Source: Imperialibacter sp. (lineage in GTDB: Bacteria > Bacteroidota > Bacteroidia > Cytophagales > Cyclobacteriaceae). Taken from it: a stretch of DNA of 64,000 bases. Made by a program: the position numbers and the translations under genes. The number at the start of each line of letters is the position of its first letter. Positions within the stretch are counted from its first letter, which is position 1. The stretch spans positions 180,583-244,582 of the forward strand of contig NZ_JAVKCH010000036.1 of assembly GCF_040222815.1 (NCBI RefSeq), given 5' to 3'. Of the stretch, positions 1 through 64,000 are shown piece after piece. Under the pieces are notes generated by a model. The model made no database searches, was not told the origin of the DNA, and saw only the letters and a list, made by a program, of their open reading frames with translations.

Positions 1-1
1 G

Positions 2-424
2 GTGGGCGATTTGAAAACAGGAGAGAAGCTGGCCAGTGTGCAGGTGCTGGGCTGGGACAAAGGCCCAGTGCGTCGGCATGGTAATCCTGCTCATGGAATC
101 GCACTTACGCCTGATGAAAAAGAAATTTGGATCAGCGATGGCCACAATATGCGCATGCACATTTTTGATGGCAAGCCGCCTTATCAGCAGCTAACAACCA
201 TTCCGCTGAGCGACATGCCCGGCTGGATTACCTTTAGCGTCGACGGTAAATATGCCTATCCTTCCAGCGGAGAGGTGATAGATCCGGCAAAGAGAGCAGT
301 ACTGTATTTTCTGAAAGACGAAAATTACAACACTGTTTCAAGTGAGAAGATGGTGGAGATTTTTATGAAAGATGGCAAGGCCACCAAAGCCGGCGATCAG
401 TTTGGGCTTGGCAGGGCTTTGTAG
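2..424 (+). CDS. C-terminal part of a YVTN/YncE-type beta-propeller protein (5' end lies before the window)
   Basis: Open frame from the window edge; propeller-blade motifs HGIALTPDEKEIWISDG and WITFSVDGKYAYPS. Confidence 0.65.
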   Translation: MGDLKTGEKLASVQVLGWDKGPVRRHGNPAHGIALTPDEKEIWISDGHNMRMHIFDGKPPYQQLTTIPLSDMPGWITFSVDGKYAYPSSGEVIDPAKRAVLYFLKDENYNTVSSEKMVEIFMKDGKATKAGDQFGLGRAL

Positions 425-440
425 TCAGAGAAATAGCATG

Positions 441-464
441 AAAAAAGGCGTGTGAGACACGCCT
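441..464 (-). terminator. Rho-independent terminator after the TonB-dependent receptor gene
   Basis: AGGCGTGT-gag-ACACGCCT hairpin with an A-run on + (U-tract on -), between convergent genes. Confidence 0.7.
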
Positions 465-514
465 GAACTAAACCATTGTGGTGACGCCATGATTTCACAC
501 AACGCCACCAATTT

Positions 515-2926
515 CTAAAACTTATAACTGTAGCCCACTCTCACCACCTGGGTTTCGTAGTAGTCGGTAGCCAGGTACTTAAACCCATCGCCCTGAATTT
601 CCCGCTTTACTCTCATGGTATTGAGCAAATCGGTGGCGTTGGCATACAATTCGCCTCTTCCTTTCTGCATGGGTTTCTTTACACCCAAATCCAGTGAAAA
701 GCGGGTGCCAATGGTTCCCTGTGGGATGATGTCAGGGGCCAGGTAAGTGCCGCTTAGCTGAATATCCACTTGCTTTGCCAGGTGAAAGACGCTATTGAGC
801 TTTACGTTTCCTGAAAGGATTTCCTGCCGGGCAGCTGTGAACACGTTCACTTCAGGATAAAGGTTGGTTACCGTAAAGGCCTCGATGATGTTCTGGTAGC
901 CATTCACACTAAAGTTGATGGTGGCCCATTTGTCCAGGTTTTGAGAAAGCAGCACTTCAAAACCCGTATTGTAGCTTTTGCCGGCATTTTGAAAGATGTT
1001 GTAGATAAGTACGCTGCCCGGCACGATGCTTCCGATGCGGGTGATGGTGGCATCCATCTGCTTGTGGTAAACGGATGAGTACAAATAGCCCGTGTTCCAG
1101 CTGCCCTTGTGGCCAACCTCGTAGTTGGTTGTAAACTGTGGCCGAAGCCCCGGGTTACCCACTTTGATGATCTCTGCGTCGTCATACTTGGGGAAGATCC
1201 TGATGTCAACCTCGTTGGGCCTATCGACACGGCGATTGAAAAAGACCGACAGTTTGTTGTTGTCGTTGAGCTTGTAAGCCAGGCGCACGTTCGGGAACGG
1301 CTGGGTGTAGTTGTAGCCGCTGGTTTTGTATGTGGGGTGATCGGGATTCACCTTGTAGTCAATCTTCACATACTCCACCCGCACGCCGGCTTCCGCCTCA
1401 TACTTTTCATTTTCGAAGACATAGTTACCATACACGGCTGGAATTAGCTCTCCGTAATTTGCCCATCCACCTGCTGCCGAGTCGATGGGGGAGTTGAGCC
1501 CTGGAAAGAACTGCATGTTGGTGGGGATGGTTCGCCTGCGAAACTTAAGGCCTGTTTCGAAGCGACCGTACGCCAAAGGCTGTACATAGTCGAGGTTGAA
1601 ATCGGCCACATGCTCATCAGAAATGAGCTTGAAGGCATCCCTTCCAGTTGACTCCGGCAGAATATTGTCGAAGAAGTACTGCTCATTTTCCCGGTGGTAG
1701 GTGTAGTTAAAACCAATATTGAGCAAGCGACCTGGCTGCTTGTACTTGTGCTGGTAGGCAGCAGTAGCCATCACGGTTGTTTTTAGCTCATCCTCCAGGA
1801 ATTGCCACAGTCTGTAACGGTTGCTGAGGTCTCCTTCGAAAAATGGTTCGTCGCCACGATCAAGAATTTTCTCACTGCTGAAAAAGCCAGACACAGTGAG
1901 GCTATTGGCATCGTCGATACTCCAGTCCATGCCGGTTTTGCCTGAAAAGAGGTTGGTGTCTCTGTTGCGCTTTGTTTGGTTGTAGATCACCGTGCCATCG
2001 TCATAGGTCCTGGTGACGAATTCATTTTTATTGAGCGTATGGGTATAGAGGTTATCGGCTTGCAAAAAGGTGTTGACCTTGTTCTTTTTGTAGTTGAGAG
2101 ATAGTGAAGGGTTGATTTTGGGTGTTGCCTGGTATTGAGGCCGAATGGTGGGCAGGTTCTCATTTTTGACCCAAAGCGCTCCCAGGCCTGATGAAAGCCC
2201 GACTTTTCCGTTGAAGCCTTCCTGCTTGTCTTTTTTGTAAATGATGTTGATAATGCCCGCATTGCCATTGGCGTCATATTTGGCAGATGGATTGTTAATG
2301 ACTTCAATTTTCTCGATGGCAGAAGCTGGCAAGTTGTCAAGTCCAGATTGCGAGCCGAAACCTGTTAGGGCAGTCTGCTTGCCATCAATCAGCACTGCGA
2401 CCCGGTCATTGCCTCTCAGCAGTACCTTACCGTCTTGCACGGTTACTCCCGGCAGGTTTTGCATGGCCTGGAGCACCGAGCCACCCGCCTGGCTAACGTT
2501 GTCGGCTACAGTGAAGGTCTTTTTGTCTAGCGATTCACTGACTGCGTCCTGTTGACCGGTGACAACCACTTCGCTCAACGTTTCTATGTCTTCATCCAAA
2601 ATGACGGGCGCTACCTCTAAAAACCTGCTTAGGCTACCCACAAACAGTGGTTGTTTTAAGGGTTTAAAGCCAACATAAGAGGCTTCCAGTACATACTTTC
2701 CTGGTTTCACACCGGTGAGTACAAATAGCCCCTCGTCGTTGGTGATGGTGCCTGACACAAACGCACTATCTGCCTCAGTTTTCAGCACGACGCTAACATA
2801 AGCCAGTCCCGATTGTGCTTTGTTGTCTTTTACTGATCCTGAGACTGTGATGGCACTGTTTTGGGCTGATATTACCAAAGGCACTAGAAATAGGATACTC
2901 AGAATAAATTTTGTGATTTGATTCAT
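515..2926 (-). CDS. TonB-dependent receptor / outer-membrane beta-barrel protein with N-terminal carboxypeptidase-regulatory-like domain
   Basis: Signal peptide; ITVSGSVKD...GKYVLEASYVGF; plug motifs LQNLPGVTV and IEKIEVINNPSAKYDANG; C-terminal YSYKF. Confidence 0.9.
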   Translation of the reverse strand: MNQITKFILSILFLVPLVISAQNSAITVSGSVKDNKAQSGLAYVSVVLKTEADSAFVSGTITNDEGLFVLTGVKPGKYVLEASYVGFKPLKQPLFVGSLSRFLEVAPVILDEDIETLSEVVVTGQQDAVSESLDKKTFTVADNVSQAGGSVLQAMQNLPGVTVQDGKVLLRGNDRVAVLIDGKQTALTGFGSQSGLDNLPASAIEKIEVINNPSAKYDANGNAGIINIIYKKDKQEGFNGKVGLSSGLGALWVKNENLPTIRPQYQATPKINPSLSLNYKKNKVNTFLQADNLYTHTLNKNEFVTRTYDDGTVIYNQTKRNRDTNLFSGKTGMDWSIDDANSLTVSGFFSSEKILDRGDEPFFEGDLSNRYRLWQFLEDELKTTVMATAAYQHKYKQPGRLLNIGFNYTYHRENEQYFFDNILPESTGRDAFKLISDEHVADFNLDYVQPLAYGRFETGLKFRRRTIPTNMQFFPGLNSPIDSAAGGWANYGELIPAVYGNYVFENEKYEAEAGVRVEYVKIDYKVNPDHPTYKTSGYNYTQPFPNVRLAYKLNDNNKLSVFFNRRVDRPNEVDIRIFPKYDDAEIIKVGNPGLRPQFTTNYEVGHKGSWNTGYLYSSVYHKQMDATITRIGSIVPGSVLIYNIFQNAGKSYNTGFEVLLSQNLDKWATINFSVNGYQNIIEAFTVTNLYPEVNVFTAARQEILSGNVKLNSVFHLAKQVDIQLSGTYLAPDIIPQGTIGTRFSLDLGVKKPMQKGRGELYANATDLLNTMRVKREIQGDGFKYLATDYYETQVVRVGYSYKF

Positions 2927-3218
2927 TTTACTACCGAACGGTTTCTTTCAATTACGTATCGCAACATACCAAAGATGTTTTCTGACAGTTCTTGCTCGTT
3001 TCTAATATTTAGAACATTCATTGATGCAAGGTAGCCACTGAATTCTGAATAAACTTTGAAGACTTCCTTTGTGTTCGCAAGGAGTTAGAAGGAACAAAAG
3101 GGTATGAGTTCCGGCAGGAAGCTCAGGTGGCCGCAAAAGGCCAGTCGTGGGAGATGAAAAATGATTATAGGAGAGTCAGCAGAGTAACCAACCCATAACC
3201 TCACAAATTGAACTTTAA

Positions 3219-4016
3219 CTAAGGCATCATTTTTAGCTGAGTCAGAATTTGCTTCGTAATCGTCTTTCTGCAACTTCCGAAATTTGGGTTCGGTACCTTC
3301 CTGTCTTTTATCAACCTGGTGGCAAAGAAATAGACATTGTGTTCCTTTTCAATGTACCCAACCCACCAGCCAGTATCTTTTCCGCTGTCACGGGTCCAGC
3401 CAGTTTTGGCTCGCAATATGTAGCCTTCGTTTTGCTCTTCTATCATCATCTCTTTCAGGATGGTAAAAGAGCGTTTGGAGAATGGCAGAGTCTCTTCGTA
3501 CACTCCAATGAGGATTTCTATTTGATTGGCTGGCGAAATGGCAAACGAACCAAAGTTCCAGAAGTCAGGGTCGTTGATGGAAACATCGGCATTGCCATAG
3601 TGGCTGGCTTTTAGAAAGTGCGCATAGCGCTCTTTGCCGATTTCCTTTGCCATTTCCACATAGGCCCATCCGGCAGAAAGCCGAAAGGCTTCTTTCATAG
3701 TCATGTCATGGTAAATGTCAGGCCGGTAGCCATACTTCACCGTGTCGGTGGTTCCCGGCCATTTTATCACTTGATTTTCATCTTTTGCTACACCGGTTTC
3801 CAGCGCTATCAGGGTGTTGATGATTTTGAAAGTGGAGGCTGGCAAAGTAGCTACATGGCTATCGTTGATGTCGCTGGAAATCCATTTTTTGGCGTTGTAA
3901 TCGAAGAGGGTGATGCTGCCTTCGATGTTACACTCTCTAAATGGTTTTGTGAGGGATTCTTGCGCCGGTAGATGATAAAAAAGAAGAACTGCGGCTGCCA
4001 GAAAAGTAATTTTCAT
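3219..4016 (-). CDS. Class D (OXA-like) serine beta-lactamase / penicillin-binding transpeptidase-fold protein
   Basis: Signal peptide; PASTFKI (SxxK), YGN, FW-x-x-G and AKTGW motifs; the SxV position reads SAG. Confidence 0.85.
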   Translation of the reverse strand: MKITFLAAAVLLFYHLPAQESLTKPFRECNIEGSITLFDYNAKKWISSDINDSHVATLPASTFKIINTLIALETGVAKDENQVIKWPGTTDTVKYGYRPDIYHDMTMKEAFRLSAGWAYVEMAKEIGKERYAHFLKASHYGNADVSINDPDFWNFGSFAISPANQIEILIGVYEETLPFSKRSFTILKEMMIEEQNEGYILRAKTGWTRDSGKDTGWWVGYIEKEHNVYFFATRLIKDRKVPNPNFGSCRKTITKQILTQLKMMP

Positions 4017-4076
4017 TGTTAGATTTTTTATCAGAATGACGCTAGTTGTTGCAAATTGGTTGGCATATACTGTGAA

Positions 4077-4673
4077 TTATTGGGGATTTTTTTCGGAGCG
4101 TATTCTGAAGATATTGATGATCACCAACGACGTCATTACCGCCAGGTTGGCTATCAGCAAATATTTCGAAATGGGCATCTCTATTTCCTGTGTAAACCTT
4201 TTGACATAGGTACCAACAAACAAGGCCGTAACAAGCACAAACCCTGAGATGATAATTTGGTAGCGACTTCTTGTTAGCTCTTTTTTGTTCCATAAAAAGA
4301 ACGGCGAGAGGGTCAAAACAACGTAGGCAACTGCACCTGGTAAATTTTTAAACTCACGGAGCTCCATGCCCCTTGTCTCAAAGTTCATAGCGAGGAAGTA
4401 GAAATGGATGAGGTGGTTGAGGGCCAGAAAAAAAAGCAAGCTAACAAACAATTGACGACGCTGCTCTTCTGCATAAATGTGCTTCAGGCCTCTGATGCCC
4501 GTCCAGCAAAGGATACCTGCAAAAAGCAAAAATGAAACCCTGGCAGAATACCGTGCTGCAAGCTGGAAGTAGATGCCTGGCTCGGGTGATACACCGCCCG
4601 ACCACACGTAAATAGCGTACTCGCAAAGAACCACCAGAAGGGAAAGTCCTATCGTTTTCTTCATCATGGGCAT
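4077..4673 (-). CDS. Hypothetical multi-pass membrane protein, possibly ferric-reductase-like transmembrane domain
   Basis: About six hydrophobic segments; AARYSARVSF and LALNHLIHF motifs. Confidence 0.6.
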   Translation of the reverse strand: MPMMKKTIGLSLLVVLCEYAIYVWSGGVSPEPGIYFQLAARYSARVSFLLFAGILCWTGIRGLKHIYAEEQRRQLFVSLLFFLALNHLIHFYFLAMNFETRGMELREFKNLPGAVAYVVLTLSPFFLWNKKELTRSRYQIIISGFVLVTALFVGTYVKRFTQEIEMPISKYLLIANLAVMTSLVIINIFRIRSEKNPQ

Positions 4674-4709
4674 AAGGTGAGGGGAGGTGGAATTGTCATG
4701 TTGGCTTCC

Positions 4710-5543
4710 TCAGTCATTCATTACCTCGCAGCGAATAGCAAAATCGAAGTTTCCACCCATGATCCACTTCCCCATGCTTACTGGTCTCACCCTCACCCTT
4801 TCGTCCAGGTTGTTGCCCCTGAGAGCGATCATGGGATTCTGGAGATTCGGCTCTACCCATTCGTAGGAAATGTAAAATGCACGATCGACGACGACAGGCT
4901 CTTTGAAATCGTAGCTCAGCCAACCCTCTTTCAGGTCAGACTCCAAAATAATTGACTGGCTAAGCAATGAACCCCCAGGCTCCCCTTCTTTAGAATTAGC
5001 TGTGTATACATTCAGTCGCAGTTTGAATGGCTGATTGCTTTTGTTTTTAACATAAATGGAGGCCGTATTCAGCACAGAAGGTTGGGATATCCTCATTTTT
5101 CGGGATATTTCCGCTCCGGCACCAATGCCTCCGACAAAGCCAAATCTTTTACCGGAAACCCGCTGAACTCCCAATACTTTGCTGTTGGATGGATCGACTT
5201 CGATAACAACCTCTGCCAGCTTAATCACATGCTCCCTGAGTTCTATTTTTTGCGGCGAGACGTTTGCCAACAGCGCACGCAACGTTACAGCCTCTCTTTT
5301 GTATCCAACAATTGAAAAGATAACAGAATCACTTGGAGCAACCTGCTCGATATCAAAAGAAAATTCCCCTTTCTCGTCTGATACAGTTCCTATGTTCTTT
5401 TCCGCCACACCTACATTAACGTAGGGAATTGGTAGGCCATTCTCGGCACTCACTACCGTGCCCCAAATCTGATTTTGGGAAATGAGTTGAAGGGGCGCAC
5501 CCAGTACCAGGACAGCGAGAAACAAGCGCAATTTGTACAACAT
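4710..5543 (-). CDS. Secreted protein with carboxypeptidase-like regulatory (CarbopepD_reg) N-terminal domain
   Basis: Signal peptide followed by IWGTVVSAENGLPIPYVNV...GTVSDEKGEFSF...FSIVGY. Confidence 0.8.
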   Translation of the reverse strand: MLYKLRLFLAVLVLGAPLQLISQNQIWGTVVSAENGLPIPYVNVGVAEKNIGTVSDEKGEFSFDIEQVAPSDSVIFSIVGYKREAVTLRALLANVSPQKIELREHVIKLAEVVIEVDPSNSKVLGVQRVSGKRFGFVGGIGAGAEISRKMRISQPSVLNTASIYVKNKSNQPFKLRLNVYTANSKEGEPGGSLLSQSIILESDLKEGWLSYDFKEPVVVDRAFYISYEWVEPNLQNPMIALRGNNLDERVRVRPVSMGKWIMGGNFDFAIRCEVMND

Positions 5544-5637
5544 TTAAGCAGGTATAAGGCTACAAATATCGCAGATTACTTGTGAAAAGTGTAAAGCGAC
5601 TTGTGATAATCAACAGAAGGCCGCCTCAGCACGGCTT

Positions 5638-6246
5638 TCAGCGAAACGTCGTCCAGCTCCCTTGCTCAATCCTGCTCTTGTGGTCGGCAATGAAGTTTGC
5701 CCATTCTGCTTCACCTGCTTCTGTGGCTAGTTGCAGCGCCTTACCTGAAGCATTCAGGGCTTCATCGTGTTTGCCATTTTGGTAAAGAAACCATGCGTAT
5801 TTGTCCCATGTGACGAAGTCTGTATCGATTTCATAACTCCAGCGGATATTCATGAGGTGGTACTTACTATCGGCAGGCATTAAGTGGAAGGTAAGGGCGA
5901 GCGCTAAACCCATTGCCGGGAACGTCAATGTCTTCCATGTTTTTCTTTTTGCAGTTGTGAGAACGGCAACTAAAGTGAAAACAACTGCCAGGGCCAGTAC
6001 GACCGATACAAACGGGTAGAACTTAATTGTAAACAGCAGCATGGCCAGCCAGAAAGCGGAGGCAAGGTTGGCCCATCCGTTCACATTGTTTTCTTTTTTG
6101 ATAATGGCAATCAGGCTAGCGGCAAGCAATATAAAAAGACCTGCCAGCATCACAATTGCATTGTAGTGAATGTGAAAGAACTTGATAAAGAACCCGGCGA
6201 AGAAAATGACAAAGCCAGCAACAACCATCTTTTTCATAAGCAGCAA
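5638..6246 (-). CDS. Hypothetical membrane protein with GldL-N-like hairpin and C-terminal TPR-like helices
   Basis: FFIKFFHIHYNAIVMLAGL at the N-terminus; several TM helices; YAWFLYQNGKHDEALNASGKALQL is TPR-like. Confidence 0.6.
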   Translation of the reverse strand: MLLMKKMVVAGFVIFFAGFFIKFFHIHYNAIVMLAGLFILLAASLIAIIKKENNVNGWANLASAFWLAMLLFTIKFYPFVSVVLALAVVFTLVAVLTTAKRKTWKTLTFPAMGLALALTFHLMPADSKYHLMNIRWSYEIDTDFVTWDKYAWFLYQNGKHDEALNASGKALQLATEAGEAEWANFIADHKSRIEQGSWTTFR

Positions 6247-6312
6247 TGCTGTTTTATGGCTTCGAAACTAGAAAGTTTTCTGGCTTCCCCAAAAAGTTGC
6301 CATTGTATATGC

Positions 6313-6993
6313 TTAGAAGTAATACTGCATACCAAAGTCGAGGGTTGCAAGAGAAAGGGATAGACCGTAGTCCCGTTGAGTATTAGTGTTTCCAATAGGC
6401 AATTCGGGGCGATCAATAGGCTTTCTGGTTTCTTGTTGATAGCCCAGAAGTCCAATGGAAGTTTCTAGCCCTATTTTTTCGCTAATCATGAGGATAATGC
6501 CAGGTTTCACGCCAACACCGAACCCAACGACTTTTTCTTCATATTCATTCGCCACAACCGTCGTTTTCTCTTTTCCAAAGTTTGAATTGGCAAAGCCCTC
6601 CCCAAACAAAATCAAGTGGTCAGTAATATTTACATGATACCTGCCAAAAACCTGTGTTGCTGCTAGATTTGATGCCGTTCTCTGGTCAATATTAAATTGG
6701 GGTGCCGAGGATTTGGTGCGGGTGTAGTTGTTTACGAAGCCCACTGAAACGCCGACGCTGAAATTGTCATATATAAATAATCCCGCCCTCGGAAGTATTT
6801 TAATCTCGCTGTTTTCGTTGATAGACTGTTGTACGAAGCTGACAGGTGTCGTATACTCGTTGTTCACCACTGTTCGATAGAACTTCAAATTTCCTCCAGC
6901 CTGCTTTGTTCCCTTTGAGAACTGGGCGTGTGAGGTAAAAGAAATCAGGAACAGAAGTGAAAGAAAGATAGTGAGGCTGAGCGATTTGTTCAT
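6313..6993 (-). CDS. Outer-membrane beta-barrel protein (OmpA-like, 8-stranded)
   Basis: Signal peptide; alternating beta-strand pattern; ends in MQYYF. Confidence 0.75.
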   Translation of the reverse strand: MNKSLSLTIFLSLLFLISFTSHAQFSKGTKQAGGNLKFYRTVVNNEYTTPVSFVQQSINENSEIKILPRAGLFIYDNFSVGVSVGFVNNYTRTKSSAPQFNIDQRTASNLAATQVFGRYHVNITDHLILFGEGFANSNFGKEKTTVVANEYEEKVVGFGVGVKPGIILMISEKIGLETSIGLLGYQQETRKPIDRPELPIGNTNTQRDYGLSLSLATLDFGMQYYF

Positions 6994-7141
6994 GACGTGG
7001 TTGTTGATTTATTTGTTGTCGAAATAGAACATATTTTTACCCTTTATATTGCGTAATGGTCGCTTTAATTTAATTGGAGGAAATAGCCGGCAGTAATTCA
7101 GTAAATTTGGAACGTGAATACTTGCGATAAATCAAAGAACA

Positions 7142-8005
7142 TCAATCAGAAAGGCCGTCGTAGATATCCGAATAGTCTTCCACCAAATGAATCTTCACAT
7201 CAAGGTTTTCCATTAAGTTTTTCACTGAGGGGCTGGGCGCACCTTTCGTTACATACCAAACATCCATGGCATATCTGAGTTTGATGGAATACCTTTTCCT
7301 TTCAATTAGCAGCCACCTGAGAAACACCTCGTCGGGTTCGTAGCCAAAGCCAAAAATGATGAGTGGGCTGTGGAACCAGATATGGAGCCAGGTCTGCTCG
7401 CCTTGCCACGATTTCGACAGAAGTGTTTCTTTATAAAGCCTGCGTCGTCCTTTGGTGATGAGGCTTCTAGCTCGCTGCACACTCCCCATGTAGTCGCCGA
7501 GTCCAAGCCTGATGCTATCCCGATAGTTTATGTCGCCATGAATCTTCCAAATACCAAAGCCGTGAGTAGGAGTAGTCATTTGTTCGAAGCCGTAGTAGGT
7601 TTTCCAGGGGTAGAATCGGGTAAATCCATCGGAATCAATGTGAAATGGCCTTGCCCCTACAGACTCTTCGAAAGCCGTATCAAAGTTTGTTGTCAGCACT
7701 GGTGTGTTTGTTGACCTGGCAAATTCCATGATTTTTTTATGGACACACAGGTCATCGCTGTTTGTCAATTGCAATTCAGCCTTCACCCTATTTTTCACTT
7801 TGACAGGGTCGTTTGCGTACAACTCGATCAGGTCATATATCTCTGTATTAGTCAGTCCTGTCAGGGCGAAGGGAATAGGTTTTGGAGAGGCTGCCTTCAG
7901 CAAGTCCTTCCAGGATGGCATAATGCCACTTCGTAGGTTAGGGCCGTTCCCAATAAGAAAAGCGGCGTCTTTGTATTTGCTCCTGATGGATGCAATGGCG
8001 TTCAT
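7142..8005 (-). CDS. SIR2-like (SIR2_2 family) protein, putative NADase
   Basis: FLIGNG...PSWKDLL, VLTTNFD, IWKIHGD and LIIFGFGY...DE motifs. Confidence 0.8.
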   Translation of the reverse strand: MNAIASIRSKYKDAAFLIGNGPNLRSGIMPSWKDLLKAASPKPIPFALTGLTNTEIYDLIELYANDPVKVKNRVKAELQLTNSDDLCVHKKIMEFARSTNTPVLTTNFDTAFEESVGARPFHIDSDGFTRFYPWKTYYGFEQMTTPTHGFGIWKIHGDINYRDSIRLGLGDYMGSVQRARSLITKGRRRLYKETLLSKSWQGEQTWLHIWFHSPLIIFGFGYEPDEVFLRWLLIERKRYSIKLRYAMDVWYVTKGAPSPSVKNLMENLDVKIHLVEDYSDIYDGLSD

Positions 8006-8037
8006 ACGAGGTTAGTGGATGCTTTTTTGGAGAATGT

Positions 8038-8065
8038 AACAAAAAAAGCCCACGTTTCCGCAGGC
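8038..8065 (-). terminator. Intrinsic terminator, identical to the copy at 8828-8855
   Basis: Minus strand reads GCCTGCG-GAAA-CGTGGGC-TTTTTTTGTT. Confidence 0.75.
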
Positions 8066-8138
8066 AGTATTGGTATTCAATTTCTTGCGGGGTACTCAAG
8101 TACGCCAATAAGGCTGGGGTCAAGACGATAAAGCGAGG

Positions 8139-8495
8139 TCAGCTGTTGTTGTCGGCTTCCAACTCAAGGCAGGCCATTTCTCTATAGGCATCTTGCAGTA
8201 GAAAATTTTCTATCGCCGAGTAGTTGTTGATTAAAAGCTGGGCTATTTGATTAGTTGAGAGATTGCCTGTTCTAATCCAAATCACTTTTGGTGGATGGCT
8301 GTTAATCACACTAATATCATAAAAATCGGCCTCAAAAGTGACAATGGTGAAGCCATGTTCTTTTGAGTAAGGCCAAATATCTGAATCTTCCATGTCGGTT
8401 AAGCCACAGTGACTTACATGTAGACAGTTGGGGAAATAGTCAACAAGCTTTTTCACCAATCTGAAAGAGATATTCTGGTCGAACAATAGCTTCAT
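8139..8495 (-). CDS. DUF5615 PIN-like toxin (VapC45-like)
   Basis: MKLLFDQNIS, DSDIW, IVTFEADF, PPKVIWIRTGN; 4-nt overlap with the DUF433 gene. Confidence 0.85.
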   Translation of the reverse strand: MKLLFDQNISFRLVKKLVDYFPNCLHVSHCGLTDMEDSDIWPYSKEHGFTIVTFEADFYDISVINSHPPKVIWIRTGNLSTNQIAQLLINNYSAIENFLLQDAYREMACLELEADNNS

Positions 8496-8716
8496 GCATT
8501 GTGCTGAAGCTTATGCTCTCTGTCTGCTGCATAGGCAAGACAGGCCTGAATGTCTTCCAGTGTCAACTCGGGAAAGTCCTCGAGAATTTCGTTGAAACCC
8601 ATTCCGGCAGCTAGCCAGCCAAGCACATCATATACGGTAATCCTTGTATTTCGTACACAAGGCTTACCGAATCTTTTGTTCGGGTTCCTTTGGATGATCT
8701 TTTTATAGTCTACCAT
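8492..8716 (-). CDS. DUF433 antitoxin (VapB45-like)
   Basis: RFGKPCVRNTRITVYDVLGWLAAG...ILEDFPELTLEDIQACLAYA. Confidence 0.9.
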   Translation of the reverse strand: MVDYKKIIQRNPNKRFGKPCVRNTRITVYDVLGWLAAGMGFNEILEDFPELTLEDIQACLAYAADREHKLQHNA

Positions 8717-8732
8717 TTGGACAGGGTTTTAG

Positions 8733-8764
8733 CAAAAATAGCTCTTTTGCCGAAACCATCCGAA
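8733..8764 (-). promoter_or_regulatory. Bacteroidota housekeeping promoter of the toxin-antitoxin operon
   Basis: Minus strand: TTCG, 20-nt spacer, TATTTTTG (TAnnTTTG), ending 17 nt before the DUF433 ATG. Confidence 0.55.
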
Positions 8765-8827
8765 AAGGAGGTGTAAATCATTTATTCCAACGATATGTCG
8801 GAGTTTCCAATGTGATGACGGTTTTTG

Positions 8828-8855
8828 AACAAAAAAAGCCCACGTTTCCGCAGGC
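8828..8855 (-). terminator. Intrinsic terminator of the metallophosphoesterase gene
   Basis: Minus strand reads AGCCTGCG-GAAA-CGTGGGCT-TTTTTT, 28 nt after the stop codon. Confidence 0.8.
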
Positions 8856-8882
8856 TCTTTTCTCGTACTGATATTACCCGTG

Positions 8883-10733
8883 TTATTTTCTGAAAAAGGT
8901 ACCCGAACCGGGGTAGTTGGCAGCACCACGCCAGTCGGGTTGCCACCACAGGTTGGTGCGGTGACTGTAGTCGTTGTCAAAGTCGTTCACGCCTACGTTG
9001 ACCCGGACGGTTTTCCAGTCGCCACCCTGCTGCTCGCCAAGGTAGCTTAGCGGGATGGCCAGCTCAGTGGCATAGCCCTTTTCCGTTTTTCTTGTTACGC
9101 CAATGGTTCCATCGGGCTTGTTGCCACTGGTGAACGGCGTGGTGTTCTCAGCGCCATCCACATAAGGACTCATTCCTATGTACAGCACACCCGAGAGGCT
9201 CGTCCCGAAAGAGCTGATATTTTCACTGCGGCCGTCGATAATTATCTGAAAGGCATCCTGGTTGTAAGGCCTTGAGGAGGCCACTGCCAGCAGTTCATCG
9301 TCTGTTACCTCGGCGCCAATGTAAAGGAACTGGTCGTCGTAGCTGATTCCGAACCGAACCGAGCCGTCAGCCTTGCCACCTTTGTGAGAGAAGGGATTGG
9401 CTTCCGTGTACATTTTGATTTCTGAGTATGGGAGGGCCGCCCAATCGTCAAGTTTGCCATCTATTGTCTTGGTGGTGCCCTTTGAAATGTATTCCTTTTT
9501 GGCCGGACGGGCATTTTGTGTTACATCCATCGTGACGTCCGCCATGCCCTCGCCGTGGAAGGTGACCGTTCCTCTCAATTCTACTGGCTCCAGTGTAGCA
9601 ATCGGGGCAGCTTTTCCACTAAGCTTTAGGGGAATTATTTCTACTGAATTCGGAGCTATGGTGAGACTTTGACGGATAATGCTGGAAGTAAGATCTTTGT
9701 TAGCAGCCAATTCAAAACTAACGTCCATTGGGGCATCACTGTCGTTGGTCAGGCGGATTTCGGTGGTGCCATCCGAAAACGTGCTGCCATCGGTAAACAT
9801 CGGCGATATGCGCACAGGCTGCCCATTAAAAAGTGGCCTGAAGTAGTTACTCGACTGCTCTGTCACCACGCTCTCGTCCCAAACGCCCGAAAGCTCCAGA
9901 TTAGCCATGATGGGCCCGTTGTCGGTCATAGTGATCCACACCACATGATCAAACTCCCCAAACCGTGGGCCTCTCAGTCGGCTGCTGCCTCCTGTGGTAG
10001 CCAGAATAAAGTATTTGCCATTATTTCTTTCGTATTTCACGTAGCTGTGGTGGTGGCCTACATACACGGTATGTTTTCTGGGTGCCAGTAGTTTTTCAAC
10101 GTCAGGCCAGCGAAGGGTTTCGGCCTGTTGGTTCCACAGAGGCTGATGCATGAACACCAGCGTCCATTTCACGTCTGCGTTTGCTGCAAGGGTTTTTTCT
10201 ATCCACTCATACTGCTCGTCGCCGATGGTACCTTTTCCTGCCCCACGGTAGTTGTCCTCCGAATTGAGGCAGAGGAACAGCACGTCTTTGTACACAAAGT
10301 GATAGTAATCCTTTCCAAAAATGGTTTTGTACTTGTCATACATCACCTTGTTGGTGATGTCGTGGTTGCCAGGCACGTAAAAGAAGGGCATCGTGAGAGA
10401 ATCGATAAACCCATTGAATTCCGTCCACTCAGCATCCAGCCGTGCTTCGTCTTCAGTGTAGCCTTCAATAAAGTCTCCCACGCTCATCACAAACTCAGGC
10501 TGTAGCAGATTAAGCTTGCTTAGGCCCACTTCAAACACATTACCCCTATGGCCGCCGGTTCGGTCAGTAACAATGGCAAACTGAAAAGAAGAGGGGTCAT
10601 TGTTCAGATCAAGGCTGGTGTAGGGTGTTGGCCCTTCGATGGGTTCAATCTTAATACTTGCTTTTTCGACTGGAGCGGTGCAAGCCGCACCAAAGACAAG
10701 AAGGCCAACAACAGCGGCTGAAAGATGATTCAT
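8883..10733 (-). CDS. Lipoprotein: calcineurin-like metallophosphoesterase with C-terminal CBM9/DOMON-like sugar-binding domain
   Basis: Lipobox FGAAC; TDRTGG, SVGDFIE, PGNHD, FMHQP, VGHHH; C-terminal TIDGKLDDW...YDDQFLYIGAEVTDD...YATELAIPL. Confidence 0.8.
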   Translation of the reverse strand: MNHLSAAVVGLLVFGAACTAPVEKASIKIEPIEGPTPYTSLDLNNDPSSFQFAIVTDRTGGHRGNVFEVGLSKLNLLQPEFVMSVGDFIEGYTEDEARLDAEWTEFNGFIDSLTMPFFYVPGNHDITNKVMYDKYKTIFGKDYYHFVYKDVLFLCLNSEDNYRGAGKGTIGDEQYEWIEKTLAANADVKWTLVFMHQPLWNQQAETLRWPDVEKLLAPRKHTVYVGHHHSYVKYERNNGKYFILATTGGSSRLRGPRFGEFDHVVWITMTDNGPIMANLELSGVWDESVVTEQSSNYFRPLFNGQPVRISPMFTDGSTFSDGTTEIRLTNDSDAPMDVSFELAANKDLTSSIIRQSLTIAPNSVEIIPLKLSGKAAPIATLEPVELRGTVTFHGEGMADVTMDVTQNARPAKKEYISKGTTKTIDGKLDDWAALPYSEIKMYTEANPFSHKGGKADGSVRFGISYDDQFLYIGAEVTDDELLAVASSRPYNQDAFQIIIDGRSENISSFGTSLSGVLYIGMSPYVDGAENTTPFTSGNKPDGTIGVTRKTEKGYATELAIPLSYLGEQQGGDWKTVRVNVGVNDFDNDYSHRTNLWWQPDWRGAANYPGSGTFFRK

Positions 10734-10859
10734 ACTAGATAGATTTGGTTAGGGTGAAGTTACGCCTCCTTGCCGAGAGGTATTTGAAATTAATAGTTAA
10801 GTTTAAGTTAATGTTTCCTGGCGAAGGAAACAATAAAAATAACTGCTTAACTATCGCCT

Positions 10860-11708
10860 ATGAAAACCACTTTGTTCGCTCTCTTACTTCTTGGCACCAC
10901 CTTGTTTGTTTATGCACAACGACCGGCAGTTACCGTGGCATGGGACATGGAAGACGACGCCCTCATGCGTGCCTGCGGCTATAAGTATTTTGTAGAAAAG
11001 GTGGACAAAATTATCAGTCCGCAAAAAGTGTCAGATGAGCAGTTTGCCGAGAATGTTGCCACCATCAAAAAGCTGAAAACCAACATGTTTGCTGTGAACT
11101 ACTTTTTACCAGGCAACCTGAAAGTGATTGGCCCTGACGTAAATGAGGAAGCCATACTGGCCTACACCGACGTTGTATTTCAGCGTTGCAAGCAGATTGA
11201 TGTAGATCTGGTGGTATGGGGCAGCGGTGGCTCCCGGCGGTTGCCTGACGGTTGGGACTATCAAAAGGCAGTAGATCAGTTTGTAGCCATTGCAAAGAAA
11301 GTAGCCGTGCAGGCGCAGAAATACGATATCCTGATCACTGTAGAAAACCTCAACAAGACCGAAGCCAACTTTCTCAACGGCTTTGATGAGGTGGTGAATG
11401 TGGTGAAGCGGGTAGATGAGCCAAATCTGATGGCTTGCGTGGACATTTACCACATGCTCATGGATGGTGATCCTCCGTCGATGATAGCGCTGGGAAAAGA
11501 CCTCACTTTCCACTGCGATATCGCTGAAAAGGCAGACAGAGACCCGCCAGGTACGCTGGGCGACGAAGTAGTTCCGTACCTGCAAGAGCTGAAGAAAATT
11601 GACTACAAGGGAAGTATTGTCATCGAAGCCCGCTGGGACGACTTTCCAAAAGAAGCGCCCGCCACATTGAAATATTTGGAAGCGAAGGTCAAAGAGGTGT
11701 GGAAGTAG
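10860..11708 (+). CDS. Sugar phosphate isomerase/epimerase family protein (xylose-isomerase-like TIM barrel)
   Basis: VWGSGGSR, VENLNKTE, DIYHM, FHCDIAE, YKGSIVIE. Confidence 0.85.
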   Translation: MKTTLFALLLLGTTLFVYAQRPAVTVAWDMEDDALMRACGYKYFVEKVDKIISPQKVSDEQFAENVATIKKLKTNMFAVNYFLPGNLKVIGPDVNEEAILAYTDVVFQRCKQIDVDLVVWGSGGSRRLPDGWDYQKAVDQFVAIAKKVAVQAQKYDILITVENLNKTEANFLNGFDEVVNVVKRVDEPNLMACVDIYHMLMDGDPPSMIALGKDLTFHCDIAEKADRDPPGTLGDEVVPYLQELKKIDYKGSIVIEARWDDFPKEAPATLKYLEAKVKEVWK

Positions 11709-11795
11709 GAAGAGAGTATTTGACTATTTGAGGAATCGAGGATTTGAAAACTACCGAACTACCTATCGACATGAACTAACCTCGCATTATTTAAC

Positions 11796-12210
11796 TAGTG
11801 CCATCGGCACGGTTTTTTTGATCAGCTTGGAATTTATTCCAAGCTGGTTTGAAGGTGCTGCCAATTCCTTTCGGAAAAAGGCACCTATTGATCGATTAGT
11901 GCCATCGGCACGGTTTTTTTGATCAGCTTGAAATTTATTCCAAGCTGGTTTGAAGGTGCTGCCAATTCCTTTCGGAAAAAGGCACCTATTGATCGATTAG
12001 TGCTATCGGCACGGTTTTTTTGATCAGCTTGGAATTCATTCCAGGCTGAAGGTTTGAAGCTGCCGAACTTGGTTCGCTTGTGAAAAATGTCTCTAACCGA
12101 TTGGCCAGTGCCATCGACACGGCTTTATCACCGGCCTGGAATTTATTCCAGGCCGACAAGGCTTTATTGCCAGCTTGGAATTTACTCCAGTCTGATCATT
12201 TCCAAGCTGC
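11796..12210. repeat. Tandem array of 101-bp hairpin-rich (REP-like) units
   Basis: Units start at 11796, 11897 and 11998 (third one partial), with degenerate copies near 12106 and 12171; each has GTGCC-ATC-GGCAC and CAGCTTGGAA-TTTA-TTCCAAGCTG. Confidence 0.9.
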
Positions 12211-12360
12211 ATAATTCCCCAAAATCCATTACCTTCGACTTATTAAAATCTCCTGATAAAATATTGACTTAAGCTTAGCGGAAAACACTTCTGCTCAAGC
12301 GGTTTGCTTTTCTGGCAATACCAGGTAATCAACTATTGTCTTATTTTATCGAGAGTAAAA

Positions 12361-12999
12361 ATGAGTAACACTTCAAAAATAGCCGTCATTGGCGGCACAG
12401 GTAAGGCTGGCAGGTACATCGTAAAAGAGCTGCTCAGCCGTGGGTATCACCTCAAACTTCTTCTTAGGTTTCCTGAAAACCTTCAAATTGAAGACCCGAA
12501 AATCGAGTTACTGAAAGGCGATGCACGAGATGTGGAAGCTATCCGATCTTTGCTCGACGGATGCCAGGCTATCATCAGCGCCGTTGGTCAGCCGAGGGGA
12601 GAGGAGCCAATTTTCGACCAGGCCACAAAGAATATTGTGGCTGCGATGTCAATTCAAGGTATTCGACGATATGTCATACTCACAGGGCTCAACGTAGACA
12701 CTCCTTTCGACAAGAAGTGCGAAAAAGTGGCAATGGCCACTGAGTGGATGAGAGCCAACTACCCCAAAACCACAGCGGACAAGCAGGTAGAATATGAGTC
12801 TCTTAGAAAAAGCGATATCGATTGGACGCTGGTGAGGCTTCCTATGATTGAGCTTACCGACGAAAGTAGGGGAGTGAACGTAAGCTTGGAGAGCTGCCCC
12901 GGCGACGGGATTAGTGCTGCTGATCTGGCTCATTTTGTGGCCGATCAGTTGACTGACGATGCTTTTGTGGGGCAAGCACCTTTTATAGCCAGTAATTGA
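12361..12999 (+). CDS. NAD(P)-binding oxidoreductase (NmrA / flavin-reductase / BVR-B-like)
   Basis: KIAVIGGTGKAG Rossmann motif; GDARD; SDIDWTLVRLP. ATG 12361 preferred over the upstream TTG. Confidence 0.85.
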   Translation: MSNTSKIAVIGGTGKAGRYIVKELLSRGYHLKLLLRFPENLQIEDPKIELLKGDARDVEAIRSLLDGCQAIISAVGQPRGEEPIFDQATKNIVAAMSIQGIRRYVILTGLNVDTPFDKKCEKVAMATEWMRANYPKTTADKQVEYESLRKSDIDWTLVRLPMIELTDESRGVNVSLESCPGDGISAADLAHFVADQLTDDAFVGQAPFIASN

Positions 13000-13043
13000 T
13001 TGAAAAGATGCGGGTCTGTATCGATCCGCATCGTTTTGCACTT

Positions 13044-13712
13044 TTATTCACTGTCATCCAGCATGTCTTTCAAGTCGTCGAGTGCACCAAAAATAACCAG
13101 CGTATCTCCTTCTTCCAGAACAGTCTCCGCAGTGGCTACACCGGAAATTTTACCATCTTCTTTTCCTTCCACTGGCTTAATGGTAGTCAACACTGTTATG
13201 TTGTACTTCTTTCTAAACTCTGACTCCAGTAGTGTTTTTCCTACATATTTCTCAGGGCACTTCAGTTCAATGATATTGTGCTTGTCCGACAGTTCGAATG
13301 AATCAACTACGCCTTTGAAGTTAAGCCTTTTCGCCAGCCTGATGGCGGAGGTTTGCTCTGGCCGACTGATTTCATGCACGCCCATGGCCTGCATCACCGT
13401 AGTGTGTAATTCGCTCACCGCTCTGCCGATAATTCGTTTAGCATGGAGTTGCTTCAGCAGGGCTGTGGTCATGATAGAGGCACCTTCGTCTTCACCTATG
13501 GCAACAATAACCGCATCCGCATCTTCCAGAGGAAGGGAGCTTACTGCTTGAATATCGGTAGAGTCGAGGCAAATGGTATGCGTAATGTCATCCTTGTGCA
13601 GTTCCACCTTGTCCATTTTTTTATCCACCCCAATCACTTCATGCCCCATGGCGGTGAGCGTGGTGGACAGGCTGCTGCCAAAATTTCCGAGACCAAAAAC
13701 GATGTATTTCAT
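13044..13712 (-). CDS. ktrA: TrkA/KtrA potassium uptake regulatory subunit
   Basis: YIVFGLGNFG RCK_N motif; VIVAIGED; C-terminal RCK_C domain. Confidence 0.9.
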   Translation of the reverse strand: MKYIVFGLGNFGSSLSTTLTAMGHEVIGVDKKMDKVELHKDDITHTICLDSTDIQAVSSLPLEDADAVIVAIGEDEGASIMTTALLKQLHAKRIIGRAVSELHTTVMQAMGVHEISRPEQTSAIRLAKRLNFKGVVDSFELSDKHNIIELKCPEKYVGKTLLESEFRKKYNITVLTTIKPVEGKEDGKISGVATAETVLEEGDTLVIFGALDDLKDMLDDSE

Positions 13713-13718
13713 ACAAAC

Positions 13719-15479
13719 TTAATTTATAAACAATTCCTCGTTTGGATAACGATACCTCAATGTTTGCACTCTTCGTAGCATGCCTACAAGCAAGGTAAGC
13801 GCACCCACCCGACCAATAAACATAATAAGAATAATCACCAGTCGGCTTCCTGTACTAAGACTCGATGTAATTCCCATGCTTAGCCCCACGGTGCTATAGG
13901 CAGAAAAACATTCGAAAGCTACCTGAATAAAGGGTAAGTGAGGATCAAACATCGTAATCATAAATGTGGCCAGTCCGATAAATATCAGCGAAAGAGAAAT
14001 AATGGCGAACGCTCTCCTGATCGACTTGTTGGAGATTTCTCTTTTGCCAAACTCAACCCTGTCTTTGCTGCGGGCCAGGCTTAGAAAGTTAAGGGTGGCC
14101 AGGAAGATCGTGGTAGTTTTTATGCCACCACCGGTGGAACCGGGCGAGGCGCCAATCCACATGAGCAACAATATGATCATGATGGTATGAAGCTTCAATG
14201 CCGCATTGTCGACAGTGTTGAAACCAGCAGTTCGGGGCGTAACTGCACCGAAAAAGGCGGTCACCCATTTGCCAAATTCGTTGTGCTCGGCCAGCGTATT
14301 GTCGTATTCGAAGAAGTAGAAAAGCAAAGTGCCGGGGACTATGAGAAGTGCCGTTGTAATAAGTACGATCCGTGTGTGCAGGTTGATCCTGATGGGTAGC
14401 CGATAGACAATCCGCCGTTTTACCAGCCGGGCCACTATTGTGCGGGCTGACTCCCTAACATAGTTCACAAAATTGAAGACGATGGGAAAGCCCAACCCTC
14501 CGAAAATGAAGAGAAAGGCGATGACTAAATGGAGAGAGTAGTTGAAGCGATAGTTTAGATCGTACAGGCTATTACCAAGCGTAGAGAAGCCTGCGTTGCA
14601 GAAGGCCGATATGGAATGGAATCCGGCGAAGAGTACCCTGTCGACAAAACCTGGCAGCACTGCCTTGTTGAGTTGCGTGAATATGGCAATACCTCCTGCC
14701 AACTCAACCAGAAGGGTAAAAGCGACAATTGTTTTCACTATGCCACTTACCTCCGCCAGCCGGTTAGTATTTGTTACATCTTTTAGAAATAGCTGGTTCT
14801 GGATGCTAAACCCACCTTTAAAAAAAAGGCCAAAAAAGCTGGTGAAGGTAAGAATGCCAATGCCACCCACCTGAATGAGGCCAAGTATCACAACCTGACC
14901 GAACGTAGTGAAATAAGAACCAGTGTCAACTACTATGAGGCCTGTAACGCATACGGCGCTTGTTGATGTAAAAAGGGCGTCTACAAAGCCAATACCCTCA
15001 TAAGTGGCATTAGGCAGCATCAGTAGTCCGCAGCCCAGCAACACAATGAGCGCAAAGCTGAAGATAAAGAGATTGGCTGGATTCTTCGAAAGCTTGTAGA
15101 GGGATGTTGTGCGCCTTGAAAACTCTATTACAAAAATGAAAAAGCAGCCCCAGTAGCCAGTGAACTTATGGGTGAAAAAGCTCAACTGAGGATACAAGTG
15201 CGGGTTGATTGAAAACACTACATAGGCCAGCATGTAGATAGCCAGCAGTGCCTCTACCAGTCTTGACCGGAGTCGACTGGAATCGAGCATCCATGCGATA
15301 GTGCTTGCAACTGTAATCAGCACAAACAAGATGCCAGCAAGAACGGGAAGCAAGGTATGAAGGTAGACTTCAAGGACGCCGCTGTAGGGGAAGCCAAAGT
15401 CAATAATCAGTAGAAGCAAGCCAACACTGCTTACTCCCAGCGAAGACCAGTTAATAATATTGAGTGCTTTCCGTTTCAA
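13719..15479 (-). CDS. ktrB: TrkH/KtrB potassium uptake membrane subunit
   Basis: Four pore-loop motifs TSAVCVTGL, SAFCNAGF, TPRTAGF, SAYSTVGLS; GASPGSTGGGIK. Confidence 0.92.
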   Translation of the reverse strand: MKRKALNIINWSSLGVSSVGLLLLIIDFGFPYSGVLEVYLHTLLPVLAGILFVLITVASTIAWMLDSSRLRSRLVEALLAIYMLAYVVFSINPHLYPQLSFFTHKFTGYWGCFFIFVIEFSRRTTSLYKLSKNPANLFIFSFALIVLLGCGLLMLPNATYEGIGFVDALFTSTSAVCVTGLIVVDTGSYFTTFGQVVILGLIQVGGIGILTFTSFFGLFFKGGFSIQNQLFLKDVTNTNRLAEVSGIVKTIVAFTLLVELAGGIAIFTQLNKAVLPGFVDRVLFAGFHSISAFCNAGFSTLGNSLYDLNYRFNYSLHLVIAFLFIFGGLGFPIVFNFVNYVRESARTIVARLVKRRIVYRLPIRINLHTRIVLITTALLIVPGTLLFYFFEYDNTLAEHNEFGKWVTAFFGAVTPRTAGFNTVDNAALKLHTIMIILLLMWIGASPGSTGGGIKTTTIFLATLNFLSLARSKDRVEFGKREISNKSIRRAFAIISLSLIFIGLATFMITMFDPHLPFIQVAFECFSAYSTVGLSMGITSSLSTGSRLVIILIMFIGRVGALTLLVGMLRRVQTLRYRYPNEELFIN

Positions 15480-15595
15480 ATGATCTGGGCCACTGTCTTT
15501 TTACCGACGCTACCTTGGGGGAAAGCTAGCTATCGTTGGCCTTATTGCATAACGTATTGCTATTAAAATTCCCCTTTTTAAATGAAAATTGGTTA

Positions 15596-16030
15596 CTATT
15601 TCGTCAGCCGCCACGAGGGGTCTCTTTTCAGTTCCTTGATTTTGTCCGTTTTTCTGAACCTCAGCGCCGACCAGTCGTCGTCCACCGCTACCATGCGCAC
15701 ACCTTCGAAGCCCAGCTTTCCAAGAGGTGCCCATCCGTGGTCACGGTGGATTTCCGCTTTATACTTTTTAGAAGTCTTCTTAGGGTATACAAACCAAAAC
15801 GGAGCGTCGTCCGTCAGCTTTGGATTTATCTCGTGGCTGAGCTTAGCAATTGCTTGTTCTGTTTGCACAAACACCAGCACAAAGTCAAAGTGGTCGGCTG
15901 AATGGATTTTAGTATAAACAGTGCCGAGCTTCTCAAAGTCCCTGATATGAGGAGCAAACTCATCCGGAGACTCAAATATGCCTATCGCCTGCTGAGCTTT
16001 GTAGTTAAGTTTTTTGATAAGATCTGTCAT
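15596..16030 (-). CDS. Conserved hypothetical protein (DUF3052-like)
   Basis: FWFVYPKKTSKKY...RDHGW...GFEGVRMVAVDDDWSALRFR; likely start MTDLIKK. Confidence 0.65.
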   Translation of the reverse strand: MTDLIKKLNYKAQQAIGIFESPDEFAPHIRDFEKLGTVYTKIHSADHFDFVLVFVQTEQAIAKLSHEINPKLTDDAPFWFVYPKKTSKKYKAEIHRDHGWAPLGKLGFEGVRMVAVDDDWSALRFRKTDKIKELKRDPSWRLTK

Positions 16031-16094
16031 GGTTTGGTTTTTTACCTGAAAACGATGAGTCAAATGAGCGAAAATCATGCAAGGCCAAAAGACA

Positions 16095-16673
16095 TTATCT
16101 GACAGGAAAAAGGGGCTGCTGGGTAACCCGTTTGGCTTGATTTACGTGCCTCTCCGCATGGCCCACCACAATTTGTAGCGTGTCGTACAGCGAGTAGGTC
16201 ACCAGCCTTGACACTGGCGACGTAATAATGACGGTAGTATGATCTACATGATCCATCGCTATCATTTTTCTAGTCAACAGCTTGAGGCTATCAGTAAAGT
16301 CTTTCACAATGTGCTGGCTAAGCCTGCCTGCGGTTGGCCGGAATATCGCCGGTGACTTCGATTTACGCTTCACCTCCGGCCCCAGGTATTCCACCAGTTG
16401 CCCGCCCCAGAAGCTGTGCCAAAAAGCAGGCATTTTCTGCCAAAAAGTGGGCTCGTACCTGCCATCGGCAATTTTGTCAAACTGTGGATAGTATTGTTTG
16501 TTCGTCATCATGATATGATCCAGGCATTCTCTGATGCTCCACTGTCCTTTTGTTGGCTTCCAGCCTAACTGCTGCGCCGACAGGTCTCCGAATACATTGT
16601 TGACCTCGGCAATCAACTCCTCCATCTTATCAAGATGCGATTGAATATTGACATTGTGGAAGCTCTGACTCAT
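16095..16673 (-). CDS. DinB family protein
   Basis: WKPTKGQWSIRECLDHI; VVGHAERHVNQA. Confidence 0.85.
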   Translation of the reverse strand: MSQSFHNVNIQSHLDKMEELIAEVNNVFGDLSAQQLGWKPTKGQWSIRECLDHIMMTNKQYYPQFDKIADGRYEPTFWQKMPAFWHSFWGGQLVEYLGPEVKRKSKSPAIFRPTAGRLSQHIVKDFTDSLKLLTRKMIAMDHVDHTTVIITSPVSRLVTYSLYDTLQIVVGHAERHVNQAKRVTQQPLFPVR

Positions 16674-16863
16674 GACGATTCATTTGAAAACCAATTTACG
16701 GCTTAATTGTCACATTGTACACCCTGCGGTCGTTGCTGTTCGCTGGCGGACGCTATGGTGTTGTCAGCTCCTTACAAAGGGCCTTTTAAGCTATATTTGG
16801 GCAGGATTTATTTGGTAAGCTATTTGCCAACACATGTGCCACAGGGCAACTAAACTCACCGAT

Positions 16864-19269
16864 ATGTTCAAAAGCTACCTTACCATCGCCTTTCGAAGTT
16901 TCTGGAAAAATAAATTTTATTCACTGCTCAACATCTTTGGCCTTGCCTCCGGCGTGGCGAGTTGTTTGCTCATTTTCCTTTTTGTGTCTCATGAGCTTGG
17001 CTACGATCAGTTCTTCAAGGAGAAGGAACGCATATTTAGAGTGGTGACTTCCGCAGTCATGGGTGAAGAAAAGGGACGAATTGCCGTTTCTGGCAGTATC
17101 CTGGGCCCAATTGCTAAACGAGAGGTGCCTGGCGTGGAGCTGTTCTGCCGTTATGCTGATGTGGGCATTTTTAAGCCAACCATTGTAAAAGAAGGGGAAA
17201 GGGTATTTATGGAGAAGACATTTTCTTATGCCGACTCCTCATTCTTTAAAGTGTTTTCGTTTGACCTGATAGAAGGAGATGTAGAGACGGCTTTGAAGGA
17301 TCCGAGTTCGGTAGTGATCACATCCTCCATGGCCAGGAAGTATTTTCCGGGCGGCAGCCCTATGGGGAAGACGTTGAGAATCAACAATAATACTGACAAG
17401 AAGGTAACTGGTGTGGTGGCAGATCCGCCTGCCAATAGCCACCTGCAGTTCAACTTCATCTGCGCTTTTCATAGCATGGAGGATGGTGAGCAGTGGTTTC
17501 CCATGAACTACATCACCTATTTGAGGCTGGCGGAGGGAGTAGATGCAGGCGAAGTGGGAACGAAAATAAACGCTATTGTTGAAAAAGAACTTGGAGAGCA
17601 ACTGGAGGGCTCCGGCATGTCCGTGTCATTTGAAATGCAGCCGGTAACCGACATATACATGGACAGTAGTTTACAGGCGGACATTGGTCAGAGAGGAAAC
17701 ATGTCCAACACGCTGGCGTTTGCGCTGATTGGCGTTTTCATTTTGCTGGTGGCCTGCGTGAATTATATCAACCTGACGACGGCCCGCTCCGAAAAAAGAG
17801 CCCGTGAGGTAGGCATCAGAAAGGTAATGGGTGCGGTAAGAACGCACATTATTCTACAGTTTTACGGGGAAACCCTTATCATCACTTTCCTGGCAGTGCT
17901 TTTAGCCGTAGGCACCACTGAGTTCACGCTACCCGCTTTCAACGAGCTCATTGGACAGAAAATATCGATCAGCTATTTTGACAACCCCGGCTGGATAGCG
18001 CTGCTGGCAGCCGTTGTGTTTGCCATTACCCTGATCGCTGGCAGCTACCCGGCGCTGTATTTGTCGCAGTTCATTCCAGTGAAGGTGCTCAAGGGTACTT
18101 TCAACCCGGGCAAGGCTGGCGACATGTTTCGCAAAGCGCTGGTCATTTTCCAGTTCAGTATTTCTATTTTTCTGATTTTGGGCACTTTGGTCATCTACCA
18201 GCAGCTCAATTTCACCAACAGCAAAGACCTGGGCTACAATTCAGAACAGGTGATTGTTGTGCCCTTTGCCGATAGAAAGATGTTCAACAAGTTTGAGGCC
18301 TTCAGCAGCGAGCTAAAGCAGAATAGCGCCATTGGCGATGTGAGCAGAGGCTCGGCCATGATGGGCAATATTCTCGCCACCTGGTCGTCGTACAAAGACG
18401 GCATGGATCCCAACAAGGGCATTCGTACCCTTGGGTTTACCACCGACGATCAAATGGCAAATACCCTCGGTATCGAGCTGCTGGCAGGAGAGGGTTTCAA
18501 TGCTACCTCCATGCAGCTAAACGATAGCACCGACGAACCGCTCAATAGCCATGTGGTGGTGAACGAGGCGTTGGTGCGCATGCTGGGCTGGAGAACTGAG
18601 GAGGCCGTTGGACAAACACTCCATTATGGAGACGAAGCAAGCGGAAAGATAGTAGGGGTGATGAAAGATTTTCATTTCAACTCACTAAGGAGTCAAATTG
18701 ATCCTCTTTTCTTTTTCGTCAGCCCGTGGCAGGACAGGTATGTGTACGTGAAAGTCAATAACATCAACGACCCCGCCGGGGTGGACCATGTGCGTGAAGT
18801 TTGGATGAACATCTTTGCCGATGCACCCTTTGAGTACAGCCTGCTTGATACTGAGCTGCAGCGGCTTTATGACAGCGAGCAACGACAGGCAAGTGTTTTG
18901 GTGCTGTTCACCCTGCTCTCGGTCGTGATCGGTGTGTTGGGGCTGTTTGGATTGACCAACTACATGATTGAAAAAAGAACCAAGGAAATAGGCATTAGAA
19001 AAACACTTGGTGCCAATGTAATCGGCCTGGTGAGGCTGCTGTCGTGGGACTTCCTCAAGCTGGTGCTGATTGCCAACCTGATCGCCTGGCCCTTTGCCTG
19101 GTACTTCATGAACGGCTGGCTGGAAAATTTTGCCTATCACATCAGCATGAGCTGGGTATATTTTGCCGTCACCGGCGTTGCCGTAGTTGTTGTCGCCTTC
19201 CTCACCGTGGCCTGGCACAGCATCAACACCGCCAGAATGAATCCTGTGAAATCGCTGAGGTATGAATGA
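16864..19269 (+). CDS. ABC transporter permease, MacB/FtsX type with duplicated domains
   Basis: MFKSYLTIAFRSFWKNK; NYINLTTARSEKRAREVGIRKVMGA; RTKEIGIRKTLGA; NPVKSLRYE. Confidence 0.92.
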   Translation: MFKSYLTIAFRSFWKNKFYSLLNIFGLASGVASCLLIFLFVSHELGYDQFFKEKERIFRVVTSAVMGEEKGRIAVSGSILGPIAKREVPGVELFCRYADVGIFKPTIVKEGERVFMEKTFSYADSSFFKVFSFDLIEGDVETALKDPSSVVITSSMARKYFPGGSPMGKTLRINNNTDKKVTGVVADPPANSHLQFNFICAFHSMEDGEQWFPMNYITYLRLAEGVDAGEVGTKINAIVEKELGEQLEGSGMSVSFEMQPVTDIYMDSSLQADIGQRGNMSNTLAFALIGVFILLVACVNYINLTTARSEKRAREVGIRKVMGAVRTHIILQFYGETLIITFLAVLLAVGTTEFTLPAFNELIGQKISISYFDNPGWIALLAAVVFAITLIAGSYPALYLSQFIPVKVLKGTFNPGKAGDMFRKALVIFQFSISIFLILGTLVIYQQLNFTNSKDLGYNSEQVIVVPFADRKMFNKFEAFSSELKQNSAIGDVSRGSAMMGNILATWSSYKDGMDPNKGIRTLGFTTDDQMANTLGIELLAGEGFNATSMQLNDSTDEPLNSHVVVNEALVRMLGWRTEEAVGQTLHYGDEASGKIVGVMKDFHFNSLRSQIDPLFFFVSPWQDRYVYVKVNNINDPAGVDHVREVWMNIFADAPFEYSLLDTELQRLYDSEQRQASVLVLFTLLSVVIGVLGLFGLTNYMIEKRTKEIGIRKTLGANVIGLVRLLSWDFLKLVLIANLIAWPFAWYFMNGWLENFAYHISMSWVYFAVTGVAVVVVAFLTVAWHSINTARMNPVKSLRYE

Positions 19270-19287
19270 GGTAGGGGACGGAAGAGT

Positions 19288-19691
19288 AGGCGTCGGTACG
19301 GCCAACGAGCCTGTGCGGTAGAACCGTCAGCCGCCGGTTGGTGCGTCGGGCTACACCCAACGCATAGATATTTCACTCCGTCCGGGCCCCTTCAGGGGTG
19401 CCCGCAATGCTATTAAGTTAAGAGCATTTTACCCTTAATCCCTAAAGGGCTCTGCTAATGACAATTCACTCGCCCTTCAGGGTCAGGGGTAAAAATAGAA
19501 TTGGTACAAGGAACCTCTTAACTTAATAGCATTGGGGGTGCCCGGCCCAGGGCTCGAAACTCCGCAAGCCCTGAAAGGGCGTAATACCCAAAGGATGTTG
19601 GTGAAGCCACATCCTACAGGAAAGTGCCCCCAGATTGGCCAGGCGTCGGTACGGCCAGCAGGCTTGGTGCGGTGGAGCCGTCAGCCGCCGG
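19288..19691. repeat. Composite intergenic repeat block: two about 50-bp direct repeats around an inverted REP-like pair
   Basis: AGGCGTCGGTACGGCCA...CCGTCAGCCGCCGG at 19288-19337 and 19641-19691; CCCTTCAGGG and CCCTGAAAGGGC hairpins lie between them. Confidence 0.75.
19405..19534. mobile_element. 130-bp MITE (non-autonomous IS derivative)
   Basis: Perfect 20-bp terminal inverted repeats CAATGCTATTAAGTTAAGAG; 10-bp direct repeat GGGGTGCCCG at 19395-19404 and 19535-19544. Confidence 0.9.
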
Positions 19692-20085
19692 AGGAGTCTG
19701 GCTCAATCAAATCCCACAAATTACCATACAAGTCAGCAAAAACAGCCACGGTGCCATAGTCCTCTTTCGAAGGCTCTCGAACAATTTTGATGCCCTGATC
19801 AAGAAGGTTTTGATAGTCTCTTTGGAAGTTATCTGTGTGAAGAAATAAGAACACCCTACCGCCGGTTTGGTTACCCACCCTGGTTTGTTGTTCGTCGCTG
19901 GCGGCCTTTGCCAGCAACAGCAGGCAACCATCGGTTCCGCCTGGCGGTGCCACCAGCACCCACCTTTTGGTATCGCTCAGGCGGGTGTCTTCCACAAGGG
20001 TGAAATAGAGCTTTTTAGTGTAAAACTCAATAGCTTTGTCGTAATCGGTCACCACCAGGGCGATGTGTTTCAGCAGCTGTGCCAT
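19681..20085 (-). CDS. VOC / glyoxalase family protein
   Basis: HIALVVTDYDKAIEFY; RWVLVAPPG; EDYGTVAVFADLYGNLWDLIE. Confidence 0.88.
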   Translation of the reverse strand: MAQLLKHIALVVTDYDKAIEFYTKKLYFTLVEDTRLSDTKRWVLVAPPGGTDGCLLLLAKAASDEQQTRVGNQTGGRVFLFLHTDNFQRDYQNLLDQGIKIVREPSKEDYGTVAVFADLYGNLWDLIEPDSSGG

Positions 20086-20089
20086 CGGC

Positions 20090-20977
20090 TTAATAGCCTT
20101 TGCCCGGAACATCGTTCTGGAACTTCTCCATGCCTTTTCTGTCCTGCAGGGTCACGAAGACAGTTTTGCCATCGGCACCACCAAAAACCAGGTTGCTGCA
20201 CTTTTTGCCCGTAAGCGCCACTTCCCTTACCAGTTCTCCGGCGGGATTCAGCACGGCGATGACTCCCTTGCCGTATCGGGCGACGTACAGATTGCCCTCT
20301 TTATCACATTTCATCCCATCGAAGCCAAAATCCTCGAAGGAAGCAAATTCTCTCTTGTTGGAAATATCACCATTGGCATCCACATCAAATGCCCATATTT
20401 TCAGCTGCACACTTTCATTTACATAAAGCGTCTTTTCATCAGGGCTCAGCGCTATGCCATTGGTGGTGCCCATGGCACTGTCGAGCAAAACAGTGGTGCC
20501 GTCGGTGTCAATTCTCCAGATCTGCCCGGTTTTGTCTCCCCAGTTGGGGTCAGAGGCGTAGAGCCTGCCCTGGCTGTCGATGCAGAGGTCGTTGGGCTGA
20601 TTGAAAGCGTCGTTGTGAGCAAAGGTGGAGACCGCTTTGGTGGCCATATCAACGGCCAGCACATTGTGGCCGGTGTAGTCGGCCAGGTACATGGTGCCAT
20701 CTTTCCCAAACTTGATGCTGTTGGCGGTGCTGCCTTCAGGGAGTGTCAAAAAGAGCGAGGCGGTACCATCTGCGGCTACCTTCCCGATGGTGCCATCTTC
20801 TCCAAAGTTGACAACGTACAGGTTGCCTTCGGCATCAAAGGCCGGCCCCTCGATGTTGTTGGTGAAGAGGTTTTCGGCTGTGAAATCCGTGGCTTTGAAC
20901 AGCTCGGCTGATTTTTTTTCCGAGCAGGAAAAGAGGATGAAAAACAGGCTGGTGGCGTAAAGAATAGACTTTTTCAT
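20090..20977 (-). CDS. SMP-30/gluconolactonase family lipoprotein
   Basis: Lipobox ILFSC; IEGPAFD, FNQPNDL, TNGIALSPD, FDGMKCD. Confidence 0.9.
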   Translation of the reverse strand: MKKSILYATSLFFILFSCSEKKSAELFKATDFTAENLFTNNIEGPAFDAEGNLYVVNFGEDGTIGKVAADGTASLFLTLPEGSTANSIKFGKDGTMYLADYTGHNVLAVDMATKAVSTFAHNDAFNQPNDLCIDSQGRLYASDPNWGDKTGQIWRIDTDGTTVLLDSAMGTTNGIALSPDEKTLYVNESVQLKIWAFDVDANGDISNKREFASFEDFGFDGMKCDKEGNLYVARYGKGVIAVLNPAGELVREVALTGKKCSNLVFGGADGKTVFVTLQDRKGMEKFQNDVPGKGY

Positions 20978-20992
20978 GATCTGGCTTTGCCT

Positions 20993-21000
20993 CAAAGGTA
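20993..21000 (-). promoter_or_regulatory. Bacteroidota -7 promoter element
   Basis: TACCTTTG on the minus strand, 15 nt upstream of the SMP-30 ATG; no clear -33 element at the usual spacing. Confidence 0.45.
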
Positions 21001-21076
21001 AAAGGAAAGTCGTTCAAAAATATTTTTTGGAACAATCTTTGGCTTATTGCCAGTATGAACCAAAAAATCTAATGAT

Positions 21077-21631
21077 ATGAAAAAGCTCATTTACTCCGCC
21101 TTTGTTGCTCTGCTCTTTATCAGTCAATCCTGCGTTGGCCCTGAGGGCCCTCCCGGCCCACAGGGGTTTGATGGCTACGATGGCGTCGACGGAAAAGACG
21201 GCGAGGAAGCGTATGTGTTTGAATTCGTCTTCGACTTTGAATCGCCCGATTATGGTGTCCTTCTTGAGTACCCCGATGGTTTTACTGCGCTTGATTCAGA
21301 TGTGGTTTTGGTTTACCTGCTGTGGGATACACTCGATGATGGCACTGAAGTGTGGCGATTGCTGCCACAGTCCATGATCACCGACTTTGGGTTTCTGCAG
21401 TACAACTTCGACTTCACCAAGTTCGACACAAGGGTATTTCTTGATTCCGACTTTAACCTCGACAACCTGGGCTCGCCGTTTCTCGACAACTGGCTGGCAA
21501 GGGTAGTGGTAGTGCCCGGGCAGTTTAGCGGACGAATGGACTACACTGACTATGACGCTGTAAAAGAAACTTTTAACCTGCCAGACAAGGAAATACCCGC
21601 TGGCTACGTTATATCCAAACGACCGGAATAA
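21077..21631 (+). CDS. Lipoprotein with a short collagen-like (Gly-X-Y) stretch
   Basis: Lipobox SQSC followed by GPEGPPGPQGFDGYDGVDGKDGE. Confidence 0.8.
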   Translation: MKKLIYSAFVALLFISQSCVGPEGPPGPQGFDGYDGVDGKDGEEAYVFEFVFDFESPDYGVLLEYPDGFTALDSDVVLVYLLWDTLDDGTEVWRLLPQSMITDFGFLQYNFDFTKFDTRVFLDSDFNLDNLGSPFLDNWLARVVVVPGQFSGRMDYTDYDAVKETFNLPDKEIPAGYVISKRPE

Positions 21632-21661
21632 GCAGGTGTATGGATAATATGTTCCGGTATT

Positions 21662-21689
21662 AAAAGACCCGGCCTTTGGCCGGGTTTTT
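21662..21689 (+). terminator. Intrinsic terminator (possibly bidirectional)
   Basis: AAAAG-ACCCGGCC-ttt-GGCCGGGT-TTTT. Confidence 0.8.
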
Positions 21690-21752
21690 CGTTTGGGGCG
21701 GGGCAGGTAAACTACCAAAGGTTGCCCAACAACAAAAGCTTCCATAAACAAC

Positions 21753-21954
21753 CGTCATCTCGATCTACCGGTCCGATGCCAATCGGGGCGGTGGGAGAGA
21801 TCCCCCAGACCTGCTGCTGGAGCTTTTCCTAGTTTGTGCCATCAACCGGGGGATGCCTCCCTCGTCGCATCGCTTACCTGCACTGCGTTTCGGAAAGCCC
21901 AACAGACTCGGAATCAGCCACACCTCCACTACGTTTCGGTAGGCAGGCATGACG
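21753..21954. repeat. Inverted REP-like doublet with internal palindromic inserts
   Basis: Ends CGTCAT...ATGACG; inner pair GAGATCCCCC / GGGGGATGCCTC; insert CCGATGCCAATCGG. Confidence 0.6.
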
Positions 21955-22061
21955 CCGCTGTGGAGGCGTCGGTTGACTTATTCCCCTGTAATTGCTCCAC
22001 CTACTTCCCACCAGTTGCTTTCCTCCCGACGCCATAATAAATTTATCAGAACATTTAACTC

Positions 22062-22760
22062 ATGGCGAAGCAAAAAAAGAAAGCACCCAAAGTAAAAATT
22101 GAATGGCTAAACCACGTCCTTGGATTTGCAGGAGTGGTTTTGGGTGTGCTGATAGCCTTTTGGCTTAACAACTGGGCAGGTAACAGGCGGGAGCAGCAAA
22201 TAGCAGAGGTGGCTTTGAAAAATATTCGAAGTGAAGTAGCAAGAAATCAGTCTGCCATGGATACGCTAGTTCAAGTTAACGCACGTCAGCTCGGCTTTTT
22301 GGATGCTTACCTTCCATTGGTGGATGATGATATGACATTCTTAGGCTCCAGTAGTCAATTTGATTCTCTTCAGGCGCAATTCCCGGACTTACTGCTAGCG
22401 AGAGGTAGGCTTGATATAGAAATCGAATTGCTTGGCTTGCCTGAAGTGGCGTGGAAAACGAGCCTCAATTCTTCCATATTGTCATCAATTGATTTTAATC
22501 TCTTGTACGCAATTAACGAATCCTATGATCTTCAGGAAAAGGTCGCCGGCATAGACAACCTGTTAATCAGTGACCTGAGAAATATTGGAAATGGCAGGAA
22601 GAATGATTTCCACAGCTTCCAGCGAACGTTGGGCACGTATATGCAATTGTCGGAGCAGTTGCTACTAGAGAAATACCCCAGATGTCTGAAAGAAATTGAT
22701 CTTTTTTTAGCCGACGGTAGTAGGGATACTGACGCATTGGTACTTGATACCATCAAATAG
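22062..22760 (+). CDS. Membrane-anchored hypothetical protein (DUF6090-like)
   Basis: GVVLGVLIAFWLNNW TM helix followed by a helical/coiled region. Confidence 0.7.
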   Translation: MAKQKKKAPKVKIEWLNHVLGFAGVVLGVLIAFWLNNWAGNRREQQIAEVALKNIRSEVARNQSAMDTLVQVNARQLGFLDAYLPLVDDDMTFLGSSSQFDSLQAQFPDLLLARGRLDIEIELLGLPEVAWKTSLNSSILSSIDFNLLYAINESYDLQEKVAGIDNLLISDLRNIGNGRKNDFHSFQRTLGTYMQLSEQLLLEKYPRCLKEIDLFLADGSRDTDALVLDTIK

Positions 22761-22833
22761 CTATTGTTTTTTGTTTGGCATACAGCTATTATAGCCTGAC
22801 AAATTTTTTATCGACATACTAATTGCCCAAACC

Positions 22834-23397
22834 ATGGAATTCAAATTGGTGAAAATCGGTAACCAGATATGGATGGCCGACAACCTGGACGTAGACACAT
22901 ATCGCAACGGTGACCCCATCCCCGAGGTAACCGACACTGACGAATGGGACCGCCTCACCACTGGCGCCTGGTGCTACTACAACAACGACCCCGAAATGGG
23001 CAAGCTGTATGGCAAGCTCTACAACTGGTATGCGCTGGTCGACCCCAGAGGACTGGCGCCAGAGGGCTTTAGAATTGCCAGCGACAGCGACTGGAAACTG
23101 CTTCTGCAAACCGTGGGCGGACATTTAACGGCTGGTGCCATCCTCAAGTCAACTGAGCTGTGGAAGGCACCCAACGAAGGCGCTACCAACCAGGCAGGCT
23201 TCAGTGCCAAGCCAGGCGGGCTCTGCGACGACGACTGCTCCTTCATGGACAGAGGCACCATTGGCTACTGGTGGACCCCCGACGAAGAAGGCAAGAAACT
23301 CGCCTGGAGCTATATCATGGAGTACGACAACGACCACGTAAACCGCAGCTACTACGAGAAAAAGGACGGCCTCTCGGTGCGCTGCCTAAAGGCGTAG
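22834..23397 (+). CDS. Fibrobacter succinogenes major paralogous domain (FISUMP) protein
   Basis: VKIGNQIWMADNL; YGKLYNWYA; GLAPEGFRI; GYWWT; GLSVRCLK. Confidence 0.9.
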   Translation: MEFKLVKIGNQIWMADNLDVDTYRNGDPIPEVTDTDEWDRLTTGAWCYYNNDPEMGKLYGKLYNWYALVDPRGLAPEGFRIASDSDWKLLLQTVGGHLTAGAILKSTELWKAPNEGATNQAGFSAKPGGLCDDDCSFMDRGTIGYWWTPDEEGKKLAWSYIMEYDNDHVNRSYYEKKDGLSVRCLKA

Positions 23398-23576
23398 TCG
23401 GCCTTTTTCCTGTCCTTTCGAAGCCCGATAATCGGCGACATTAAAGAGGTTACTCTCTGCGCTTCCGCAGATAGTAACCTCTTTAATCGCTTCTACAGAG
23501 AGTAGCGGCTGTATTTTTCCAGAGACGCACTTCCCTTCCTGATATTCGCCTTTGTTGCTATTTGTAATTCCTTTTT

Positions 23577-23742
23577 GGGCGTGCCCCCCGCCAGCCATAT
23601 TCCGTTTGAATAGAACAGACACCGTTTGGCGGGGGTCGGGCTATCCGCTCCAAGTCCTCGGCCGCCCCCGATAGCCCCGATAGCCCCGATAGCTATCGGG
23701 GGGGGGTCGTCCTGTGGGCTTTCCGCTGCTATCCCTCACGCA
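23577..23742. repeat. REP/MITE-like intergenic element carrying tandem CCCCGATAG copies
   Basis: GGGCGTGCCCCCCGCC...GGCGGGGGTCGGGCTATCCGCT...GGGCTTTCCGCTGCTATCCCTCACGC; 3 x CCCCGATAG at 23666-23692 followed by its complement CTATCGGGG. Confidence 0.7.
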
Positions 23743-24007
23743 AAGCCGTTATTTGGTTGACCAGCCAGGCCGTCGATCTGCCATTGACTCCATAACAGCG
23801 TCATTTCAATCCGCCAGCTAGCGGAGAGCCGACGTGGAACGGGATTCCCGTGAACTTGCAGTGCCTGCTAATGACTCGCTGCCATCATCACGCAAATCAG
23901 CCTGGGGAATGTGCCTTTGACTCAATACTGCTTAGAGAATTTTCAAGCGACTGCCTTATGTAGCTTGAAGAACCCTCCTAAATATTATTTTTTGAAATAA
24001 ATACTCG

Positions 24008-24049
24008 ATATTCAATGAATATATAATGCGAATATAGACCGGTCTATAT
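24008..24049. promoter_or_regulatory. Two adjacent palindromes, putative operator sites
   Basis: ATATTCA-A-TGAATAT (24008-24022) and the perfect 18-mer ATATAGACCGGTCTATAT (24032-24049), 23 nt before ATG 24073. Confidence 0.55.
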
Positions 24050-24072
24050 CCGGATGATATGCCAGAATCTGC

Positions 24073-24504
24073 ATGACGAAAAACTTCTTGACGGCAATAA
24101 TCTTGACTTTAGTACTGACTCCTGCCTTGTTGGCTCAGAAAATAACTGTAGCTGAATCCGTCGACCAGGAGATCAATTCGCTGCTTCTGTCGATTAGAAA
24201 TACTATGCAGTTTGGTGGTGACCGAGTAGCTATTCGACTTGTGGAAAGTGCCTACATAACAACGGACGAGGTAGCTGGTCTCGATGGCGACGTAGTTGTT
24301 CACAGACTTCTCATTTCTATCCAGCAAATGGACGATCAAGAAAAGACGACTCATAAAAGTTACTGGGTAGACGGCAACTTCTTCAATCCTCGGACATATA
24401 AGTTTGACACTGCTACTAAACGGCTAACTTTTCTACATGGGGTAGACGAACAGCCTAAATCAACGAATTTGGTGATCACAGCGACTGGACTACATACGGA
24501 ATAG
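24073..24504 (+). CDS. Hypothetical secreted protein (first ORF of the cassette-like array)
   Basis: Signal peptide MTKNFLTAIILTLVLTPALLA; no family recognised. Confidence 0.7.
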   Translation: MTKNFLTAIILTLVLTPALLAQKITVAESVDQEINSLLLSIRNTMQFGGDRVAIRLVESAYITTDEVAGLDGDVVVHRLLISIQQMDDQEKTTHKSYWVDGNFFNPRTYKFDTATKRLTFLHGVDEQPKSTNLVITATGLHTE

Positions 24505-24533
24505 AAATGTATGCAAAACTAAAACATATTTGA

Positions 24534-24938
24534 ATGAGCTGGGACTTATTTGTGCAAGACTGGGGTACTGCTAAGACACTTGACGACACTCCAGATGATT
24601 TCCAACCGCAGCCAATTGGAAGGCGTTCGACCATCATCGAGCAAATTCAGGCAGTTGAGCCTTCGGCGAACTTTACTGATCAGTCTTGGGGAACTATCGA
24701 AAACGATCAGTTCTCAATTGAGTTTAACATGGGAGAAGACGAGGTTCTAGGCTCTTTTGCTTTGCATGTTCGGGGCAACGAACTTGCCATTCCTTGCATT
24801 GGAAACATCTTAAAACACTTAGGGCTTAGAGCAGCAGATGGTTCCAACGGCGAATTTTTTGACAATGACACGGCAACTGAGAAAATGCAGGCATGGATGG
24901 AGTTTCGAGACCGAATCACTGGGAAGAAAGGCATATAA
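24534..24938 (+). CDS. Hypothetical acidic protein, cassette-borne
   Basis: 134-aa ORF MSWDLFVQD...; its TAA lies inside the R'' box GCATATAAC. Confidence 0.75.
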   Translation: MSWDLFVQDWGTAKTLDDTPDDFQPQPIGRRSTIIEQIQAVEPSANFTDQSWGTIENDQFSIEFNMGEDEVLGSFALHVRGNELAIPCIGNILKHLGLRAADGSNGEFFDNDTATEKMQAWMEFRDRITGKKGI

Positions 24939-25094
24939 CACAAAGCTAAGACATCATGGGGCCTCACCTGCAAGGAAATGGCGGTGGGGATTGCAGTCCC
25001 CGCCACTTTGTGTATTTTTATTCATCGGCGTGGCTATTTGCGGACGGTGACGGATTCTCTTACCAATCCCCACGCTGCTTAGCTGAGCGTACAC
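24931..25094 (+). repeat. attC-like site A
   Basis: R'' GCATATAAC; arm GCTAAG(A)CATCATGGGG pairs with CCCCACGCTGCTTAGC; R' reduced to GTACAC; core ccgccac...ggcgtggcta shared with sites B and C. Confidence 0.7.
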
Positions 25095-25103
25095 AATGCA
25101 GGA

Positions 25104-25733
25104 ATGGCAATAAAGCACCTCTTACTTTTGTTCTTGTGGGCTTTCGGAAGGACTGCTTTCTGCCAGTGCCCAGAGTTTGAAAATATCGAAGATCAAGCGG
25201 CTTACCTGACCAAGCTTCGAGAAGAGTACCCAACTGCCTCTGAGACAAGAAAGCTTTCAATTGAATCAGAATTCTTCTGTGCCTTTCCGGCCTCATTTGC
25301 TGACATGGAGCGACTTTTCGGATTTGACATGAAAACAGGTGTGGCAGCCCCTCTTTATGAGTTTCCCGCAGGTATGGAGACGATTCTGTTTTTCTCAAAC
25401 CTAAAGAGCATTGAACCTTCGCAGTATTATAACAGGTATATCGACATCAACATTGACGGATACTGGCAGGCAGACAACATCGGTGGTGCCTTTGTGCTTG
25501 GTAAAAGGTTTCGTGACGACCCTGACCAATTCTGCAAGCAACTGGCAAAACGGACAGACGACGAACTTCTGAGCGTGTTTAGATTCATGTACGACGGACC
25601 CCATCCAGATCAAATGAAAGAGGGCTTCGTTGAATTTCATTCCGACTTATCCTCCAAGAACAAACGACTAGGCCAGCTTCTTCAGATTGCCTACGCTAAA
25701 CTTCTGGCTGACCATGACGGGCACGGCAAATGA
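25104..25733 (+). CDS. Hypothetical secreted or lipoprotein, cassette-borne
   Basis: 209-aa ORF with an N-terminal hydrophobic signal; lies between sites A and B. Confidence 0.75.
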   Translation: MAIKHLLLLFLWAFGRTAFCQCPEFENIEDQAAYLTKLREEYPTASETRKLSIESEFFCAFPASFADMERLFGFDMKTGVAAPLYEFPAGMETILFFSNLKSIEPSQYYNRYIDINIDGYWQADNIGGAFVLGKRFRDDPDQFCKQLAKRTDDELLSVFRFMYDGPHPDQMKEGFVEFHSDLSSKNKRLGQLLQIAYAKLLADHDGHGK

Positions 25734-25737
25734 AAAA

Positions 25738-25904
25738 GTGTATAACACAGCGGTAAAAATGAATGTGGGCTGTTCAGGTAAGCTGAGTGTGGCTGGCTTG
25801 GATTGTCCGCCACAAAAGTTAATTTTAAATTTGGCGTGGCTAAGATGTGTTGGAAGCGGAGCTGCTTTAAACTCCCCCACTCATTTTAGGCAGACGTTAC
25901 CAGC
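25738..25904 (+). repeat. attC-like site B (intact GTT core)
   Basis: R'' GTGTATAAC; TAAA(A)ATGA pairs with TCATTTTA with one extra base; R' GTTACCAGC at 25896-25904. Confidence 0.8.
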
Positions 25905-25921
25905 AATTGTCTACATGACGC

Positions 25922-27445
25922 ATGACAATCTCCAAGGGATTTCTACAGAAACGTACGGTATTCAGCACTAGCCTACTCTCAAGCGGGACGATTCTTTGGA
26001 TTATCTTCTCCTATATTCTCTATGCTTTTTTCTTCTTAAGTCGTGAGATTTTTAGGTTTCTCACTGCCGATTTTGGAGATCAAGTATTGCTCGTACTGGA
26101 CAAAAACGAAACCTTCATCTACAATCTCTTTTGTTCATCTCTGGCAGTTGCAATTGGTTATGGACTGGCACTGAGGTTTGTGCTTCAAAACTCAGTGACT
26201 GGACAGTCAGCAAAAGCACGGTTTTTGATGCGGAGGACACTGAATGAGCAAGACTTCTTTACTTGGGCATTCTTATCCTGGTTTAGTAGAATTACAAGCA
26301 TATTGGGGATTTGTTATATTGCTTTCCCAATTCAATACGACGTTTATTTCCTTGATGAGTTCCCTTTTCTTCTAACCCTTCTTCCAATTGTTGTATTCTT
26401 TACCACGTGGCCAAAACTAGCTCTAATCACAAAGGGCTACAGGCTCAAATGGACGGCGATATCTTTAGGTATTTTTGCGACAATGAGCTTTGGATTTGCC
26501 TTTAAGAGTTTTCTAGCCAGCGAAAAAATCAACAAAATACTTCTCAAGAAATCTATCGAATACACTTATGGCTTGACGGTTCCAAGAAGTCAAACGCAAC
26601 AGTTGTTACAACGTAGATCCCTAACGACAAATGTCTACATTGTTCGGGATACGATTGACCCATTTCAACCGATAATCTTCATCAACAATGTCTACACTCA
26701 AACTGGGTTGGATAGTATTGACATTAAACTAAACATCGAACGGGACAAGCTATCATGGATTGAGAGTTCTCAAATGGCTATCAATCTGCACATAGACGAA
26801 AATATCCCAATGACGTTCGTTGAAGAACTCAAGTATCGGTTCAGACAAGACAGCCTAAGGATAATCCAGTATTCGACCGGACAAAAACACTCAAAGTATC
26901 CACCAAACTATCCACAATGGAAGTATTCAGGAATTCAACAAAACCTTTATCCTAGACACTATCCAAAGTTTGTGAGCTTTCTGGATTCGGCAGAGCATCT
27001 TGATTTTGATAAGTACACGATTCGATTGCCAGAATCTATGATGTATAGGGTCAATGCCCTTAAAGAATATAATCGCATTGAAGTTTATGTTGGCAAGGAC
27101 GACGTAATGGTAAATGGGGCAACAGTAACAGATAGCAAGCTTGCCGAGATTGTTTACAAATTCACCAAAAAGTATTCTCCTGACAACGTCATCATATTTA
27201 ACAAAGACAATCAAATCACCTTTGGTCGGTATATCGAATACCTTGATTTGGTATACAGCCAAATAGAGAATCTAAAAAACGAAATGTCGTTGGAACTCTA
27301 TCAACGACCGTTGGAATATTGGTACTGGCAGCCTGAGCTGGAGAGTATAAAATCCAAATATCCACGAAATGTCTTAGAATGGACTCGGGAGGAGCAGCGA
27401 CTGTTAGACTTGATGAAAAAAGCTGGTAACACAACAGTAAAGTGA
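25922..27445 (+). CDS. Multi-pass membrane protein with C-terminal ExbD/TolR-like domain(s), cassette-borne
   Basis: About seven TM helices, then INLHIDENIPMTFVEELK and IEVYVGKDDVMVNG...IIFNKDNQITFGRYIEYLD; the ORF runs into R'' of site C. Confidence 0.7.
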   Translation: MTISKGFLQKRTVFSTSLLSSGTILWIIFSYILYAFFFLSREIFRFLTADFGDQVLLVLDKNETFIYNLFCSSLAVAIGYGLALRFVLQNSVTGQSAKARFLMRRTLNEQDFFTWAFLSWFSRITSILGICYIAFPIQYDVYFLDEFPFLLTLLPIVVFFTTWPKLALITKGYRLKWTAISLGIFATMSFGFAFKSFLASEKINKILLKKSIEYTYGLTVPRSQTQQLLQRRSLTTNVYIVRDTIDPFQPIIFINNVYTQTGLDSIDIKLNIERDKLSWIESSQMAINLHIDENIPMTFVEELKYRFRQDSLRIIQYSTGQKHSKYPPNYPQWKYSGIQQNLYPRHYPKFVSFLDSAEHLDFDKYTIRLPESMMYRVNALKEYNRIEVYVGKDDVMVNGATVTDSKLAEIVYKFTKKYSPDNVIIFNKDNQITFGRYIEYLDLVYSQIENLKNEMSLELYQRPLEYWYWQPELESIKSKYPRNVLEWTREEQRLLDLMKKAGNTTVK

Positions 27446-27618
27446 ATGTGGGCTTCGGTGGATGTCATAGGGCAGTTGGCTTGGATTGCCCGCCACAATT
27501 TATAATTTTAACATCGCCTAACCTTCGCTAAAGCTACGGCTAGCAAAGCGTGGCTAAGTGCCAGTGGAAGCGGAGCTGCATAAAACTCCCACACTCACTT
27601 TAGGCAGGCGATATCAGC
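27422..27618 (+). repeat. attC-like site C (carries a 30-bp insert; R' core mutated)
   Basis: R'' GCTGGTAAC; TAAAGTGAATGTGGG pairs with CCCACACTCACTTTA; R' GATATCAGC; aligns with site B apart from the insert containing CCTTCGCTAAAGCTACGG. Confidence 0.8.
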
Positions 27619-27633
27619 AAAGTAACTTGACGA

Positions 27634-28260
27634 ATGGCAGTTGATGAAACAAGGCAATCATTTGAGGACAAGTGCCGGACTTACCAAAAGTGGTTGATGC
27701 AAATTAACTCCAGACGATTTGCAAAGCCCGTAACGATAGTTTGGATAACCGACCTCAGTGACAATGACACCGACAAACTTATACTAAACAACTTCAAAAA
27801 AGTTGTTGCAGCTTTTGACTCTAGACAATTACTCACGTACTTAAACAGGCACAAGCACTTATTGCCAGACCCGATAAACACCATAACTTGGGTGACTTAG
27901 GTTGAGAGTCTGGACGATCTTTCTGCAATAAGCTATGACATCTGTTCCATTGAGGCCTCGCTGGACGTTAATGGCTTCACTAAAGCTTCAATTACCGAAT
28001 CAATCAACTTCATTAACCTGTTTAACGACCTCGCTATTCAGCTAGCAGATGATGAGTTGCTGGCATTGTCTAGCAAGCAGGAGGTAAGAGACCTTTGGGA
28101 GTTTGGATACAACGAGATATTCTGGAAGGAATTTGGCAAAAACGAAGAATTGGCCTCGGTAAGAATTCCACAGCTTTCGATTGACCACGAGGCTCTGTCT
28201 TCAGCTTTAAATCAAATGATAGATGCATTTACCGATCGACTGGAAGTTCTGGATGGCTAA
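27634..28260 (+). pseudogene. Cassette ORF interrupted by a single in-frame TAG
   Basis: ORFs 27634-27900 and 28057-28260 share a frame; I translated 27901-28056 and found no further stop (VESLDDLSAISYDIC...). Confidence 0.75.
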
Positions 28261-28267
28261 GTAAAAA

Positions 28268-28283
28268 GCTGATAACACAAGGC
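28268..28283 (+). repeat. R'' arm of a degenerate attC-like site D
   Basis: GCTGATAAC-ACAAG 7 nt after the stop codon; near-complement of GATATCAGC at the start of the same cassette. Confidence 0.6.
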
Positions 28284-28560
28284 TTCCATGAATAATCGTT
28301 TTGAGCAGCGGCCTGGTTGAAGGTAGCAACTGTTTCCGAAACGTCAAAGATCAATAGGCTGCCCGCCCGGGATGAAAGCAAATCACAAATAGGCGAGCAA
28401 GGGAATGAAAGTTATGGGTGTTGTTTATCTATGATACTATCGGCCTGTAGCTTTATCGCTGTTTCAAAGCGAATCAACCAGCTCCATTTATCTCTCAAAA
28501 CCCCAAAAAATCAAACAACTCCTTTGAGTCATTCGTCAGCAGCACCTTTTGTTTGTCCAC

Positions 28561-28748
28561 TCGCCCAACCTCCACTATACCTATCGCCCAATAGCGGCTG
28601 GGGGTGCAGGGCGACTTCGGCTCCCCGGTTGGGCAAGGGCGGCGGCGGTGTTGCCCAATGTCGGCGGCGGTGTTGCCCAACCCAGGTAGACGAGGTTGCG
28701 CAATACCTGTAGCCGATGTTGCGCAATGCAGGAGTAAGGATTGCCCAA
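28561..28748. repeat. Phased array of TTG(C/G)(C/G)CAA-like octamers
   Basis: Octamers at 28561, 28584, 28607, 28629, 28651, 28673, 28696, 28719 and 28741 (22-23-bp spacing). Confidence 0.75.
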
Positions 28749-28905
28749 ACGACTCATGAACGTTGTTTATAACTGTCAAAAGGGTGTCTGATGGCCACCC
28801 ACGCATTCTTTAGCGCAACTGTACCAACGCCTTACTGCTGCTGGATCCCCCAGATTCACTACCCAGGTCTTAACGGCACCCGGTTCGGTTCAGTGCCATC
28901 ATCAT

Positions 28906-28942
28906 GGGGATCCCTCGCTCGTACCTCGCAATCGGGATGACG
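28906..28942. repeat. Single REP-like unit
   Basis: GGGGATCCCTCG...CGGGATGACG resembles the right unit of the 21753-21954 doublet. Confidence 0.5.
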
Positions 28943-29029
28943 TGCCCTTGGGTAGTGTAGCTGTTGCCTGCACTGTTCCCAATGCCACTGAAGCCTGTAA
29001 CTTTGCCGCTCGATAGGTTTGGGTAAAAC

Positions 29030-29059
29030 AAAACCGCCACCCATGGGGCGGCGGTTTTT
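29030..29059 (-). terminator. Intrinsic (bidirectional-type) terminator after the adhesin gene
   Basis: AAAACCGCC-acccatgggg-CGGCGGTTTTT. Confidence 0.75.
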
Positions 29060-29062
29060 ACT

Positions 29063-32000
29063 TTACTTGATCACAAGCTTATGCACGGCTGCCCCGTGGC
29101 TGGTGACCAGCCTGAGAATGTAGACTCCGGCTGGCTGACTGCTGATATCGACAGTCAGCTGTGCCGTAGTCATCGAATGCTGCCACACGGCTGAGCCGTT
29201 GTTGTTGTGGATGATAATTTCTTTTACATCTGCCAGCGAACCATCCCACGCTATGGTGAACTGTCCCTGCGACGGGTTAGGGTAAGTTTTGATCATCGAG
29301 CGGAGCACTTCGGCTGAAACGCCCGTGGTAGCGGTGGGCATGGCAATGATCACAATGCCTTCGTCTGTTACCTCAGAGGCTACCTCAAAGCTTAGCTGCC
29401 CGGTGCTGATGGTTATTTCAGGCGATTCCAGGCTTACATTCCCCTCGTAGTCGATCAGAAGTTTGTAAGCACCGAGTGGCAGGTTGCTGAACCCAAAACT
29501 TCCGTCGCTGGTGGTTACGGTGCTGGCGATCAGCTCACCCCCGGGGCTGCTTACAAGCAAGATTGTGACCCCGGAAAGGGGAGTGCCCTCCATGGTTCTT
29601 CCGTCTGTCACCAGATGGCGGCTTCCATCGTCCGAAAGCAACAGCTTTCCTGCAATAGAGCCGGGCCCGCCTGGCACCGACGGCTTTTCGATCATGTCAA
29701 CAACTATGCCTTCAATGCTTTCAGTAGACAGTGTAATTAGCGTGGCGTTGGCAAGGGTCGTGGCTTTTTCAAAATAAGTAGTAAGCACGGCAGTGGAAGC
29801 AGATGCAACGCTCAAAGCATACTGGCCCGCTGGCACATCGTCAAAAGTAAATGCTCCATTGGCGGACAGCGCAGATATTATTGGTGTGCCAAAGGTGCCA
29901 TTACTGTTTTTCGGGTGAAGCTTTGCTTCGCCCTGGGTGAAGGCGGAGTTGCCCAGAGAAGCCACACCGGTGACGCTCAACGCTTTTACAACCGGTGCCG
30001 TCACTTCAAACGCTTCCGTGGCCTCAGCGGCGAGGTAGTTGTCGTTGCCAACCTGGTTGGCGGTAACGGTGACAGTGCCCTCAACCCCAGTTAGAGTAAG
30101 CGTAGTGCCGGTAAGGCTGGCAGGTCCTGTTACGCTGTAGCTCAACTCGAGCCCACTGTCTGTAGTGGCATTTACCGCTATCGGGCCATCGGTCGTTAGC
30201 TTGTCTCCAATGCTTTCAACGACAATGGTCTGGGCTTTTTTGGCTATGGCAAAGCTTCTTTCGACAGCAACCGCAGCCTGGAACGTTTCGTCACCTGACT
30301 GAGAGGCCCTGATGGTGGCGGTTCCTGCGCCGGTGATTGTCACAGTGTTTCCACTGAGTGTCGCCGGGCCGCTTACCACCTCAAAGCTGACGGCAAGTTC
30401 GGATGTGGCAGTTGCTTCCAGGGCGAAGGCCTGATCACCAAAGGTTTTGTCTGCTATGGCTGCAAAAGTGATGGTTTGCTCTTGTTTTTCGTCTACCTCT
30501 GGTGCGGTCACTTCAAAAGTTGTAGCAGCTTCAGCAGCGAGATAGTTCTCGTTGCCCCCCTGGCTGACTGTAATAGTCACAGTACCCTCTTCGCCTGTCA
30601 GTGTCACAGTTGCACCCGACAGCGTGGCCGGGCCATCGATGCTGTATGATAATGCCAGGTCACTATCAACAGAGACGACCAGGTCAAAAGCCGCATCAGT
30701 AGTCAGTTTGTCTTCAATATCAGCAATGGTAATTACCTGTACCTTTTTGGCAATAGTGAAAGTTCTTTCGACAGGAGAGGCCGCATTGAAATTCTCGTTA
30801 CCTGCCTGGGTAGCTTTGATAGTGGCTGTTCCGGCACCGGTAATGGTTGCCTCGCTGCCGTTTAGTGTAACAGGTCCGCTCACTACTTCCAGACTTACTA
30901 CCAGCGAAGAAGAGGCCGTTGGTGACAAAGTGAAGGCAGCGTCGCCAAAAGACTTATCGGCGATGGCATCAAAAGTGATGGTTTGGCTGCCTTTGCTTAC
31001 TGTCAGTGTCTGCCGCACCGATGGCGCTGGGTTAAATGCTGCATTGCCTGCCTGTGAGGCTGTGATGGTTGTACTGCCTACGCCTGTGATTGTTATCAGG
31101 CTTCCATTGATGGTGGCCACTGACAGGTTAGAACTGGTGTAGCTGACAGGTAAACCTGAGCTGGCGGTTGCCCCGGGAGAAAAGCTGGTGGCTCCGAAGG
31201 CTTTCGCCGGTAATTCAGCAAACGTAATGGTTTGGTTGGCCTTGTCCGGATCCGACACGAAAAATGAAGCGGAGGACGAAGCACTGTTGTAGTTGGTGTT
31301 ACCTGCCTGGCTCACAGCCACCTCCACCGTGCCGCTGGCTCCGGTTAGGGTGATCGTGTTGCCGCTGATGGTGGCCGGGCCGCTTGCAATAGCATAGGTA
31401 AGGCTTAAGCCACTGGTTGTGCTGGCCGACACAGCAAACGGTGCGGCGGACACAAGTTTGTCGGCGATAGGAGAGACGGTAATCGTTTGACTGGCCTTAT
31501 CAACCGTGAGTGTTTGTGGCACGTTGGTGGCGGCATTGTAATTCACATTGCCCGCCTGTGAAGCTGTGATAGTGGTGCTTCCGGCTCCAATGATCGTTAC
31601 CGTGTTGCCCCTCACTGTGGCCACTGCTGTGTTGGAGCTGGCGTAGCTCACCGTCAGACCTGAGCTGGCCGTTGCTCCCAGTGTGAAGTTGGCATCGCCA
31701 AATGTTTTGGCTGGCAAAGCCGCAAAAGTGATGGTTTGGCTGGCTTTGTTCACCGTCAGTGTTTGCGGCACGTTGGTGGCGGCATTGTAATTCGCATTGC
31801 CCGCCTGCGAAGCTGTGATGGTGGTGCTTCCGGCTCCGACAATCGTTACTGTGTTTCCACTTACTGTCGCTACCGCTGTGTTGGAGCTGGCATAGGCAAC
31901 GGTCAGGCCTGAGCTGGATGTTGCTCCCAGTGTGAAGTTAGCGTCACCAAAGGTTTTAGCTGGCAACGCCGCAAACGTGATGGTTTGGCCGGCTTTGTTC

Positions 32001-35000
32001 ACCGTGAGTGTTTGCGGCACGTTGGTGGCGGCATTGTAATTCGCATTGCCCGCCTGTGAAGCTGTGATGGTGGTGCTTCCGGCTCCGACAATGGTTACTG
32101 TGTTTCCACTTACTGTCGCTACCGCTGTGTTGGAGCTGGCGTAGCTCACCGTCAGACCTGAGCTGGATGTTGCTCCCAGTGTGAAGTTGGCCTCCCCAAA
32201 TGTTTTCGCTGGCAAAGCCGCAAACGTGATGATTTGGCCGGCTTTGTTCACCGTGAGGGTTTGAGGTACGTTGGTGGCGGCGTTGTAGTTTGCATTGCCC
32301 GTCTGCGACGCAGTGATGGTGGTGCTTCCGGCACCGACAATCGTTACCGTGTTGCCACTTACTGTGGCTACCGAAGTATTGGAGCTGGCGTAGCTCACAG
32401 ACAGACCTGAGCTGGATGTTGCTCCCAGTGTGAAGTTGGCATCCCCAAATGTTTTGGCTGGCAGGGCTCCGAAGGTGATGGTTTGGCTGGCTTTGTTCAC
32501 CGTGAGTGTTTGCGGCATGTTGGTGGCGGCATTGTAATTCGCATTGCCCGTCTGCGACGCTGTGATGGTGGTGCTTCCGGCACCGACAATCGTTACTGTA
32601 TTTCCACTTACTGTCGCTACCGCTGTGTTGGAGCTGGTGTAGGCAACGGTCAGTCCTGAGCTGGCCGTTGCTGACAATGTGAAATTAGCGTCTCCGATGG
32701 TTTTGGCTGGCAGGGCTCCGAAGGTGATGGTTTGGCCGACCTTGTTAACCGTGAGGGTTTGCGGTACATTGGCGGCGGCATTGTAGCTTGCATTGCCCGC
32801 CTGTGAAGCTGTGATGGTGGTGGTGCCCACACCCAAAATCGTCACTGTGTTGCCGCTCACTGTAGCCACCGCCGGATTGGAGCTGGCATAGGCAACGGTC
32901 AGGCCTGAGCTGGCAGTAGCAGAGAGGGCAAAGGGTGCTTCACCAAATGCTTTTTCAGGGAGTGCGCCGAAAGTGATTGTCTGATTTAGTTTTCCTGTTG
33001 TGAACCGCCACGAGGTATTGTCCTCGATTCCGGGCCATATCTTTTGAGAATTTGCTGCACTCCTCAGGTAACCGCTGGTGACGTTAACATATACCTCCGT
33101 ATTGGCCGGTAAATCATTGGGCATGTTAAAAGTGACAGTGGCACCATTGATCGTCATCTCACTGCCATTATAGTTGGTCAGGCTGGTGATCAACATTCCA
33201 TTGCTTGCATGATGTACACTGATTGTTCCAGTAGCGATGGTGATATTTTCTTCGAAAGTGATGCTGAGATCGCTTGAAACTGCTACGTTGGTATTGCCAT
33301 TGGCTGGAGCGTAACTCAAGGCTGATACTTCAAGTGCCTGAGTGGTAAACGTCCAGTTGGGATTACCATTTAGTCCGGCAAATGTATTGCCTGCTGCGTC
33401 CTTCACTACACCCACGCCCAGGTCGACATAGTATTCAGTGCTGGCGTTCAGATTGAAGGATGGCGTAATGGTGAGCGTGTTGTTGGCGATGGTCGCACCG
33501 CCGTTTACACTGTAGCTGGAGTGAATAGATCCTCCGATGTCCCTGATCGTAATCACACCAGTGTTGGCCACAATGTTTTCGCTGAAGGTTACCACCAGGT
33601 CGCCATTTACGGCCACTCCGGTTGCGTTGTCGGCTGGAGATAAGCTGCTGATCGTAGGGGCGGTAATATCGGCACCTGCAACCGTGTTGAATTGCCACAT
33701 ACCATTAGAAACGATGCCGGCGAAGGGGTTTCCTACTACATCAGTAATCGCATCACTTGCTATGAAAACATAATAAGCAGCCGAGTTGAGGAAGTTATTG
33801 GCGGGGTTAATGGTGAGTGTGCTGCCCGACACCTGCACATTGGCCGATGGCAAGGTGTATTGCTCATGAGCGACAAGCTCAGGGTACCTCACAATCTGAA
33901 TTATTTTGGAATTCACCAATTCAATCGGTTCTGAAAAGGTAGCTACTAGGTTGGAAGCCACAGCCACATCGGTGGCGTTGTTGATTGGGTTAAAGGAGGA
34001 AATTGTTGGAGCAGTAACATCCGAGGAAGTGACTGTGAGAATGTATGACACGGGAGTAGCCTCATTGTAATTCGCATTGCCATATTGCCAGGCAGTGATT
34101 TCTGATTGCCCCACGTTTCCCACGCTTACCACGTTGCCACTAATGGTGGCCACGGCTGGGCTCGAACTTGTAAAGGTGATTGGCAGGCCCGATGTAGCCG
34201 AGGCGGAAAGTGCAAAGTCGGGATCGCCTGCTTCTTTGTTGGGAAATGGTGAAAAGGTGATGGTTTGATCCGCTTTGTCTACATATAACGGCTGCACGGC
34301 ATTGGCAGCGGCATTGTAATTCGTGTTGCCAGCCTGCGAGGCGGTAATATTGGTGGTACCGGCTCCCACGATGGTCACGGTGTTGCCGCTTATGGTGGCA
34401 ACCCCCGTATTCGAGCTTGCATAGCTTACAGAAAGGCCTGAGCTGGCGGTGGCGCTTAGTATAAAATTGCTATCGCCAAAGGTCTTCAGGGGCAATGTGC
34501 CAAAGGTAATGGTTTGGTTGCCTTTGGTTACGGTGAGGCTTTGCGGCACGTTGGAAGCGGGTGCGAAAGTGCCGTTGCCGGCCTGACTGGCCGTGATGGT
34601 GGTGGTGCCAGGGGCAATCAGCGTTACTGTGTTGCCACTTACAGTAGCCACACCAGTGTTGGAACTGGTGTAACTCACCGGAAGCCCTGAAGAGGCCGTG
34701 GCAGTAAGTGCAAATGGTGCGTCGCCCATGGCCTTGGCTGGCAGCGCATTGAAGGTGATGGTTTGACTGGTCAGTACATTTTGGTTCCACTTTAGAGCAA
34801 AAGCATCCGAGGAGGCTGCCGTTTTGTTATCCGCTCCGGCACCTGGATTGAAATCTACGGTTCCATTTGTGAAAAAACCTGTGGCATAGACATTGTTTGA
34901 CCCATCAACAAAAAGTCCACTCACCTTCTCATACCCGTTGGAGAAGGGCCCGTAGAAAGATTGCACCCATACATATTCACCGGAGGCATTTAATTTCAGT

Positions 35001-36274
35001 ATAAAACCGTCATAGCCATTAGGCCCAACCGTCAGCGTAACAGTGCCAGCTCCAGGGTCAAAGTCGTTTATGCTGGTGCCAAAAAATTCCCCGGCGATAT
35101 AAACGTTTCCTGAAGCATCGGATTTTATGGAAAAGCCCTGATCATCCACAGTCCCGCCAAAGTTTTTTGCCCACAGCAATTCAAAAGCAGCATTGAGTTT
35201 AAAAGCGTAGGCGTCAACCGATCCTGACGACACAAGATTAGTCACCCCAACTCCCGGGTCAAAGTCTTTGGTGCCGGTGAACTGCCCGGTGGCAAGGAGG
35301 TTTCCAGATGCATCGGCGTGTAGGTCGGTGATGGTTACTGGCGGAGCCTCGGCCGCCGACACGTAAGCCAGTGAAGAATTATATTTAGCAACAAAGTAAC
35401 CTCCTGTGGCGCCCAGGTTAGCTGTACCCGCATCAGGGTTGAAGTCTACTGGGTCAGTTCCACCATTTCCGAGGAAATATTGCCCAGCTATAATGATATT
35501 TGAGGAGGCATCTGTTTCAAATACCCTTGAAACGACAGAACTAAAAGTGGGCGTACCGAGTCTCTTTCCCAAAACGTAGTTGCCTGATGCGTCCAATTTT
35601 ACCAAAAAAGTATGCGTGATATTTGACAATCCTGTAGTTACACTTGCTGTACCCGCTCCCGGATCCAAATCGATGGTGTTTCGAAATGAGCCACCCGTAT
35701 AAACGTTGCCGGAGCCGTCCACAGCCAAACCTATGTGTTCACTTTCCAGGTTGGATCCCCACCGCTTGGCCCACACATAGTCACCAGCTGAGTTGAGTTT
35801 CAGCACAAAGAGATCTGTTGAATTGGCTGTCAAATTGGATGTTCCTGCTCCCGGGTCAAAATCAACGGTACTCGTAAACTTACCGGACACCAACACGTTG
35901 GAGGAGGCATCCACCCTGATGGCCAGTCCTTCATCGGTGCCCGTGCCGCCCACTTTTCGTGCCCACACAAGCGCTCCCGAAGCATTGAGTTTCGTGATGA
36001 ATATGTCATTGTTTCCCGCCGAAGTAAGCGAAACCTCGCCTGCGCCCGGATCAAAATCGGCGGTGCCGGCGAAAACGCCCGTGGTATACACGTTGCCCGA
36101 GGCGTCAACGGTAATGGCATTTGCCTGAATGGAAGAGGCTCCCGTAAAGACGCTCACCCACTCATGGTTTTGAGCCAAAACCTCCACGCAGGAAAAGGTG
36201 ATGACAGCAAGGAAAAAAATGGCGCAAAACTTGATGCGCTTGCCGAAGCTTTTGAAAATCAAGTGAACATTCAT
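29063..36274 (-). CDS. Large T9SS-secreted adhesin-like surface protein: SBBP beta-propeller, 15 Ig-like repeats of about 83 aa, 3 SbsA/Big_5 Ig domains, T9SS C-terminal domain
   Basis: Signal peptide; repeated VDASGNVYTTG..F.GT.DFDPG; QTITF...SSGL...TITASQAGN repeats; APTISS.SP.DNAT.VAV; C-terminal IKTYPNPSQG...GVYILRL...KLVIK. Confidence 0.92.
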   Translation of the reverse strand: MNVHLIFKSFGKRIKFCAIFFLAVITFSCVEVLAQNHEWVSVFTGASSIQANAITVDASGNVYTTGVFAGTADFDPGAGEVSLTSAGNNDIFITKLNASGALVWARKVGGTGTDEGLAIRVDASSNVLVSGKFTSTVDFDPGAGTSNLTANSTDLFVLKLNSAGDYVWAKRWGSNLESEHIGLAVDGSGNVYTGGSFRNTIDLDPGAGTASVTTGLSNITHTFLVKLDASGNYVLGKRLGTPTFSSVVSRVFETDASSNIIIAGQYFLGNGGTDPVDFNPDAGTANLGATGGYFVAKYNSSLAYVSAAEAPPVTITDLHADASGNLLATGQFTGTKDFDPGVGVTNLVSSGSVDAYAFKLNAAFELLWAKNFGGTVDDQGFSIKSDASGNVYIAGEFFGTSINDFDPGAGTVTLTVGPNGYDGFILKLNASGEYVWVQSFYGPFSNGYEKVSGLFVDGSNNVYATGFFTNGTVDFNPGAGADNKTAASSDAFALKWNQNVLTSQTITFNALPAKAMGDAPFALTATASSGLPVSYTSSNTGVATVSGNTVTLIAPGTTTITASQAGNGTFAPASNVPQSLTVTKGNQTITFGTLPLKTFGDSNFILSATASSGLSVSYASSNTGVATISGNTVTIVGAGTTNITASQAGNTNYNAAANAVQPLYVDKADQTITFSPFPNKEAGDPDFALSASATSGLPITFTSSSPAVATISGNVVSVGNVGQSEITAWQYGNANYNEATPVSYILTVTSSDVTAPTISSFNPINNATDVAVASNLVATFSEPIELVNSKIIQIVRYPELVAHEQYTLPSANVQVSGSTLTINPANNFLNSAAYYVFIASDAITDVVGNPFAGIVSNGMWQFNTVAGADITAPTISSLSPADNATGVAVNGDLVVTFSENIVANTGVITIRDIGGSIHSSYSVNGGATIANNTLTITPSFNLNASTEYYVDLGVGVVKDAAGNTFAGLNGNPNWTFTTQALEVSALSYAPANGNTNVAVSSDLSITFEENITIATGTISVHHASNGMLITSLTNYNGSEMTINGATVTFNMPNDLPANTEVYVNVTSGYLRSAANSQKIWPGIEDNTSWRFTTGKLNQTITFGALPEKAFGEAPFALSATASSGLTVAYASSNPAVATVSGNTVTILGVGTTTITASQAGNASYNAAANVPQTLTVNKVGQTITFGALPAKTIGDANFTLSATASSGLTVAYTSSNTAVATVSGNTVTIVGAGSTTITASQTGNANYNAATNMPQTLTVNKASQTITFGALPAKTFGDANFTLGATSSSGLSVSYASSNTSVATVSGNTVTIVGAGSTTITASQTGNANYNAATNVPQTLTVNKAGQIITFAALPAKTFGEANFTLGATSSSGLTVSYASSNTAVATVSGNTVTIVGAGSTTITASQAGNANYNAATNVPQTLTVNKAGQTITFAALPAKTFGDANFTLGATSSSGLTVAYASSNTAVATVSGNTVTIVGAGSTTITASQAGNANYNAATNVPQTLTVNKASQTITFAALPAKTFGDANFTLGATASSGLTVSYASSNTAVATVRGNTVTIIGAGSTTITASQAGNVNYNAATNVPQTLTVDKASQTITVSPIADKLVSAAPFAVSASTTSGLSLTYAIASGPATISGNTITLTGASGTVEVAVSQAGNTNYNSASSSASFFVSDPDKANQTITFAELPAKAFGATSFSPGATASSGLPVSYTSSNLSVATINGSLITITGVGSTTITASQAGNAAFNPAPSVRQTLTVSKGSQTITFDAIADKSFGDAAFTLSPTASSSLVVSLEVVSGPVTLNGSEATITGAGTATIKATQAGNENFNAASPVERTFTIAKKVQVITIADIEDKLTTDAAFDLVVSVDSDLALSYSIDGPATLSGATVTLTGEEGTVTITVSQGGNENYLAAEAATTFEVTAPEVDEKQEQTITFAAIADKTFGDQAFALEATATSELAVSFEVVSGPATLSGNTVTITGAGTATIRASQSGDETFQAAVAVERSFAIAKKAQTIVVESIGDKLTTDGPIAVNATTDSGLELSYSVTGPASLTGTTLTLTGVEGTVTVTANQVGNDNYLAAEATEAFEVTAPVVKALSVTGVASLGNSAFTQGEAKLHPKNSNGTFGTPIISALSANGAFTFDDVPAGQYALSVASASTAVLTTYFEKATTLANATLITLSTESIEGIVVDMIEKPSVPGGPGSIAGKLLLSDDGSRHLVTDGRTMEGTPLSGVTILLVSSPGGELIASTVTTSDGSFGFSNLPLGAYKLLIDYEGNVSLESPEITISTGQLSFEVASEVTDEGIVIIAMPTATTGVSAEVLRSMIKTYPNPSQGQFTIAWDGSLADVKEIIIHNNNGSAVWQHSMTTAQLTVDISSQPAGVYILRLVTSHGAAVHKLVIK
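31496..32989 (-). repeat. Six near-identical 249-bp intragenic tandem repeats
   Basis: CTTTGTTCACCGT recurs at 31744, 31993, 32242 and 32491. Confidence 0.9.
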
Positions 36275-36371
36275 GACTTAAGGTTTATTGGTTTTACCCA
36301 CCAAAAGTCATTTTTTGTCTGTCCAATTGATATGAGGCAAATCCCTCAAAACCCAGGAGAAAAACCCCTAC

Positions 36372-37022
36372 TTATAATTCTATGATATTGTTTTTGATAG
36401 CATACTTCACCAGATCGGCGTTGGAAGAAAAGCCTAGCTTGTCGAAAATAGCTTTTTTATGGTGCTCAATGGTCTTCTTGCTGATGTGTAGATGGTCTTC
36501 AATTTCCTTGAAACTCATGCCATTGGCAAAGCAGCGGAGCACTTCCAGTTCTCTCTCTGTTACAGTGCTTGCATCAGTTTGGAGGTGCAGCTGTGAGATA
36601 TATTGCTGGAAAATGCCCTGTGCGAGCCCCTCCGGAAAGTAGAACTGCCCCTGATCCACCTTTCTAACTGCATCGAGCACCTCCGTTTTCGGGGCGCTTT
36701 TGGGCACAAAGCCTTTTCCGCCAGCTTTCAGGCTCTGTTCAATATAGGCCTGTCCCTCATTTCCTGAGAGAAAGATGATCTTAAGTTTTGGGTATTCCTT
36801 CAACAACTGCCTGCTGAGGTCAATACCCGACTGCTGGGGCAGGCCGATGTCCATCAGTAAGATGTCCGCCTCGTGCTGGCTCAGCAGCTGATGCAGCTCC
36901 CTGGGCGAGGAGGCTGCCGCCAGCACTTCCACGTCGGACTGCATTTTCAGAAAGAGCGACAAACCGTCCCTGAACAGCTCGTGGTCGTCGATCATCAGTA
37001 GTCGAATCTTTCCTGACGTCAT
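36372..37022 (-). CDS. NarL/LuxR family response regulator
   Basis: MIDDHELFRDGL; LLMDIGLP; VTERELEVL...TIEHHKKAIFDKLG HTH. Confidence 0.92.
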   Translation of the reverse strand: MTSGKIRLLMIDDHELFRDGLSLFLKMQSDVEVLAAASSPRELHQLLSQHEADILLMDIGLPQQSGIDLSRQLLKEYPKLKIIFLSGNEGQAYIEQSLKAGGKGFVPKSAPKTEVLDAVRKVDQGQFYFPEGLAQGIFQQYISQLHLQTDASTVTERELEVLRCFANGMSFKEIEDHLHISKKTIEHHKKAIFDKLGFSSNADLVKYAIKNNIIEL

Positions 37023-39013
37023 CAGGCAGCTTTCTTAAGTTGTTTGCCAGTCATGCGGATTGTGAACGTTGTGCCCTTTCCCAATTCACTGGTTAGCGAA
37101 AGTACGCCTCCCAGCTTTTCTATCATTTCTTTCACTAAAACAAGCCCCAGCCCTGTTCCCTTTTCTGTTGAGTTGCCAATCGACTTTTTGTCCGATTCCA
37201 GAGTGAAAAGTTTGTGGAAGTCGTCACTTGCTATCCCGATTCCTGAGTCTTCCACTTCTATGATCACATTATTGTCAATAACATTGGCCCGCAGCCAGAT
37301 GATCCCCTCTGCCGGTGTGAACTTGATAGCGTTAGAAATAAGGTTACGCAAAACGGTTTGCAGGTACTCTTTGTCAGTCTCCAGGTGGATCGGCGCTTCA
37401 ATTTCAATGTAAATGTTTTGTCGCTTCACCTCCAGGTTGAGCTGAAAGAAACTCCTCAATTTTTCAGCCATGTCCCGCAGCTCAAATACTTCCGTTTTTA
37501 AGCTTCTTTCGGAAATTTGGTGCAACGACCATTCGAGCAGGTTTTTCATTTGATCCTCCAACGATTTGGCAGCGGTTTCCAGCTTTGTAAGATACCTTTT
37601 TATGTCATCGGGGCTAATCTGCTCATAGTATTGATTCAGGGTGCTGGTGACGGTGTGAAACGACGACAGCGGGCTTTTCAAGTCGTGGGAAACAATAGCA
37701 AACAGACGGTCTTTGACCTGATTCAGGCTTTGCAACTCCTTATTTTTAGCGTCCAGCATCCCGGCTGTCTTTTGTTTTAGCCGGTAGCGGCTGTAGAGGA
37801 TTGCGGCAGCCAGCATGAGCAGGATAACTATGGCAATGAGGAACAACCTGAACAGTTTCGAGCGCTCTGCTTCAAGATCTTTGATGGTGTGGGCTTGCTC
37901 CAGTTCCAGAATTTTTTGCTCCTTGATCTCTCCCTGGTATTTTTTCTCAAGATCCAGCACCAGATTCTTTCTTTCTAACTCGTCGAAATGCACTTTGGAA
38001 TCCATATACTTCCTCATATGGACGTATGCGGCACCCATGTTTCCTTTCACAGAATCGGCAATAGCCTGCGAAAGATATACGCCTGTAACCGCCCTGTAAT
38101 CGCCATGATTGGGCACAAGCAAAAAAACGGAGTCGAGGTACTGGTAAGCAAGGGCCGCTTTTTTCTGTTGAAGGTAGATCTCTGCTAAATTTTTGCACAC
38201 ATTGATCAACTCAAAACCTCTCTGCAGTTCTTTTTCCAGCCGAAGCGCCCTTAGGGCATAGAATTCAGCCTTTTTGAGGTCAAGCAGTCGCAGGTAGCTT
38301 ATTGACAGATTGTTGTAGCAGGTGGCAAGGTTTCTGTTGTCCGGCAAACTATCAAGGTGCTGCAGGTTTTTTAATTCATACATCAAAGCAGAATCAAGCT
38401 CGTTTCTGTCTCTGTAAATATTACTGATATTAGTAAGAGTTGTGGACAGGCTGGTGAACTGCCTGTATTGTATTTTCGCATCTAGCGATTTTTTGTAGTA
38501 GTAGAGTGCTTCCTCAGTTGACCCAAGGTCAGTAAGCACCAGCCCCAGGTTGTTATAGGTTGACGTAATGCCAGGGTCTTGATGCCTCTCCCGGATTTCC
38601 AGTGCTTTTTTATGAAACTCAAAGGCTTTTTCATACTGGCTCAGGAAATAGTGAGCAACTCCCATGTTGTTGTAGTTTTTTGAAAGGTTCTCGTCGTCCT
38701 GTAGCCTGCTGAATATCTCTGATGACCTGGTAAAGTATTGAATGGCGGTGTCATAATTCGATTTGAAATAGTAGGCATTGCCCATGTAGTTATAGGCCTT
38801 TCCTTTGATGCTGTCGTTGCTGGCGGCAAAATAGGGGGGTAAAAGCATAATTGCCGAGTCGGGCTGGGACCGGAGCATGCTGAATATTTTTTCAAGCGGG
38901 TAAAGGGGTATGTCCTGGTTCGCTTTCGGGCTTTGCGAAAAACTGCTGTGAAACACAAAAAGCAGCAACACACAGGCACCCCGGTTATATCGACTGATAA
39001 AGTTGGTATACAT
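37022..39013 (-). CDS. Sensor histidine kinase with periplasmic TPR repeats
   Basis: TPR motifs YNNMGVAHY and YNNLGLV; one TM; AIVSHDLKSPL H-box; NLISNAIKFT, DSGIGI, GTGLGL; TGATG overlap with the regulator. Confidence 0.92.
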   Translation of the reverse strand: MYTNFISRYNRGACVLLLFVFHSSFSQSPKANQDIPLYPLEKIFSMLRSQPDSAIMLLPPYFAASNDSIKGKAYNYMGNAYYFKSNYDTAIQYFTRSSEIFSRLQDDENLSKNYNNMGVAHYFLSQYEKAFEFHKKALEIRERHQDPGITSTYNNLGLVLTDLGSTEEALYYYKKSLDAKIQYRQFTSLSTTLTNISNIYRDRNELDSALMYELKNLQHLDSLPDNRNLATCYNNLSISYLRLLDLKKAEFYALRALRLEKELQRGFELINVCKNLAEIYLQQKKAALAYQYLDSVFLLVPNHGDYRAVTGVYLSQAIADSVKGNMGAAYVHMRKYMDSKVHFDELERKNLVLDLEKKYQGEIKEQKILELEQAHTIKDLEAERSKLFRLFLIAIVILLMLAAAILYSRYRLKQKTAGMLDAKNKELQSLNQVKDRLFAIVSHDLKSPLSSFHTVTSTLNQYYEQISPDDIKRYLTKLETAAKSLEDQMKNLLEWSLHQISERSLKTEVFELRDMAEKLRSFFQLNLEVKRQNIYIEIEAPIHLETDKEYLQTVLRNLISNAIKFTPAEGIIWLRANVIDNNVIIEVEDSGIGIASDDFHKLFTLESDKKSIGNSTEKGTGLGLVLVKEMIEKLGGVLSLTSELGKGTTFTIRMTGKQLKKAA

Positions 39014-39246
39014 GTGAGTTGATGGTCTATTAATGCTCTAAAATATCCAAAATAAACAATCGATCAATACACTGTCTCCATTAAATCATTCCTCTAGCCG
39101 GTGGCTATCGAGCCCCGGCTATGGACAAGACTTTTTTAATCGTAAATTCAGCTCGTGAGGTAGTTTCAAAAAAGACGGAACACCATCATTGCTTAGTTGA
39201 AGTTTTAGTCCCGAAAAAGGGTTTCAATCGGATAATCAAGAGTAGT

Positions 39247-40077
39247 ATGAAAATACTTGTCACATACGGAAGCACGAGCGTAAAGCAGGGGGTGTTTGTT
39301 TTCGCTTTTTTATTACTGGTAAACTGCAACATTTTTGCGCAAGCAAATCCTCAACCCTTTCCCTGGCCCGATGGCAAGCAATGCGCCGTTAGCCTGACCT
39401 TCGACGACGCCCGTGCCAGTCAGGTGAATGGGGGCACAGCGCTGTTGGATGCATACGGAGTGAAGGCCACTTTTTACGTGGTGCCCTCAGCGGTAAAAGG
39501 CCAATTGGAAGGTTGGAAAAAGGCGGTGGCCTCGGGTCATGAAATAGGCAACCATTCTCTGAATCATCCTTGCTCCGGCAATTTTGTGTGGTCTCGTTCC
39601 AAAGCCCTGGAAGAGTATACGCTGGAGAAAATGGGGGCGGAGCTCATAGAGGCGAACAAGCAAATCAAAGAGATGCTTGGCGTCGACTGCAAGGTGTTCG
39701 CTTACCCCTGTGGCCAGACTTTCGTTGGCAGGGGCGAGGGCACCCAAAGCTATGTGCCCATAGTGGCAAAAATGTTTGATAACAGCCGGGGCTGGATGGA
39801 CGAAGCGGCTAATGACCCTTCCTACGTTGACTTTGCACAGCTCACTGGCGTGGAGAGCGACGGCAAAGACTTCGATAAAATCCTTTCATTGATCGAACAG
39901 GCCAAAAGATCGGGACAGTGGCTTGTGCTGGCGGGACATGAAATGGGCGAGGGCGGTGACCAAACCACCCGCCTGGTCATGCTGGAAGAGCTGATGAAAT
40001 ATGCTGCTAACCCCGCTAACGGTATTTGGCTGGCGCCGGTGGGCACAGTGGCCAACTATGTGGCCGCTAAGCGATAA
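39247..40077 (+). CDS. Polysaccharide deacetylase (NodB/CE4) family protein
   Basis: SLTFDDA; GHEIGNHSLNHP; FAYPCG; LVLAGHE. Start uncertain. Confidence 0.85.
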   Translation: MKILVTYGSTSVKQGVFVFAFLLLVNCNIFAQANPQPFPWPDGKQCAVSLTFDDARASQVNGGTALLDAYGVKATFYVVPSAVKGQLEGWKKAVASGHEIGNHSLNHPCSGNFVWSRSKALEEYTLEKMGAELIEANKQIKEMLGVDCKVFAYPCGQTFVGRGEGTQSYVPIVAKMFDNSRGWMDEAANDPSYVDFAQLTGVESDGKDFDKILSLIEQAKRSGQWLVLAGHEMGEGGDQTTRLVMLEELMKYAANPANGIWLAPVGTVANYVAAKR

Positions 40078-40082
40078 AAAAA

Positions 40083-40117
40083 CCTAACCAGCCCAGGTGC
40101 TGGCCGGGCTGATTAGG
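40083..40117. terminator. Hairpin between convergent genes
   Basis: CCTAA(C)CAGCCC...GGGCTG(A)TTAGG. Confidence 0.5.
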
Positions 40118-40143
40118 GCTCCCTTTTTAATTACATCGTGTAA

Positions 40144-40770
40144 TTAATCTTCAAAAAACCGGACAATTCCGGTTTCTACGTCGTACATACCACCAACGAT
40201 GCCGATTTCACCCTTGTCGAACATCTCTTTCAAAATGGGGCTTCTATCCTTTACATTCTTCATTGTCATTCTCACATTCATCGCAGCCACATTTTCCACG
40301 AATTCGGAATTGCCTGAATTTCTGTTCTCCGCAGGTTCTTTAACAGCGTCTGCAGCAGGCTTGAGTTTGCTCATGAGCGCAGTCAGGTTGCCCATGGTCA
40401 CATTATCGCATACGCCTTTGATGGCTCCGCATTTGCTATGGCCCAGTACCACAACGAGCTTTGATCCTGCTATTTTGCAGGCAAACTCCATGCTGCCCAA
40501 TATGTCTTCGTTGACAAAGTTGCCTGCTATCCGCACGCTGAAGATGTCGCCCAGCCCCTGGTCGAAGACCAACTCGGCTGATACCCGGGAGTCGATACAG
40601 CTAAGAATAACAGCAAAAGGCCACTGTCCCTCACTGGTGTCGTTCACCTGCTCCAGCAGGTTGCGGTTGGCTTTGAGGTTATTTTGAAATCGTTGATTTC
40701 CTTCTTTGAGAAAGGCCAGCGCTTTTGCTGGCGTCATTGTGCTTTGGGTTTCTTTTGTATGTGCTTTCAC
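40144..40770 (-). CDS. Beta-class carbonic anhydrase
   Basis: Zn ligands in LSCIDSRV and LGHSKCGA. Confidence 0.93.
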   Translation of the reverse strand: MKAHTKETQSTMTPAKALAFLKEGNQRFQNNLKANRNLLEQVNDTSEGQWPFAVILSCIDSRVSAELVFDQGLGDIFSVRIAGNFVNEDILGSMEFACKIAGSKLVVVLGHSKCGAIKGVCDNVTMGNLTALMSKLKPAADAVKEPAENRNSGNSEFVENVAAMNVRMTMKNVKDRSPILKEMFDKGEIGIVGGMYDVETGIVRFFED

Positions 40771-40978
40771 AGTGTTTTACCTGTTAGTGTTAATTAAATA
40801 TATGTGGTGCCTCAGTGTAGCACCTGAAGCAAATCAAAATCAGTCAAATTGGTCACCTGGTCGGCGACCCCGGAAACCTGATACCTTTGAAGCATGTTAC
40901 TTAAATTGCCAGCTATGGAGGCACTTTAAGTGATGCGTTTTGCAGAGGATAAAGGTAATCTGATATCGCTACAAATTT

Positions 40979-41326
40979 TTAGAAAACTGCCAGAGGGGCG
41001 GCGAGCAGAAGTAATTGAGGAGGAGGTGATATTACCTCGAAATGCAAATTTGCTTTTATGAACATGTTGTAGAAAAACTGCTGACCACGTCGCAAAAATA
41101 GCTCTGGGTAAAGGTCAAACTGGTGTGCAGCGAAAAACTTTTCTACTTCTTCGCTACTGTCATCAGCTTTCTCTTCTTCGCCACTTTCGGTTCCTCCCAA
41201 TTCTGCTAATTCGATGTCCTCCAGTAGAGCACTGTTGTTGTCGAAAACAAACAAGACAAATTGGGCCTCAGTCGCTATGAAAAGGCTTAGCAAAGTAATC
41301 GCTAGTATTTTAAACAGAAATCTCAT
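40979..41326 (-). CDS. Small hypothetical protein with signal/TM segment, acidic linker and C-terminal SPPP
   Basis: MRFLFKILAITLLSLF...EEEKADDSSEEVEK...FEVISPPPQ. Confidence 0.6.
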   Translation of the reverse strand: MRFLFKILAITLLSLFIATEAQFVLFVFDNNSALLEDIELAELGGTESGEEEKADDSSEEVEKFFAAHQFDLYPELFLRRGQQFFYNMFIKANLHFEVISPPPQLLLLAAPLAVF

Positions 41327-41440
41327 TTCGACCGCCACTTAGAATTAGTGAACATGGTCAAAAATAATGATAATTTGAAATTCAACCCTACCAATATGGT
41401 GTTGCTTTTAGTTCTAATCAAATTTTAATTGGTAGGCTCC

Positions 41441-42322
41441 TTACGAAAGAAGTGCTCTTGGCTCAGCAATGATGTCTGACAGCACCTCATTGGCCTTCAC
41501 AATGAACTCAGTGCGCTTGGTTACCTGACCGACTGGTAGGGGGAGCACAATGTAGACTGTCATGATGGCTCCGTCAGCCTGTAGCTGCATTTTTGGGGTC
41601 GATTTGTCCTTTACAACCGCCTTTGCCAGTTCATCAATTTTGTCCATTCTGGCCTGGATATCGGCCGGGATGGTTTTGATAGGGAACTTTACCGTATGCA
41701 TTACCCTGTTTTTCCCCATGTTGATAATGGCTTTGCTGAGCAGTGTATTGTTCGGTACTTTAATGAAATCTATGGCTCCGGGATTCTGTAAAGTCACAAA
41801 GAAAGTGCCGATGCGTTCAACAGTGCCGGCCTCATCACCAATTTTTACATAGTCGCCTATTCGAAAAGGGTGCTTGGTGAGAATGATGAACCAGGTAAAG
41901 TAGGAGTTGATAACATCCCGCACCGCAAAGGCCACACCCGTAGTAATAAGGCCCAGAAAGATAGTGATGTTGCCTATTTCAAGCCCCATTCTCCAGAACA
42001 CCACCGCTGCTACGAGAAGGTACAGTGTGGTCGAGTAGATTTTTGTGAAAAGAATGCGTTGTTCGATGTCTACCTCATCGTCATTGAACCGAAAGACCCT
42101 GTTTTCGGTAAACCTCAATATGATAGTTACGGTAATCAGTGCACCCACGGCCCACAACACCACGTCCAACAGCTTGTCGAGGTAGCTTGGAATGGTGATG
42201 TATCGTTCACTATCAGCCCATTTTAGGCCTTCTTCAATGCCTAGAAAAATGAGCAGGAAGAAGATTCGGCGCAGCAGTCGAAAATTCCTTAGTTTCTTAA
42301 AATCCACAAATCGTTTGGCCAT
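41441..42322 (-). CDS. MscS-family mechanosensitive channel
   Basis: LGLITTGVAFAVRDVINS; HPFRIGDYVKIG..GTVERIG; KVPNNTL. Confidence 0.9.
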   Translation of the reverse strand: MAKRFVDFKKLRNFRLLRRIFFLLIFLGIEEGLKWADSERYITIPSYLDKLLDVVLWAVGALITVTIILRFTENRVFRFNDDEVDIEQRILFTKIYSTTLYLLVAAVVFWRMGLEIGNITIFLGLITTGVAFAVRDVINSYFTWFIILTKHPFRIGDYVKIGDEAGTVERIGTFFVTLQNPGAIDFIKVPNNTLLSKAIINMGKNRVMHTVKFPIKTIPADIQARMDKIDELAKAVVKDKSTPKMQLQADGAIMTVYIVLPLPVGQVTKRTEFIVKANEVLSDIIAEPRALLS

Positions 42323-42345
42323 GGGGTGATGTGTTGATGGCGGTG

Positions 42346-42376
42346 CAAATCTATAGAAGAACTTGGGTTATTTAAA
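42346..42376 (-). promoter_or_regulatory. Bacteroidota housekeeping promoter of the mscS-like gene
   Basis: Minus strand: TTTA, 19-nt spacer, TAGATTTG, ending 23 nt upstream of the ATG. Confidence 0.6.
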
Positions 42377-42422
42377 GGAAAGAAACCGACCAGTTGGGCA
42401 CATCGAAATATCGCACAAGCAT

Positions 42423-43580
42423 TTACTTCACTATCTTCCTGGGAATTGCCGCCGGCAACCTGCTGAGCATTTCGTTGTTGATTAGCTGGGTCACGTTCGT
42501 AAAAGAGCTGATATTGATGGTGTTGTTGTTCTGCCGACCTACGAGCACCACCTCGTCGCCCACTTCTACGCCAGGTATATGGGATACGTCCACCATGAAC
42601 AGGTTCATGTTGATCAGGCCTACTATTGGAGCTTTTTTTCCGTGAATGAGTACGTGCCCCCGGTTCGAGAGCGCCCTGGGGTAGCCGTTGGAATAACCTA
42701 AAGGCATTACTGCTATTTTCATTTTCTGTGTTGCCTGATAGGAAGTGCCATATCCGATAAACTCGCCGGGGTCAACATCCCTCACGTCCATTACATCAGT
42801 TTTCCAATTGAAAATCCTTTTCAGGGCTCCATCGGACGGCTTGCCTGTTTCCTGCAAGTGGGTGTAGTAAATATCCGGACTGGGCCAAAAACCATACTGA
42901 GCCACGCCAATCCTCACCATATCATATACTGTGTCGGGCATGGCCAACGCAGCAGCAGAGCAGGCAATGTGGCGGTATTCGGGCATTGTACCTTTTTGTT
43001 TACACTCCTTGAGGAAATCCTTGTACCGTTTGTGTTGCGAAGTGATTTTGAACTGGTTGGAGAAGCTCTCGGCACCCCCGAAATGCGTGCAGAGGCCAGT
43101 GAATTCAATATGTTGGGTATTCTTTTTCAAAAAACTCAGTGTTTTAGGAAATTCTTTGGCGTTCATACCGGTCCTGTTGGCACCTGTTTCCACTTCAATA
43201 TGCACCCGTGCTTGCTTACCAACTTTCCTGGCTGTTTCCAACACCAGTGGTAGCCTGGCGTAGTTGAAAACAAAAAATTCAATATCGTTTTCAATGGCCC
43301 ATTCAATATCCTGATCGTACAGTATGCCCATGATCATGATACCTCCTTTTTCCGACTTGGCTGCCAATACTTCCTCGGCTTCAAAAGCCGATGCCGTAGC
43401 AAAATGATCTACGCCAGCTTTCTCAGCCATTTTCACAAATTGTGCTATACCATGGCCATAGGCATTGGCTTTCACCACCGAGGAAATCCTCACATCTGGA
43501 CCAATTTTCTTTCTGATGAAATTGATGTTTTTCACCAGAGAAGACTGGCTGAGCTCTATTCTTGACGAGTGCCTTACCAT
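42423..43580 (-). CDS. alr: Alanine racemase family PLP-dependent amino-acid racemase
   Basis: VVKANAYGHG (PLP lysine); GLCTHFG; MVRIGVAQYG; IGYGTSY; PLGYSNGY; 7-nt overlap with the upstream gene. Confidence 0.88.
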   Translation of the reverse strand: MVRHSSRIELSQSSLVKNINFIRKKIGPDVRISSVVKANAYGHGIAQFVKMAEKAGVDHFATASAFEAEEVLAAKSEKGGIMIMGILYDQDIEWAIENDIEFFVFNYARLPLVLETARKVGKQARVHIEVETGANRTGMNAKEFPKTLSFLKKNTQHIEFTGLCTHFGGAESFSNQFKITSQHKRYKDFLKECKQKGTMPEYRHIACSAAALAMPDTVYDMVRIGVAQYGFWPSPDIYYTHLQETGKPSDGALKRIFNWKTDVMDVRDVDPGEFIGYGTSYQATQKMKIAVMPLGYSNGYPRALSNRGHVLIHGKKAPIVGLINMNLFMVDVSHIPGVEVGDEVVLVGRQNNNTINISSFTNVTQLINNEMLSRLPAAIPRKIVK

Positions 43581-45562
43581 AGTTTAGTTTGTTGATTCCA
43601 GACATATGATTTTCCCCAGCTTTCCTTGGCCAGGGGCTCTACTTTCCTGATTTCCTCTTGTGGCACCAGGCTCAACCAGCTTTTTACATCCAGGGCGCTG
43701 TAGTGGAAGGCGTACACCCTGGCAACGAACTGATAAAACGGCAGCGATGATTCCCCGGGCTTCTCACCATTTCCAAACACTGTGGGTTTAATTCCCTGGC
43801 CCCAATCCTGCCGCCCCTCATTGTTGGGGTTGAGAAAGTAGGCCCTCATTTCTCCTTTTTTGTTTTTGTCTACACGGAGTAGAGAGATGGCATGAAGCCC
43901 CACCATCACTCCTTTGTTGGTAGTGAGAAAAATGCCTACTGGGTTGGGGTACACCATTTGGTGCTGACCGTTGAAGTCGGGGTGGAAAGCAGCGTAAAAG
44001 ATTTTGACAAAACCTGCATAGTCAACGATCGAATTGCTCGGGTAGTCATAACACGAAGCAAAGCCCACGTGCACCCACTGCCCATACATGGCCGGGTTTA
44101 CCCATTTGTGCGGATCTTCACCACGAAATGACGAACGCCTCATCATCTCATTGTAGATTTTATCCAAATGAGGCACAAGCACTACCGACACCACATCAAG
44201 GTTGTGGTCCAGGTTGTCAAGCAGCCCTTTCCCCAGCTGGTTAGAGGTCAGGTCCTGGTTTTCAAAGCGCATGATGAGGTCATTTTGGGTCGCCACAGTA
44301 ATGATCATATCGATGAGCATTGCCGGGGCATGCTGGCTCCACATGCTAATGCCCCTGGCCGATTGGCAGGTGGGGTTGTTGCCCTGCCCCACGCCAAGGT
44401 GCTGCCCCAGCACTTTAATGGTGCCGCCTATCAGGTACTGTAGCACAGTTACATCAGCGTCTTTGTTGATCAGCGACTTGCTGATCCGCTTCTCCACCAT
44501 GCTGTGGATTTTGACTTTGCGGAGGTTTTCGAGTCCCACCCTAACAGGCCGCCTGGAAAACAAGCTTTTCCCCAGCATTCGGGCTAAGCCATAAATGCAC
44601 TGGCAATTGTCGGGGCTGACTGTTTCGTTGATCAGGGTGGAAATCAACCCATGAAATTTCTCCCACTCGGCCACTCCACGGTCGTTGAGGTGGAGGCAAA
44701 CAGGAACCAGGTCTTCATAGTCAGCAACGAGCTTTTTGAGTAGCAGAGAGTGGTAGCCACTCACCAGGCCAGTGGCGTTCATATGGTCGCCCATGGCTCT
44801 GGCCTCCCTTTCCAAAGTGGCCACGCTGCTTTCCGAAAGGAAATGCTCGTAATCCTTGAGGCTGGCATTGTTTCTTGCTCCTTCAGAAGGAGCATAGATA
44901 GCGTTGATGTACAGCCGAACCGACCGATCCGTTTCGGAGTCTCCTGTGGTATCGAAACGCTCGTTAACCAATCGGATGAGCTCTCTGGCTTTGCGGGTCA
45001 TGATGGGCCGTTGAGCGCAGATGAGTCGGATTTCCTCGGCGAGCTTTTCATACACGCCCTGCAGGTCGATTTCTGAGACGATGAAGCCGAAGAGATTGAA
45101 CGCCTTTTTCAACTCTCTCACAGGCATGGCCAAACGGGTTTCTTCTGAAACATCCTGATGGGCAAACTCAAGATTGTGCACCATCACCTCTTCCAAAAAG
45201 CTTTGAGCGTCTTTCTGCGCTATCTTATCGCTTTTTTCAATGCCGGTTGCAAAAGCTAACAGCCGCAGCTCAGAGAGAATCTCAAAGCTGGAGGTAGGGT
45301 GGCCGACTTTCAGGGTGCCCTTCACCAGCAGAGGAATGAGCTTGTCGGGCTCGCTCCATACTGTGTTGTTGAAAATGCCCGCACGGTCGAGCTCACCGAT
45401 TTTTTGAAGCAGGTAGACCAGCCCATTCCTGGATTGACTGAGTATATCTACCTGACTCGCCAGCTTGGCAGCTTTCTCCTGCTTGGTTAACTCAATTGAC
45501 TCTTTAAACTCTTCTAAACTCTTTTCAAAATTTTGAAATATCCTGTCGGATGCTATTTCCAT
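43574..45562 (-). CDS. Uncharacterised 662-aa protein with a C-terminal papain-like catalytic motif set
   Basis: GQGNNPTCQS, VGLHAISLLRV, YFLNPNN; no signal peptide. Confidence 0.75.
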   Translation of the reverse strand: MEIASDRIFQNFEKSLEEFKESIELTKQEKAAKLASQVDILSQSRNGLVYLLQKIGELDRAGIFNNTVWSEPDKLIPLLVKGTLKVGHPTSSFEILSELRLLAFATGIEKSDKIAQKDAQSFLEEVMVHNLEFAHQDVSEETRLAMPVRELKKAFNLFGFIVSEIDLQGVYEKLAEEIRLICAQRPIMTRKARELIRLVNERFDTTGDSETDRSVRLYINAIYAPSEGARNNASLKDYEHFLSESSVATLEREARAMGDHMNATGLVSGYHSLLLKKLVADYEDLVPVCLHLNDRGVAEWEKFHGLISTLINETVSPDNCQCIYGLARMLGKSLFSRRPVRVGLENLRKVKIHSMVEKRISKSLINKDADVTVLQYLIGGTIKVLGQHLGVGQGNNPTCQSARGISMWSQHAPAMLIDMIITVATQNDLIMRFENQDLTSNQLGKGLLDNLDHNLDVVSVVLVPHLDKIYNEMMRRSSFRGEDPHKWVNPAMYGQWVHVGFASCYDYPSNSIVDYAGFVKIFYAAFHPDFNGQHQMVYPNPVGIFLTTNKGVMVGLHAISLLRVDKNKKGEMRAYFLNPNNEGRQDWGQGIKPTVFGNGEKPGESSLPFYQFVARVYAFHYSALDVKSWLSLVPQEEIRKVEPLAKESWGKSYVWNQQTKLW

Positions 45563-45581
45563 AAGGGTGGTTTACCTTCGC

Positions 45582-46805
45582 TTATACATAAAAATCGACT
45601 TTCTGATAATGCTTTAAAAGCTCTGTCATACGGTCGGGGTCTTCTCCCTTGAAGTTGATAGTGCCAAAGTGATTGCCAAATCCTCCACGGTCGCCACTGA
45701 TTTTCTGACCTTCGTAGGGCGGAACCAGGCTGTGCTCAATGAAGTAAGGGTCGTTGTTGAGCTCTTCGGGTATTTCAAGTTTCGAAAACTGACGCTTGTG
45801 AGGATAGATCATCACGTTGCCATGGTAATACTTCGGTTTGAAGCCCTTTGGAGGGAATATTGCATCCAGCTCTTCGTCGGTTGCATTCGGATCGTGCGAG
45901 ACCACAAAAGCTGCCAGAGCGTCGAACTCGTACGACTTGGAGCAAAGCTCAAGAATGTGTCCGCCGGGAATTCTACAGGCAGTTTCTCCAAAATTCAGCT
46001 CATCGTTTTCGGTAAGGAACCATTCGGGATGTACCATACCAAACTCAATACCGAAAATATCGACCATTTTCTGCACCTGTTTGTGGATCAACTCACGCTT
46101 GGTTTCCAAAAAGTTGCCTTCAGGAATAAAATTAGAATACCCGAGTTTCACATACTCGGTGATATTGAGGAACCTGATTTTGCCTTTATGGATAAATGCT
46201 TCACAGGAAAACTCCCTGCCTGGCAAGTGACTCTCAGCAAGACATGGGAAATCGCCATCTTCGCATTCTTCGTCTATTTGAGCCATTGACTTCAACAGGC
46301 GATGGCCAACAGTACCGGCCGAGGCAAAGGGCTTGATATGTACCCAGCTATCCGATTCGCCTTCCAGTTGCAGATTGGCTTCGTTCAGTCGCTTCATAAA
46401 GGCCTTCACACCGTCTTTGCTATACACCTCTTCAAACAGACCAACCCTCAGTCCTCCAATAAGGGCTTTGCGCTTCATGATGGCCTTGTTTCGAAAAAGA
46501 AAAGCCCGGTTAAGTACCCTGGGGTCATTTCTGTAAATTGAATTCAGTGCTCCGGCCCATTCTACTGTTTCCTCGTAAAGCGGAACAGCCACGTCAGCGT
46601 TATATGGTTTTAGCTTTTCAACAAGGTCAAGCGAATTGGAAGTGTCACTCCACTCATCTAGCTGGTAGGGAACAAATGGTATGTTATGTTCGGCTGCATA
46701 TGGTTCGAAATCCGGAAATGACACCACTACATAGGGTTTTCCTAATTTTTGCATACTTTCTATTACAGGCAGACTCCAGCCCATCAGTGCGAAACATTTT
46801 GCCAT
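45582..46805 (-). CDS. ATP-grasp carboxylate-amine ligase (L-amino-acid-ligase-like)
   Basis: FRNKAIMK; HIKPFASAGTVG; ESHLPGREFSCE; HPEWF...FGETACRIPGG. Confidence 0.88.
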   Translation of the reverse strand: MAKCFALMGWSLPVIESMQKLGKPYVVVSFPDFEPYAAEHNIPFVPYQLDEWSDTSNSLDLVEKLKPYNADVAVPLYEETVEWAGALNSIYRNDPRVLNRAFLFRNKAIMKRKALIGGLRVGLFEEVYSKDGVKAFMKRLNEANLQLEGESDSWVHIKPFASAGTVGHRLLKSMAQIDEECEDGDFPCLAESHLPGREFSCEAFIHKGKIRFLNITEYVKLGYSNFIPEGNFLETKRELIHKQVQKMVDIFGIEFGMVHPEWFLTENDELNFGETACRIPGGHILELCSKSYEFDALAAFVVSHDPNATDEELDAIFPPKGFKPKYYHGNVMIYPHKRQFSKLEIPEELNNDPYFIEHSLVPPYEGQKISGDRGGFGNHFGTINFKGEDPDRMTELLKHYQKVDFYV

Positions 46806-47050
46806 AATCGTGTTGGTTTAAAAGGTGAAAAATTCAAAATGGATGCGGAAAGGACAGAGGCGGCTTGCAAGTGGGAGCGGAAGCTGATCGACTGTCTGAT
46901 AAAGGCATACATGTCCTCTCTTAGATTGCTGCATCTATAAGAACAAGAGGATACAGGCCACTATCGTTCAAAAAAATTTGAATTCATTGAAATAAGTCAA
47001 TGATGTGTTACAATAGTTACATTTAAAGCGTAATTCGGATGCACAAGCAG

Positions 47051-47078
47051 AAAAAGACTCCACACAGGAAGTCTCTTT
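47051..47078 (-). terminator. Intrinsic terminator after the MotA/ExbB-like gene
   Basis: AAAAGACT-ccacacagga-AGTCTCTTT. Confidence 0.55.
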
Positions 47079-47187
47079 CGCCAATCAACTATTAAACAAA
47101 CTTTTATGCTGCCGTGCGGAACTGCCCTACATAATAGTGGAGTTGAGTGGAGCCCGCATGCATTGAAGGGGCAAATGCAACCTGCTG

Positions 47188-47556
47188 CTATTTGTTGGCT
47201 TTGTAGTGTAGGCCAAACCAGATAAGCCTTGTGACAACAAAAATAAGCATGCCGTAGATGCTGGTGATGCTTGACACCTTCAGCCCACCTGCCAGCATGG
47301 CTTGCGATACCTCTCCAATTTGCTCGATTGCCTGGAAGGCCATGAACATTCCAATGAGTTGACCAAGCACTCCAGTGACAAGGGCCAGTAGTCCAAAGAA
47401 CTTTACATAGTCCAGCCTCCTTTTGACTTCGTCACCTTTCAACCCTTTGGAGAAGATATCTGAGGCAGAAAGCCCGCTGAAGATCAATGCAGCAAGAAAC
47501 ATTAGCGTAAGAACTGACATGAATTCTATTCCGCCCATCCAAAATAATTCAAACAT
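47188..47556 (-). CDS. Small MotA/TolQ/ExbB proton-channel-family protein
   Basis: FWMGGIEFM; GLLALVTGVLGQLIGMFMAFQAI...LAGGLKVSSITSIYG. Confidence 0.8.
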   Translation of the reverse strand: MFELFWMGGIEFMSVLTLMFLAALIFSGLSASDIFSKGLKGDEVKRRLDYVKFFGLLALVTGVLGQLIGMFMAFQAIEQIGEVSQAMLAGGLKVSSITSIYGMLIFVVTRLIWFGLHYKANK

Positions 47557-47766
47557 AGTTGTAAAGATTTAAGGGTTTAAAAAAACATCCAGGGCAATCT
47601 TACGGTTTTTAGCCAGGCAAAATGGGCAAAGTAGACGGAGTTGCCGACGATGTCGGTGGACAACCACTTTTCGGGGGGATTCTACATTTTTGGTAAAATA
47701 CCTGCCGAAAATGGCATTTCGTCGACTTTCACGGTAAGATTTAGAATTTATCGGCATTTTGCAGCA

Positions 47767-48867
47767 ATGATAAGCGATTATCTCAACAAGTTGGTCTATT
47801 CAAAAGGTGGTAGAGTGCTGGCCCACGTGGTCTTCTGGTGGCTCTCTCTTGCTTTCCTGATGGTTTATTTTGCCAGGATAAGTAGCGATTATGGCTTCTC
47901 TCTGCGTTTTGCGTGCCTCATGTTGCCGGTGGCGATGGGCACCACTTACTTCATTAATTACAACCTTGTACCTAAGTACCTCCTTACGAGAAGCTACGGC
48001 AAGTTCATGTTGTATTTTTTGTACACACTTATTGTGTCGATGTATTTCCAGATGTGGGTAATTGCGCTCACCTATATCTCCATCGCTGAGTACAACTATG
48101 AGAAACTAGGGCCGGTAGCCGGGGATTTCATTTTTCAGCCGGTAGGTCTTTATTCTATCGTACTGTTGGGTGTCGCTCTTAAGTTGCTGCGACTTTGGAT
48201 GAAAGCTGAGCGAGAAAGGGCCGAATTGAAAAGTGCCAGCCTCGAAGCAGCGCTGAAGCTGAAGGAAGCAGAACTGCAGTTGCTCAAGGGTCAAATACAC
48301 CCTCACTTTTTATTTAACACCCTCAATAACCTCTACGGTTTGGCATTGGAGAAGTCGGATGTTCTCCCTGTTAGCATCCTGCGCCTTTCCGAACTGCTCG
48401 ACTTTCTTCTGTACAGAAGCAATAAGCCATTGGTGCCACTGGCCGACGAGATTAAGTTAATGAAGGATTACATAGCACTGGAAGAACTTAGGTTTGAAGA
48501 AAGACTTCGGCTTGAGTTGGATATTCAGGCCAACGGGAATGACTGTAGTATCGCACCTTTTCTCCTTTTTCCATTTGTGGAGAACGCCTTCAAGCATGGC
48601 TTTATGCAGGACGACCAGCAGCTTTTTCTATCCATTTCAATCCATACAAAAGGTGAGCGACTTTACCTCACAGTGGCCAATTCATTCTCAAAAAACGAGA
48701 AGGAAGCGGGGCAGCTTGGCGGGGTGGGGCTGTCAAATGTGAGGAAACGTTTGGAGTTGCTTTATCCGGGCAGCCACGAGCTCACAATTGAGAACAATGA
48801 GCAGCACTTTATTGTAAACCTGGAACTTGACTTAAAGACAAAAGATGATGTCGGAAGCGACTCGTAA
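47767..48867 (+). CDS. LytS/YehU-type sensor histidine kinase
   Basis: TM region, then ELQLLKGQIHPHFLFNTLNNLY; PFVENAFKHG; GVGLSNVRKRL. Confidence 0.92.
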   Translation: MISDYLNKLVYSKGGRVLAHVVFWWLSLAFLMVYFARISSDYGFSLRFACLMLPVAMGTTYFINYNLVPKYLLTRSYGKFMLYFLYTLIVSMYFQMWVIALTYISIAEYNYEKLGPVAGDFIFQPVGLYSIVLLGVALKLLRLWMKAERERAELKSASLEAALKLKEAELQLLKGQIHPHFLFNTLNNLYGLALEKSDVLPVSILRLSELLDFLLYRSNKPLVPLADEIKLMKDYIALEELRFEERLRLELDIQANGNDCSIAPFLLFPFVENAFKHGFMQDDQQLFLSISIHTKGERLYLTVANSFSKNEKEAGQLGGVGLSNVRKRLELLYPGSHELTIENNEQHFIVNLELDLKTKDDVGSDS

Positions 48868-49558
48868 ATGCATGATTGTTGATGATGAGCCGATTGCCAT
48901 TCGGGTGATCAGGGGCTATCTGCTGCAAATTGGTGGCTTCGAAATAGTGGCTGAGTGCCGCTCGGCCACGGAGGCATTTCAGCTTTTGCGCAGCCATTCC
49001 ATCGACCTTATTTTTCTCGATATTCAAATGCCTAAGCTCACAGGTCTCGACTTCCTGAAGGCACTTCAGCACCGACCAAAGGTGATTTTGGTCACGGCCT
49101 ACCGGGAATATGCCATTGAGGGTTTTGACCTGGATGTGGTGGATTACCTGCTCAAGCCAGTTTCTCTGGAGCGGTTCATGAAGGCGGTAGATAAATTTTA
49201 TCAATTGTCGGAGGGCAATGCAAAAGTGCAGGCAGCGACCACGCAAACACCAGCGTCAATATTCGTAAAATCAGATAGAAAAACCGTAAAAATAGTGCTG
49301 GAGGACATTCTTTACATAGAAAGCTACAGCGACTATATCAAGATTTTCACCGCTGACGAGACGATCATTACAAAAGAGAGGATTAGCCATATCGAGCATA
49401 GCCTACCTGCCGTTTTTGTCAGAACACATCGGTCATTTGTGATCAACAGTGCACAGATAAAGTCATTTACCAACGAGCACGTCAACGTTGCAGGCAAAGA
49501 GGTGCCCATCAGCCGGAGCTACAAGGAAGAAGTGCTGTTAAGGTTCCAAAGCCTTTAG
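48845..49558 (+). CDS. LytTR family response regulator
   Basis: IVDDEPIA; IFLDIQMP; DYLLKP; ILYIES...DYIKI; FVRTHRSFVIN. Confidence 0.93.
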   Translation: MMSEATRKCMIVDDEPIAIRVIRGYLLQIGGFEIVAECRSATEAFQLLRSHSIDLIFLDIQMPKLTGLDFLKALQHRPKVILVTAYREYAIEGFDLDVVDYLLKPVSLERFMKAVDKFYQLSEGNAKVQAATTQTPASIFVKSDRKTVKIVLEDILYIESYSDYIKIFTADETIITKERISHIEHSLPAVFVRTHRSFVINSAQIKSFTNEHVNVAGKEVPISRSYKEEVLLRFQSL

Positions 49559-49585
49559 CCGCTCTCGGGTCCCCCGTTAGCTTGT

Positions 49586-52330
49586 TTAGTTGGTTTTGAT
49601 CTCTTCGAAATCGTCCTGGCTGGCTCCCACTGAGAAATGCCGGAAATTGTAGGTAAAAGAAAGCATCACATACCGGTTAAGCACATTCGACTGCGTATCC
49701 TCAATGTAAATTTCGGATATATTTCTTCGGATATTGTTGTTCTGCTTCAGGATGTCGTACACATTCAAACTTACTTCACCAAGCTTGTTTTTGAACAACT
49801 TTTTACCCACACTCATGTTCCAAAGAGTGAAGCTGTTGTCGAAACCGGCAGAAAGCCCTGCGTTGATTTGATGCCTCACGTCTGTTCTGAACGTGAAGCC
49901 GTTTCCGAAGATCATGTTGTAGTTGAGCCTGGTAGTTTGAGTGAAGAAGTTATTGTTGAGCGCCGGCCGCAGGCTGTTCTCCACCACATTGTATCTCGAC
50001 CAGGTGGCCACCCTGAAGTCGATATTTTCACTGATGTTGCTGCTTAGCGAAAAGCCAAGGCGGTAGTTCCATGAGTTGGCCAGGTTGAGCTCATCGTTGA
50101 TGAGGCCAGGTCTGCTTGTATAATTGACTCCACCATTGAAGTTGACATTTGATTTGATCAGCGAGAATGGCTGGCCATAACTCAGGTATGACCTGAATTC
50201 CTTGTACCCATCCAGGTTAACCGGGCTTATGAGCTGAGAGCCTTTCTCGAGTACCACCCCTTCACCAACGGTAGTTTGTTCTTCGGCAATAAAGGTGCTG
50301 GTTCCGATATAGTTCCCGGTGAGTTCGGTGTGGGCATAAACAAACATCGACCTGTTCGTTTCGGGGTTATTTGATCTGATCCTGGTCCTTATTCTGTTGG
50401 TATAAGTTTGGTTAAGATCTACATTTCCTGTGCGAAGTTGAAGCGGGTTTGAGTTGTCAATAACGTCCTGTAGCTGTCCTATTTGTGGTTCCCTGGTCCA
50501 GGTGCGGTAATCTAATTCGATATTGGTATTGTCCGTAAATTTGTAGCGAAGCCGGGACGATGGCAGCACGCTGTTGAAGCGTCGGTTGAGCGTGTATTCC
50601 CTTGGGAACTGCTGGTCATTCTTTAGCTTGGCATCCTGATATTCCACTTCTACCTGCGCAGTAAGTTTTTTTAGTGTGTACTGGTAGCCCAGCTCTGTTT
50701 CTTGCGTAAAGTAACTGTTGTCGAAGGTGTTGCTCAGCGCCTGGTCGAGCAGGGTGTAGTCATCAAACTGCTCCGAAAAGTCGTACAGTCTTCTGTCAGA
50801 ATCATTGATTCTGTCTCCCATTGTATGTTCCAGTTCAATCCGTCCGTTGGCACCGACGGGCTCAGTATAGGAAGCGTTGACCCTCCAGTCGTGCCCCCTT
50901 CGGTTCCACTCAATATTTTGCTTGAGCAACTCACTGCTGTCAGCCGACTGATAGAAAATATTTTCAGCCAGTCTGTACCTGTCATCGGTGTTGATGTGAA
51001 AGCCGTTTCGGAGGTTGATGGTGAACGCCCTGCCCTTTTTTTCAAATTGATGGTTGTACATCAGGTTATTGAAGTAGTCTAAATCGAAAAGATCGAATGA
51101 AGAGCTGTTTTCGGTTTGATTCAAAGGGCCAAAGTCGGTTGTTGTGCGACCGAGGAAGTTGGAGTTGCGGATGTTGTTGCCGAAGGAAGCAGATGGCCGC
51201 CAGATGATCCTGTTGTTGTCGTTGATCTTGTAGTCAACTTTCATAAACACCCGGTGTTCGGCGTTAGTGGCATTGTTGTAGCTGCTTTCTGAGTAAACCT
51301 GCCCTGAGTCGGACGGGAGCACATATTCTCTGAACCTGGTTTGGGTGGTTTCATCCTTCCTGTGATTGTACAGATAGCTGCCACTTACCTCCAGTGACTT
51401 TGCCCAGGTATCTGCAAAGTTCACTGCGATGGCGTTGTTATTGATGATTCCATCCTGGGTCCTGCTGTCGGCACTTGCATTGGGGCTTGCCGAGTAGTTG
51501 AGAATATTGATGTTGTTACTCAGGCCCGAGATAGTTACCCGACGGTCGCCATTGAACATGTTGAGGTTAGCGCCTGCCATGTACCGTTGATCAGTACCAG
51601 CTCCCACCGACGTTTTTCCAAACTGCCCTCTTCTGCGATTAGGTTTCGTAATGATATTAATGGTCTTTATTCTTTCGCCATCGTCGAACCCCGTTAGCTC
51701 GCTCTGATCGCTCTTTTTGTCAAACACCTGAATACTTTCTATAACGGAGGCTGGCAAACTTTGCAAGGCTGCCTGCACGTCCCCACCAAAGAATGGCTTC
51801 CCATCGATAAGAATTCGTTGAACATTTTCGCCCTGGGCTTGCATCACGCCATCCACCATAGCAATGCCCGGCATCTTTTGTACCAGGTCTTCAGCGCTGG
51901 CGTCGGGCACTGTTTTGAAAGCCACGGCATTGAAAACGGACGTATCTCCTTTCTGCTCACTCATCATCGCCTGAGCGGTGACTTTTACTTCTTCAAGCGT
52001 AGTGGTTTCTTCTTCGAGTAAAATGTCTCCAAAGGAAATATCCTTTGCACCGACTGTTACATTTTTTATCACCGTCTGATAACCTATGTATTGAAACTGA
52101 AATCTGTAGCTACCCGGTTCTACTTTTTCCAGTTTGAATTTTCCTTCGAGATCAGTTACCACCCCCATTGAGGCTGGGGGAGAGCTTAGTTTTTCACCCA
52201 GCACGGTGGCACCAGGTAGGCCGGAGTAATCGTTGGCTCCTTTTATTGTTCCCGAAATGGAGACTGTTTGGCCATGGGCAGCAAGAAACGAAAACAACAG
52301 GGATATAATGGTAAGAAGTCTTAACATCAA
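49586..52330 (-). CDS. TonB-dependent receptor / outer-membrane beta-barrel protein
   Basis: Signal peptide; CarboxypepD_reg N-terminus; AEDLVQKMPG; IESIQVFDKKSDQSELTGFDDG; YVMLSFTYNF. Confidence 0.9.
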   Translation of the reverse strand: MMLRLLTIISLLFSFLAAHGQTVSISGTIKGANDYSGLPGATVLGEKLSSPPASMGVVTDLEGKFKLEKVEPGSYRFQFQYIGYQTVIKNVTVGAKDISFGDILLEEETTTLEEVKVTAQAMMSEQKGDTSVFNAVAFKTVPDASAEDLVQKMPGIAMVDGVMQAQGENVQRILIDGKPFFGGDVQAALQSLPASVIESIQVFDKKSDQSELTGFDDGERIKTINIITKPNRRRGQFGKTSVGAGTDQRYMAGANLNMFNGDRRVTISGLSNNINILNYSASPNASADSRTQDGIINNNAIAVNFADTWAKSLEVSGSYLYNHRKDETTQTRFREYVLPSDSGQVYSESSYNNATNAEHRVFMKVDYKINDNNRIIWRPSASFGNNIRNSNFLGRTTTDFGPLNQTENSSSFDLFDLDYFNNLMYNHQFEKKGRAFTINLRNGFHINTDDRYRLAENIFYQSADSSELLKQNIEWNRRGHDWRVNASYTEPVGANGRIELEHTMGDRINDSDRRLYDFSEQFDDYTLLDQALSNTFDNSYFTQETELGYQYTLKKLTAQVEVEYQDAKLKNDQQFPREYTLNRRFNSVLPSSRLRYKFTDNTNIELDYRTWTREPQIGQLQDVIDNSNPLQLRTGNVDLNQTYTNRIRTRIRSNNPETNRSMFVYAHTELTGNYIGTSTFIAEEQTTVGEGVVLEKGSQLISPVNLDGYKEFRSYLSYGQPFSLIKSNVNFNGGVNYTSRPGLINDELNLANSWNYRLGFSLSSNISENIDFRVATWSRYNVVENSLRPALNNNFFTQTTRLNYNMIFGNGFTFRTDVRHQINAGLSAGFDNSFTLWNMSVGKKLFKNKLGEVSLNVYDILKQNNNIRRNISEIYIEDTQSNVLNRYVMLSFTYNFRHFSVGASQDDFEEIKTN

Positions 52331-52779
52331 ATAGTTATGCTAGTAGTATAAAAATAGGAAATAAGTGTACCTGTGCTTTGATAACTATTCTTCAAAGTCA
52401 TTATTTAGGACACGTTTAAGCTATTGAGTATATGATGTAGCTATTTTCTGTCGGCCAAATTCAGCGCCCGATAGAGTGTGTAACCAGTCTATAAAAGTAG
52501 GCTCCACATTAGAATAGTGAAATTGTAATTTTTTAAAATGCTATTTCACCGGTTGAATGGTACGGAGTTGTTAAAAATTGTCACGAAATGCTGCCAGGTG
52601 AAACACTGGAGTTCTTTATGCGGTTAGTCGTGCCCAATGGATGGAATAGCCACGCCTTACAGTTACTTTGCCCAGCTGCACTCACGTATGGGCCACAAAC
52701 ATAAAATGGGAGGGAAGGGAAGAAGGAAAAAAAGCCGGATGGAGAAGAGCTTTATCCGTTAAAAAGGAAAAAGGAGAGC

Positions 52780-53115
52780 TTATTGCTCCCCTTCTTTTTG
52801 CAGGTAAGTAACCAGTTTGTCACATAATGCATTCATTTCTTGCGACATAAATTCGTCTCCAGTGGCATTGAGCACGCTCTGCGCCATGCCGCCGATGCAG
52901 TCTATATAGAAACGTTTCATGTCGGGCACTTCCATATCTTTCGTCCATAAATCGATGCGGAGCGTGTTTTTTTGGTCGGCATCCCACAAGGCCAGGGCTA
53001 TGGCGTTGGTTTCGCTGAGCTCTTCACCCGCCTTTTCGTCGGCATCCCAGATTATTTTCTCCGGGACACGGTTTTCGTCCATTTCAACAGTAAAACGTAT
53101 TTCTGACTTGTTCAT
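52780..53115 (-). CDS. gldC: Gliding motility protein GldC
   Basis: SEIRFTVEMDENRVPEKIIWDA...LWDADQKNTLRIDLWTKDM. Confidence 0.88.
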   Translation of the reverse strand: MNKSEIRFTVEMDENRVPEKIIWDADEKAGEELSETNAIALALWDADQKNTLRIDLWTKDMEVPDMKRFYIDCIGGMAQSVLNATGDEFMSQEMNALCDKLVTYLQKEGEQ

Positions 53116-53125
53116 TAATGCTTTA

Positions 53126-53947
53126 TTATTCAGGTAAACTATTCTTAAAGTCCTCGTAAGAGGCAGGCGCAAGTGGAGCGGTGTCGCAGCCCAGCTCGGT
53201 CGCTTTGGCATTGATGTCTTCCACTCTTGACGCAGGATCTGGGTGTGTGCTAAGAAACTTCGGTGTTTTGCCAGCCTGATCGCTATCGATTAGTTTTTGA
53301 AAGAAGCTATAGGCGCCATTGCAGGCGTATTTGCCCTCTGCCAGGTAAATCACAGAATACTCGTCAGCCTCTGATTCGTTGTCACGGCTAAATGCCAGGG
53401 TGGTTGCATTTCCGGCAACAGCTCCAGCAATTTCTGCCAGCTTTGAAGGGTTTTGGCCAAGGATAACGTTGAGTACCAGTTGAAGACCATATGCCTTCTG
53501 CATCTGCTGCATACTGTGTCTTCTATCGGCGTGGGCAAGCTCATGCCCCATTACGCCAGCCAAGTCGTCTTCCTGCTCAAGGTATTTGATTAAACCTGTG
53601 TATACGTAAATGTACCCGCCAGGCGTAGCAAATGCGTTGAGTACTTCGTCATCATGGATAATGTGGATTTTCCAGGCAAATTCATCTTTATATTCGATTT
53701 TGCCACTGTTTAAGATTTCGTCTGTTATTCCCTGAAGGTAGGCATACGCTTCAACATACTCTGTCTCGTCCAAAACCGGGTATTCAGCCGGGTTGGCAGC
53801 AATTTCATCACTTACCTGCTTACCCAGGTCAATATCATTTTGCAAAGAGAAGAAAACAGGCAATCCACCACCATCGTCATCATCTTTTTTACAAGCAACT
53901 ATGGCCAAAAGAAGACCTGCAATCCAAAAGCTTTTAAGAATTTTCAT
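53126..53947 (-). CDS. M48 family metallopeptidase lipoprotein
   Basis: Lipobox IVAC; NAFATPGG; GHELAH (HExxH); ESEAD; FLSTHP. Confidence 0.92.
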   Translation of the reverse strand: MKILKSFWIAGLLLAIVACKKDDDDGGGLPVFFSLQNDIDLGKQVSDEIAANPAEYPVLDETEYVEAYAYLQGITDEILNSGKIEYKDEFAWKIHIIHDDEVLNAFATPGGYIYVYTGLIKYLEQEDDLAGVMGHELAHADRRHSMQQMQKAYGLQLVLNVILGQNPSKLAEIAGAVAGNATTLAFSRDNESEADEYSVIYLAEGKYACNGAYSFFQKLIDSDQAGKTPKFLSTHPDPASRVEDINAKATELGCDTAPLAPASYEDFKNSLPE

Positions 53948-53958
53948 TTATGTTATGT

Positions 53959-54621
53959 TTAATTAATCCTCATTTCAGGAATCTCACCTACTACAATAAG
54001 CTTGCCAGCTGTGGAAGCTTTTATTTCTTCCACACTCACGCCCGGAGCTCTTTCGAGCAGCTTGAACCCGCCTTCCGGCAGCACTTCCAGCACGGCGAGG
54101 TCGCTTACTATTTTCTTCACACATCGAATACCCGTCAAAGGTAGTGTACACTCCTTTAATAATTTCGATTGGCCATCTTTGCTTTTGTGTTGCATAGCCA
54201 CTATGATATTCTCAGCAGAAGCAACCAGGTCCATCGCTCCCCCCATGCCCTTCACCATTTTGCCGGGGATTTTCCAGTTGGCGATGTCACCATTTTCCGA
54301 CACCTCCATAGCACCCAAAATAGTCAAATGTATATGCCCCCCACGGATCATGGCAAAGCTGTCGGCCGAACTGAAAAGGGAAGAGCCAGGTATCATAGAC
54401 ACTGTTTGTTTCCCAGCATTGATCAAGTCGGCATCTACTTCATCTTCAGTAGGGAAGGGGCCAATGCCCAGCAGGCCATTTTCCGATTGCAGCACCACGT
54501 CGATGCCCTCAGGAAGGTAGTTGGCCACCAGGGTAGGGATACCTATGCCCAGGTTGATGTACATGCCATCCTTTACCTCCTGGGCTATTCTTTTGGCTAT
54601 GGCTATTTTATCTAATCCCAT
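53959..54621 (-). CDS. scoB: 3-oxoacid CoA-transferase subunit B
   Basis: YINLGIGIPT; LQSENG; KGMGGAMDLV. Confidence 0.93.
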   Translation of the reverse strand: MGLDKIAIAKRIAQEVKDGMYINLGIGIPTLVANYLPEGIDVVLQSENGLLGIGPFPTEDEVDADLINAGKQTVSMIPGSSLFSSADSFAMIRGGHIHLTILGAMEVSENGDIANWKIPGKMVKGMGGAMDLVASAENIIVAMQHKSKDGQSKLLKECTLPLTGIRCVKKIVSDLAVLEVLPEGGFKLLERAPGVSVEEIKASTAGKLIVVGEIPEMRIN

Positions 54622-54646
54622 TGGTTCAATATTTAAACGGCTACAG

Positions 54647-55345
54647 TTATGCCTGGCGAATTGTTCTTTGCTCGATGCGTTTTTCGTAGTTCACGCCCTG
54701 GAAAATTCGCTGAACGAAAACTCCCGGCGTATGAATGTCGTTGGGGTTGAGCGTACCGGCAGGTACCAGCTCTTCTACTTCAGCAATTGTAATCCGGCCA
54801 GCGGTGGCCATCATAGGGTTGAAATTCCTGGCCGTGCCTTTAAAAATCAGGTTCCCGGCGGTGTCTCCCTTCCAGGCTTTTACCAGCGAAAAGTCTGCTT
54901 TGAGCCAGGCTTCCAATAAATATTTCTTTCCGTCAAATTCCCTTACTTCTTTTCCCTCGGCCACTTCGGTGCCGTAACCGGCGGGGGTGAAGAAGGCTGG
55001 GATGCCAGCGCCGCCTGCTCTTATTCTTTCGGCCAGCGTACCCTGAGGAACCAGGTCTACCTCCAGTTCACCACTCAGTAGCTGCCGCTCAAACTCGGCA
55101 TTTTCTCCTACATAAGAGGAAACCATTTTTTTGACTTGCCTTGTTTTCAGCAGCAACCCAATGCCGAAGTCATCCACACCAGCATTGTTTGAAATACATG
55201 TGAGGTTTTTCACGCCGCTTGAAAGTAGGGCAGATATGCAGTTTTCGGGGATGCCACAAAGCCCGAAGCCGCCTAGCATTAACACCGAGCCGTTCTGGAT
55301 GTCGGCCACTGCTTCGTCGGCATTTTTCACAACTTTGCTAATCAT
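54647..55345 (-). CDS. scoA: 3-oxoacid CoA-transferase subunit A
   Basis: [10 protein letters not shown]; [21 protein letters not shown]; ARNFNPMMA. Confidence 0.93.
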
Positions 55346-55353
55346 AGGTGCAA

Positions 55354-56286
55354 TTATTTAAGCTGTTTCAATACTTTGATCGCCTGCCCTCTGTCTAAGG
55401 CTAGTTGATGCTTGAGCATTTCCAGGCTATCGAACCGCTGGTCCTTTCTCAGAAGCGCTACAAAGTTTACCCGGATTCGTTCTCCGTAGATTGACTGATC
55501 AAAGTTAAAAATATTTACCTCAATAGTTTTGGGTGAGGCTTGCAGCGTGGGTCTGTTGCCTATGTAAAGCATCCCATCAAAGCTCATTCCTTTGAAATCA
55601 ACGGTCACCGCATAAATGCCATCGGCAGGGATCAGTTTAAAGGTTTCTTCAACGTGCAAATTGGCAGTGGGGAAGCCCAAGCCTGTCCCTATATTGTCGC
55701 CCTTCACTACTTCGCCTTCGAGCATATAGTGATAACCCAGAAATTCGTTGGCATGTTCAATATTGCCTTCCATGAGTGCTTTGCGAACCTTGGTTGAGCT
55801 TATGCCAATATGGTCAATGTCCTGCCGGGGTATTTCTTCGACTTCAAACCCGTATTGAGAAGCATTTTCCTGTAGGTACTCAAAGCTACCTTCACGGTTT
55901 TTGCCAAACTTGTGGTCATATCCTATAATGAGTTTTTTGGTGCCCAGCGCATCTACCAGCACTTGCCTGATGAACGCATCACCAGTTAGCTCTGAGAACT
56001 CTTTTGTAAATGGGATCTTAACGAGAAAGTCGATGCCAGATTTTCTGAACAACTCCTCTTTTTCTTTCCAGGTAGAAAGAAGTTTGAGTGTGGATGCATC
56101 GCCTAATATGAACTTTGGATGAGGCCAGAAGGTGATAACAACAGATTTACCATTGTGAATGCTGGCTTGTTCGCATACCTGTTGCAAAATAGCCTTATGT
56201 CCTACATGCACGCCATCGAAAGTGCCGGCGGTAACAACCATGTAGCCATCATGATCAAGCCTTGCAATGCCCTCAACTACTTTCAT
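55354..56286 (-). CDS. ribF: Bifunctional riboflavin kinase / FAD synthetase
   Basis: [10 protein letters not shown]; GYDHKFG; ISST; GFPTAN; TIEVNIFNF. Confidence 0.96.
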
Positions 56287-56974
56287 TTCCTGGCTTTGAT
56301 GTAAAAATATTGCTGAACTCTTCTATGGTAAAAGCATCTTCAACCTGATAATCACCTATAGAGTTCCTTCGAAGGGCAGACATATAGGCACCCACGCCAA
56401 GCTTTTCACCTATGTCTCTCACCAGACTTCGGATATAGGTGCCCTTAGAGCACTCTACAACAAACTCCACTTCCGGAAGATTTATGCGCAACATCTGTAG
56501 TGAGTAAATAGTTACTTCACGTGCTTTCAGTTCAAGTGTTTCATTTTTTCGGGCACTTTCGTAGGCTCGTTTACCGTCCACCTTGATGGCAGAATAGATG
56601 GGCGGCACTTGCTCAATAACTCCCTGAAAGGTGTCGAGAACCCCAGCTACCTGCTCTGATGACAGATGGCTTGTGTCTGTCTCACTGTCAAAAGCCGTTT
56701 CCAGGTCAACGCTTGGGGTCGTTTTGCCCAGTACCAGTGTGCAGGTATACTTTTTTCTTTGTTCCTGAATCTGGTTGATGGTTTTAGTGGCTTTGCCTGT
56801 GCAGATGATCAGCAGGCCTGTAGCCAGAGGATCGAGCGTTCCTGCATGGCCCACTTTCTTTATCCTGATTGTGTTGCGAACTTTCTTTACAACATCAAAA
56901 GAGGTCCATTCTTTAGGTTTATCTATACCGATGGTCTCTCCGGCCTCAAAGTCGTAATGCTTCTTTCCTTTCAC
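56273..56974 (-). CDS. truB: tRNA pseudouridine(55) synthase
   Basis: KVGHAGTLDPLATGLL; PPIYSAIKVDG; CSKGTYIRSL. Confidence 0.97.
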   Translation of the reverse strand: MKGKKHYDFEAGETIGIDKPKEWTSFDVVKKVRNTIRIKKVGHAGTLDPLATGLLIICTGKATKTINQIQEQRKKYTCTLVLGKTTPSVDLETAFDSETDTSHLSSEQVAGVLDTFQGVIEQVPPIYSAIKVDGKRAYESARKNETLELKAREVTIYSLQMLRINLPEVEFVVECSKGTYIRSLVRDIGEKLGVGAYMSALRRNSIGDYQVEDAFTIEEFSNIFTSKPGNESS

Positions 56975-57762
56975 AGGCTAACAAATATGGCAACAAGACC
57001 TACAATAAGGCAGTAAACAGCGAAGTAGATTAGTTTGCCCTTCCTTACTATGCTAATCATCCATTGGCAGGCTGCCATGCCTGAAACAAAAGCAGCCAGG
57101 AAGCCTAGTGATAAGGCAGTAGCACTAACCTGGCTGGCAATTTCCGGAGTCTTCAAGAAATCAAGCAGTTTAAGGAAAGCAGCTCCCAGGATTGGCACCA
57201 ACACCATAAGGAAGCTGAATCTGGTCACAACATCCTTTTTGATGCCCAGCAACAGCCCAGTGGAGATAGTGGCACCTGATCTTGAAATACCAGGAAGAAT
57301 TGCAATGGCCTGAGCGATGCCTACAGCAAACGCCTTGGGAAAAGTTAGCTCTCCTTCATTGTTCTTTTTAAAGTGGGTGAAAGCCAACAGCGCCGCTGTT
57401 ACTATCAACATTGACCCGACCAGCATGATTCGGCCACCAAAGAAGGATTCGACCTGATCTTCAAAAAAAACGCCTACGATACCTACCGGAATGATGGATA
57501 AGGCTATTTGAAAAACGAATTTGGTGGAGTCGTTCCATTGAAATTTAAACAACTCAACGATGAGTTGTAGAATGTCCTTTCTGTAGATGACAATCGTGCT
57601 TAGTGCAGTTGCGGCATGCACAACAATGGAGAACAGGAGGTTGTCTTCAGATTGTATGCCGAAGATGGCGGTTCCGATTTCAATATGGCCGCTGCTGCTA
57701 ACCGGCAAAAACTCGGTTAGTCCCTGAACGATGCCAAGGACAATGGCTTCCCAAACGTTCAT
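56971..57762 (-). CDS. uppP: Undecaprenyl-diphosphate phosphatase
   Basis: QGLTEFLPVSSSGH; AILPGISRSGATI; FSFL. Confidence 0.97.
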   Translation of the reverse strand: MNVWEAIVLGIVQGLTEFLPVSSSGHIEIGTAIFGIQSEDNLLFSIVVHAATALSTIVIYRKDILQLIVELFKFQWNDSTKFVFQIALSIIPVGIVGVFFEDQVESFFGGRIMLVGSMLIVTAALLAFTHFKKNNEGELTFPKAFAVGIAQAIAILPGISRSGATISTGLLLGIKKDVVTRFSFLMVLVPILGAAFLKLLDFLKTPEIASQVSATALSLGFLAAFVSGMAACQWMISIVRKGKLIYFAVYCLIVGLVAIFVSL

Positions 57763-57974
57763 TTACTCTCTTTGGGCTGATAAAAAATCGCAAAAAATTC
57801 GATAATGAAGCCGGCGAGCACGGTAAGGGGGCCAAGTGTTAACCCGGCAAACCCGAAACCATAAGGCTCAGTATCGAGTGTCATGATAATAAAGCCAAGA
57901 CACAATACTAATACCCCGGCAATCATGATGATGTAGTTGATCTTCTGGAATGGAAACTTTTCTTTGTTGCTCAT
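57759..57974 (-). CDS. DUF3098 small membrane protein
   Basis: FPFQKINYIIMIAG...LAGFIIEFFAIF; usual position between ftsX and uppP. Confidence 0.85.
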   Translation of the reverse strand: MSNKEKFPFQKINYIIMIAGVLVLCLGFIIMTLDTEPYGFGFAGLTLGPLTVLAGFIIEFFAIFYQPKESK

Positions 57975-57978
57975 TTCT

Positions 57979-58875
57979 TCAATATAATTCGTCCAAAGAC
58001 ATTTTCAGATATTTGTTGATAGCTCTGTAAGTGCTGCCGAAGCCTACCAGCATGCCCACCAGCAGCAGGCTACCGAAAAGAATCATTACCTCGTCCGTTC
58101 GTTGCAAATCTGCCAGGTTTTCTATTTTTGAATTGGCATATTTCAAAAGCACAAAAAGACCGACACTGGCAATAATGGCAGATAGCAAGCCATAAAACGT
58201 GGCTCTCATAAGAAACGGTTTTTGAATAAAGCCGGCAGTAGCACCTACCAGTTGCATACTTCTGATGAGGAAGCGCTGCGAGAAAAGTGCCAGCTTAATA
58301 GTGTTGTTAATCAGAATGATGACGACCAGCAACAGGATAGCCGAGAAGCCAATAAGCACAAGGCCTATCTTGGTCAGGTTTTTATTGATACTTTCAACCA
58401 GGTTGTCGAGGTACACAACCTCAAACACGCCCCTTATGCTTTCCAATTCACTTTTTATCTGGGCGAGTTTTTCAGTGGACTGATAATCAGGGGTTATCTT
58501 AAGGATAATTAAGTCTCTGAGCGGGTTATCGCCGATGAATTGAGTGAAGTCTTCGCCGGTTTCTTTAATAAATTCTTTGGCGGCTTCTTCTTTGGAGATT
58601 AAAACCACCTGGCTCCCTTCTTTTTTGGCTACGTAGTCTTTATCGGCGAGCGTTTTCTGTAGCTGTATTTTTTCTGATTCAGTGACGTTTTTATTCAGGT
58701 AAACTTGCACCTCAATATTGTCCTGAATAAAACGGGTAAGGTTGTTTGTCAGCAGGAAAAAAACGCCGAACAGGCCGAGGACAAACAAGGCAAGGGATAT
58801 GCTGAATACTACGCTTACGAAAGGGTAGCTGCCGAGTTTTTTCTTTTTTCTGACTTTCTTCTCGTATGTAGCCAT
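57979..58875 (-). CDS. ftsX: Cell division permease FtsX
   Basis: SISLALFVLG; NPL; INNTIKLALFSQRFLIRSMQLVGAT..FI.KPF. Confidence 0.95.
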   Translation of the reverse strand: MATYEKKVRKKKKLGSYPFVSVVFSISLALFVLGLFGVFFLLTNNLTRFIQDNIEVQVYLNKNVTESEKIQLQKTLADKDYVAKKEGSQVVLISKEEAAKEFIKETGEDFTQFIGDNPLRDLIILKITPDYQSTEKLAQIKSELESIRGVFEVVYLDNLVESINKNLTKIGLVLIGFSAILLLVVIILINNTIKLALFSQRFLIRSMQLVGATAGFIQKPFLMRATFYGLLSAIIASVGLFVLLKYANSKIENLADLQRTDEVMILFGSLLLVGMLVGFGSTYRAINKYLKMSLDELY

Positions 58876-58952
58876 TTGAGCTTTACCGGGGAAAAGCCAA
58901 AAATAGTAATTTGCAGCTACTTATAGGGCAGGAAGGGAAATAAAAAGGCGCT

Positions 58953-59876
58953 TTAATTAAGCGCCTTGTTATCTCTGAAAATCTTTAACTCGCTGAGAAG
59001 ATCTTCGTTGGTAACTTTTTCAAGTGTGCTGATCTTCTTGGTTGGGTAGCTTAGCTTGTAGTAAACGTCCTGATGGAACAGGTAAATCCGCTTACCATCT
59101 TTGCTATTGATTTCCAATATTTCGTAAGGGATTTCCTCGAAGTTGCCATACAGATAAAGCCTTTCTTCGTAGAATTGGTACTGAAGTTTGTTGCTGTTGC
59201 CAGCCTCAGATTTGACCTCAATATCTATTGGCTTGTTAATTTCAATAGGGTCGCTTTCAGCCAGCGCATCTTCTTTGCCAACTGCTTCAACCTCAAACTC
59301 CACATCAGTTTCAAACTCAGCAACTGTTGGTTTTTCAAATGTGGGAGTAATTTCTTCGGCGGCAGGTACCGCAACGTCCGGTATATCTTCAGCAGCTGTT
59401 GCGCTGGAGGTTGAAGTAACAGATGCAAACTGCTGCTTATGTTCAACGGGCTTGGCTGGTGTTTCAACAGAAGGAAGCTCTTTAAATGCTATGTCGGGTG
59501 CAGTTTTATCTTGCTCGAAAGAAGTGATTGGGTTCATTTGCCCAATTTCAGGGGCAGGGTTAACAGCCTCTTCACTAAAGTAGTACATGCCTCCCACCAG
59601 CAGGATAGCAGTGCCTACAGTTGCAGCCACTTTCACCACAGCGGACTGGCCAAGGGTGCCCAACACGCCAACTTCTAACGGAACATTGTCCAGCCTGGTC
59701 TTTAGTTCGGCCTTACGGAATTCTTTCAAACCGGAAACCATGTCGCTCTGAGTTTTCATTTCAGCTCTAAGCGAGACATCTGAGGCAAGTTTAGATTCCA
59801 GGACTGCTTTGTTGCCATCGGAGATGGTTCCTGTCAGGTACTGCTCAATAAGTTCTTTAAAGTCCGTGTTACTCAT
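58953..59876 (-). CDS. Putative anti-sigma factor (N-terminal anti-sigma-like helices, one TM, low-complexity linker)
   Basis: LIEQYLTG...LESKLASDVSLRAE; TM segment; starts 2 nt after the ECF sigma stop. Confidence 0.65.
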   Translation of the reverse strand: MSNTDFKELIEQYLTGTISDGNKAVLESKLASDVSLRAEMKTQSDMVSGLKEFRKAELKTRLDNVPLEVGVLGTLGQSAVVKVAATVGTAILLVGGMYYFSEEAVNPAPEIGQMNPITSFEQDKTAPDIAFKELPSVETPAKPVEHKQQFASVTSTSSATAAEDIPDVAVPAAEEITPTFEKPTVAEFETDVEFEVEAVGKEDALAESDPIEINKPIDIEVKSEAGNSNKLQYQFYEERLYLYGNFEEIPYEILEINSKDGKRIYLFHQDVYYKLSYPTKKISTLEKVTNEDLLSELKIFRDNKALN

Positions 59877-59878
59877 TC

Positions 59879-60418
59879 TTAGTCGAGAAAGTCTTCTTCT
59901 TTATACCTACTTCTGATCAACAGATCAAGTCGTTTCATGCATTTGTATTTTTTGGTCTTTGCTGTGTCTGTGTTCGCAAACTGAAGTTTCTCTGCTATAT
60001 CATTCATCGACATACCGTCGAAATAATAATAAGTTAGCAGCTTTTTGCAAATATCCCCAAGATCGCCAATGCATTCCTGAATAATACGTGCCTTTTCTTC
60101 TGCGTCATGCTCTTGAAATTCCTCTCCATCTTTCTCTTCATTTGAAAGCCGACTTTTCCTGTCCAGCTCTTTTCTCCATTGATTGAGACAGATACTGTAC
60201 AAAAAAGTGCTGATTTTGGAGGTCATCACAAGATTTCCACTCACAGCCTTTTGCCAAAAAACGATCAAAGCCTCCTGAAATACATCCTTCGCCTCTTCCT
60301 CTGTACCATTGTTGGACAAGACGATCTTTGTCATCATCCTGTAGTACTTCTTATACAAGTAGTCCAGAGCCGTCTCGTCACCCTTGCTTATTTTTGCAAG
60401 AATCTCGTCATCTTTCAT
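59879..60418 (-). CDS. ECF-type RNA polymerase sigma factor
   Basis: AKDVFQEALIV; STFLYSICLNQW; LLTYYYFDGMSMNDIAEKL. Confidence 0.92.
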   Translation of the reverse strand: MKDDEILAKISKGDETALDYLYKKYYRMMTKIVLSNNGTEEEAKDVFQEALIVFWQKAVSGNLVMTSKISTFLYSICLNQWRKELDRKSRLSNEEKDGEEFQEHDAEEKARIIQECIGDLGDICKKLLTYYYFDGMSMNDIAEKLQFANTDTAKTKKYKCMKRLDLLIRSRYKEEDFLD

Positions 60419-60514
60419 TGGCGGCTTTTGCTTTAATACTGAAATAGCTGGTCAAGTAACCCCCCAGGTTTATATTAAGAAATTGTAAAGTTATAAAATG
60501 TAAATTAATGCTTT

Positions 60515-61159
60515 TCATTGAATGGTAATTACGGAAGTGGGAGTTACAGCAAAAACTTTATCTTGTTTGCCAGGGGAAATAGCAACGTAACCCGTAAAAT
60601 TGCCGAATGCAGGCATCAGAGCTCCTTTTTCCCCAAAATAGAAACAAGGGATTCGCACACCTTGCCTTGCCTTTCCTTTGAGACTGATACCGGGGTGGAG
60701 GTGTCCTGCAAGATTGTATCCGTTAGCGTTTTTGGTCGGGTGATGACTCATAAAAAAGGGTGCTAGCAGAAGTTCATCCACCACGGTTACATTAATTTTT
60801 TTGTAGTTGACAGTTTCGATAATATCATGATTGCCCAAAGTCAGTGTGATTTTGAGGTTTTGGTACTGGCTTCGCCAATCACTGAATGCTTCCCACTCAT
60901 TGTTTTTGTCGCTGTGAAAAAGGTCTCCCAGCATGATGAGCCGCTTTGGTTGATACTTGTTCAGCAAGAGATCGAGCCTGTCCAAATCCTCGGTATGAAT
61001 TTTGGATGAGATGGGTATGCCCGCTTTTCGGAAATGCCCGGCCTTGCCGAGATGAAGATCGGAAACAATGAGGCACTCCTGCTCCTTCCAGAAAATGGAT
61101 TTATGAATCGAAAGTACCAGAGATTGTTCAAGTAGGGTGAACTCCAATGAATCCTTCAC
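60515..61159 (-). CDS. pdeM: Ligase-associated DNA damage response endonuclease (metallophosphoesterase)
   Basis: VSDLHLGKAGHFRKAGIPI; LGDLFH; GNHD; LAGHLHP; MPAFG..TG. Confidence 0.92.
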   Translation of the reverse strand: MKDSLEFTLLEQSLVLSIHKSIFWKEQECLIVSDLHLGKAGHFRKAGIPISSKIHTEDLDRLDLLLNKYQPKRLIMLGDLFHSDKNNEWEAFSDWRSQYQNLKITLTLGNHDIIETVNYKKINVTVVDELLLAPFFMSHHPTKNANGYNLAGHLHPGISLKGKARQGVRIPCFYFGEKGALMPAFGNFTGYVAISPGKQDKVFAVTPTSVITIQ

Positions 61160-61166
61160 TTATTGT

Positions 61167-61586
61167 TTATTCCTGTGGCAGCCAGGTTTGGGTTCTGTAG
61201 AGAAAGTAGAGATAGCCTCTGACTTTTAGTTCATCACCTTCCCTCCATATTTTACATTTGTAGATATTCCCATTTTCAGGATCCATTATTTCACCACCGT
61301 CCAACTCACTTCCTTCTTTTTCCATATCGGTGATGATATTCATTCCTATTATTTTTTTGCCCTTTCTGTAGTCTTCACATTCGTCACATACAGGGTCTTG
61401 TTCTTCACCAGGTTCCCTGAAAAGCTTAACGATTTTACCGAAATACTTCCCCTCGCTCTCATATATCTCCACTATTGACCTCTTTTTGCCAGTGTTGTCA
61501 TCAATGGTTACCCACTGTCCGGTTATTGACTGCGCTTGAGAGAGGTAGGAACAAAGCAAAAGGGTAATAAAGACAAGGATTCGCAT
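61167..61586 (-). CDS. DUF2147 secreted protein
   Basis: GQWVTIDD..G..RSIVEIY; GGEIMDPENGNIYKC; LKVRGY...RTQTW. Confidence 0.88.
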   Translation of the reverse strand: MRILVFITLLLCSYLSQAQSITGQWVTIDDNTGKKRSIVEIYESEGKYFGKIVKLFREPGEEQDPVCDECEDYRKGKKIIGMNIITDMEKEGSELDGGEIMDPENGNIYKCKIWREGDELKVRGYLYFLYRTQTWLPQE

Positions 61587-61642
61587 AATGAGTGATGATG
61601 TTTGCTTAAATATAAGGAAGTAGAACAAAAATAAGCAATGTG

Positions 61643-64000
61643 CTAGCCCTGGCTATCGGCAAATTTCTCCAACTGCTGCTGTAGTTTTATCACCCTGTCC
61701 TCGATACTTTCAGTAGTGAGCCTTTCCCTAAGCGACTCAACCATGATGGGAAAGGCGAAGGGGCTTGGCCGGGGCGGGTACATGAGGGTGATTTGCTGTG
61801 AGTTGATTCTGTCTACAGCCTCCAGCAGTCTGCTTTGCTCCATTTGAAGGGTGATCACCTCATCCATGGCCTGCTTGAGAAGCAGGTTTTCTTTGTCATA
61901 GTCCTCAAAAACCTTGTAGATGATTTGCGAATTGGCTTGCAAGTGCTTGTTGGAGATTGTTTTTCCGGGGAAGCCATGAAAAACAAGGCCAGCGATGGAA
62001 GCAATATCCCGGAACCGTCGGCGGGCCATTTCCGACTCGTTGATGCTGTGGTGAATGTCTTCGAGAAGGTTCACGGTAGAAAATAGGTCAAGCTCCAGTG
62101 CTTCTTCGATTGGAATCGGCTCATCGGTCAGCAATTCGAAGCCGTAGTCGTTCATGGCAATGGAAAAAGAGATCGGGGCAAGTTTGCCGATTCTGTAAGC
62201 CACCAGGCCGCCGAGCACCTCGTGAACAAACCTCCCTTCGAAGGGGTAGATGAAGAGGTGGTGCCCGAACCGACTCTCTACCTTCTCAATCAGGAGTTTG
62301 CCAGCGTCTGGCACTATCGACCATCGCTTCTGTAGTTCAATGATGGGCCGTATGGTTTCCAATTCAATATCACTGAAGTCGCCCAGCGCCGCTTGCTCTA
62401 ATTTTTGCCGGATGAGGATGGATAGTTGCGAGGAGAGAGGCATTCTCCCACCACCCCAGCGGGGTATGAGTCCACGCTTTTTCTTTGCTTTTCTTACGAG
62501 CACGGTCATGTCTTTGATCATGATGAATTCGAGGTTGCGACCAGCAAACCAGAAGACATCGCCCCTTGTGAGCTTCGAAGCAAAGCTTTCTTCCACGGTG
62601 CCAATATTGCCACCTGTGAGGTATTTGACCCTGAGAGAGGGGTCGCCAACGATAGTGCCTATGGACAGCCGGTGCATGGTAGACTTTCGCCTGTCTGTTA
62701 CCCGATAAACGCCCTCAATTATTTCGACCTTCGAAAACTCATCGTATTCGCCGAGGCTGCTACCGCCGGTGGTAATAAATTGCAGCGCCCATTGCCACTC
62801 TTCCTGGCTGAGAGAGCTAAAACAATAGGTTTGCTTTACTTCCTGAAGAATGACATCAGGTATGAAGCCTTCACCCACGGCAAGTGTTACGAGGTATTGC
62901 ACGAGCACATCCATGCACTTTTCCAGAGGCTTCCTGCTTTCGTAATAGTCTTTGTCTATAGCCGACCGCAGGGCAGCACCTTCGATCAGCTCGAGTGAAT
63001 GTGTAGGTACAAAGTAAATTTTACTGGTAGCGCCAGGCTGATGGCCGCTTCTACCGGCTCTCTGCATGAAGCGGGCGACACCCTTAGGCCCCCCCACCTG
63101 GATGACGGTATCCACTGGCCTGAAGTCGACACCAAGGTCAAGGCTGCTGGTACACACCACCAATTGGAGCTTGCCGGCGTGCAAGGCCTCTTCTACCCAT
63201 TTCCTCACGTTGTTGTCCATGCTGCCGTGGTGCATGGCCATGGCACCTGATAGGTGAGGGGCTGCGTGCAAAATCTGCTGGTACCAGATCTCTGTTTGAG
63301 AGCGGGTGTTGGTGAAAAGTAAGGTGGTTTTACTCTTTTCGATGATTGGGAGCACTTTGTCCATCATTTTTACACCCAGGTGCCCGCCCCATGGGAACTT
63401 CTCAGCCTCGTCGGGCAGCACAGAGATCACTTCTATTTTTTTGTGAATATTGGCTTTGATAGCAACACTGCCAGGGAATAGCGTTGGCCCCAGCAATACC
63501 TCCCGGGCCTGGTCGAGGTTGCCAATGGTGGCCGACACGCCCCATATTTTAAGGTTGCCAGGGTTGGTGGCCCTAAGCCGGGAAAAGGCCAGTTCAATTT
63601 GAACTCCCCGCTTGGTTCCCAAAAGCTCGTGCCACTCGTCAACGATGATAGTGGTAAGCGATTTAAAATAATTGACAGCCTCTTTCTGACTAAGGAGCAA
63701 ATGCAGGCTTTCCGGTGTAGTGACCAGGCATTCCGGGGCTGATCTTTTCTGTTTTGCCCGATCTGAAGTGCTGGTATCACCTGTTCGGATGCCGATTTCC
63801 CAGGGAATTTCAAAGTCTATGCACATGCCCTCCATGGCGAGTTGAATATCTCTTGCCAACGCACGCAGTGGCGTGATCCAAAGGATTCTCAAGCCGTTCT
63901 TTCTGGGTTTCCTGTAGTCGGTGGGGTATTCCCTCATGTACTCAAGCAGGCAGGGCACCCAAAGGGCATAGGTTTTGCCACTCCCGGTGGGCGCATTGAG
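61643..64000 (-). CDS. Ligase-associated DNA damage response DEXH-box (Lhr-like) helicase, 5' end beyond the window
   Basis: APTGSGKT at the window edge; ITPLRALA; VDEWHE; SAT; HHGS; TSSLDLGVD; QRAGRSGH. Confidence 0.94.
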   Translation of the reverse strand, partial: LNAPTGSGKTYALWVPCLLEYMREYPTDYRKPRKNGLRILWITPLRALARDIQLAMEGMCIDFEIPWEIGIRTGDTSTSDRAKQKRSAPECLVTTPESLHLLLSQKEAVNYFKSLTTIIVDEWHELLGTKRGVQIELAFSRLRATNPGNLKIWGVSATIGNLDQAREVLLGPTLFPGSVAIKANIHKKIEVISVLPDEAEKFPWGGHLGVKMMDKVLPIIEKSKTTLLFTNTRSQTEIWYQQILHAAPHLSGAMAMHHGSMDNNVRKWVEEALHAGKLQLVVCTSSLDLGVDFRPVDTVIQVGGPKGVARFMQRAGRSGHQPGATSKIYFVPTHSLELIEGAALRSAIDKDYYESRKPLEKCMDVLVQYLVTLAVGEGFIPDVILQEVKQTYCFSSLSQEEWQWALQFITTGGSSLGEYDEFSKVEIIEGVYRVTDRRKSTMHRLSIGTIVGDPSLRVKYLTGGNIGTVEESFASKLTRGDVFWFAGRNLEFIMIKDMTVLVRKAKKKRGLIPRWGGGRMPLSSQLSILIRQKLEQAALGDFSDIELETIRPIIELQKRWSIVPDAGKLLIEKVESRFGHHLFIYPFEGRFVHEVLGGLVAYRIGKLAPISFSIAMNDYGFELLTDEPIPIEEALELDLFSTVNLLEDIHHSINESEMARRRFRDIASIAGLVFHGFPGKTISNKHLQANSQIIYKVFEDYDKENLLLKQAMDEVITLQMEQSRLLEAVDRINSQQITLMYPPRPSPFAFPIMVESLRERLTTESIEDRVIKLQQQLEKFADSQG

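Follow-up and report, generated by a model that had tools for sequence, protein, structure and literature searches.

A probable integron-like cassette array loaded at an orphan attachment site in Imperialibacter

Results

Four co-oriented cassettes occupy a strain-variable locus

The window analyzed here is a 64,000-nucleotide stretch of a 266-kb contig from Imperialibacter sp. (Cytophagales), wherein positions 24057–28300 comprise four gene cassettes in the same orientation, three of which close with a structured site of ~160–190 nt. The five ORFs of the array reside on the forward strand, and GC content is 39–47% within the array compared with 53–56% in the flanks, as anticipated by the original prediction of co-oriented ORFs that are richer in AT than their surroundings. 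The four predicted R''-type boxes were likewise recovered at 24931–39 (GCATATAAC), 25738–46 (GTGTATAAC), 27422–30 (GCTGGTAAC), and 28268–76 (GCTGATAAC). The array is enclosed by a strain-variable region (23807–28490), as revealed by strain L075 (GCA_040219105.1), whose homology ends at 23807 and restarts at 28491 and which carries an MmeI-type restriction-modification system at this locus without the array.

Cassette 1 (24057–25089, + strand) carries two ORFs (24073–24504, 143 aa, and 24534–24938, 134 aa) and site A. Both ORFs occupy a single common cassette that begins at 24057, exactly where homology with the related strain L074 ends. It opens without TT (G/ATATGCC, wherein the slash marks the crossover), and these first bases are reverse-complementary to the GGCATAT that precedes AAC in the same cassette. 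Cassette 2 (25090–25896, + strand; ORF 25104–25733, 209 aa; site B) is 87% identical over its entire length to L078:12807–13678, where it resides at another position of that strain's array. Cassette 3 (25897–27610, + strand; ORF 25922–27445; site C) is bounded by TTACCAGC and GCTGGTAAC and encodes a 507-aa membrane protein of unknown function, with an ORF that extends across the left box into site C. Cassette 4 (27611–28300, + strand; ORF 27634–28260; site D) begins with ATATCAGC and finishes with GCTGATAAC, and its ORF is broken by an in-frame TAG at 27898–27900. A candidate paralog of cassette 4 on contig C22, which carries the same box pair, was rejected because the boxes alone are in common.

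The ORFs of cassette 1 yielded no family matches, and searches of the cassette ORFs against Pfam, NCBIfam, and PADLOC produced nothing beyond a weak SLATT-like match for the ORF of cassette 3 (E = 0.0012). Exact look-ups of the cassette proteins returned either the same strain or no match. A solitary variant CRISPR repeat (28329–28388, + strand) adjoins the array but probably does not belong to the cassette system; it shares 98% identity with the variant terminal repeats (60 nt) of a type II-C array (C39:56270–56589).

The cassette-closing sites belong to a large genomic family

Sites A, B, and C, all on the + strand, are homologous and have a conserved core in common. Site A (24930–25095; nhmmer E = 8.6e-30) represents a diverged subfamily, is 93% identical to C48:134005–134158, and has lost 3 nt from its right core (GCG/TACAC). 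Site B (25737–25904; E = 2.3e-35) retains an intact right core (G/TTACCAGC), and the box on its right side complements the GCTGGTAAC box of site C without a mismatch. Site C (27421–27618; E = 1.7e-39) includes a 30-nt insertion, a T>A change in its right core (G/ATATCAGC), and a 15-nt stem formed by TAAAGTGAATGTGGG and CCCACACTCACTTTA. Site D (28267 to ~28300, + strand) is truncated such that only its first ~35 nt are kept; the family match covers AAAAGCTGATAACACAAGGCTTCCATGAATA only, and the array would end near 28300. Three of the four GTT crossover cores are mutated. Because of these mutations, the broken gene, and the truncated last site, the array looks largely immobilized, or fossilized.

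The genome contains 46 copies of the site in several arrays, 36 of them full length. The site that ends a cassette follows the plan N6-YAAC, a short unpaired spacer, a ~17-bp stem, a conserved interior, and (C)G/TTR-N6, with GGCGTT conserved left of the crossover. Overall lengths range from 115 to 197 nt, with the main family at 155–197 nt and other families in the genome at 115–126 nt. No matching family was found in Rfam. The cassettes carry one or two promoter-less-looking genes each, and the longest ORF is oriented toward its site in 37 of 38 cassettes.

The first three boxes had been proposed to open imperfect inverted repeats of 164–197 bp. Whole-site folding of site C on both strands gave energies no better than those of shuffled sequences (z = −0.74 and +0.19), and over 34 sites the energies did not favor the bottom strand. 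Therefore, the idea of a continuous 160–190-bp hairpin was dropped, and the outer stem alone was tested. This stem is 90% paired compared with 37–44% for slid controls, and 11 pairs are changed on both sides; its covariation score of 0.234 (0.077 in shuffles) was reached by none of 500 shuffles. The homology and conserved core that had been noted for sites A–C stand, but pairing is limited to the outer 25–30 nt of each arm, and the ~95-nt interior is conserved sequence without a continuous hairpin. Conservation of this interior well beyond the needs of a loop points to an additional function.

Two finer details of the prediction proved real. The stem contains one bulged base in its left arm and one conserved A:C mismatch, which becomes T:G on the bottom strand and is invariant in 31 of 31 sites; across the stems, 56 cells are A:C and 19 are G:T, an excess that is the sole, indirect hint that the folded bottom strand would be the one recombined. 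Note that the predicted energies do not favor the bottom strand, since the top strand folds slightly better among the 34 sites compared.

Cassette boundaries carry the signature of G/TT recombination

It had also been claimed that the sequence in front of each ORF complements the box downstream of that same ORF, as expected for cassettes joined by G/TT crossover. In the window, GTTACCAGC and GCTGGTAAC match exactly and GATATCAGC and GCTGATAAC match at 8 of 9 positions, but the GTATGC that precedes ORF2 is probably a coincidence. Genome-wide, the claim holds far beyond chance. A perfect 7/7 match between the bases that follow G/TT and the reverse complement of those in front of the following site's AAC occurs in 15 of 23 adjacent pairs, compared with 14 of 1312 nonadjacent pairs and 0 of 34 comparisons within one site. 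Box complementarity at cassette boundaries is also present in L074, L024, and L010.

The array begins at an orphan attachment site

Immediately preceding cassette 1 is a 34-nt attI-like site, ATAATGCGAATATAGACCGGTCTATATCCGGATG (24023–24056, + strand), which includes the 18-nt palindrome ATATAGACCGGTCTATAT and places the crossover after the G at 24056. The genome contains only one further copy of this motif, which is located directly after the stop codon of a recombinase gene on contig C27 and continues into G/TTATCTTC. Scanning metagenomes for the motif returned one chance match on an unrelated GC-rich contig.

The flank shared with strain L074/L078 is 95% identical up to window position 24059, beyond which 18 or more other genes and at least 11 sites follow in that strain. 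L074 has an attI-like site at the identical position, with compensatory changes in its arms (ATAG/CTAT against ATGG/CCAT), followed by a different array whose first cassette runs from G/TTACAGTGC to GCACTGTAAC. An identical attI ending in CACAGTTG at the crossover is present in four strains, each with a different first cassette joined at the same G/TT. At a given attachment point, the cassettes thus differ from one related strain to the next, rather than the same genes recurring without the repeats. The attI and attC-like sites have only G/TTR in common at the crossover.

The attachment site that opens the window array is thus a second site of the C27 type. The original observation that no integrase lies nearby holds for the entire 266-kb contig, on which no tyrosine recombinase was found, and a tblastn search ahead of the attachment site turned up no decayed remnant of a recombinase gene. 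Because the array starts at a C27-type attachment site that lacks a recombinase gene, we infer that it was loaded in trans.

Array-linked recombinases lack the IntI-specific insertion

The search for tyrosine recombinases beside such arrays was productive. Two Xer/IntI-like recombinases were identified, on contigs C27 and C48, and each gene immediately precedes an array and faces the same way. Their best model is NF040815 (215 and 230 bits). They score 205–208 bits on the IntI model TIGR02249 and skip model positions 180–240, and no protein in this 99.9%-complete genome reaches the TIGR02249 cut-off of 265, and thus no canonical IntI was found. Alignment to VchIntIA (2A3V) indicates that the IntI-specific insertion is absent (23 residues compared with 66 in IntI). 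The C48 protein retains the catalytic motifs GLRISE, AKGKKDR, HTLRHSFATH, and GH..EIYTH. The closest solved relative is archaeal XerA (121 bits; PDB 4A8E, 5HXY), which resolves chromosome dimers at dif, followed by VchIntIA (112 bits) and XerD (74 bits).

In many Bacteroidota genera, arrays of a similar kind follow homologs of these recombinases. For 16 of 43 homolog loci, the link to a first cassette begins no more than 300 nt past the recombinase stop codon, compared with 70 of 980 random positions; the crossover at these 16 loci, which represent different genera, is 47–270 nt after the stop codon. This chain test was judged by constant site length and by random positions, as the control with other trinucleotide cores depends on the sites themselves. 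Across strains, conservation of the attI sequence goes along with that of its recombinase. Some of the recombinase genes are accompanied by a conserved zinc-ribbon ORF of unknown role.

Discussion

We consider it likely, with a probability of roughly 0.7, that window positions 24057–28300 represent a four-cassette array of an integron-like capture system that relies on an Xer/IntI-like recombinase lacking the I2 insertion, and that the array was loaded in trans and has since been largely immobilized. Under this model, cassettes would be cut and joined at G/TT, and so the bases after the G in an array would belong to the next cassette and complement the distal box of that cassette. By analogy with attC, the site would function as a folded single strand. 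The enzyme would be the C27/C48-type recombinase, a candidate named by its adjacency to arrays, and it would have acted in trans at the second C27-type attachment site. The original prediction of an array resembling a CALIN (an array of long sites of a Bacteroidota-type system, with its recombinase encoded elsewhere) is therefore supported, with the refinement that the array starts at an attI-like site rather than being a bare cluster. We also lean modestly toward the broader proposal that such recombinases carry out integron-type capture and shuffling via folded attC-like sites across Bacteroidota, with trans loading at orphan attachment sites.

The system most closely recalls sedentary chromosomal integrons such as the Vibrio cholerae superintegron with its ~125-nt VCR attC sites. 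Both have long co-oriented arrays of cassettes that are mostly of unknown function, species-specific and highly similar structured sites with AAC and GTT boxes, a G/TT crossover, and an attI adjoining the recombinase gene, and in both, cassette content varies by strain and assemblies break at the repeats. Also as in canonical integrons, the G/TT-bounded cassettes exhibit distal complementarity and are inserted at the attI beside the recombinase gene. In contrast, the recombinase examined here is not an IntI-family integrase with the I2 helix but scores as XerA-like, is co-oriented with its array, and has its attI just 3′ of its stop codon. Moreover, the main sites are 155–197 nt with a conserved ~95-nt interior. 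In the "inverted-integrase" integrons of the Treponema denticola type, integrase and cassettes likewise share one direction of transcription, but the IntI insertion is kept. An "integron-like" subgroup of tyrosine recombinases includes insertion-less members, although cassette arrays were not described there (Smyshlyaev et al. 2021, PMC8138268). Within the searchable literature, arrays of this kind had not been described for Bacteroidota.

Among the alternatives, it is unlikely that real cassettes are swapped as double-stranded DNA by Xer-type two-strand exchange at a short core, without a folded strand. Acinetobacter plasmid dif modules and IMEX elements recombine in this manner, with the host XerC/D proteins acting on double-stranded, dif-like sites of 28 bp that alternate in orientation. 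They resemble the present system in pairing an Xer-family recombinase with small mobile gene modules, but here the sites are long and predicted to fold, face one way, and are linked to a dedicated recombinase at the C27 and C48 arrays. Inspection of the aligned sites revealed no 28-bp dif-like core of the palindromic 11-6-11 form. The G/TTR common to attI and attC is too short for the 6–8-bp overlap of such an exchange, which would also leave the perfect complementarity of boxes 115–190 nt apart and the covarying stem without a role. Nevertheless, the GGCGTT conserved left of the crossover would suit this mechanism, as would an Xer-like recombinase lacking the helix that has been linked to single-strand recombination (PMC7790495).

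It is less likely still that the array is genuine but is moved by a different enzyme encoded elsewhere, with the adjacent Xer-like protein serving another role. The recombinase was assigned by adjacency, and the zinc-ribbon ORF travels with some of these genes. However, the placement of the crossover 47–270 nt past the stop codon in 16 loci of different genera and the conservation of attI along with its recombinase argue against a separate enzyme.

A remnant of a canonical integron, or CALIN, with ordinary attC sites and a true IntI integrase is disfavored and seems very improbable. The AAC and GTT boxes, the G/TT boundary, the bulged hairpin, the co-oriented ORFs, and the absence of a nearby integrase all fit, and the locus, with three full sites and one truncated, resembles a CALIN in its few cassettes, its signs of decay, and the lack of a recombinase gene on its contig. 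But the genome encodes no protein at the IntI cut-off, the array-linked recombinases lack the insertion and have an orientation and attI placement unlike those of this class, and the main sites exceed the usual 57–141 nt and are not canonical attC as far as testable. Because it starts at an attI-like site, the array appears to mark a second loading platform, not merely a detached array piece.

Ordinary intergenic repeats between immobile genes (REP- or MITE-like elements, terminators, or 3′-UTR RNA structures) are also disfavored and are the least credible explanation. The family is multicopy, structured, and intergenic with a conserved interior, and the covarying stem would suit an RNA element as well. 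But this explanation does not account for box complementarity that follows cassettes, whole cassettes that move between array positions, gene content that varies among related strains at a fixed point, or linkage to recombinase genes across genera, and Rfam has no matching family.

This locus indicates that an attachment site need not have its own recombinase gene beside it to be present and loaded, and the immobilizing lesions fall on the two T's of the cleavage point. According to published work, acquisition of the I2 helix enabled integron integrases to recombine sites in folded single-stranded form, with no intermediates known (PMC7790495), and surveys have found Bacteroidetes to be nearly devoid of integrons (PMC9024848). 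A widespread cassette system that combines integron sequence logic with an I2-less recombinase bears on both points. If the broader proposal is true, the system would represent a stage of integron evolution that predates I2 and has survived, or else an invention made independently, and it would account for why integron surveys find Bacteroidota almost empty. The origin of integrons would become testable, integron-finding tools would be overlooking an entire branch, and environmental Bacteroidota would harbor a large pool of mobile cassettes that has gone unseen.

Site family and cassette signature in the genome

The genome containing the window (6.7 Mb in 57 contigs, 99.9% complete) was searched with blastn and iterated nhmmer, yielding 46 copies of the attC-like site element, of which 36 are full length. 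The copies form arrays, spaced 702 nt apart at the median, on contigs C49, C50, C48, C18, C22, C55, C27, and others; it is common for a contig to break off within a copy. The consensus reads AAAG-N5-YAACAC..GGT-AAAAATGAATGTGGGCTTC in its left part, TGGCTTGGATTGTCCGCCACAAA.TATAATTTTATCATCGGCGTGGCTAAG..GGAAGCGGAGCTGCATAAAACTCC in its conserved interior, and CACACTCATTTTA..GAGGCG|TTR-N5-CA in its right part, where the bar marks the presumed crossover. Four sites (C18_183979, C18_187002, C40_90812, and C48_134155) end GAGG|TT... rather than GAGGCG|TT..., a recurrent junction that is 2 nt shorter, with G|TT kept.

Exchange of circular units by cutting and joining at G|TT predicts that the bases following the G belong to the next unit and complement that unit's own distal box. 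We compared the T+N6 after each site's G with the N6+A preceding the AC of other sites, taken as its reverse complement. Complementarity at 7 of 7 positions was found for 15 of 23 adjacent site pairs, 14 of 1312 non-adjacent pairs, and 0 of 34 sites compared with themselves; thus, the G|TT cassette pattern claimed in the original prediction is borne out genome-wide. On contig C49, five successive junctions are perfect across 9–10 nt. The longest ORF is directed towards the site in 37 of 38 units, and the genome holds further site families of the same logic (115–126 nt). At the level of sequence, these data establish the unit structure and place the crossover at G|TT.

Structure of the site

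The site stem covaries. RNAalifold predicted an outer stem from an alignment of 31 distinct sites taken from the window genome and three relatives, and the structure that we then specified and counted consists of a 4-bp AAC/GTT helix, an 18-pair stem, and two invariant inner helices. For this structure in the 31 sites, 90% of cells are paired compared with 80.8% in shuffles, both-sided changes occur at 11 pairs, and the covariation score is 0.234 compared with 0.077 when shuffled, a value reached by 0 of 500 shuffles. Slid controls of the same structure gave 37–44% paired. The left arm of the stem carries one bulged base, and one A:C position, which becomes T:G on the bottom strand, is invariant in 31 of 31 sites; stem cells overall hold 56 A:C versus 19 G:T. 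Folding energies over 34 sites slightly favor the top strand over the bottom strand.

A simple long hairpin was rejected as a description of the site, the whole-site energy of site C being not better than that of shuffles. Because the site interior is conserved as sequence, it presumably must have some other role. A search of Rfam found no family matching the site.

Recombinases associated with the arrays

No protein of this 99.9%-complete genome scores above the cut-off of the IntI model TIGR02249. The two best partial matches are a 321-aa recombinase on C48 (461020-461985) and a 376-aa recombinase on C27 (62454-63584), whose genes each lie directly upstream of an array and are co-oriented with its cassettes. 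These two contigs, each with the gene beside an array, supply candidates for the recombinase suggested to be encoded elsewhere. The best model for both is NF040815, 'tyrosine recombinase/integron integrase', XerA-like (215 and 230 bits); on TIGR02249 they reach 205–208 bits and skip model positions 180–240. Because 23 residues stand in place of IntI's 66 in the alignment, the IntI-specific insertion helix (I2) is, by this comparison, absent from the array-linked recombinases. Against solved structures, the ranking is XerA (121 bits), VchIntIA (112 bits), and XerD (74 bits). Inspection of the recombinase sequence shows the catalytic motifs, and the window-genome recombinase shares 98–99% identity with recombinases from named Imperialibacter assemblies, on which basis the genome is assigned to Imperialibacter (Cytophagales). 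Gene order in these contigs clearly links the arrays to a recombinase that, by alignment, lacks I2.

The C27 recombinase is extended at its N-terminus by ~110 residues (C27:62454-62780) that match no family and are lacking in the C48 enzyme. A divergent gene lying just 5′ of the array-linked recombinase encodes a conserved zinc-ribbon protein of ~130 aa (N-terminal CxxC...CxxxC, no family match), found at C48:460569-460982 (−) and C27:61983-62369 (−) and also in L009–L013, L017, L018, L027, L043, and L062. It is present in 10 of 65 homologue loci, and its role may be accessory or regulatory.

Those 65 loci come from a scan with the C48 recombinase; 61 of them were tabulated, mostly from Flavobacteriales, Cytophagales, Chitinophagales, and Sphingobacteriales. 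In 18 homologue loci the contig ends <1.2 kb after the gene, and the remaining 43 were used for a link test in which a first-cassette link was a GTTRN5 word ≤300 nt from the stop codon with its exact reverse complement 200–4000 nt downstream. Such a link was found in 16 of 43 loci compared with 70 of 980 positions drawn at random from these loci. Thirteen loci carry chains of three to seven links, with a site length that is constant per genome (e.g., 126–130, 158, 165, or 186–197 nt); the 190-nt sites of locus L024 have other sequence and the same logic.

Attachment sites and strain comparison

Downstream of the C48 recombinase, the window genome and strains L009, L010, and L011 (recombinases 92–100% identical) are identical up to ...CACAGTTG, after which they diverge into four different first cassettes (TTAGCGGTC, TTAAGTTCG, TTACCCTCA, and TTAGAGCTA), ending in the matching box wherever the contig extends that far. 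The site 3′ of the C27 recombinase reads ATAATGGGTATATGGACCGGGGCCATACCCATATG|TTATCTTC, and the sole other copy of its motif in the genome is at window 24023-24056, ATAATGCGAATATAGACCGGTCTATATCCGGATG|. A recombinase remnant was looked for upstream of this window attachment site, and none was found.

The window locus was compared with three related strains, including L074/L078 and L075 (GCA_040219105.1). The flanks in L074/L078 are 95% identical to those of the window, and homology stops at window 24059; the same attachment motif is followed by G|TTACAGTGC, the first cassette has GCACTGTAAC as its end and is followed by at least 18 co-oriented genes and at least 11 sites. This array shares with the window only cassette 2 (87% identity), at a much later position. 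In L075, the whole region 23807-28490 is missing, and its place (L075:11195-15468) is taken by an MmeI-type restriction-modification system (gene of 1245 aa), accompanied by a 179-aa ORF that runs in the opposite direction. Related strains thus carry other contents, which rules out a case named beforehand as refuting the original prediction, namely unchanged gene content and order lacking the repeats. As read from the assemblies, these comparisons demonstrate between-strain variation at fixed attachment sites. Because L075 has a restriction-modification gene where the window has the array, the 23807-28490 spot is, on this evidence, a hot spot for variable genes in general.

State of the window array

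Five co-oriented ORFs had been predicted, and all are present on the + strand within window 24073-28260 (ORF1–ORF5; 143, 134, 209, 507, and 208 aa). The region is also AT-richer as described, with 39–47% GC versus 53–56% on both sides. Searches of the five ORFs against Pfam, NCBIfam, and PADLOC gave no match except a weak SLATT-like one for the 507-aa membrane protein. Sites A (24930-25095), B (25737-25904), and C (27421-27618), all on the + strand and homologous to one another, lie behind ORF2, ORF3, and ORF4, respectively; site D (from 28267, +), behind ORF5, is reduced to its first ~35 nt. The GTATGC before ORF2 had been taken for a cassette boundary but is not one, and ORF1 and ORF2 form a single cassette.

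At the junction of attI and cassette 1, G|TTATATGCC is expected and G|ATATGCC is observed (TT lost). Between A and B, the expected G|TTATACAC appears as G|TACAC (3 nt lost); that between B and C is intact (G|TTACCAGC); and between C and D, G|TTATCAGC has become G|ATATCAGC (T>A). Every one of these core lesions falls on the two T's of the presumed cleavage point. In the rest of the genome, damage is seen in roughly 5 of 33 cores. ORF5 is interrupted by an in-frame TAG (27898-27900). Given these core lesions, the interruption of ORF5, and the truncation of site D, the window array looks largely fixed in place.

Two unrelated cassettes, one in the window (27600-27621 and 28262-28280) and one on C22 (420470-420500 and 421625-421640), have an identical box pair including the T>A change (GCG|ATATCAGCAA ... 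AAGCTGATAACACAAG), which would reflect either reuse between cassettes or replacement of gene content inside one cassette frame.

Several features neighbor the array. Just beyond truncated site D lies a lone 60-nt variant CRISPR repeat (28329-28388), a 47-nt repeat into which a GC-rich hairpin is inserted; it is 98% identical to the final repeats of a type II-C array (C39:55270-56590) beside cas9 (C39:49506-53888) and cas1; this solitary copy could be a relic or a CRISPR-interfering RNA. Between the gene of the left flank and the variable region, GATAGCCCC repeats and a hairpin are covered by a match to the Rfam Flavo-1 RNA motif that stays below threshold (23630-23746, −; 28.2 bits versus a gathering score of 42, E = 0.007). 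Palindromic octamers (TTGGGCAA/TTGCCCAA, TTGCGCAA) with ~22-nt spacing lie just right of the variable region (28561-28748).

Proposed mechanism of cassette movement

Our literature search found no description of such arrays in Bacteroidota. In IntegronFinder 2.0, the Bacteroidetes are represented only by In0 elements and one complete integron, from Salinibacter (PMC9024848), and a classification of tyrosine recombinases calls the IntI insertion 'not fully conserved' within its integron-like subgroup, with no arrays described (PMC8138268). Escudero et al. tied single-strand recombination to the acquisition of I2, with intermediates lacking (PMC7790495).

The main rival explanation is a double-strand, Xer-like exchange of cassettes. 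We infer instead that the recombinase acts on a folded strand, like IntI, because attI and attC have only G|TTR in common and because complementarity is kept between two boxes separated by >100 nt. The array-linked recombinase lacking I2 would be the enzyme that moves the cassettes, and the window array would have been loaded in trans by a C27-type enzyme.

Follow-up and report, generated by a model that had tools for sequence, protein, structure and literature searches.

What kind of enzyme is the 662-residue protein, here called X, whose gene lies between those of an ATP-grasp ligase and a racemase in Imperialibacter sp., and what could it do for its neighbours? In the window, by which we mean the whole stretch of 64,000 nucleotides that was analysed, the X frame occupies 43574-45562. 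The original prediction had given this 662-aa frame correctly, naming no strand; it is read from the minus strand, and the plus strand across the same interval is full of stops. X starts 19 nt past the stop codon of the ligase gene, and its end is overlapped by 7 nt by the start of the racemase gene. The features are as follows.

45582 to 46805, minus strand: ATP-grasp carboxylate-amine ligase, 407 aa, first gene of the operon (Pfam ATP-grasp_4 match, below cut-off)
43574 to 45562, minus strand: X, two-domain protein of 662 aa in a single open reading frame, without a Pfam or NCBIfam model
44405 to 45562, minus strand: N-terminal all-alpha domain of X, residues 1-386 (AlphaFold2, DSSP)
43577 to 44404, minus strand: predicted C-terminal calpain/papain-like (clan CA-type) catalytic domain of X, residues 387-662 (model and Foldseek)
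44384 to 44386, minus strand: codon of Gln393, putative oxyanion-hole residue (46/46; codon verified)
44366 to 44368, minus strand: codon of Cys399, putative nucleophile (46/46; codon verified)
43892 to 43894, minus strand: codon of His557, putative general base (45/46; codon verified)
43829 to 43831, minus strand: codon of Asn578, putative third triad member (45/46; codon verified)
42423 to 43580, minus strand: alanine-racemase-family PLP enzyme, 385 aa (TIGR00492, 293 bits)
41441 to 42322, minus strand: MscS-type mechanosensitive channel (PF00924 match), 100 nt downstream of the racemase gene on the same strand

No further paralog of X was found in the window's own genome. Neither a signal peptide nor a hydrophobic or membrane segment was found in X, so that the cytoplasmic location proposed at the outset is reasonable.

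Putative catalytic residues of X

The original prediction was built on a papain-like pattern, namely a Gln six residues before a Cys in GQGNNPTC, a His in GLHAISLLRV and, 21 residues further on, an Asn in YFLNPNN. All of these were found as described: they are Q393, C399, H557 and N578, the last exactly 21 positions after the His. A single sequence could show such a pattern by chance; that relatives conserve it cannot be explained in this way. Conservation of the four residues in homologs had been set beforehand as a test, and it held up strongly among 46 relatives sharing 25-57% identity with X: Q393 and C399 belong to the 18 of 662 columns that are invariant, and H557 and N578 are missing from one relative only (45/46 each). 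The lone relative without H557 and N578 (P0177) has also lost Q400, R403, D483 and H485. X has six cysteines, of which C399 alone is invariant. Two more histidines, H485 and H620, are near-invariant and are candidates for the base as well. Charged residues are among the further invariant positions (D456, R563, R573, E600 and E604), a set that would fit a small substrate of zwitterionic character.

Predicted fold and family placement

At E values up to 10, Pfam gave no match to whole X, to either half or to the 46 relatives; PF00648 (calpain C2) was found in neither X nor its relatives, and PF00112 (C1), PF05257 (CHAP), PF05023, PF14399 (BtrH_N) and PF01841 were likewise absent from X, its halves and the relatives, as was any C39 Pfam similarity from X. 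NCBIfam and PADLOC models did not match X at any threshold, and searches of PDB sequences by phmmer and by profile returned no match, in line with the earlier statement that no family could be recognised. The PADLOC anti-phage defence models also matched neither the ligase nor the racemase.

The AlphaFold2 model of full-length X (pLDDT 89) contains helices only, at high pLDDT, through residue 386 (DSSP), as had been anticipated for the N-terminal 380 aa or so. This domain is less conserved than the C-terminal one (0.42-0.47 versus 0.63-0.70), and its only Foldseek matches, HEAT/ARM-like and insignificant, dominated the search with full-length X; the fold match of the catalytic domain came from a domain-only model (pLDDT 85.6, pTM 0.86). 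In both models C399 is the first residue of a helix (399-411). H557 lies within strand 553-566, and N578 stands directly after the next strand (572-577), so that the His is on one strand and the Asn at the end of the following one, reproducing the H159/N175-like arrangement claimed from the letters.

Structure prediction followed by Foldseek against clan CA had been proposed as a check. For the C-terminal domain, calpain protease cores ranked first (probability 0.75-0.96, alignments of about 300 columns). Staphopain, Pd_dinase, bleomycin hydrolase, falcipain and cathepsin B came next, and almost every one of the 50 best matches is a clan CA peptidase. The similarity is modest, with a best E value of 1.9e-3, TM scores of 0.31-0.42 and an rmsd of about 9 A. 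The calpain core (MEROPS C2, PF00648; human calpain-3 6bjd, bacterial C2 proteases) is the best structural match across the whole domain of about 290 residues, and has Gln, Cys, His and Asn in the same order and in register with those of X. The Cys-to-His spacing is 158 residues in X versus 169 in a bacterial C2 protease, and the His-to-Asn spacing 21 versus 20. In a greedy HMM-HMM alignment of the X family to 116 bacterial C2 proteases, whose score is not significant, all four residues fell in register, Q393/C399 with QGAVANC, H557 with HAY and N578 with RNP. HH comparison with the 116 proteases scored 19.5, against 20.5-20.6 for reversed-sequence nulls, and that with two bacterial calpain-family proteases was not significant either, equalling the nulls; the informative part is the register of the residues. 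Unlike calpains, X has no significant sequence similarity to the C2 family, carries a 385-residue helical N-terminal domain, lacks calmodulin-like and C2L domains, and is paired with a ligase.

X thus combines a Cys that opens a helix, a His and an Asn at the expected strand positions, a Gln six residues before the Cys and an overall similarity of fold, all features of the papain clan. Secondary structure and fold match support the placement of Q393, C399, H557 and N578 at predicted papain-clan active-site positions. We read X as a putative new, undescribed papain-clan (clan CA) family; the conserved residues, predicted fold, Foldseek matches and register with C2 proteases all support the original idea of an undescribed papain-like Q/C/H/N cysteine enzyme. 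About 1,043 homologs were found, every one annotated as hypothetical; among 1.84 billion proteins they make up no more than 253 clusters at 50% identity, and they occur in about 590 of 185,579 species genomes from at least six phyla. More than a thousand 'hypothetical' proteins without a domain model would be united by a predicted cysteine active site of calpain type and by their obligatory partner, an ATP-grasp enzyme. A papain-clan family that is invisible to sequence methods deserves a name and a domain-database model.

The ATP-grasp partner and the gene neighbourhood

In 76 of 80 loci the gene directly upstream of X is that of the ligase. The 6 of 401 genomes of the phylum that contain X are precisely those that contain the ligase, the two being neighbours every time, and no ligase without X was found in these genomes or among intact loci; X paralogs without a ligase do exist (L088, L092). 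Pairwise identities of ligase and X are correlated (r 0.74-0.89). The ligase is the obligate partner of X, and the two genes form a module. An apparent ligase-X fusion in a Planctomycetota MAG (L069, 1066-aa ORF) was rejected as a frameshift with out-of-frame read-through, the last 111 ligase residues continuing in another frame.

Calpains are enzymes of limited proteolysis that act on proteins, and pairs of an ATP-grasp enzyme with a papain/transglutaminase-like peptidase have reportedly been predicted as protein-modification systems. The ligase could accordingly tag a protein with amino acids, as in tagging by RimK or of the tubulin-tyrosine-ligase type, and X could be a calpain-like protease by which the tag is trimmed or taken off or the target processed; the weakly HEAT/ARM-like helical domain of X has a shape that often binds proteins. 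Among solved structures, however, the ligase is nearest to 4wd3 (E 1.7e-7), an L-amino acid ligase that joins free amino acids and is not RimK. The accessory genes described below serve amino-acid supply or modification and solute symport and do not include a conserved target protein, and across the loci neither a small ORF nor a third protein is conserved alongside the pair. We therefore judge a protein-directed role unlikely.

The racemase encoded downstream of X retains the PLP-Lys and catalytic-Tyr motifs and carries a 12-aa insertion. It is one of three Alr homologs in the window's genome; another is an 845-aa open frame with a C-terminal Alr match, which we read as a MurF-Alr fusion. A racemase gene follows X in 46 loci from Bacteroidota, Balneolota, Rhodothermota and Ignavibacteriota, and is absent beside X in Bacillota and Gemmatimonadota. 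The operon racemase is dedicated to the ligase-X module and is a lineage-specific extra, as are the arg, GNAT and symporter genes described next.

Genes of ornithine synthesis form a second group of neighbours, supported by about 15 of the 80 loci. An ArgB-ArgD-ArgC-ArgJ run follows the racemase on the same strand in two loci (L018, L065); in L067 the run extends through ArgC, in L014 it is without ArgB, and arg genes are rearranged near the module in L025, L031, L035 and L049. In Cyclobacterium the arg genes beside the module resemble an ordinary arginine operon. In the window's genome an ArgD-C-J operon stands apart from the module and shares 59-64% identity with the module-linked ones. In the host's class (about 100 sampled genomes) ArgJ is found in only two genomes, both X-positive, which are related and not independent. 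As a phylum-wide marker of X, ArgJ was rejected, being present in 182 of the 401 genomes. Elsewhere, 8 Bacillota loci have a GNAT gene that overlaps the ligase gene or lies directly against it, and in Saprospiraceae a GNAT, a sodium:solute symporter and a second PLP enzyme are encoded upstream of the ligase. No riboswitch or leader RNA from Rfam was found upstream of the operon.

The combination of an ATP-grasp enzyme with a papain-like protein is known from closthioamide (CtaD/CtaG) and butirosin (BtrJ/BtrH), in which acyl groups are transferred via a Cys thioester without hydrolysis; there CtaD (ATP-grasp) and CtaG (a papain-like transacylase with Cys-His-Asp) build the peptide backbone (PMC7183216). 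In a thiotemplated assembly of this sort, the ligase would load or extend a carrier-bound amino acid and X would be the transacylase between carrier thioesters. Both known pairs depend on carrier proteins, whereas none is recurrent at the module: a small ORF with GxDS was seen in 2 of 80 loci, which is chance level, and no PPTase or PCP gene recurs at the 80 loci. X is, moreover, unrelated in sequence to BtrH_N and C39, and such an assembly is very improbable for the module.

Possible reactions of the module

Our preferred reading, which we put forward tentatively, is that X is a papain-clan thiol acyl-enzyme that processes an ornithine-linked peptide made by the ligase, as the obligate second enzyme of the two-gene module. 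The ligase would spend ATP on linking two amino-acid-type substrates, of which one probably derives from the ornithine or N-acetylornithine pool. In Bacteroidota the other would be supplied or modified by the dedicated racemase, and hence might be D-alanine. Cys399 (activated by a His557 that Asn578 orients, with Gln393 in the oxyanion hole) would then attack an amide of the product to give an acyl-thioester, which an amine would resolve, either from the same molecule (cyclisation) or from another one (transpeptidation or trimming). The final compound is plausibly an osmoadaptive solute. The analysis shows the residue conservation, the modelled fold with its active-site topology, the strict pairing of the two genes and the accessory gene sets; which substrates the module uses, whether its reaction runs as transfer or hydrolysis, and its part in osmoadaptation are what we infer.

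Most of the data would fit a hydrolase in strict pairing with the ligase equally well. The two proteins could form a synthetase/amidase pair, in which X would be the dedicated hydrolase of the ligase-made amide and the peptide pool could be switched, for example by rapid removal after osmotic down-shock; we regard this as possible but somewhat doubtful. The conservation of X, its fold and its pairing with the ligase fit an amidase equally, and hydrolysis is the default chemistry of its nearest structural relatives, calpains and other peptidases. Glutathionylspermidine synthetase/amidase (GspSA) and trypanothione synthetase-amidase resemble the module in coupling a carboxylate-amine ligase to a Cys-His papain-clan amidase that acts on a small amide (PMC6272389, PMC2784880). 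In GspSA, the CHAP-family amidase (Cys59) is joined to the synthetase that it opposes and is off when its cysteine is oxidised, this reversible thiol inactivation leading to accumulation of the product (PMC6272389). GspSA has both activities in one chain, with a small N-terminal CHAP amidase and with glutathione and spermidine as substrates, whereas X is encoded by a separate gene, is far larger and has no CHAP similarity. A degradative partner should also be lost more easily, yet no X-less ligase was seen in the 401 genomes or among intact loci, and a protein of 662 aa with a large extra domain exceeds the needs of a simple amidase. Processing by X is favoured over pure turnover because the ligase was never seen without X, whereas X paralogs without a ligase exist.

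A known enzyme that acts by transfer is phytochelatin synthase (MEROPS C83), a papain-fold Cys-His-Asp protein in which, as in X, a Gln precedes the Cys by six positions; it transpeptidates a small peptide made by ATP-grasp ligases. X differs from it in having no PF05023 match, another size and architecture, and no thiol-peptide context.

X might alternatively be a glutaminase-type helper that hydrolyses glutamine or another amide donor via Cys399 and passes ammonia to the ligase, resembling carbamoyl-phosphate synthetase with its small and large subunits, or AsnO in the synthesis of N-acetylglutaminylglutamine amide. Such a helper would agree with the strict pairing of a Cys-His hydrolase and an ATP-grasp enzyme in an arginine/ornithine context, and the known dipeptide osmolyte pathway consists of a GNAT, an ATP-grasp and an amide-forming enzyme. 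No amidotransferase, however, is known to have a papain-like fold, and Foldseek on the X domain returned only peptidases, which makes a glutaminase function highly unlikely.

In the Ngg/AsnO pathway, an ATP-grasp ligase with GNAT activity builds the dipeptide and a Cys-nucleophile enzyme finishes it; asnO and ngg are reportedly the genes of this N-acetylglutaminylglutamine amide pathway. The solute, named in PMC1224877, is an osmotically relevant dipeptide. The X module differs from Ngg/AsnO in its protein families throughout, and its link is to ornithine and a racemase rather than to glutamine.

Hosts of X include Halobacillus, Gracilibacillus, Pontibacillus, Fodinibius, soda-lake Gemmatimonadota and similar organisms, and, judged by their names, are mostly halophiles. 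For the preferred processing role, the links to ornithine, a dedicated racemase and saline habitats suggest a compact pathway of two or three genes for a peptide metabolite. In a more specific form, which we consider rather unlikely, ligase, X, racemase and ArgJ-type supply would yield a new ornithine- and D-alanine-derived compatible solute, with X as a bond-forming transpeptidase or cyclase of calpain fold that turns the linear peptide of the ligase into a charge-masked or cyclic end compound; this would be a new class of osmolyte and, for the calpain fold, a new chemistry. We found no literature on the ligase-X gene pair or on an ornithine dipeptide osmolyte. If the product were a compatible solute, a new osmolyte and its genes would be at hand, and if X made bonds and did not break them, the calpain fold would have a wider chemistry than is known for it.

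The MscS-type channel is a possible member of the operon unit. Its ortholog is kept at the module only in one near-identical locus (L013), and four others (L003, L021, L034 and L042) have MscS-like genes nearby that are unrelated to it.

A predicted papain-like core in an unplaced protein

X, the 662-aa protein under study, is encoded by a single ORF on the minus strand (43574-45562), as had been predicted, though without a strand; the plus strand of this interval is closed by stops. It carries neither a signal peptide nor a hydrophobic segment. The three motifs originally proposed to form a papain-like catalytic set were all found as described: GQGNNPTC carries Q393 and C399, GLHAISLLRV carries H557 and YFLNPNN carries N578, 21 residues C-terminal of H557, the codon positions of the four residues being verified. 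Among 46 full-length relatives (25-57% identity), 18 of the 662 columns were invariant, including Q393 and C399, the sole invariant cysteine. H557 and N578 were each kept in 45 of the 46, the single deviating relative (P0177) having also lost several further motifs. The Gln/Cys/His/Asn set is thus conserved, as the prediction required, and conservation across residues 372-625 clearly exceeded that of the N-terminal half.

As the original prediction had anticipated, X fell into no recognised family: Pfam, NCBIfam, PADLOC and PDB gave no placement by sequence or profile, nor did permissive scans of all 46 family members. A homolog search yielded 1,043 proteins, none with a Pfam domain and all the named ones "hypothetical". 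When 1.84 billion cluster representatives were searched exhaustively with a profile, only 253 clusters came back, a self-contained family that nothing connected to a named one. The family tree tracks phyla, with some transfers. Two homologs contain in-frame stops (one TAA in L011, G320:C2:40039-42000; two stops in L057:3420-5405) and may be pseudogenes or MAG assembly errors.

An AlphaFold2 model built on the 46-sequence alignment (pLDDT 89.3, pTM 0.84) showed only helices in residues 1-386, in agreement with the all-helical N-terminal region of about 380 aa first proposed. In this model C399 opens helix 399-411, H557 sits on strand 553-566 and N578 follows strand 572-577. Foldseek with the full-length model gave insignificant HEAT/ARM-like matches. 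The C-terminal region (residues 372-662), modelled by itself (pLDDT 85.6, pTM 0.86), best matched the calpain-3 core (probability 0.96, E 1.9e-3, with about 300 columns aligned), followed by calpains 2, 9 and 1 and then almost exclusively by papain-clan peptidases (staphopains, Pd_dinase/BDI_2249, bleomycin hydrolase, PepW, falcipain, cathepsin B and ananain); scores were modest, with no E <=1e-3 and TM of 0.31-0.42. A viral structure library gave only weak matches, papain-family proteins being in the top few. The comparison with clan CA suggested for this protein returned calpain cores first and almost only papain-clan enzymes after them. HMM-HMM comparison of X with 116 genuine bacterial proteases of the calpain family C2 did not rise above reversed-sequence controls; an extended alignment, its score not significant, nevertheless set Q393, C399, H557 and N578 in register with QGAVANC, HAY and RNP. 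We conclude that X is not a member of C2 and, as judged from the models, probably represents a new papain-clan family nearest in structure to the calpain core.

A two-gene module of ligase and X

X lies in an operon of three genes, upstream of which no riboswitch was found:

45582-46805, minus strand, ATP-grasp ligase, first of three genes, ending 19 nt before the start of X
43574-45562, minus strand, X
42423-43580, minus strand, alanine-racemase-family gene, its first 7 nt overlapping the 3' end of X

The only meaningful solved relative of the ligase is an L-amino acid ligase (4wd3). The racemase retains its PLP-lysine and catalytic-tyrosine motifs. Because the Imperialibacter genome holds two further Alr homologs, one of which (845-aa open frame) we read as a MurF-Alr fusion, the cassette racemase appears to be a dedicated paralog. 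The other (G000 C48:280771-281901; L006:1498-2649, minus strand; 383-aa ORF in an open frame of 421 aa) shares with the cassette racemase, unlike the housekeeping MurF-Alr, a 12-residue insertion and a GYS-type tyrosine motif; this genome may hold a small subfamily of atypical racemases.

Across 185,579 species genomes, a scan identified 589 relatives and provided a set of 80 loci, in 76 of which the ligase was directly upstream of X. The others include cut contigs and two orphan copies (L088 and L092), of which L092 is an additional copy alongside the paired form (L087) of the same genome. Of 401 genomes sampled from the phylum, exactly the same six carried X and the ligase, adjoining in all six, and the pairwise identities of the two proteins correlated (r 0.74-0.89). 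These data define a two-gene core module, joined by the racemase only in Bacteroidota, Balneolota, Rhodothermota and Ignavibacteriota (46 loci). Downstream of the orphan paralogs (L088:6001-7938 and L092:6001-7926, Bacillaceae), which have no adjacent ATP-grasp gene and form a separate long branch of the tree, lie an SMP-30/gluconolactonase-like gene and a gene for a class B penicillin-binding protein. An apparent ligase-X fusion in a Planctomycetota MAG (L069:4753-7953) proved spurious, reflecting a frameshift in the ATP-grasp gene; automatic annotation could take this 1066-aa ORF for a Rosetta-stone fusion.

Since the ligase was never found without X, we tentatively favour a role for X in processing the ligase product: Cys399 would form an acyl-thioester on this product, which an amine would resolve by cyclisation, transpeptidation or trimming. 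Nearly as likely, though itself doubtful, is that X is a dedicated amidase of the ligase product, as in glutathionylspermidine synthetase/amidase (PMC6272389). A protein-directed tag-and-trim system seems improbable beside either of these, and a role as glutaminase helper very unlikely.

The papain-clan fold class and the idea of pairing a ligase with a papain-like enzyme are already known. The X family, its architecture, the strict partnership and the accessory genes appear to be new, no description having been found in the libraries or literature searched.

Accessory genes and a candidate pathway

ArgB, ArgD, ArgC and ArgJ come next after the racemase, in the same orientation, in several Bacteroidota loci; in other loci they lie close by but rearranged. 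Within the window's own class, about 100 genomes were sampled and only the two X-positive ones, which are related, had ArgJ; the signal is confined to this class, since ArgJ is common elsewhere in the phylum. The ArgD-ArgC-ArgJ operon of the window's genome (G000 C40:1492-4953, L093) is unlinked to the cassette and 59-64% identical to module-linked sets. This in-class distribution suggests that it arrived or is retained together with the module.

A GNAT acetyltransferase gene abuts the ligase gene in eight Bacillota loci, and Saprospiraceae loci add a GNAT gene, a sodium:solute symporter and a second PLP enzyme. In a single Gemmatimonadota locus (L055), a glutaminyl cyclase (3714-4664) lies directly upstream of the ligase and a flavin oxidoreductase of the pyridine-nucleotide-disulphide type (8035-9180) directly downstream of X.

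In the window, an MscS-type mechanosensitive channel gene (41441-42322, minus strand) comes after the racemase in the same orientation, at a distance of 100 nt; the module also adjoins MscS-like genes, unrelated to this one, in L003, L021, L034 and L042. The region lies between two two-component systems, one pairing a TPR histidine kinase with a LuxR-type regulator (36372-39013, minus strand), the other a LytS-like kinase and its LytTR regulator (47641-49558, plus strand).

No carrier protein was found beside the module, which makes a thiotemplated route as in closthioamide (PMC7183216) highly improbable, and PADLOC detected no defence-system signature in it. The hosts, judged by names alone, are overwhelmingly halophiles or from saline or soda-lake samples. 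Taken together with the neighbouring genes, these observations point to a cytoplasmic small-molecule pathway using ornithine or N-acetylornithine, and in Bacteroidota also a racemised amino acid. Its product could plausibly serve in osmoadaptation; the precedents known for this are diamino acids in acetylated form and a single dipeptide amide (PMC4685198, PMC1224877).
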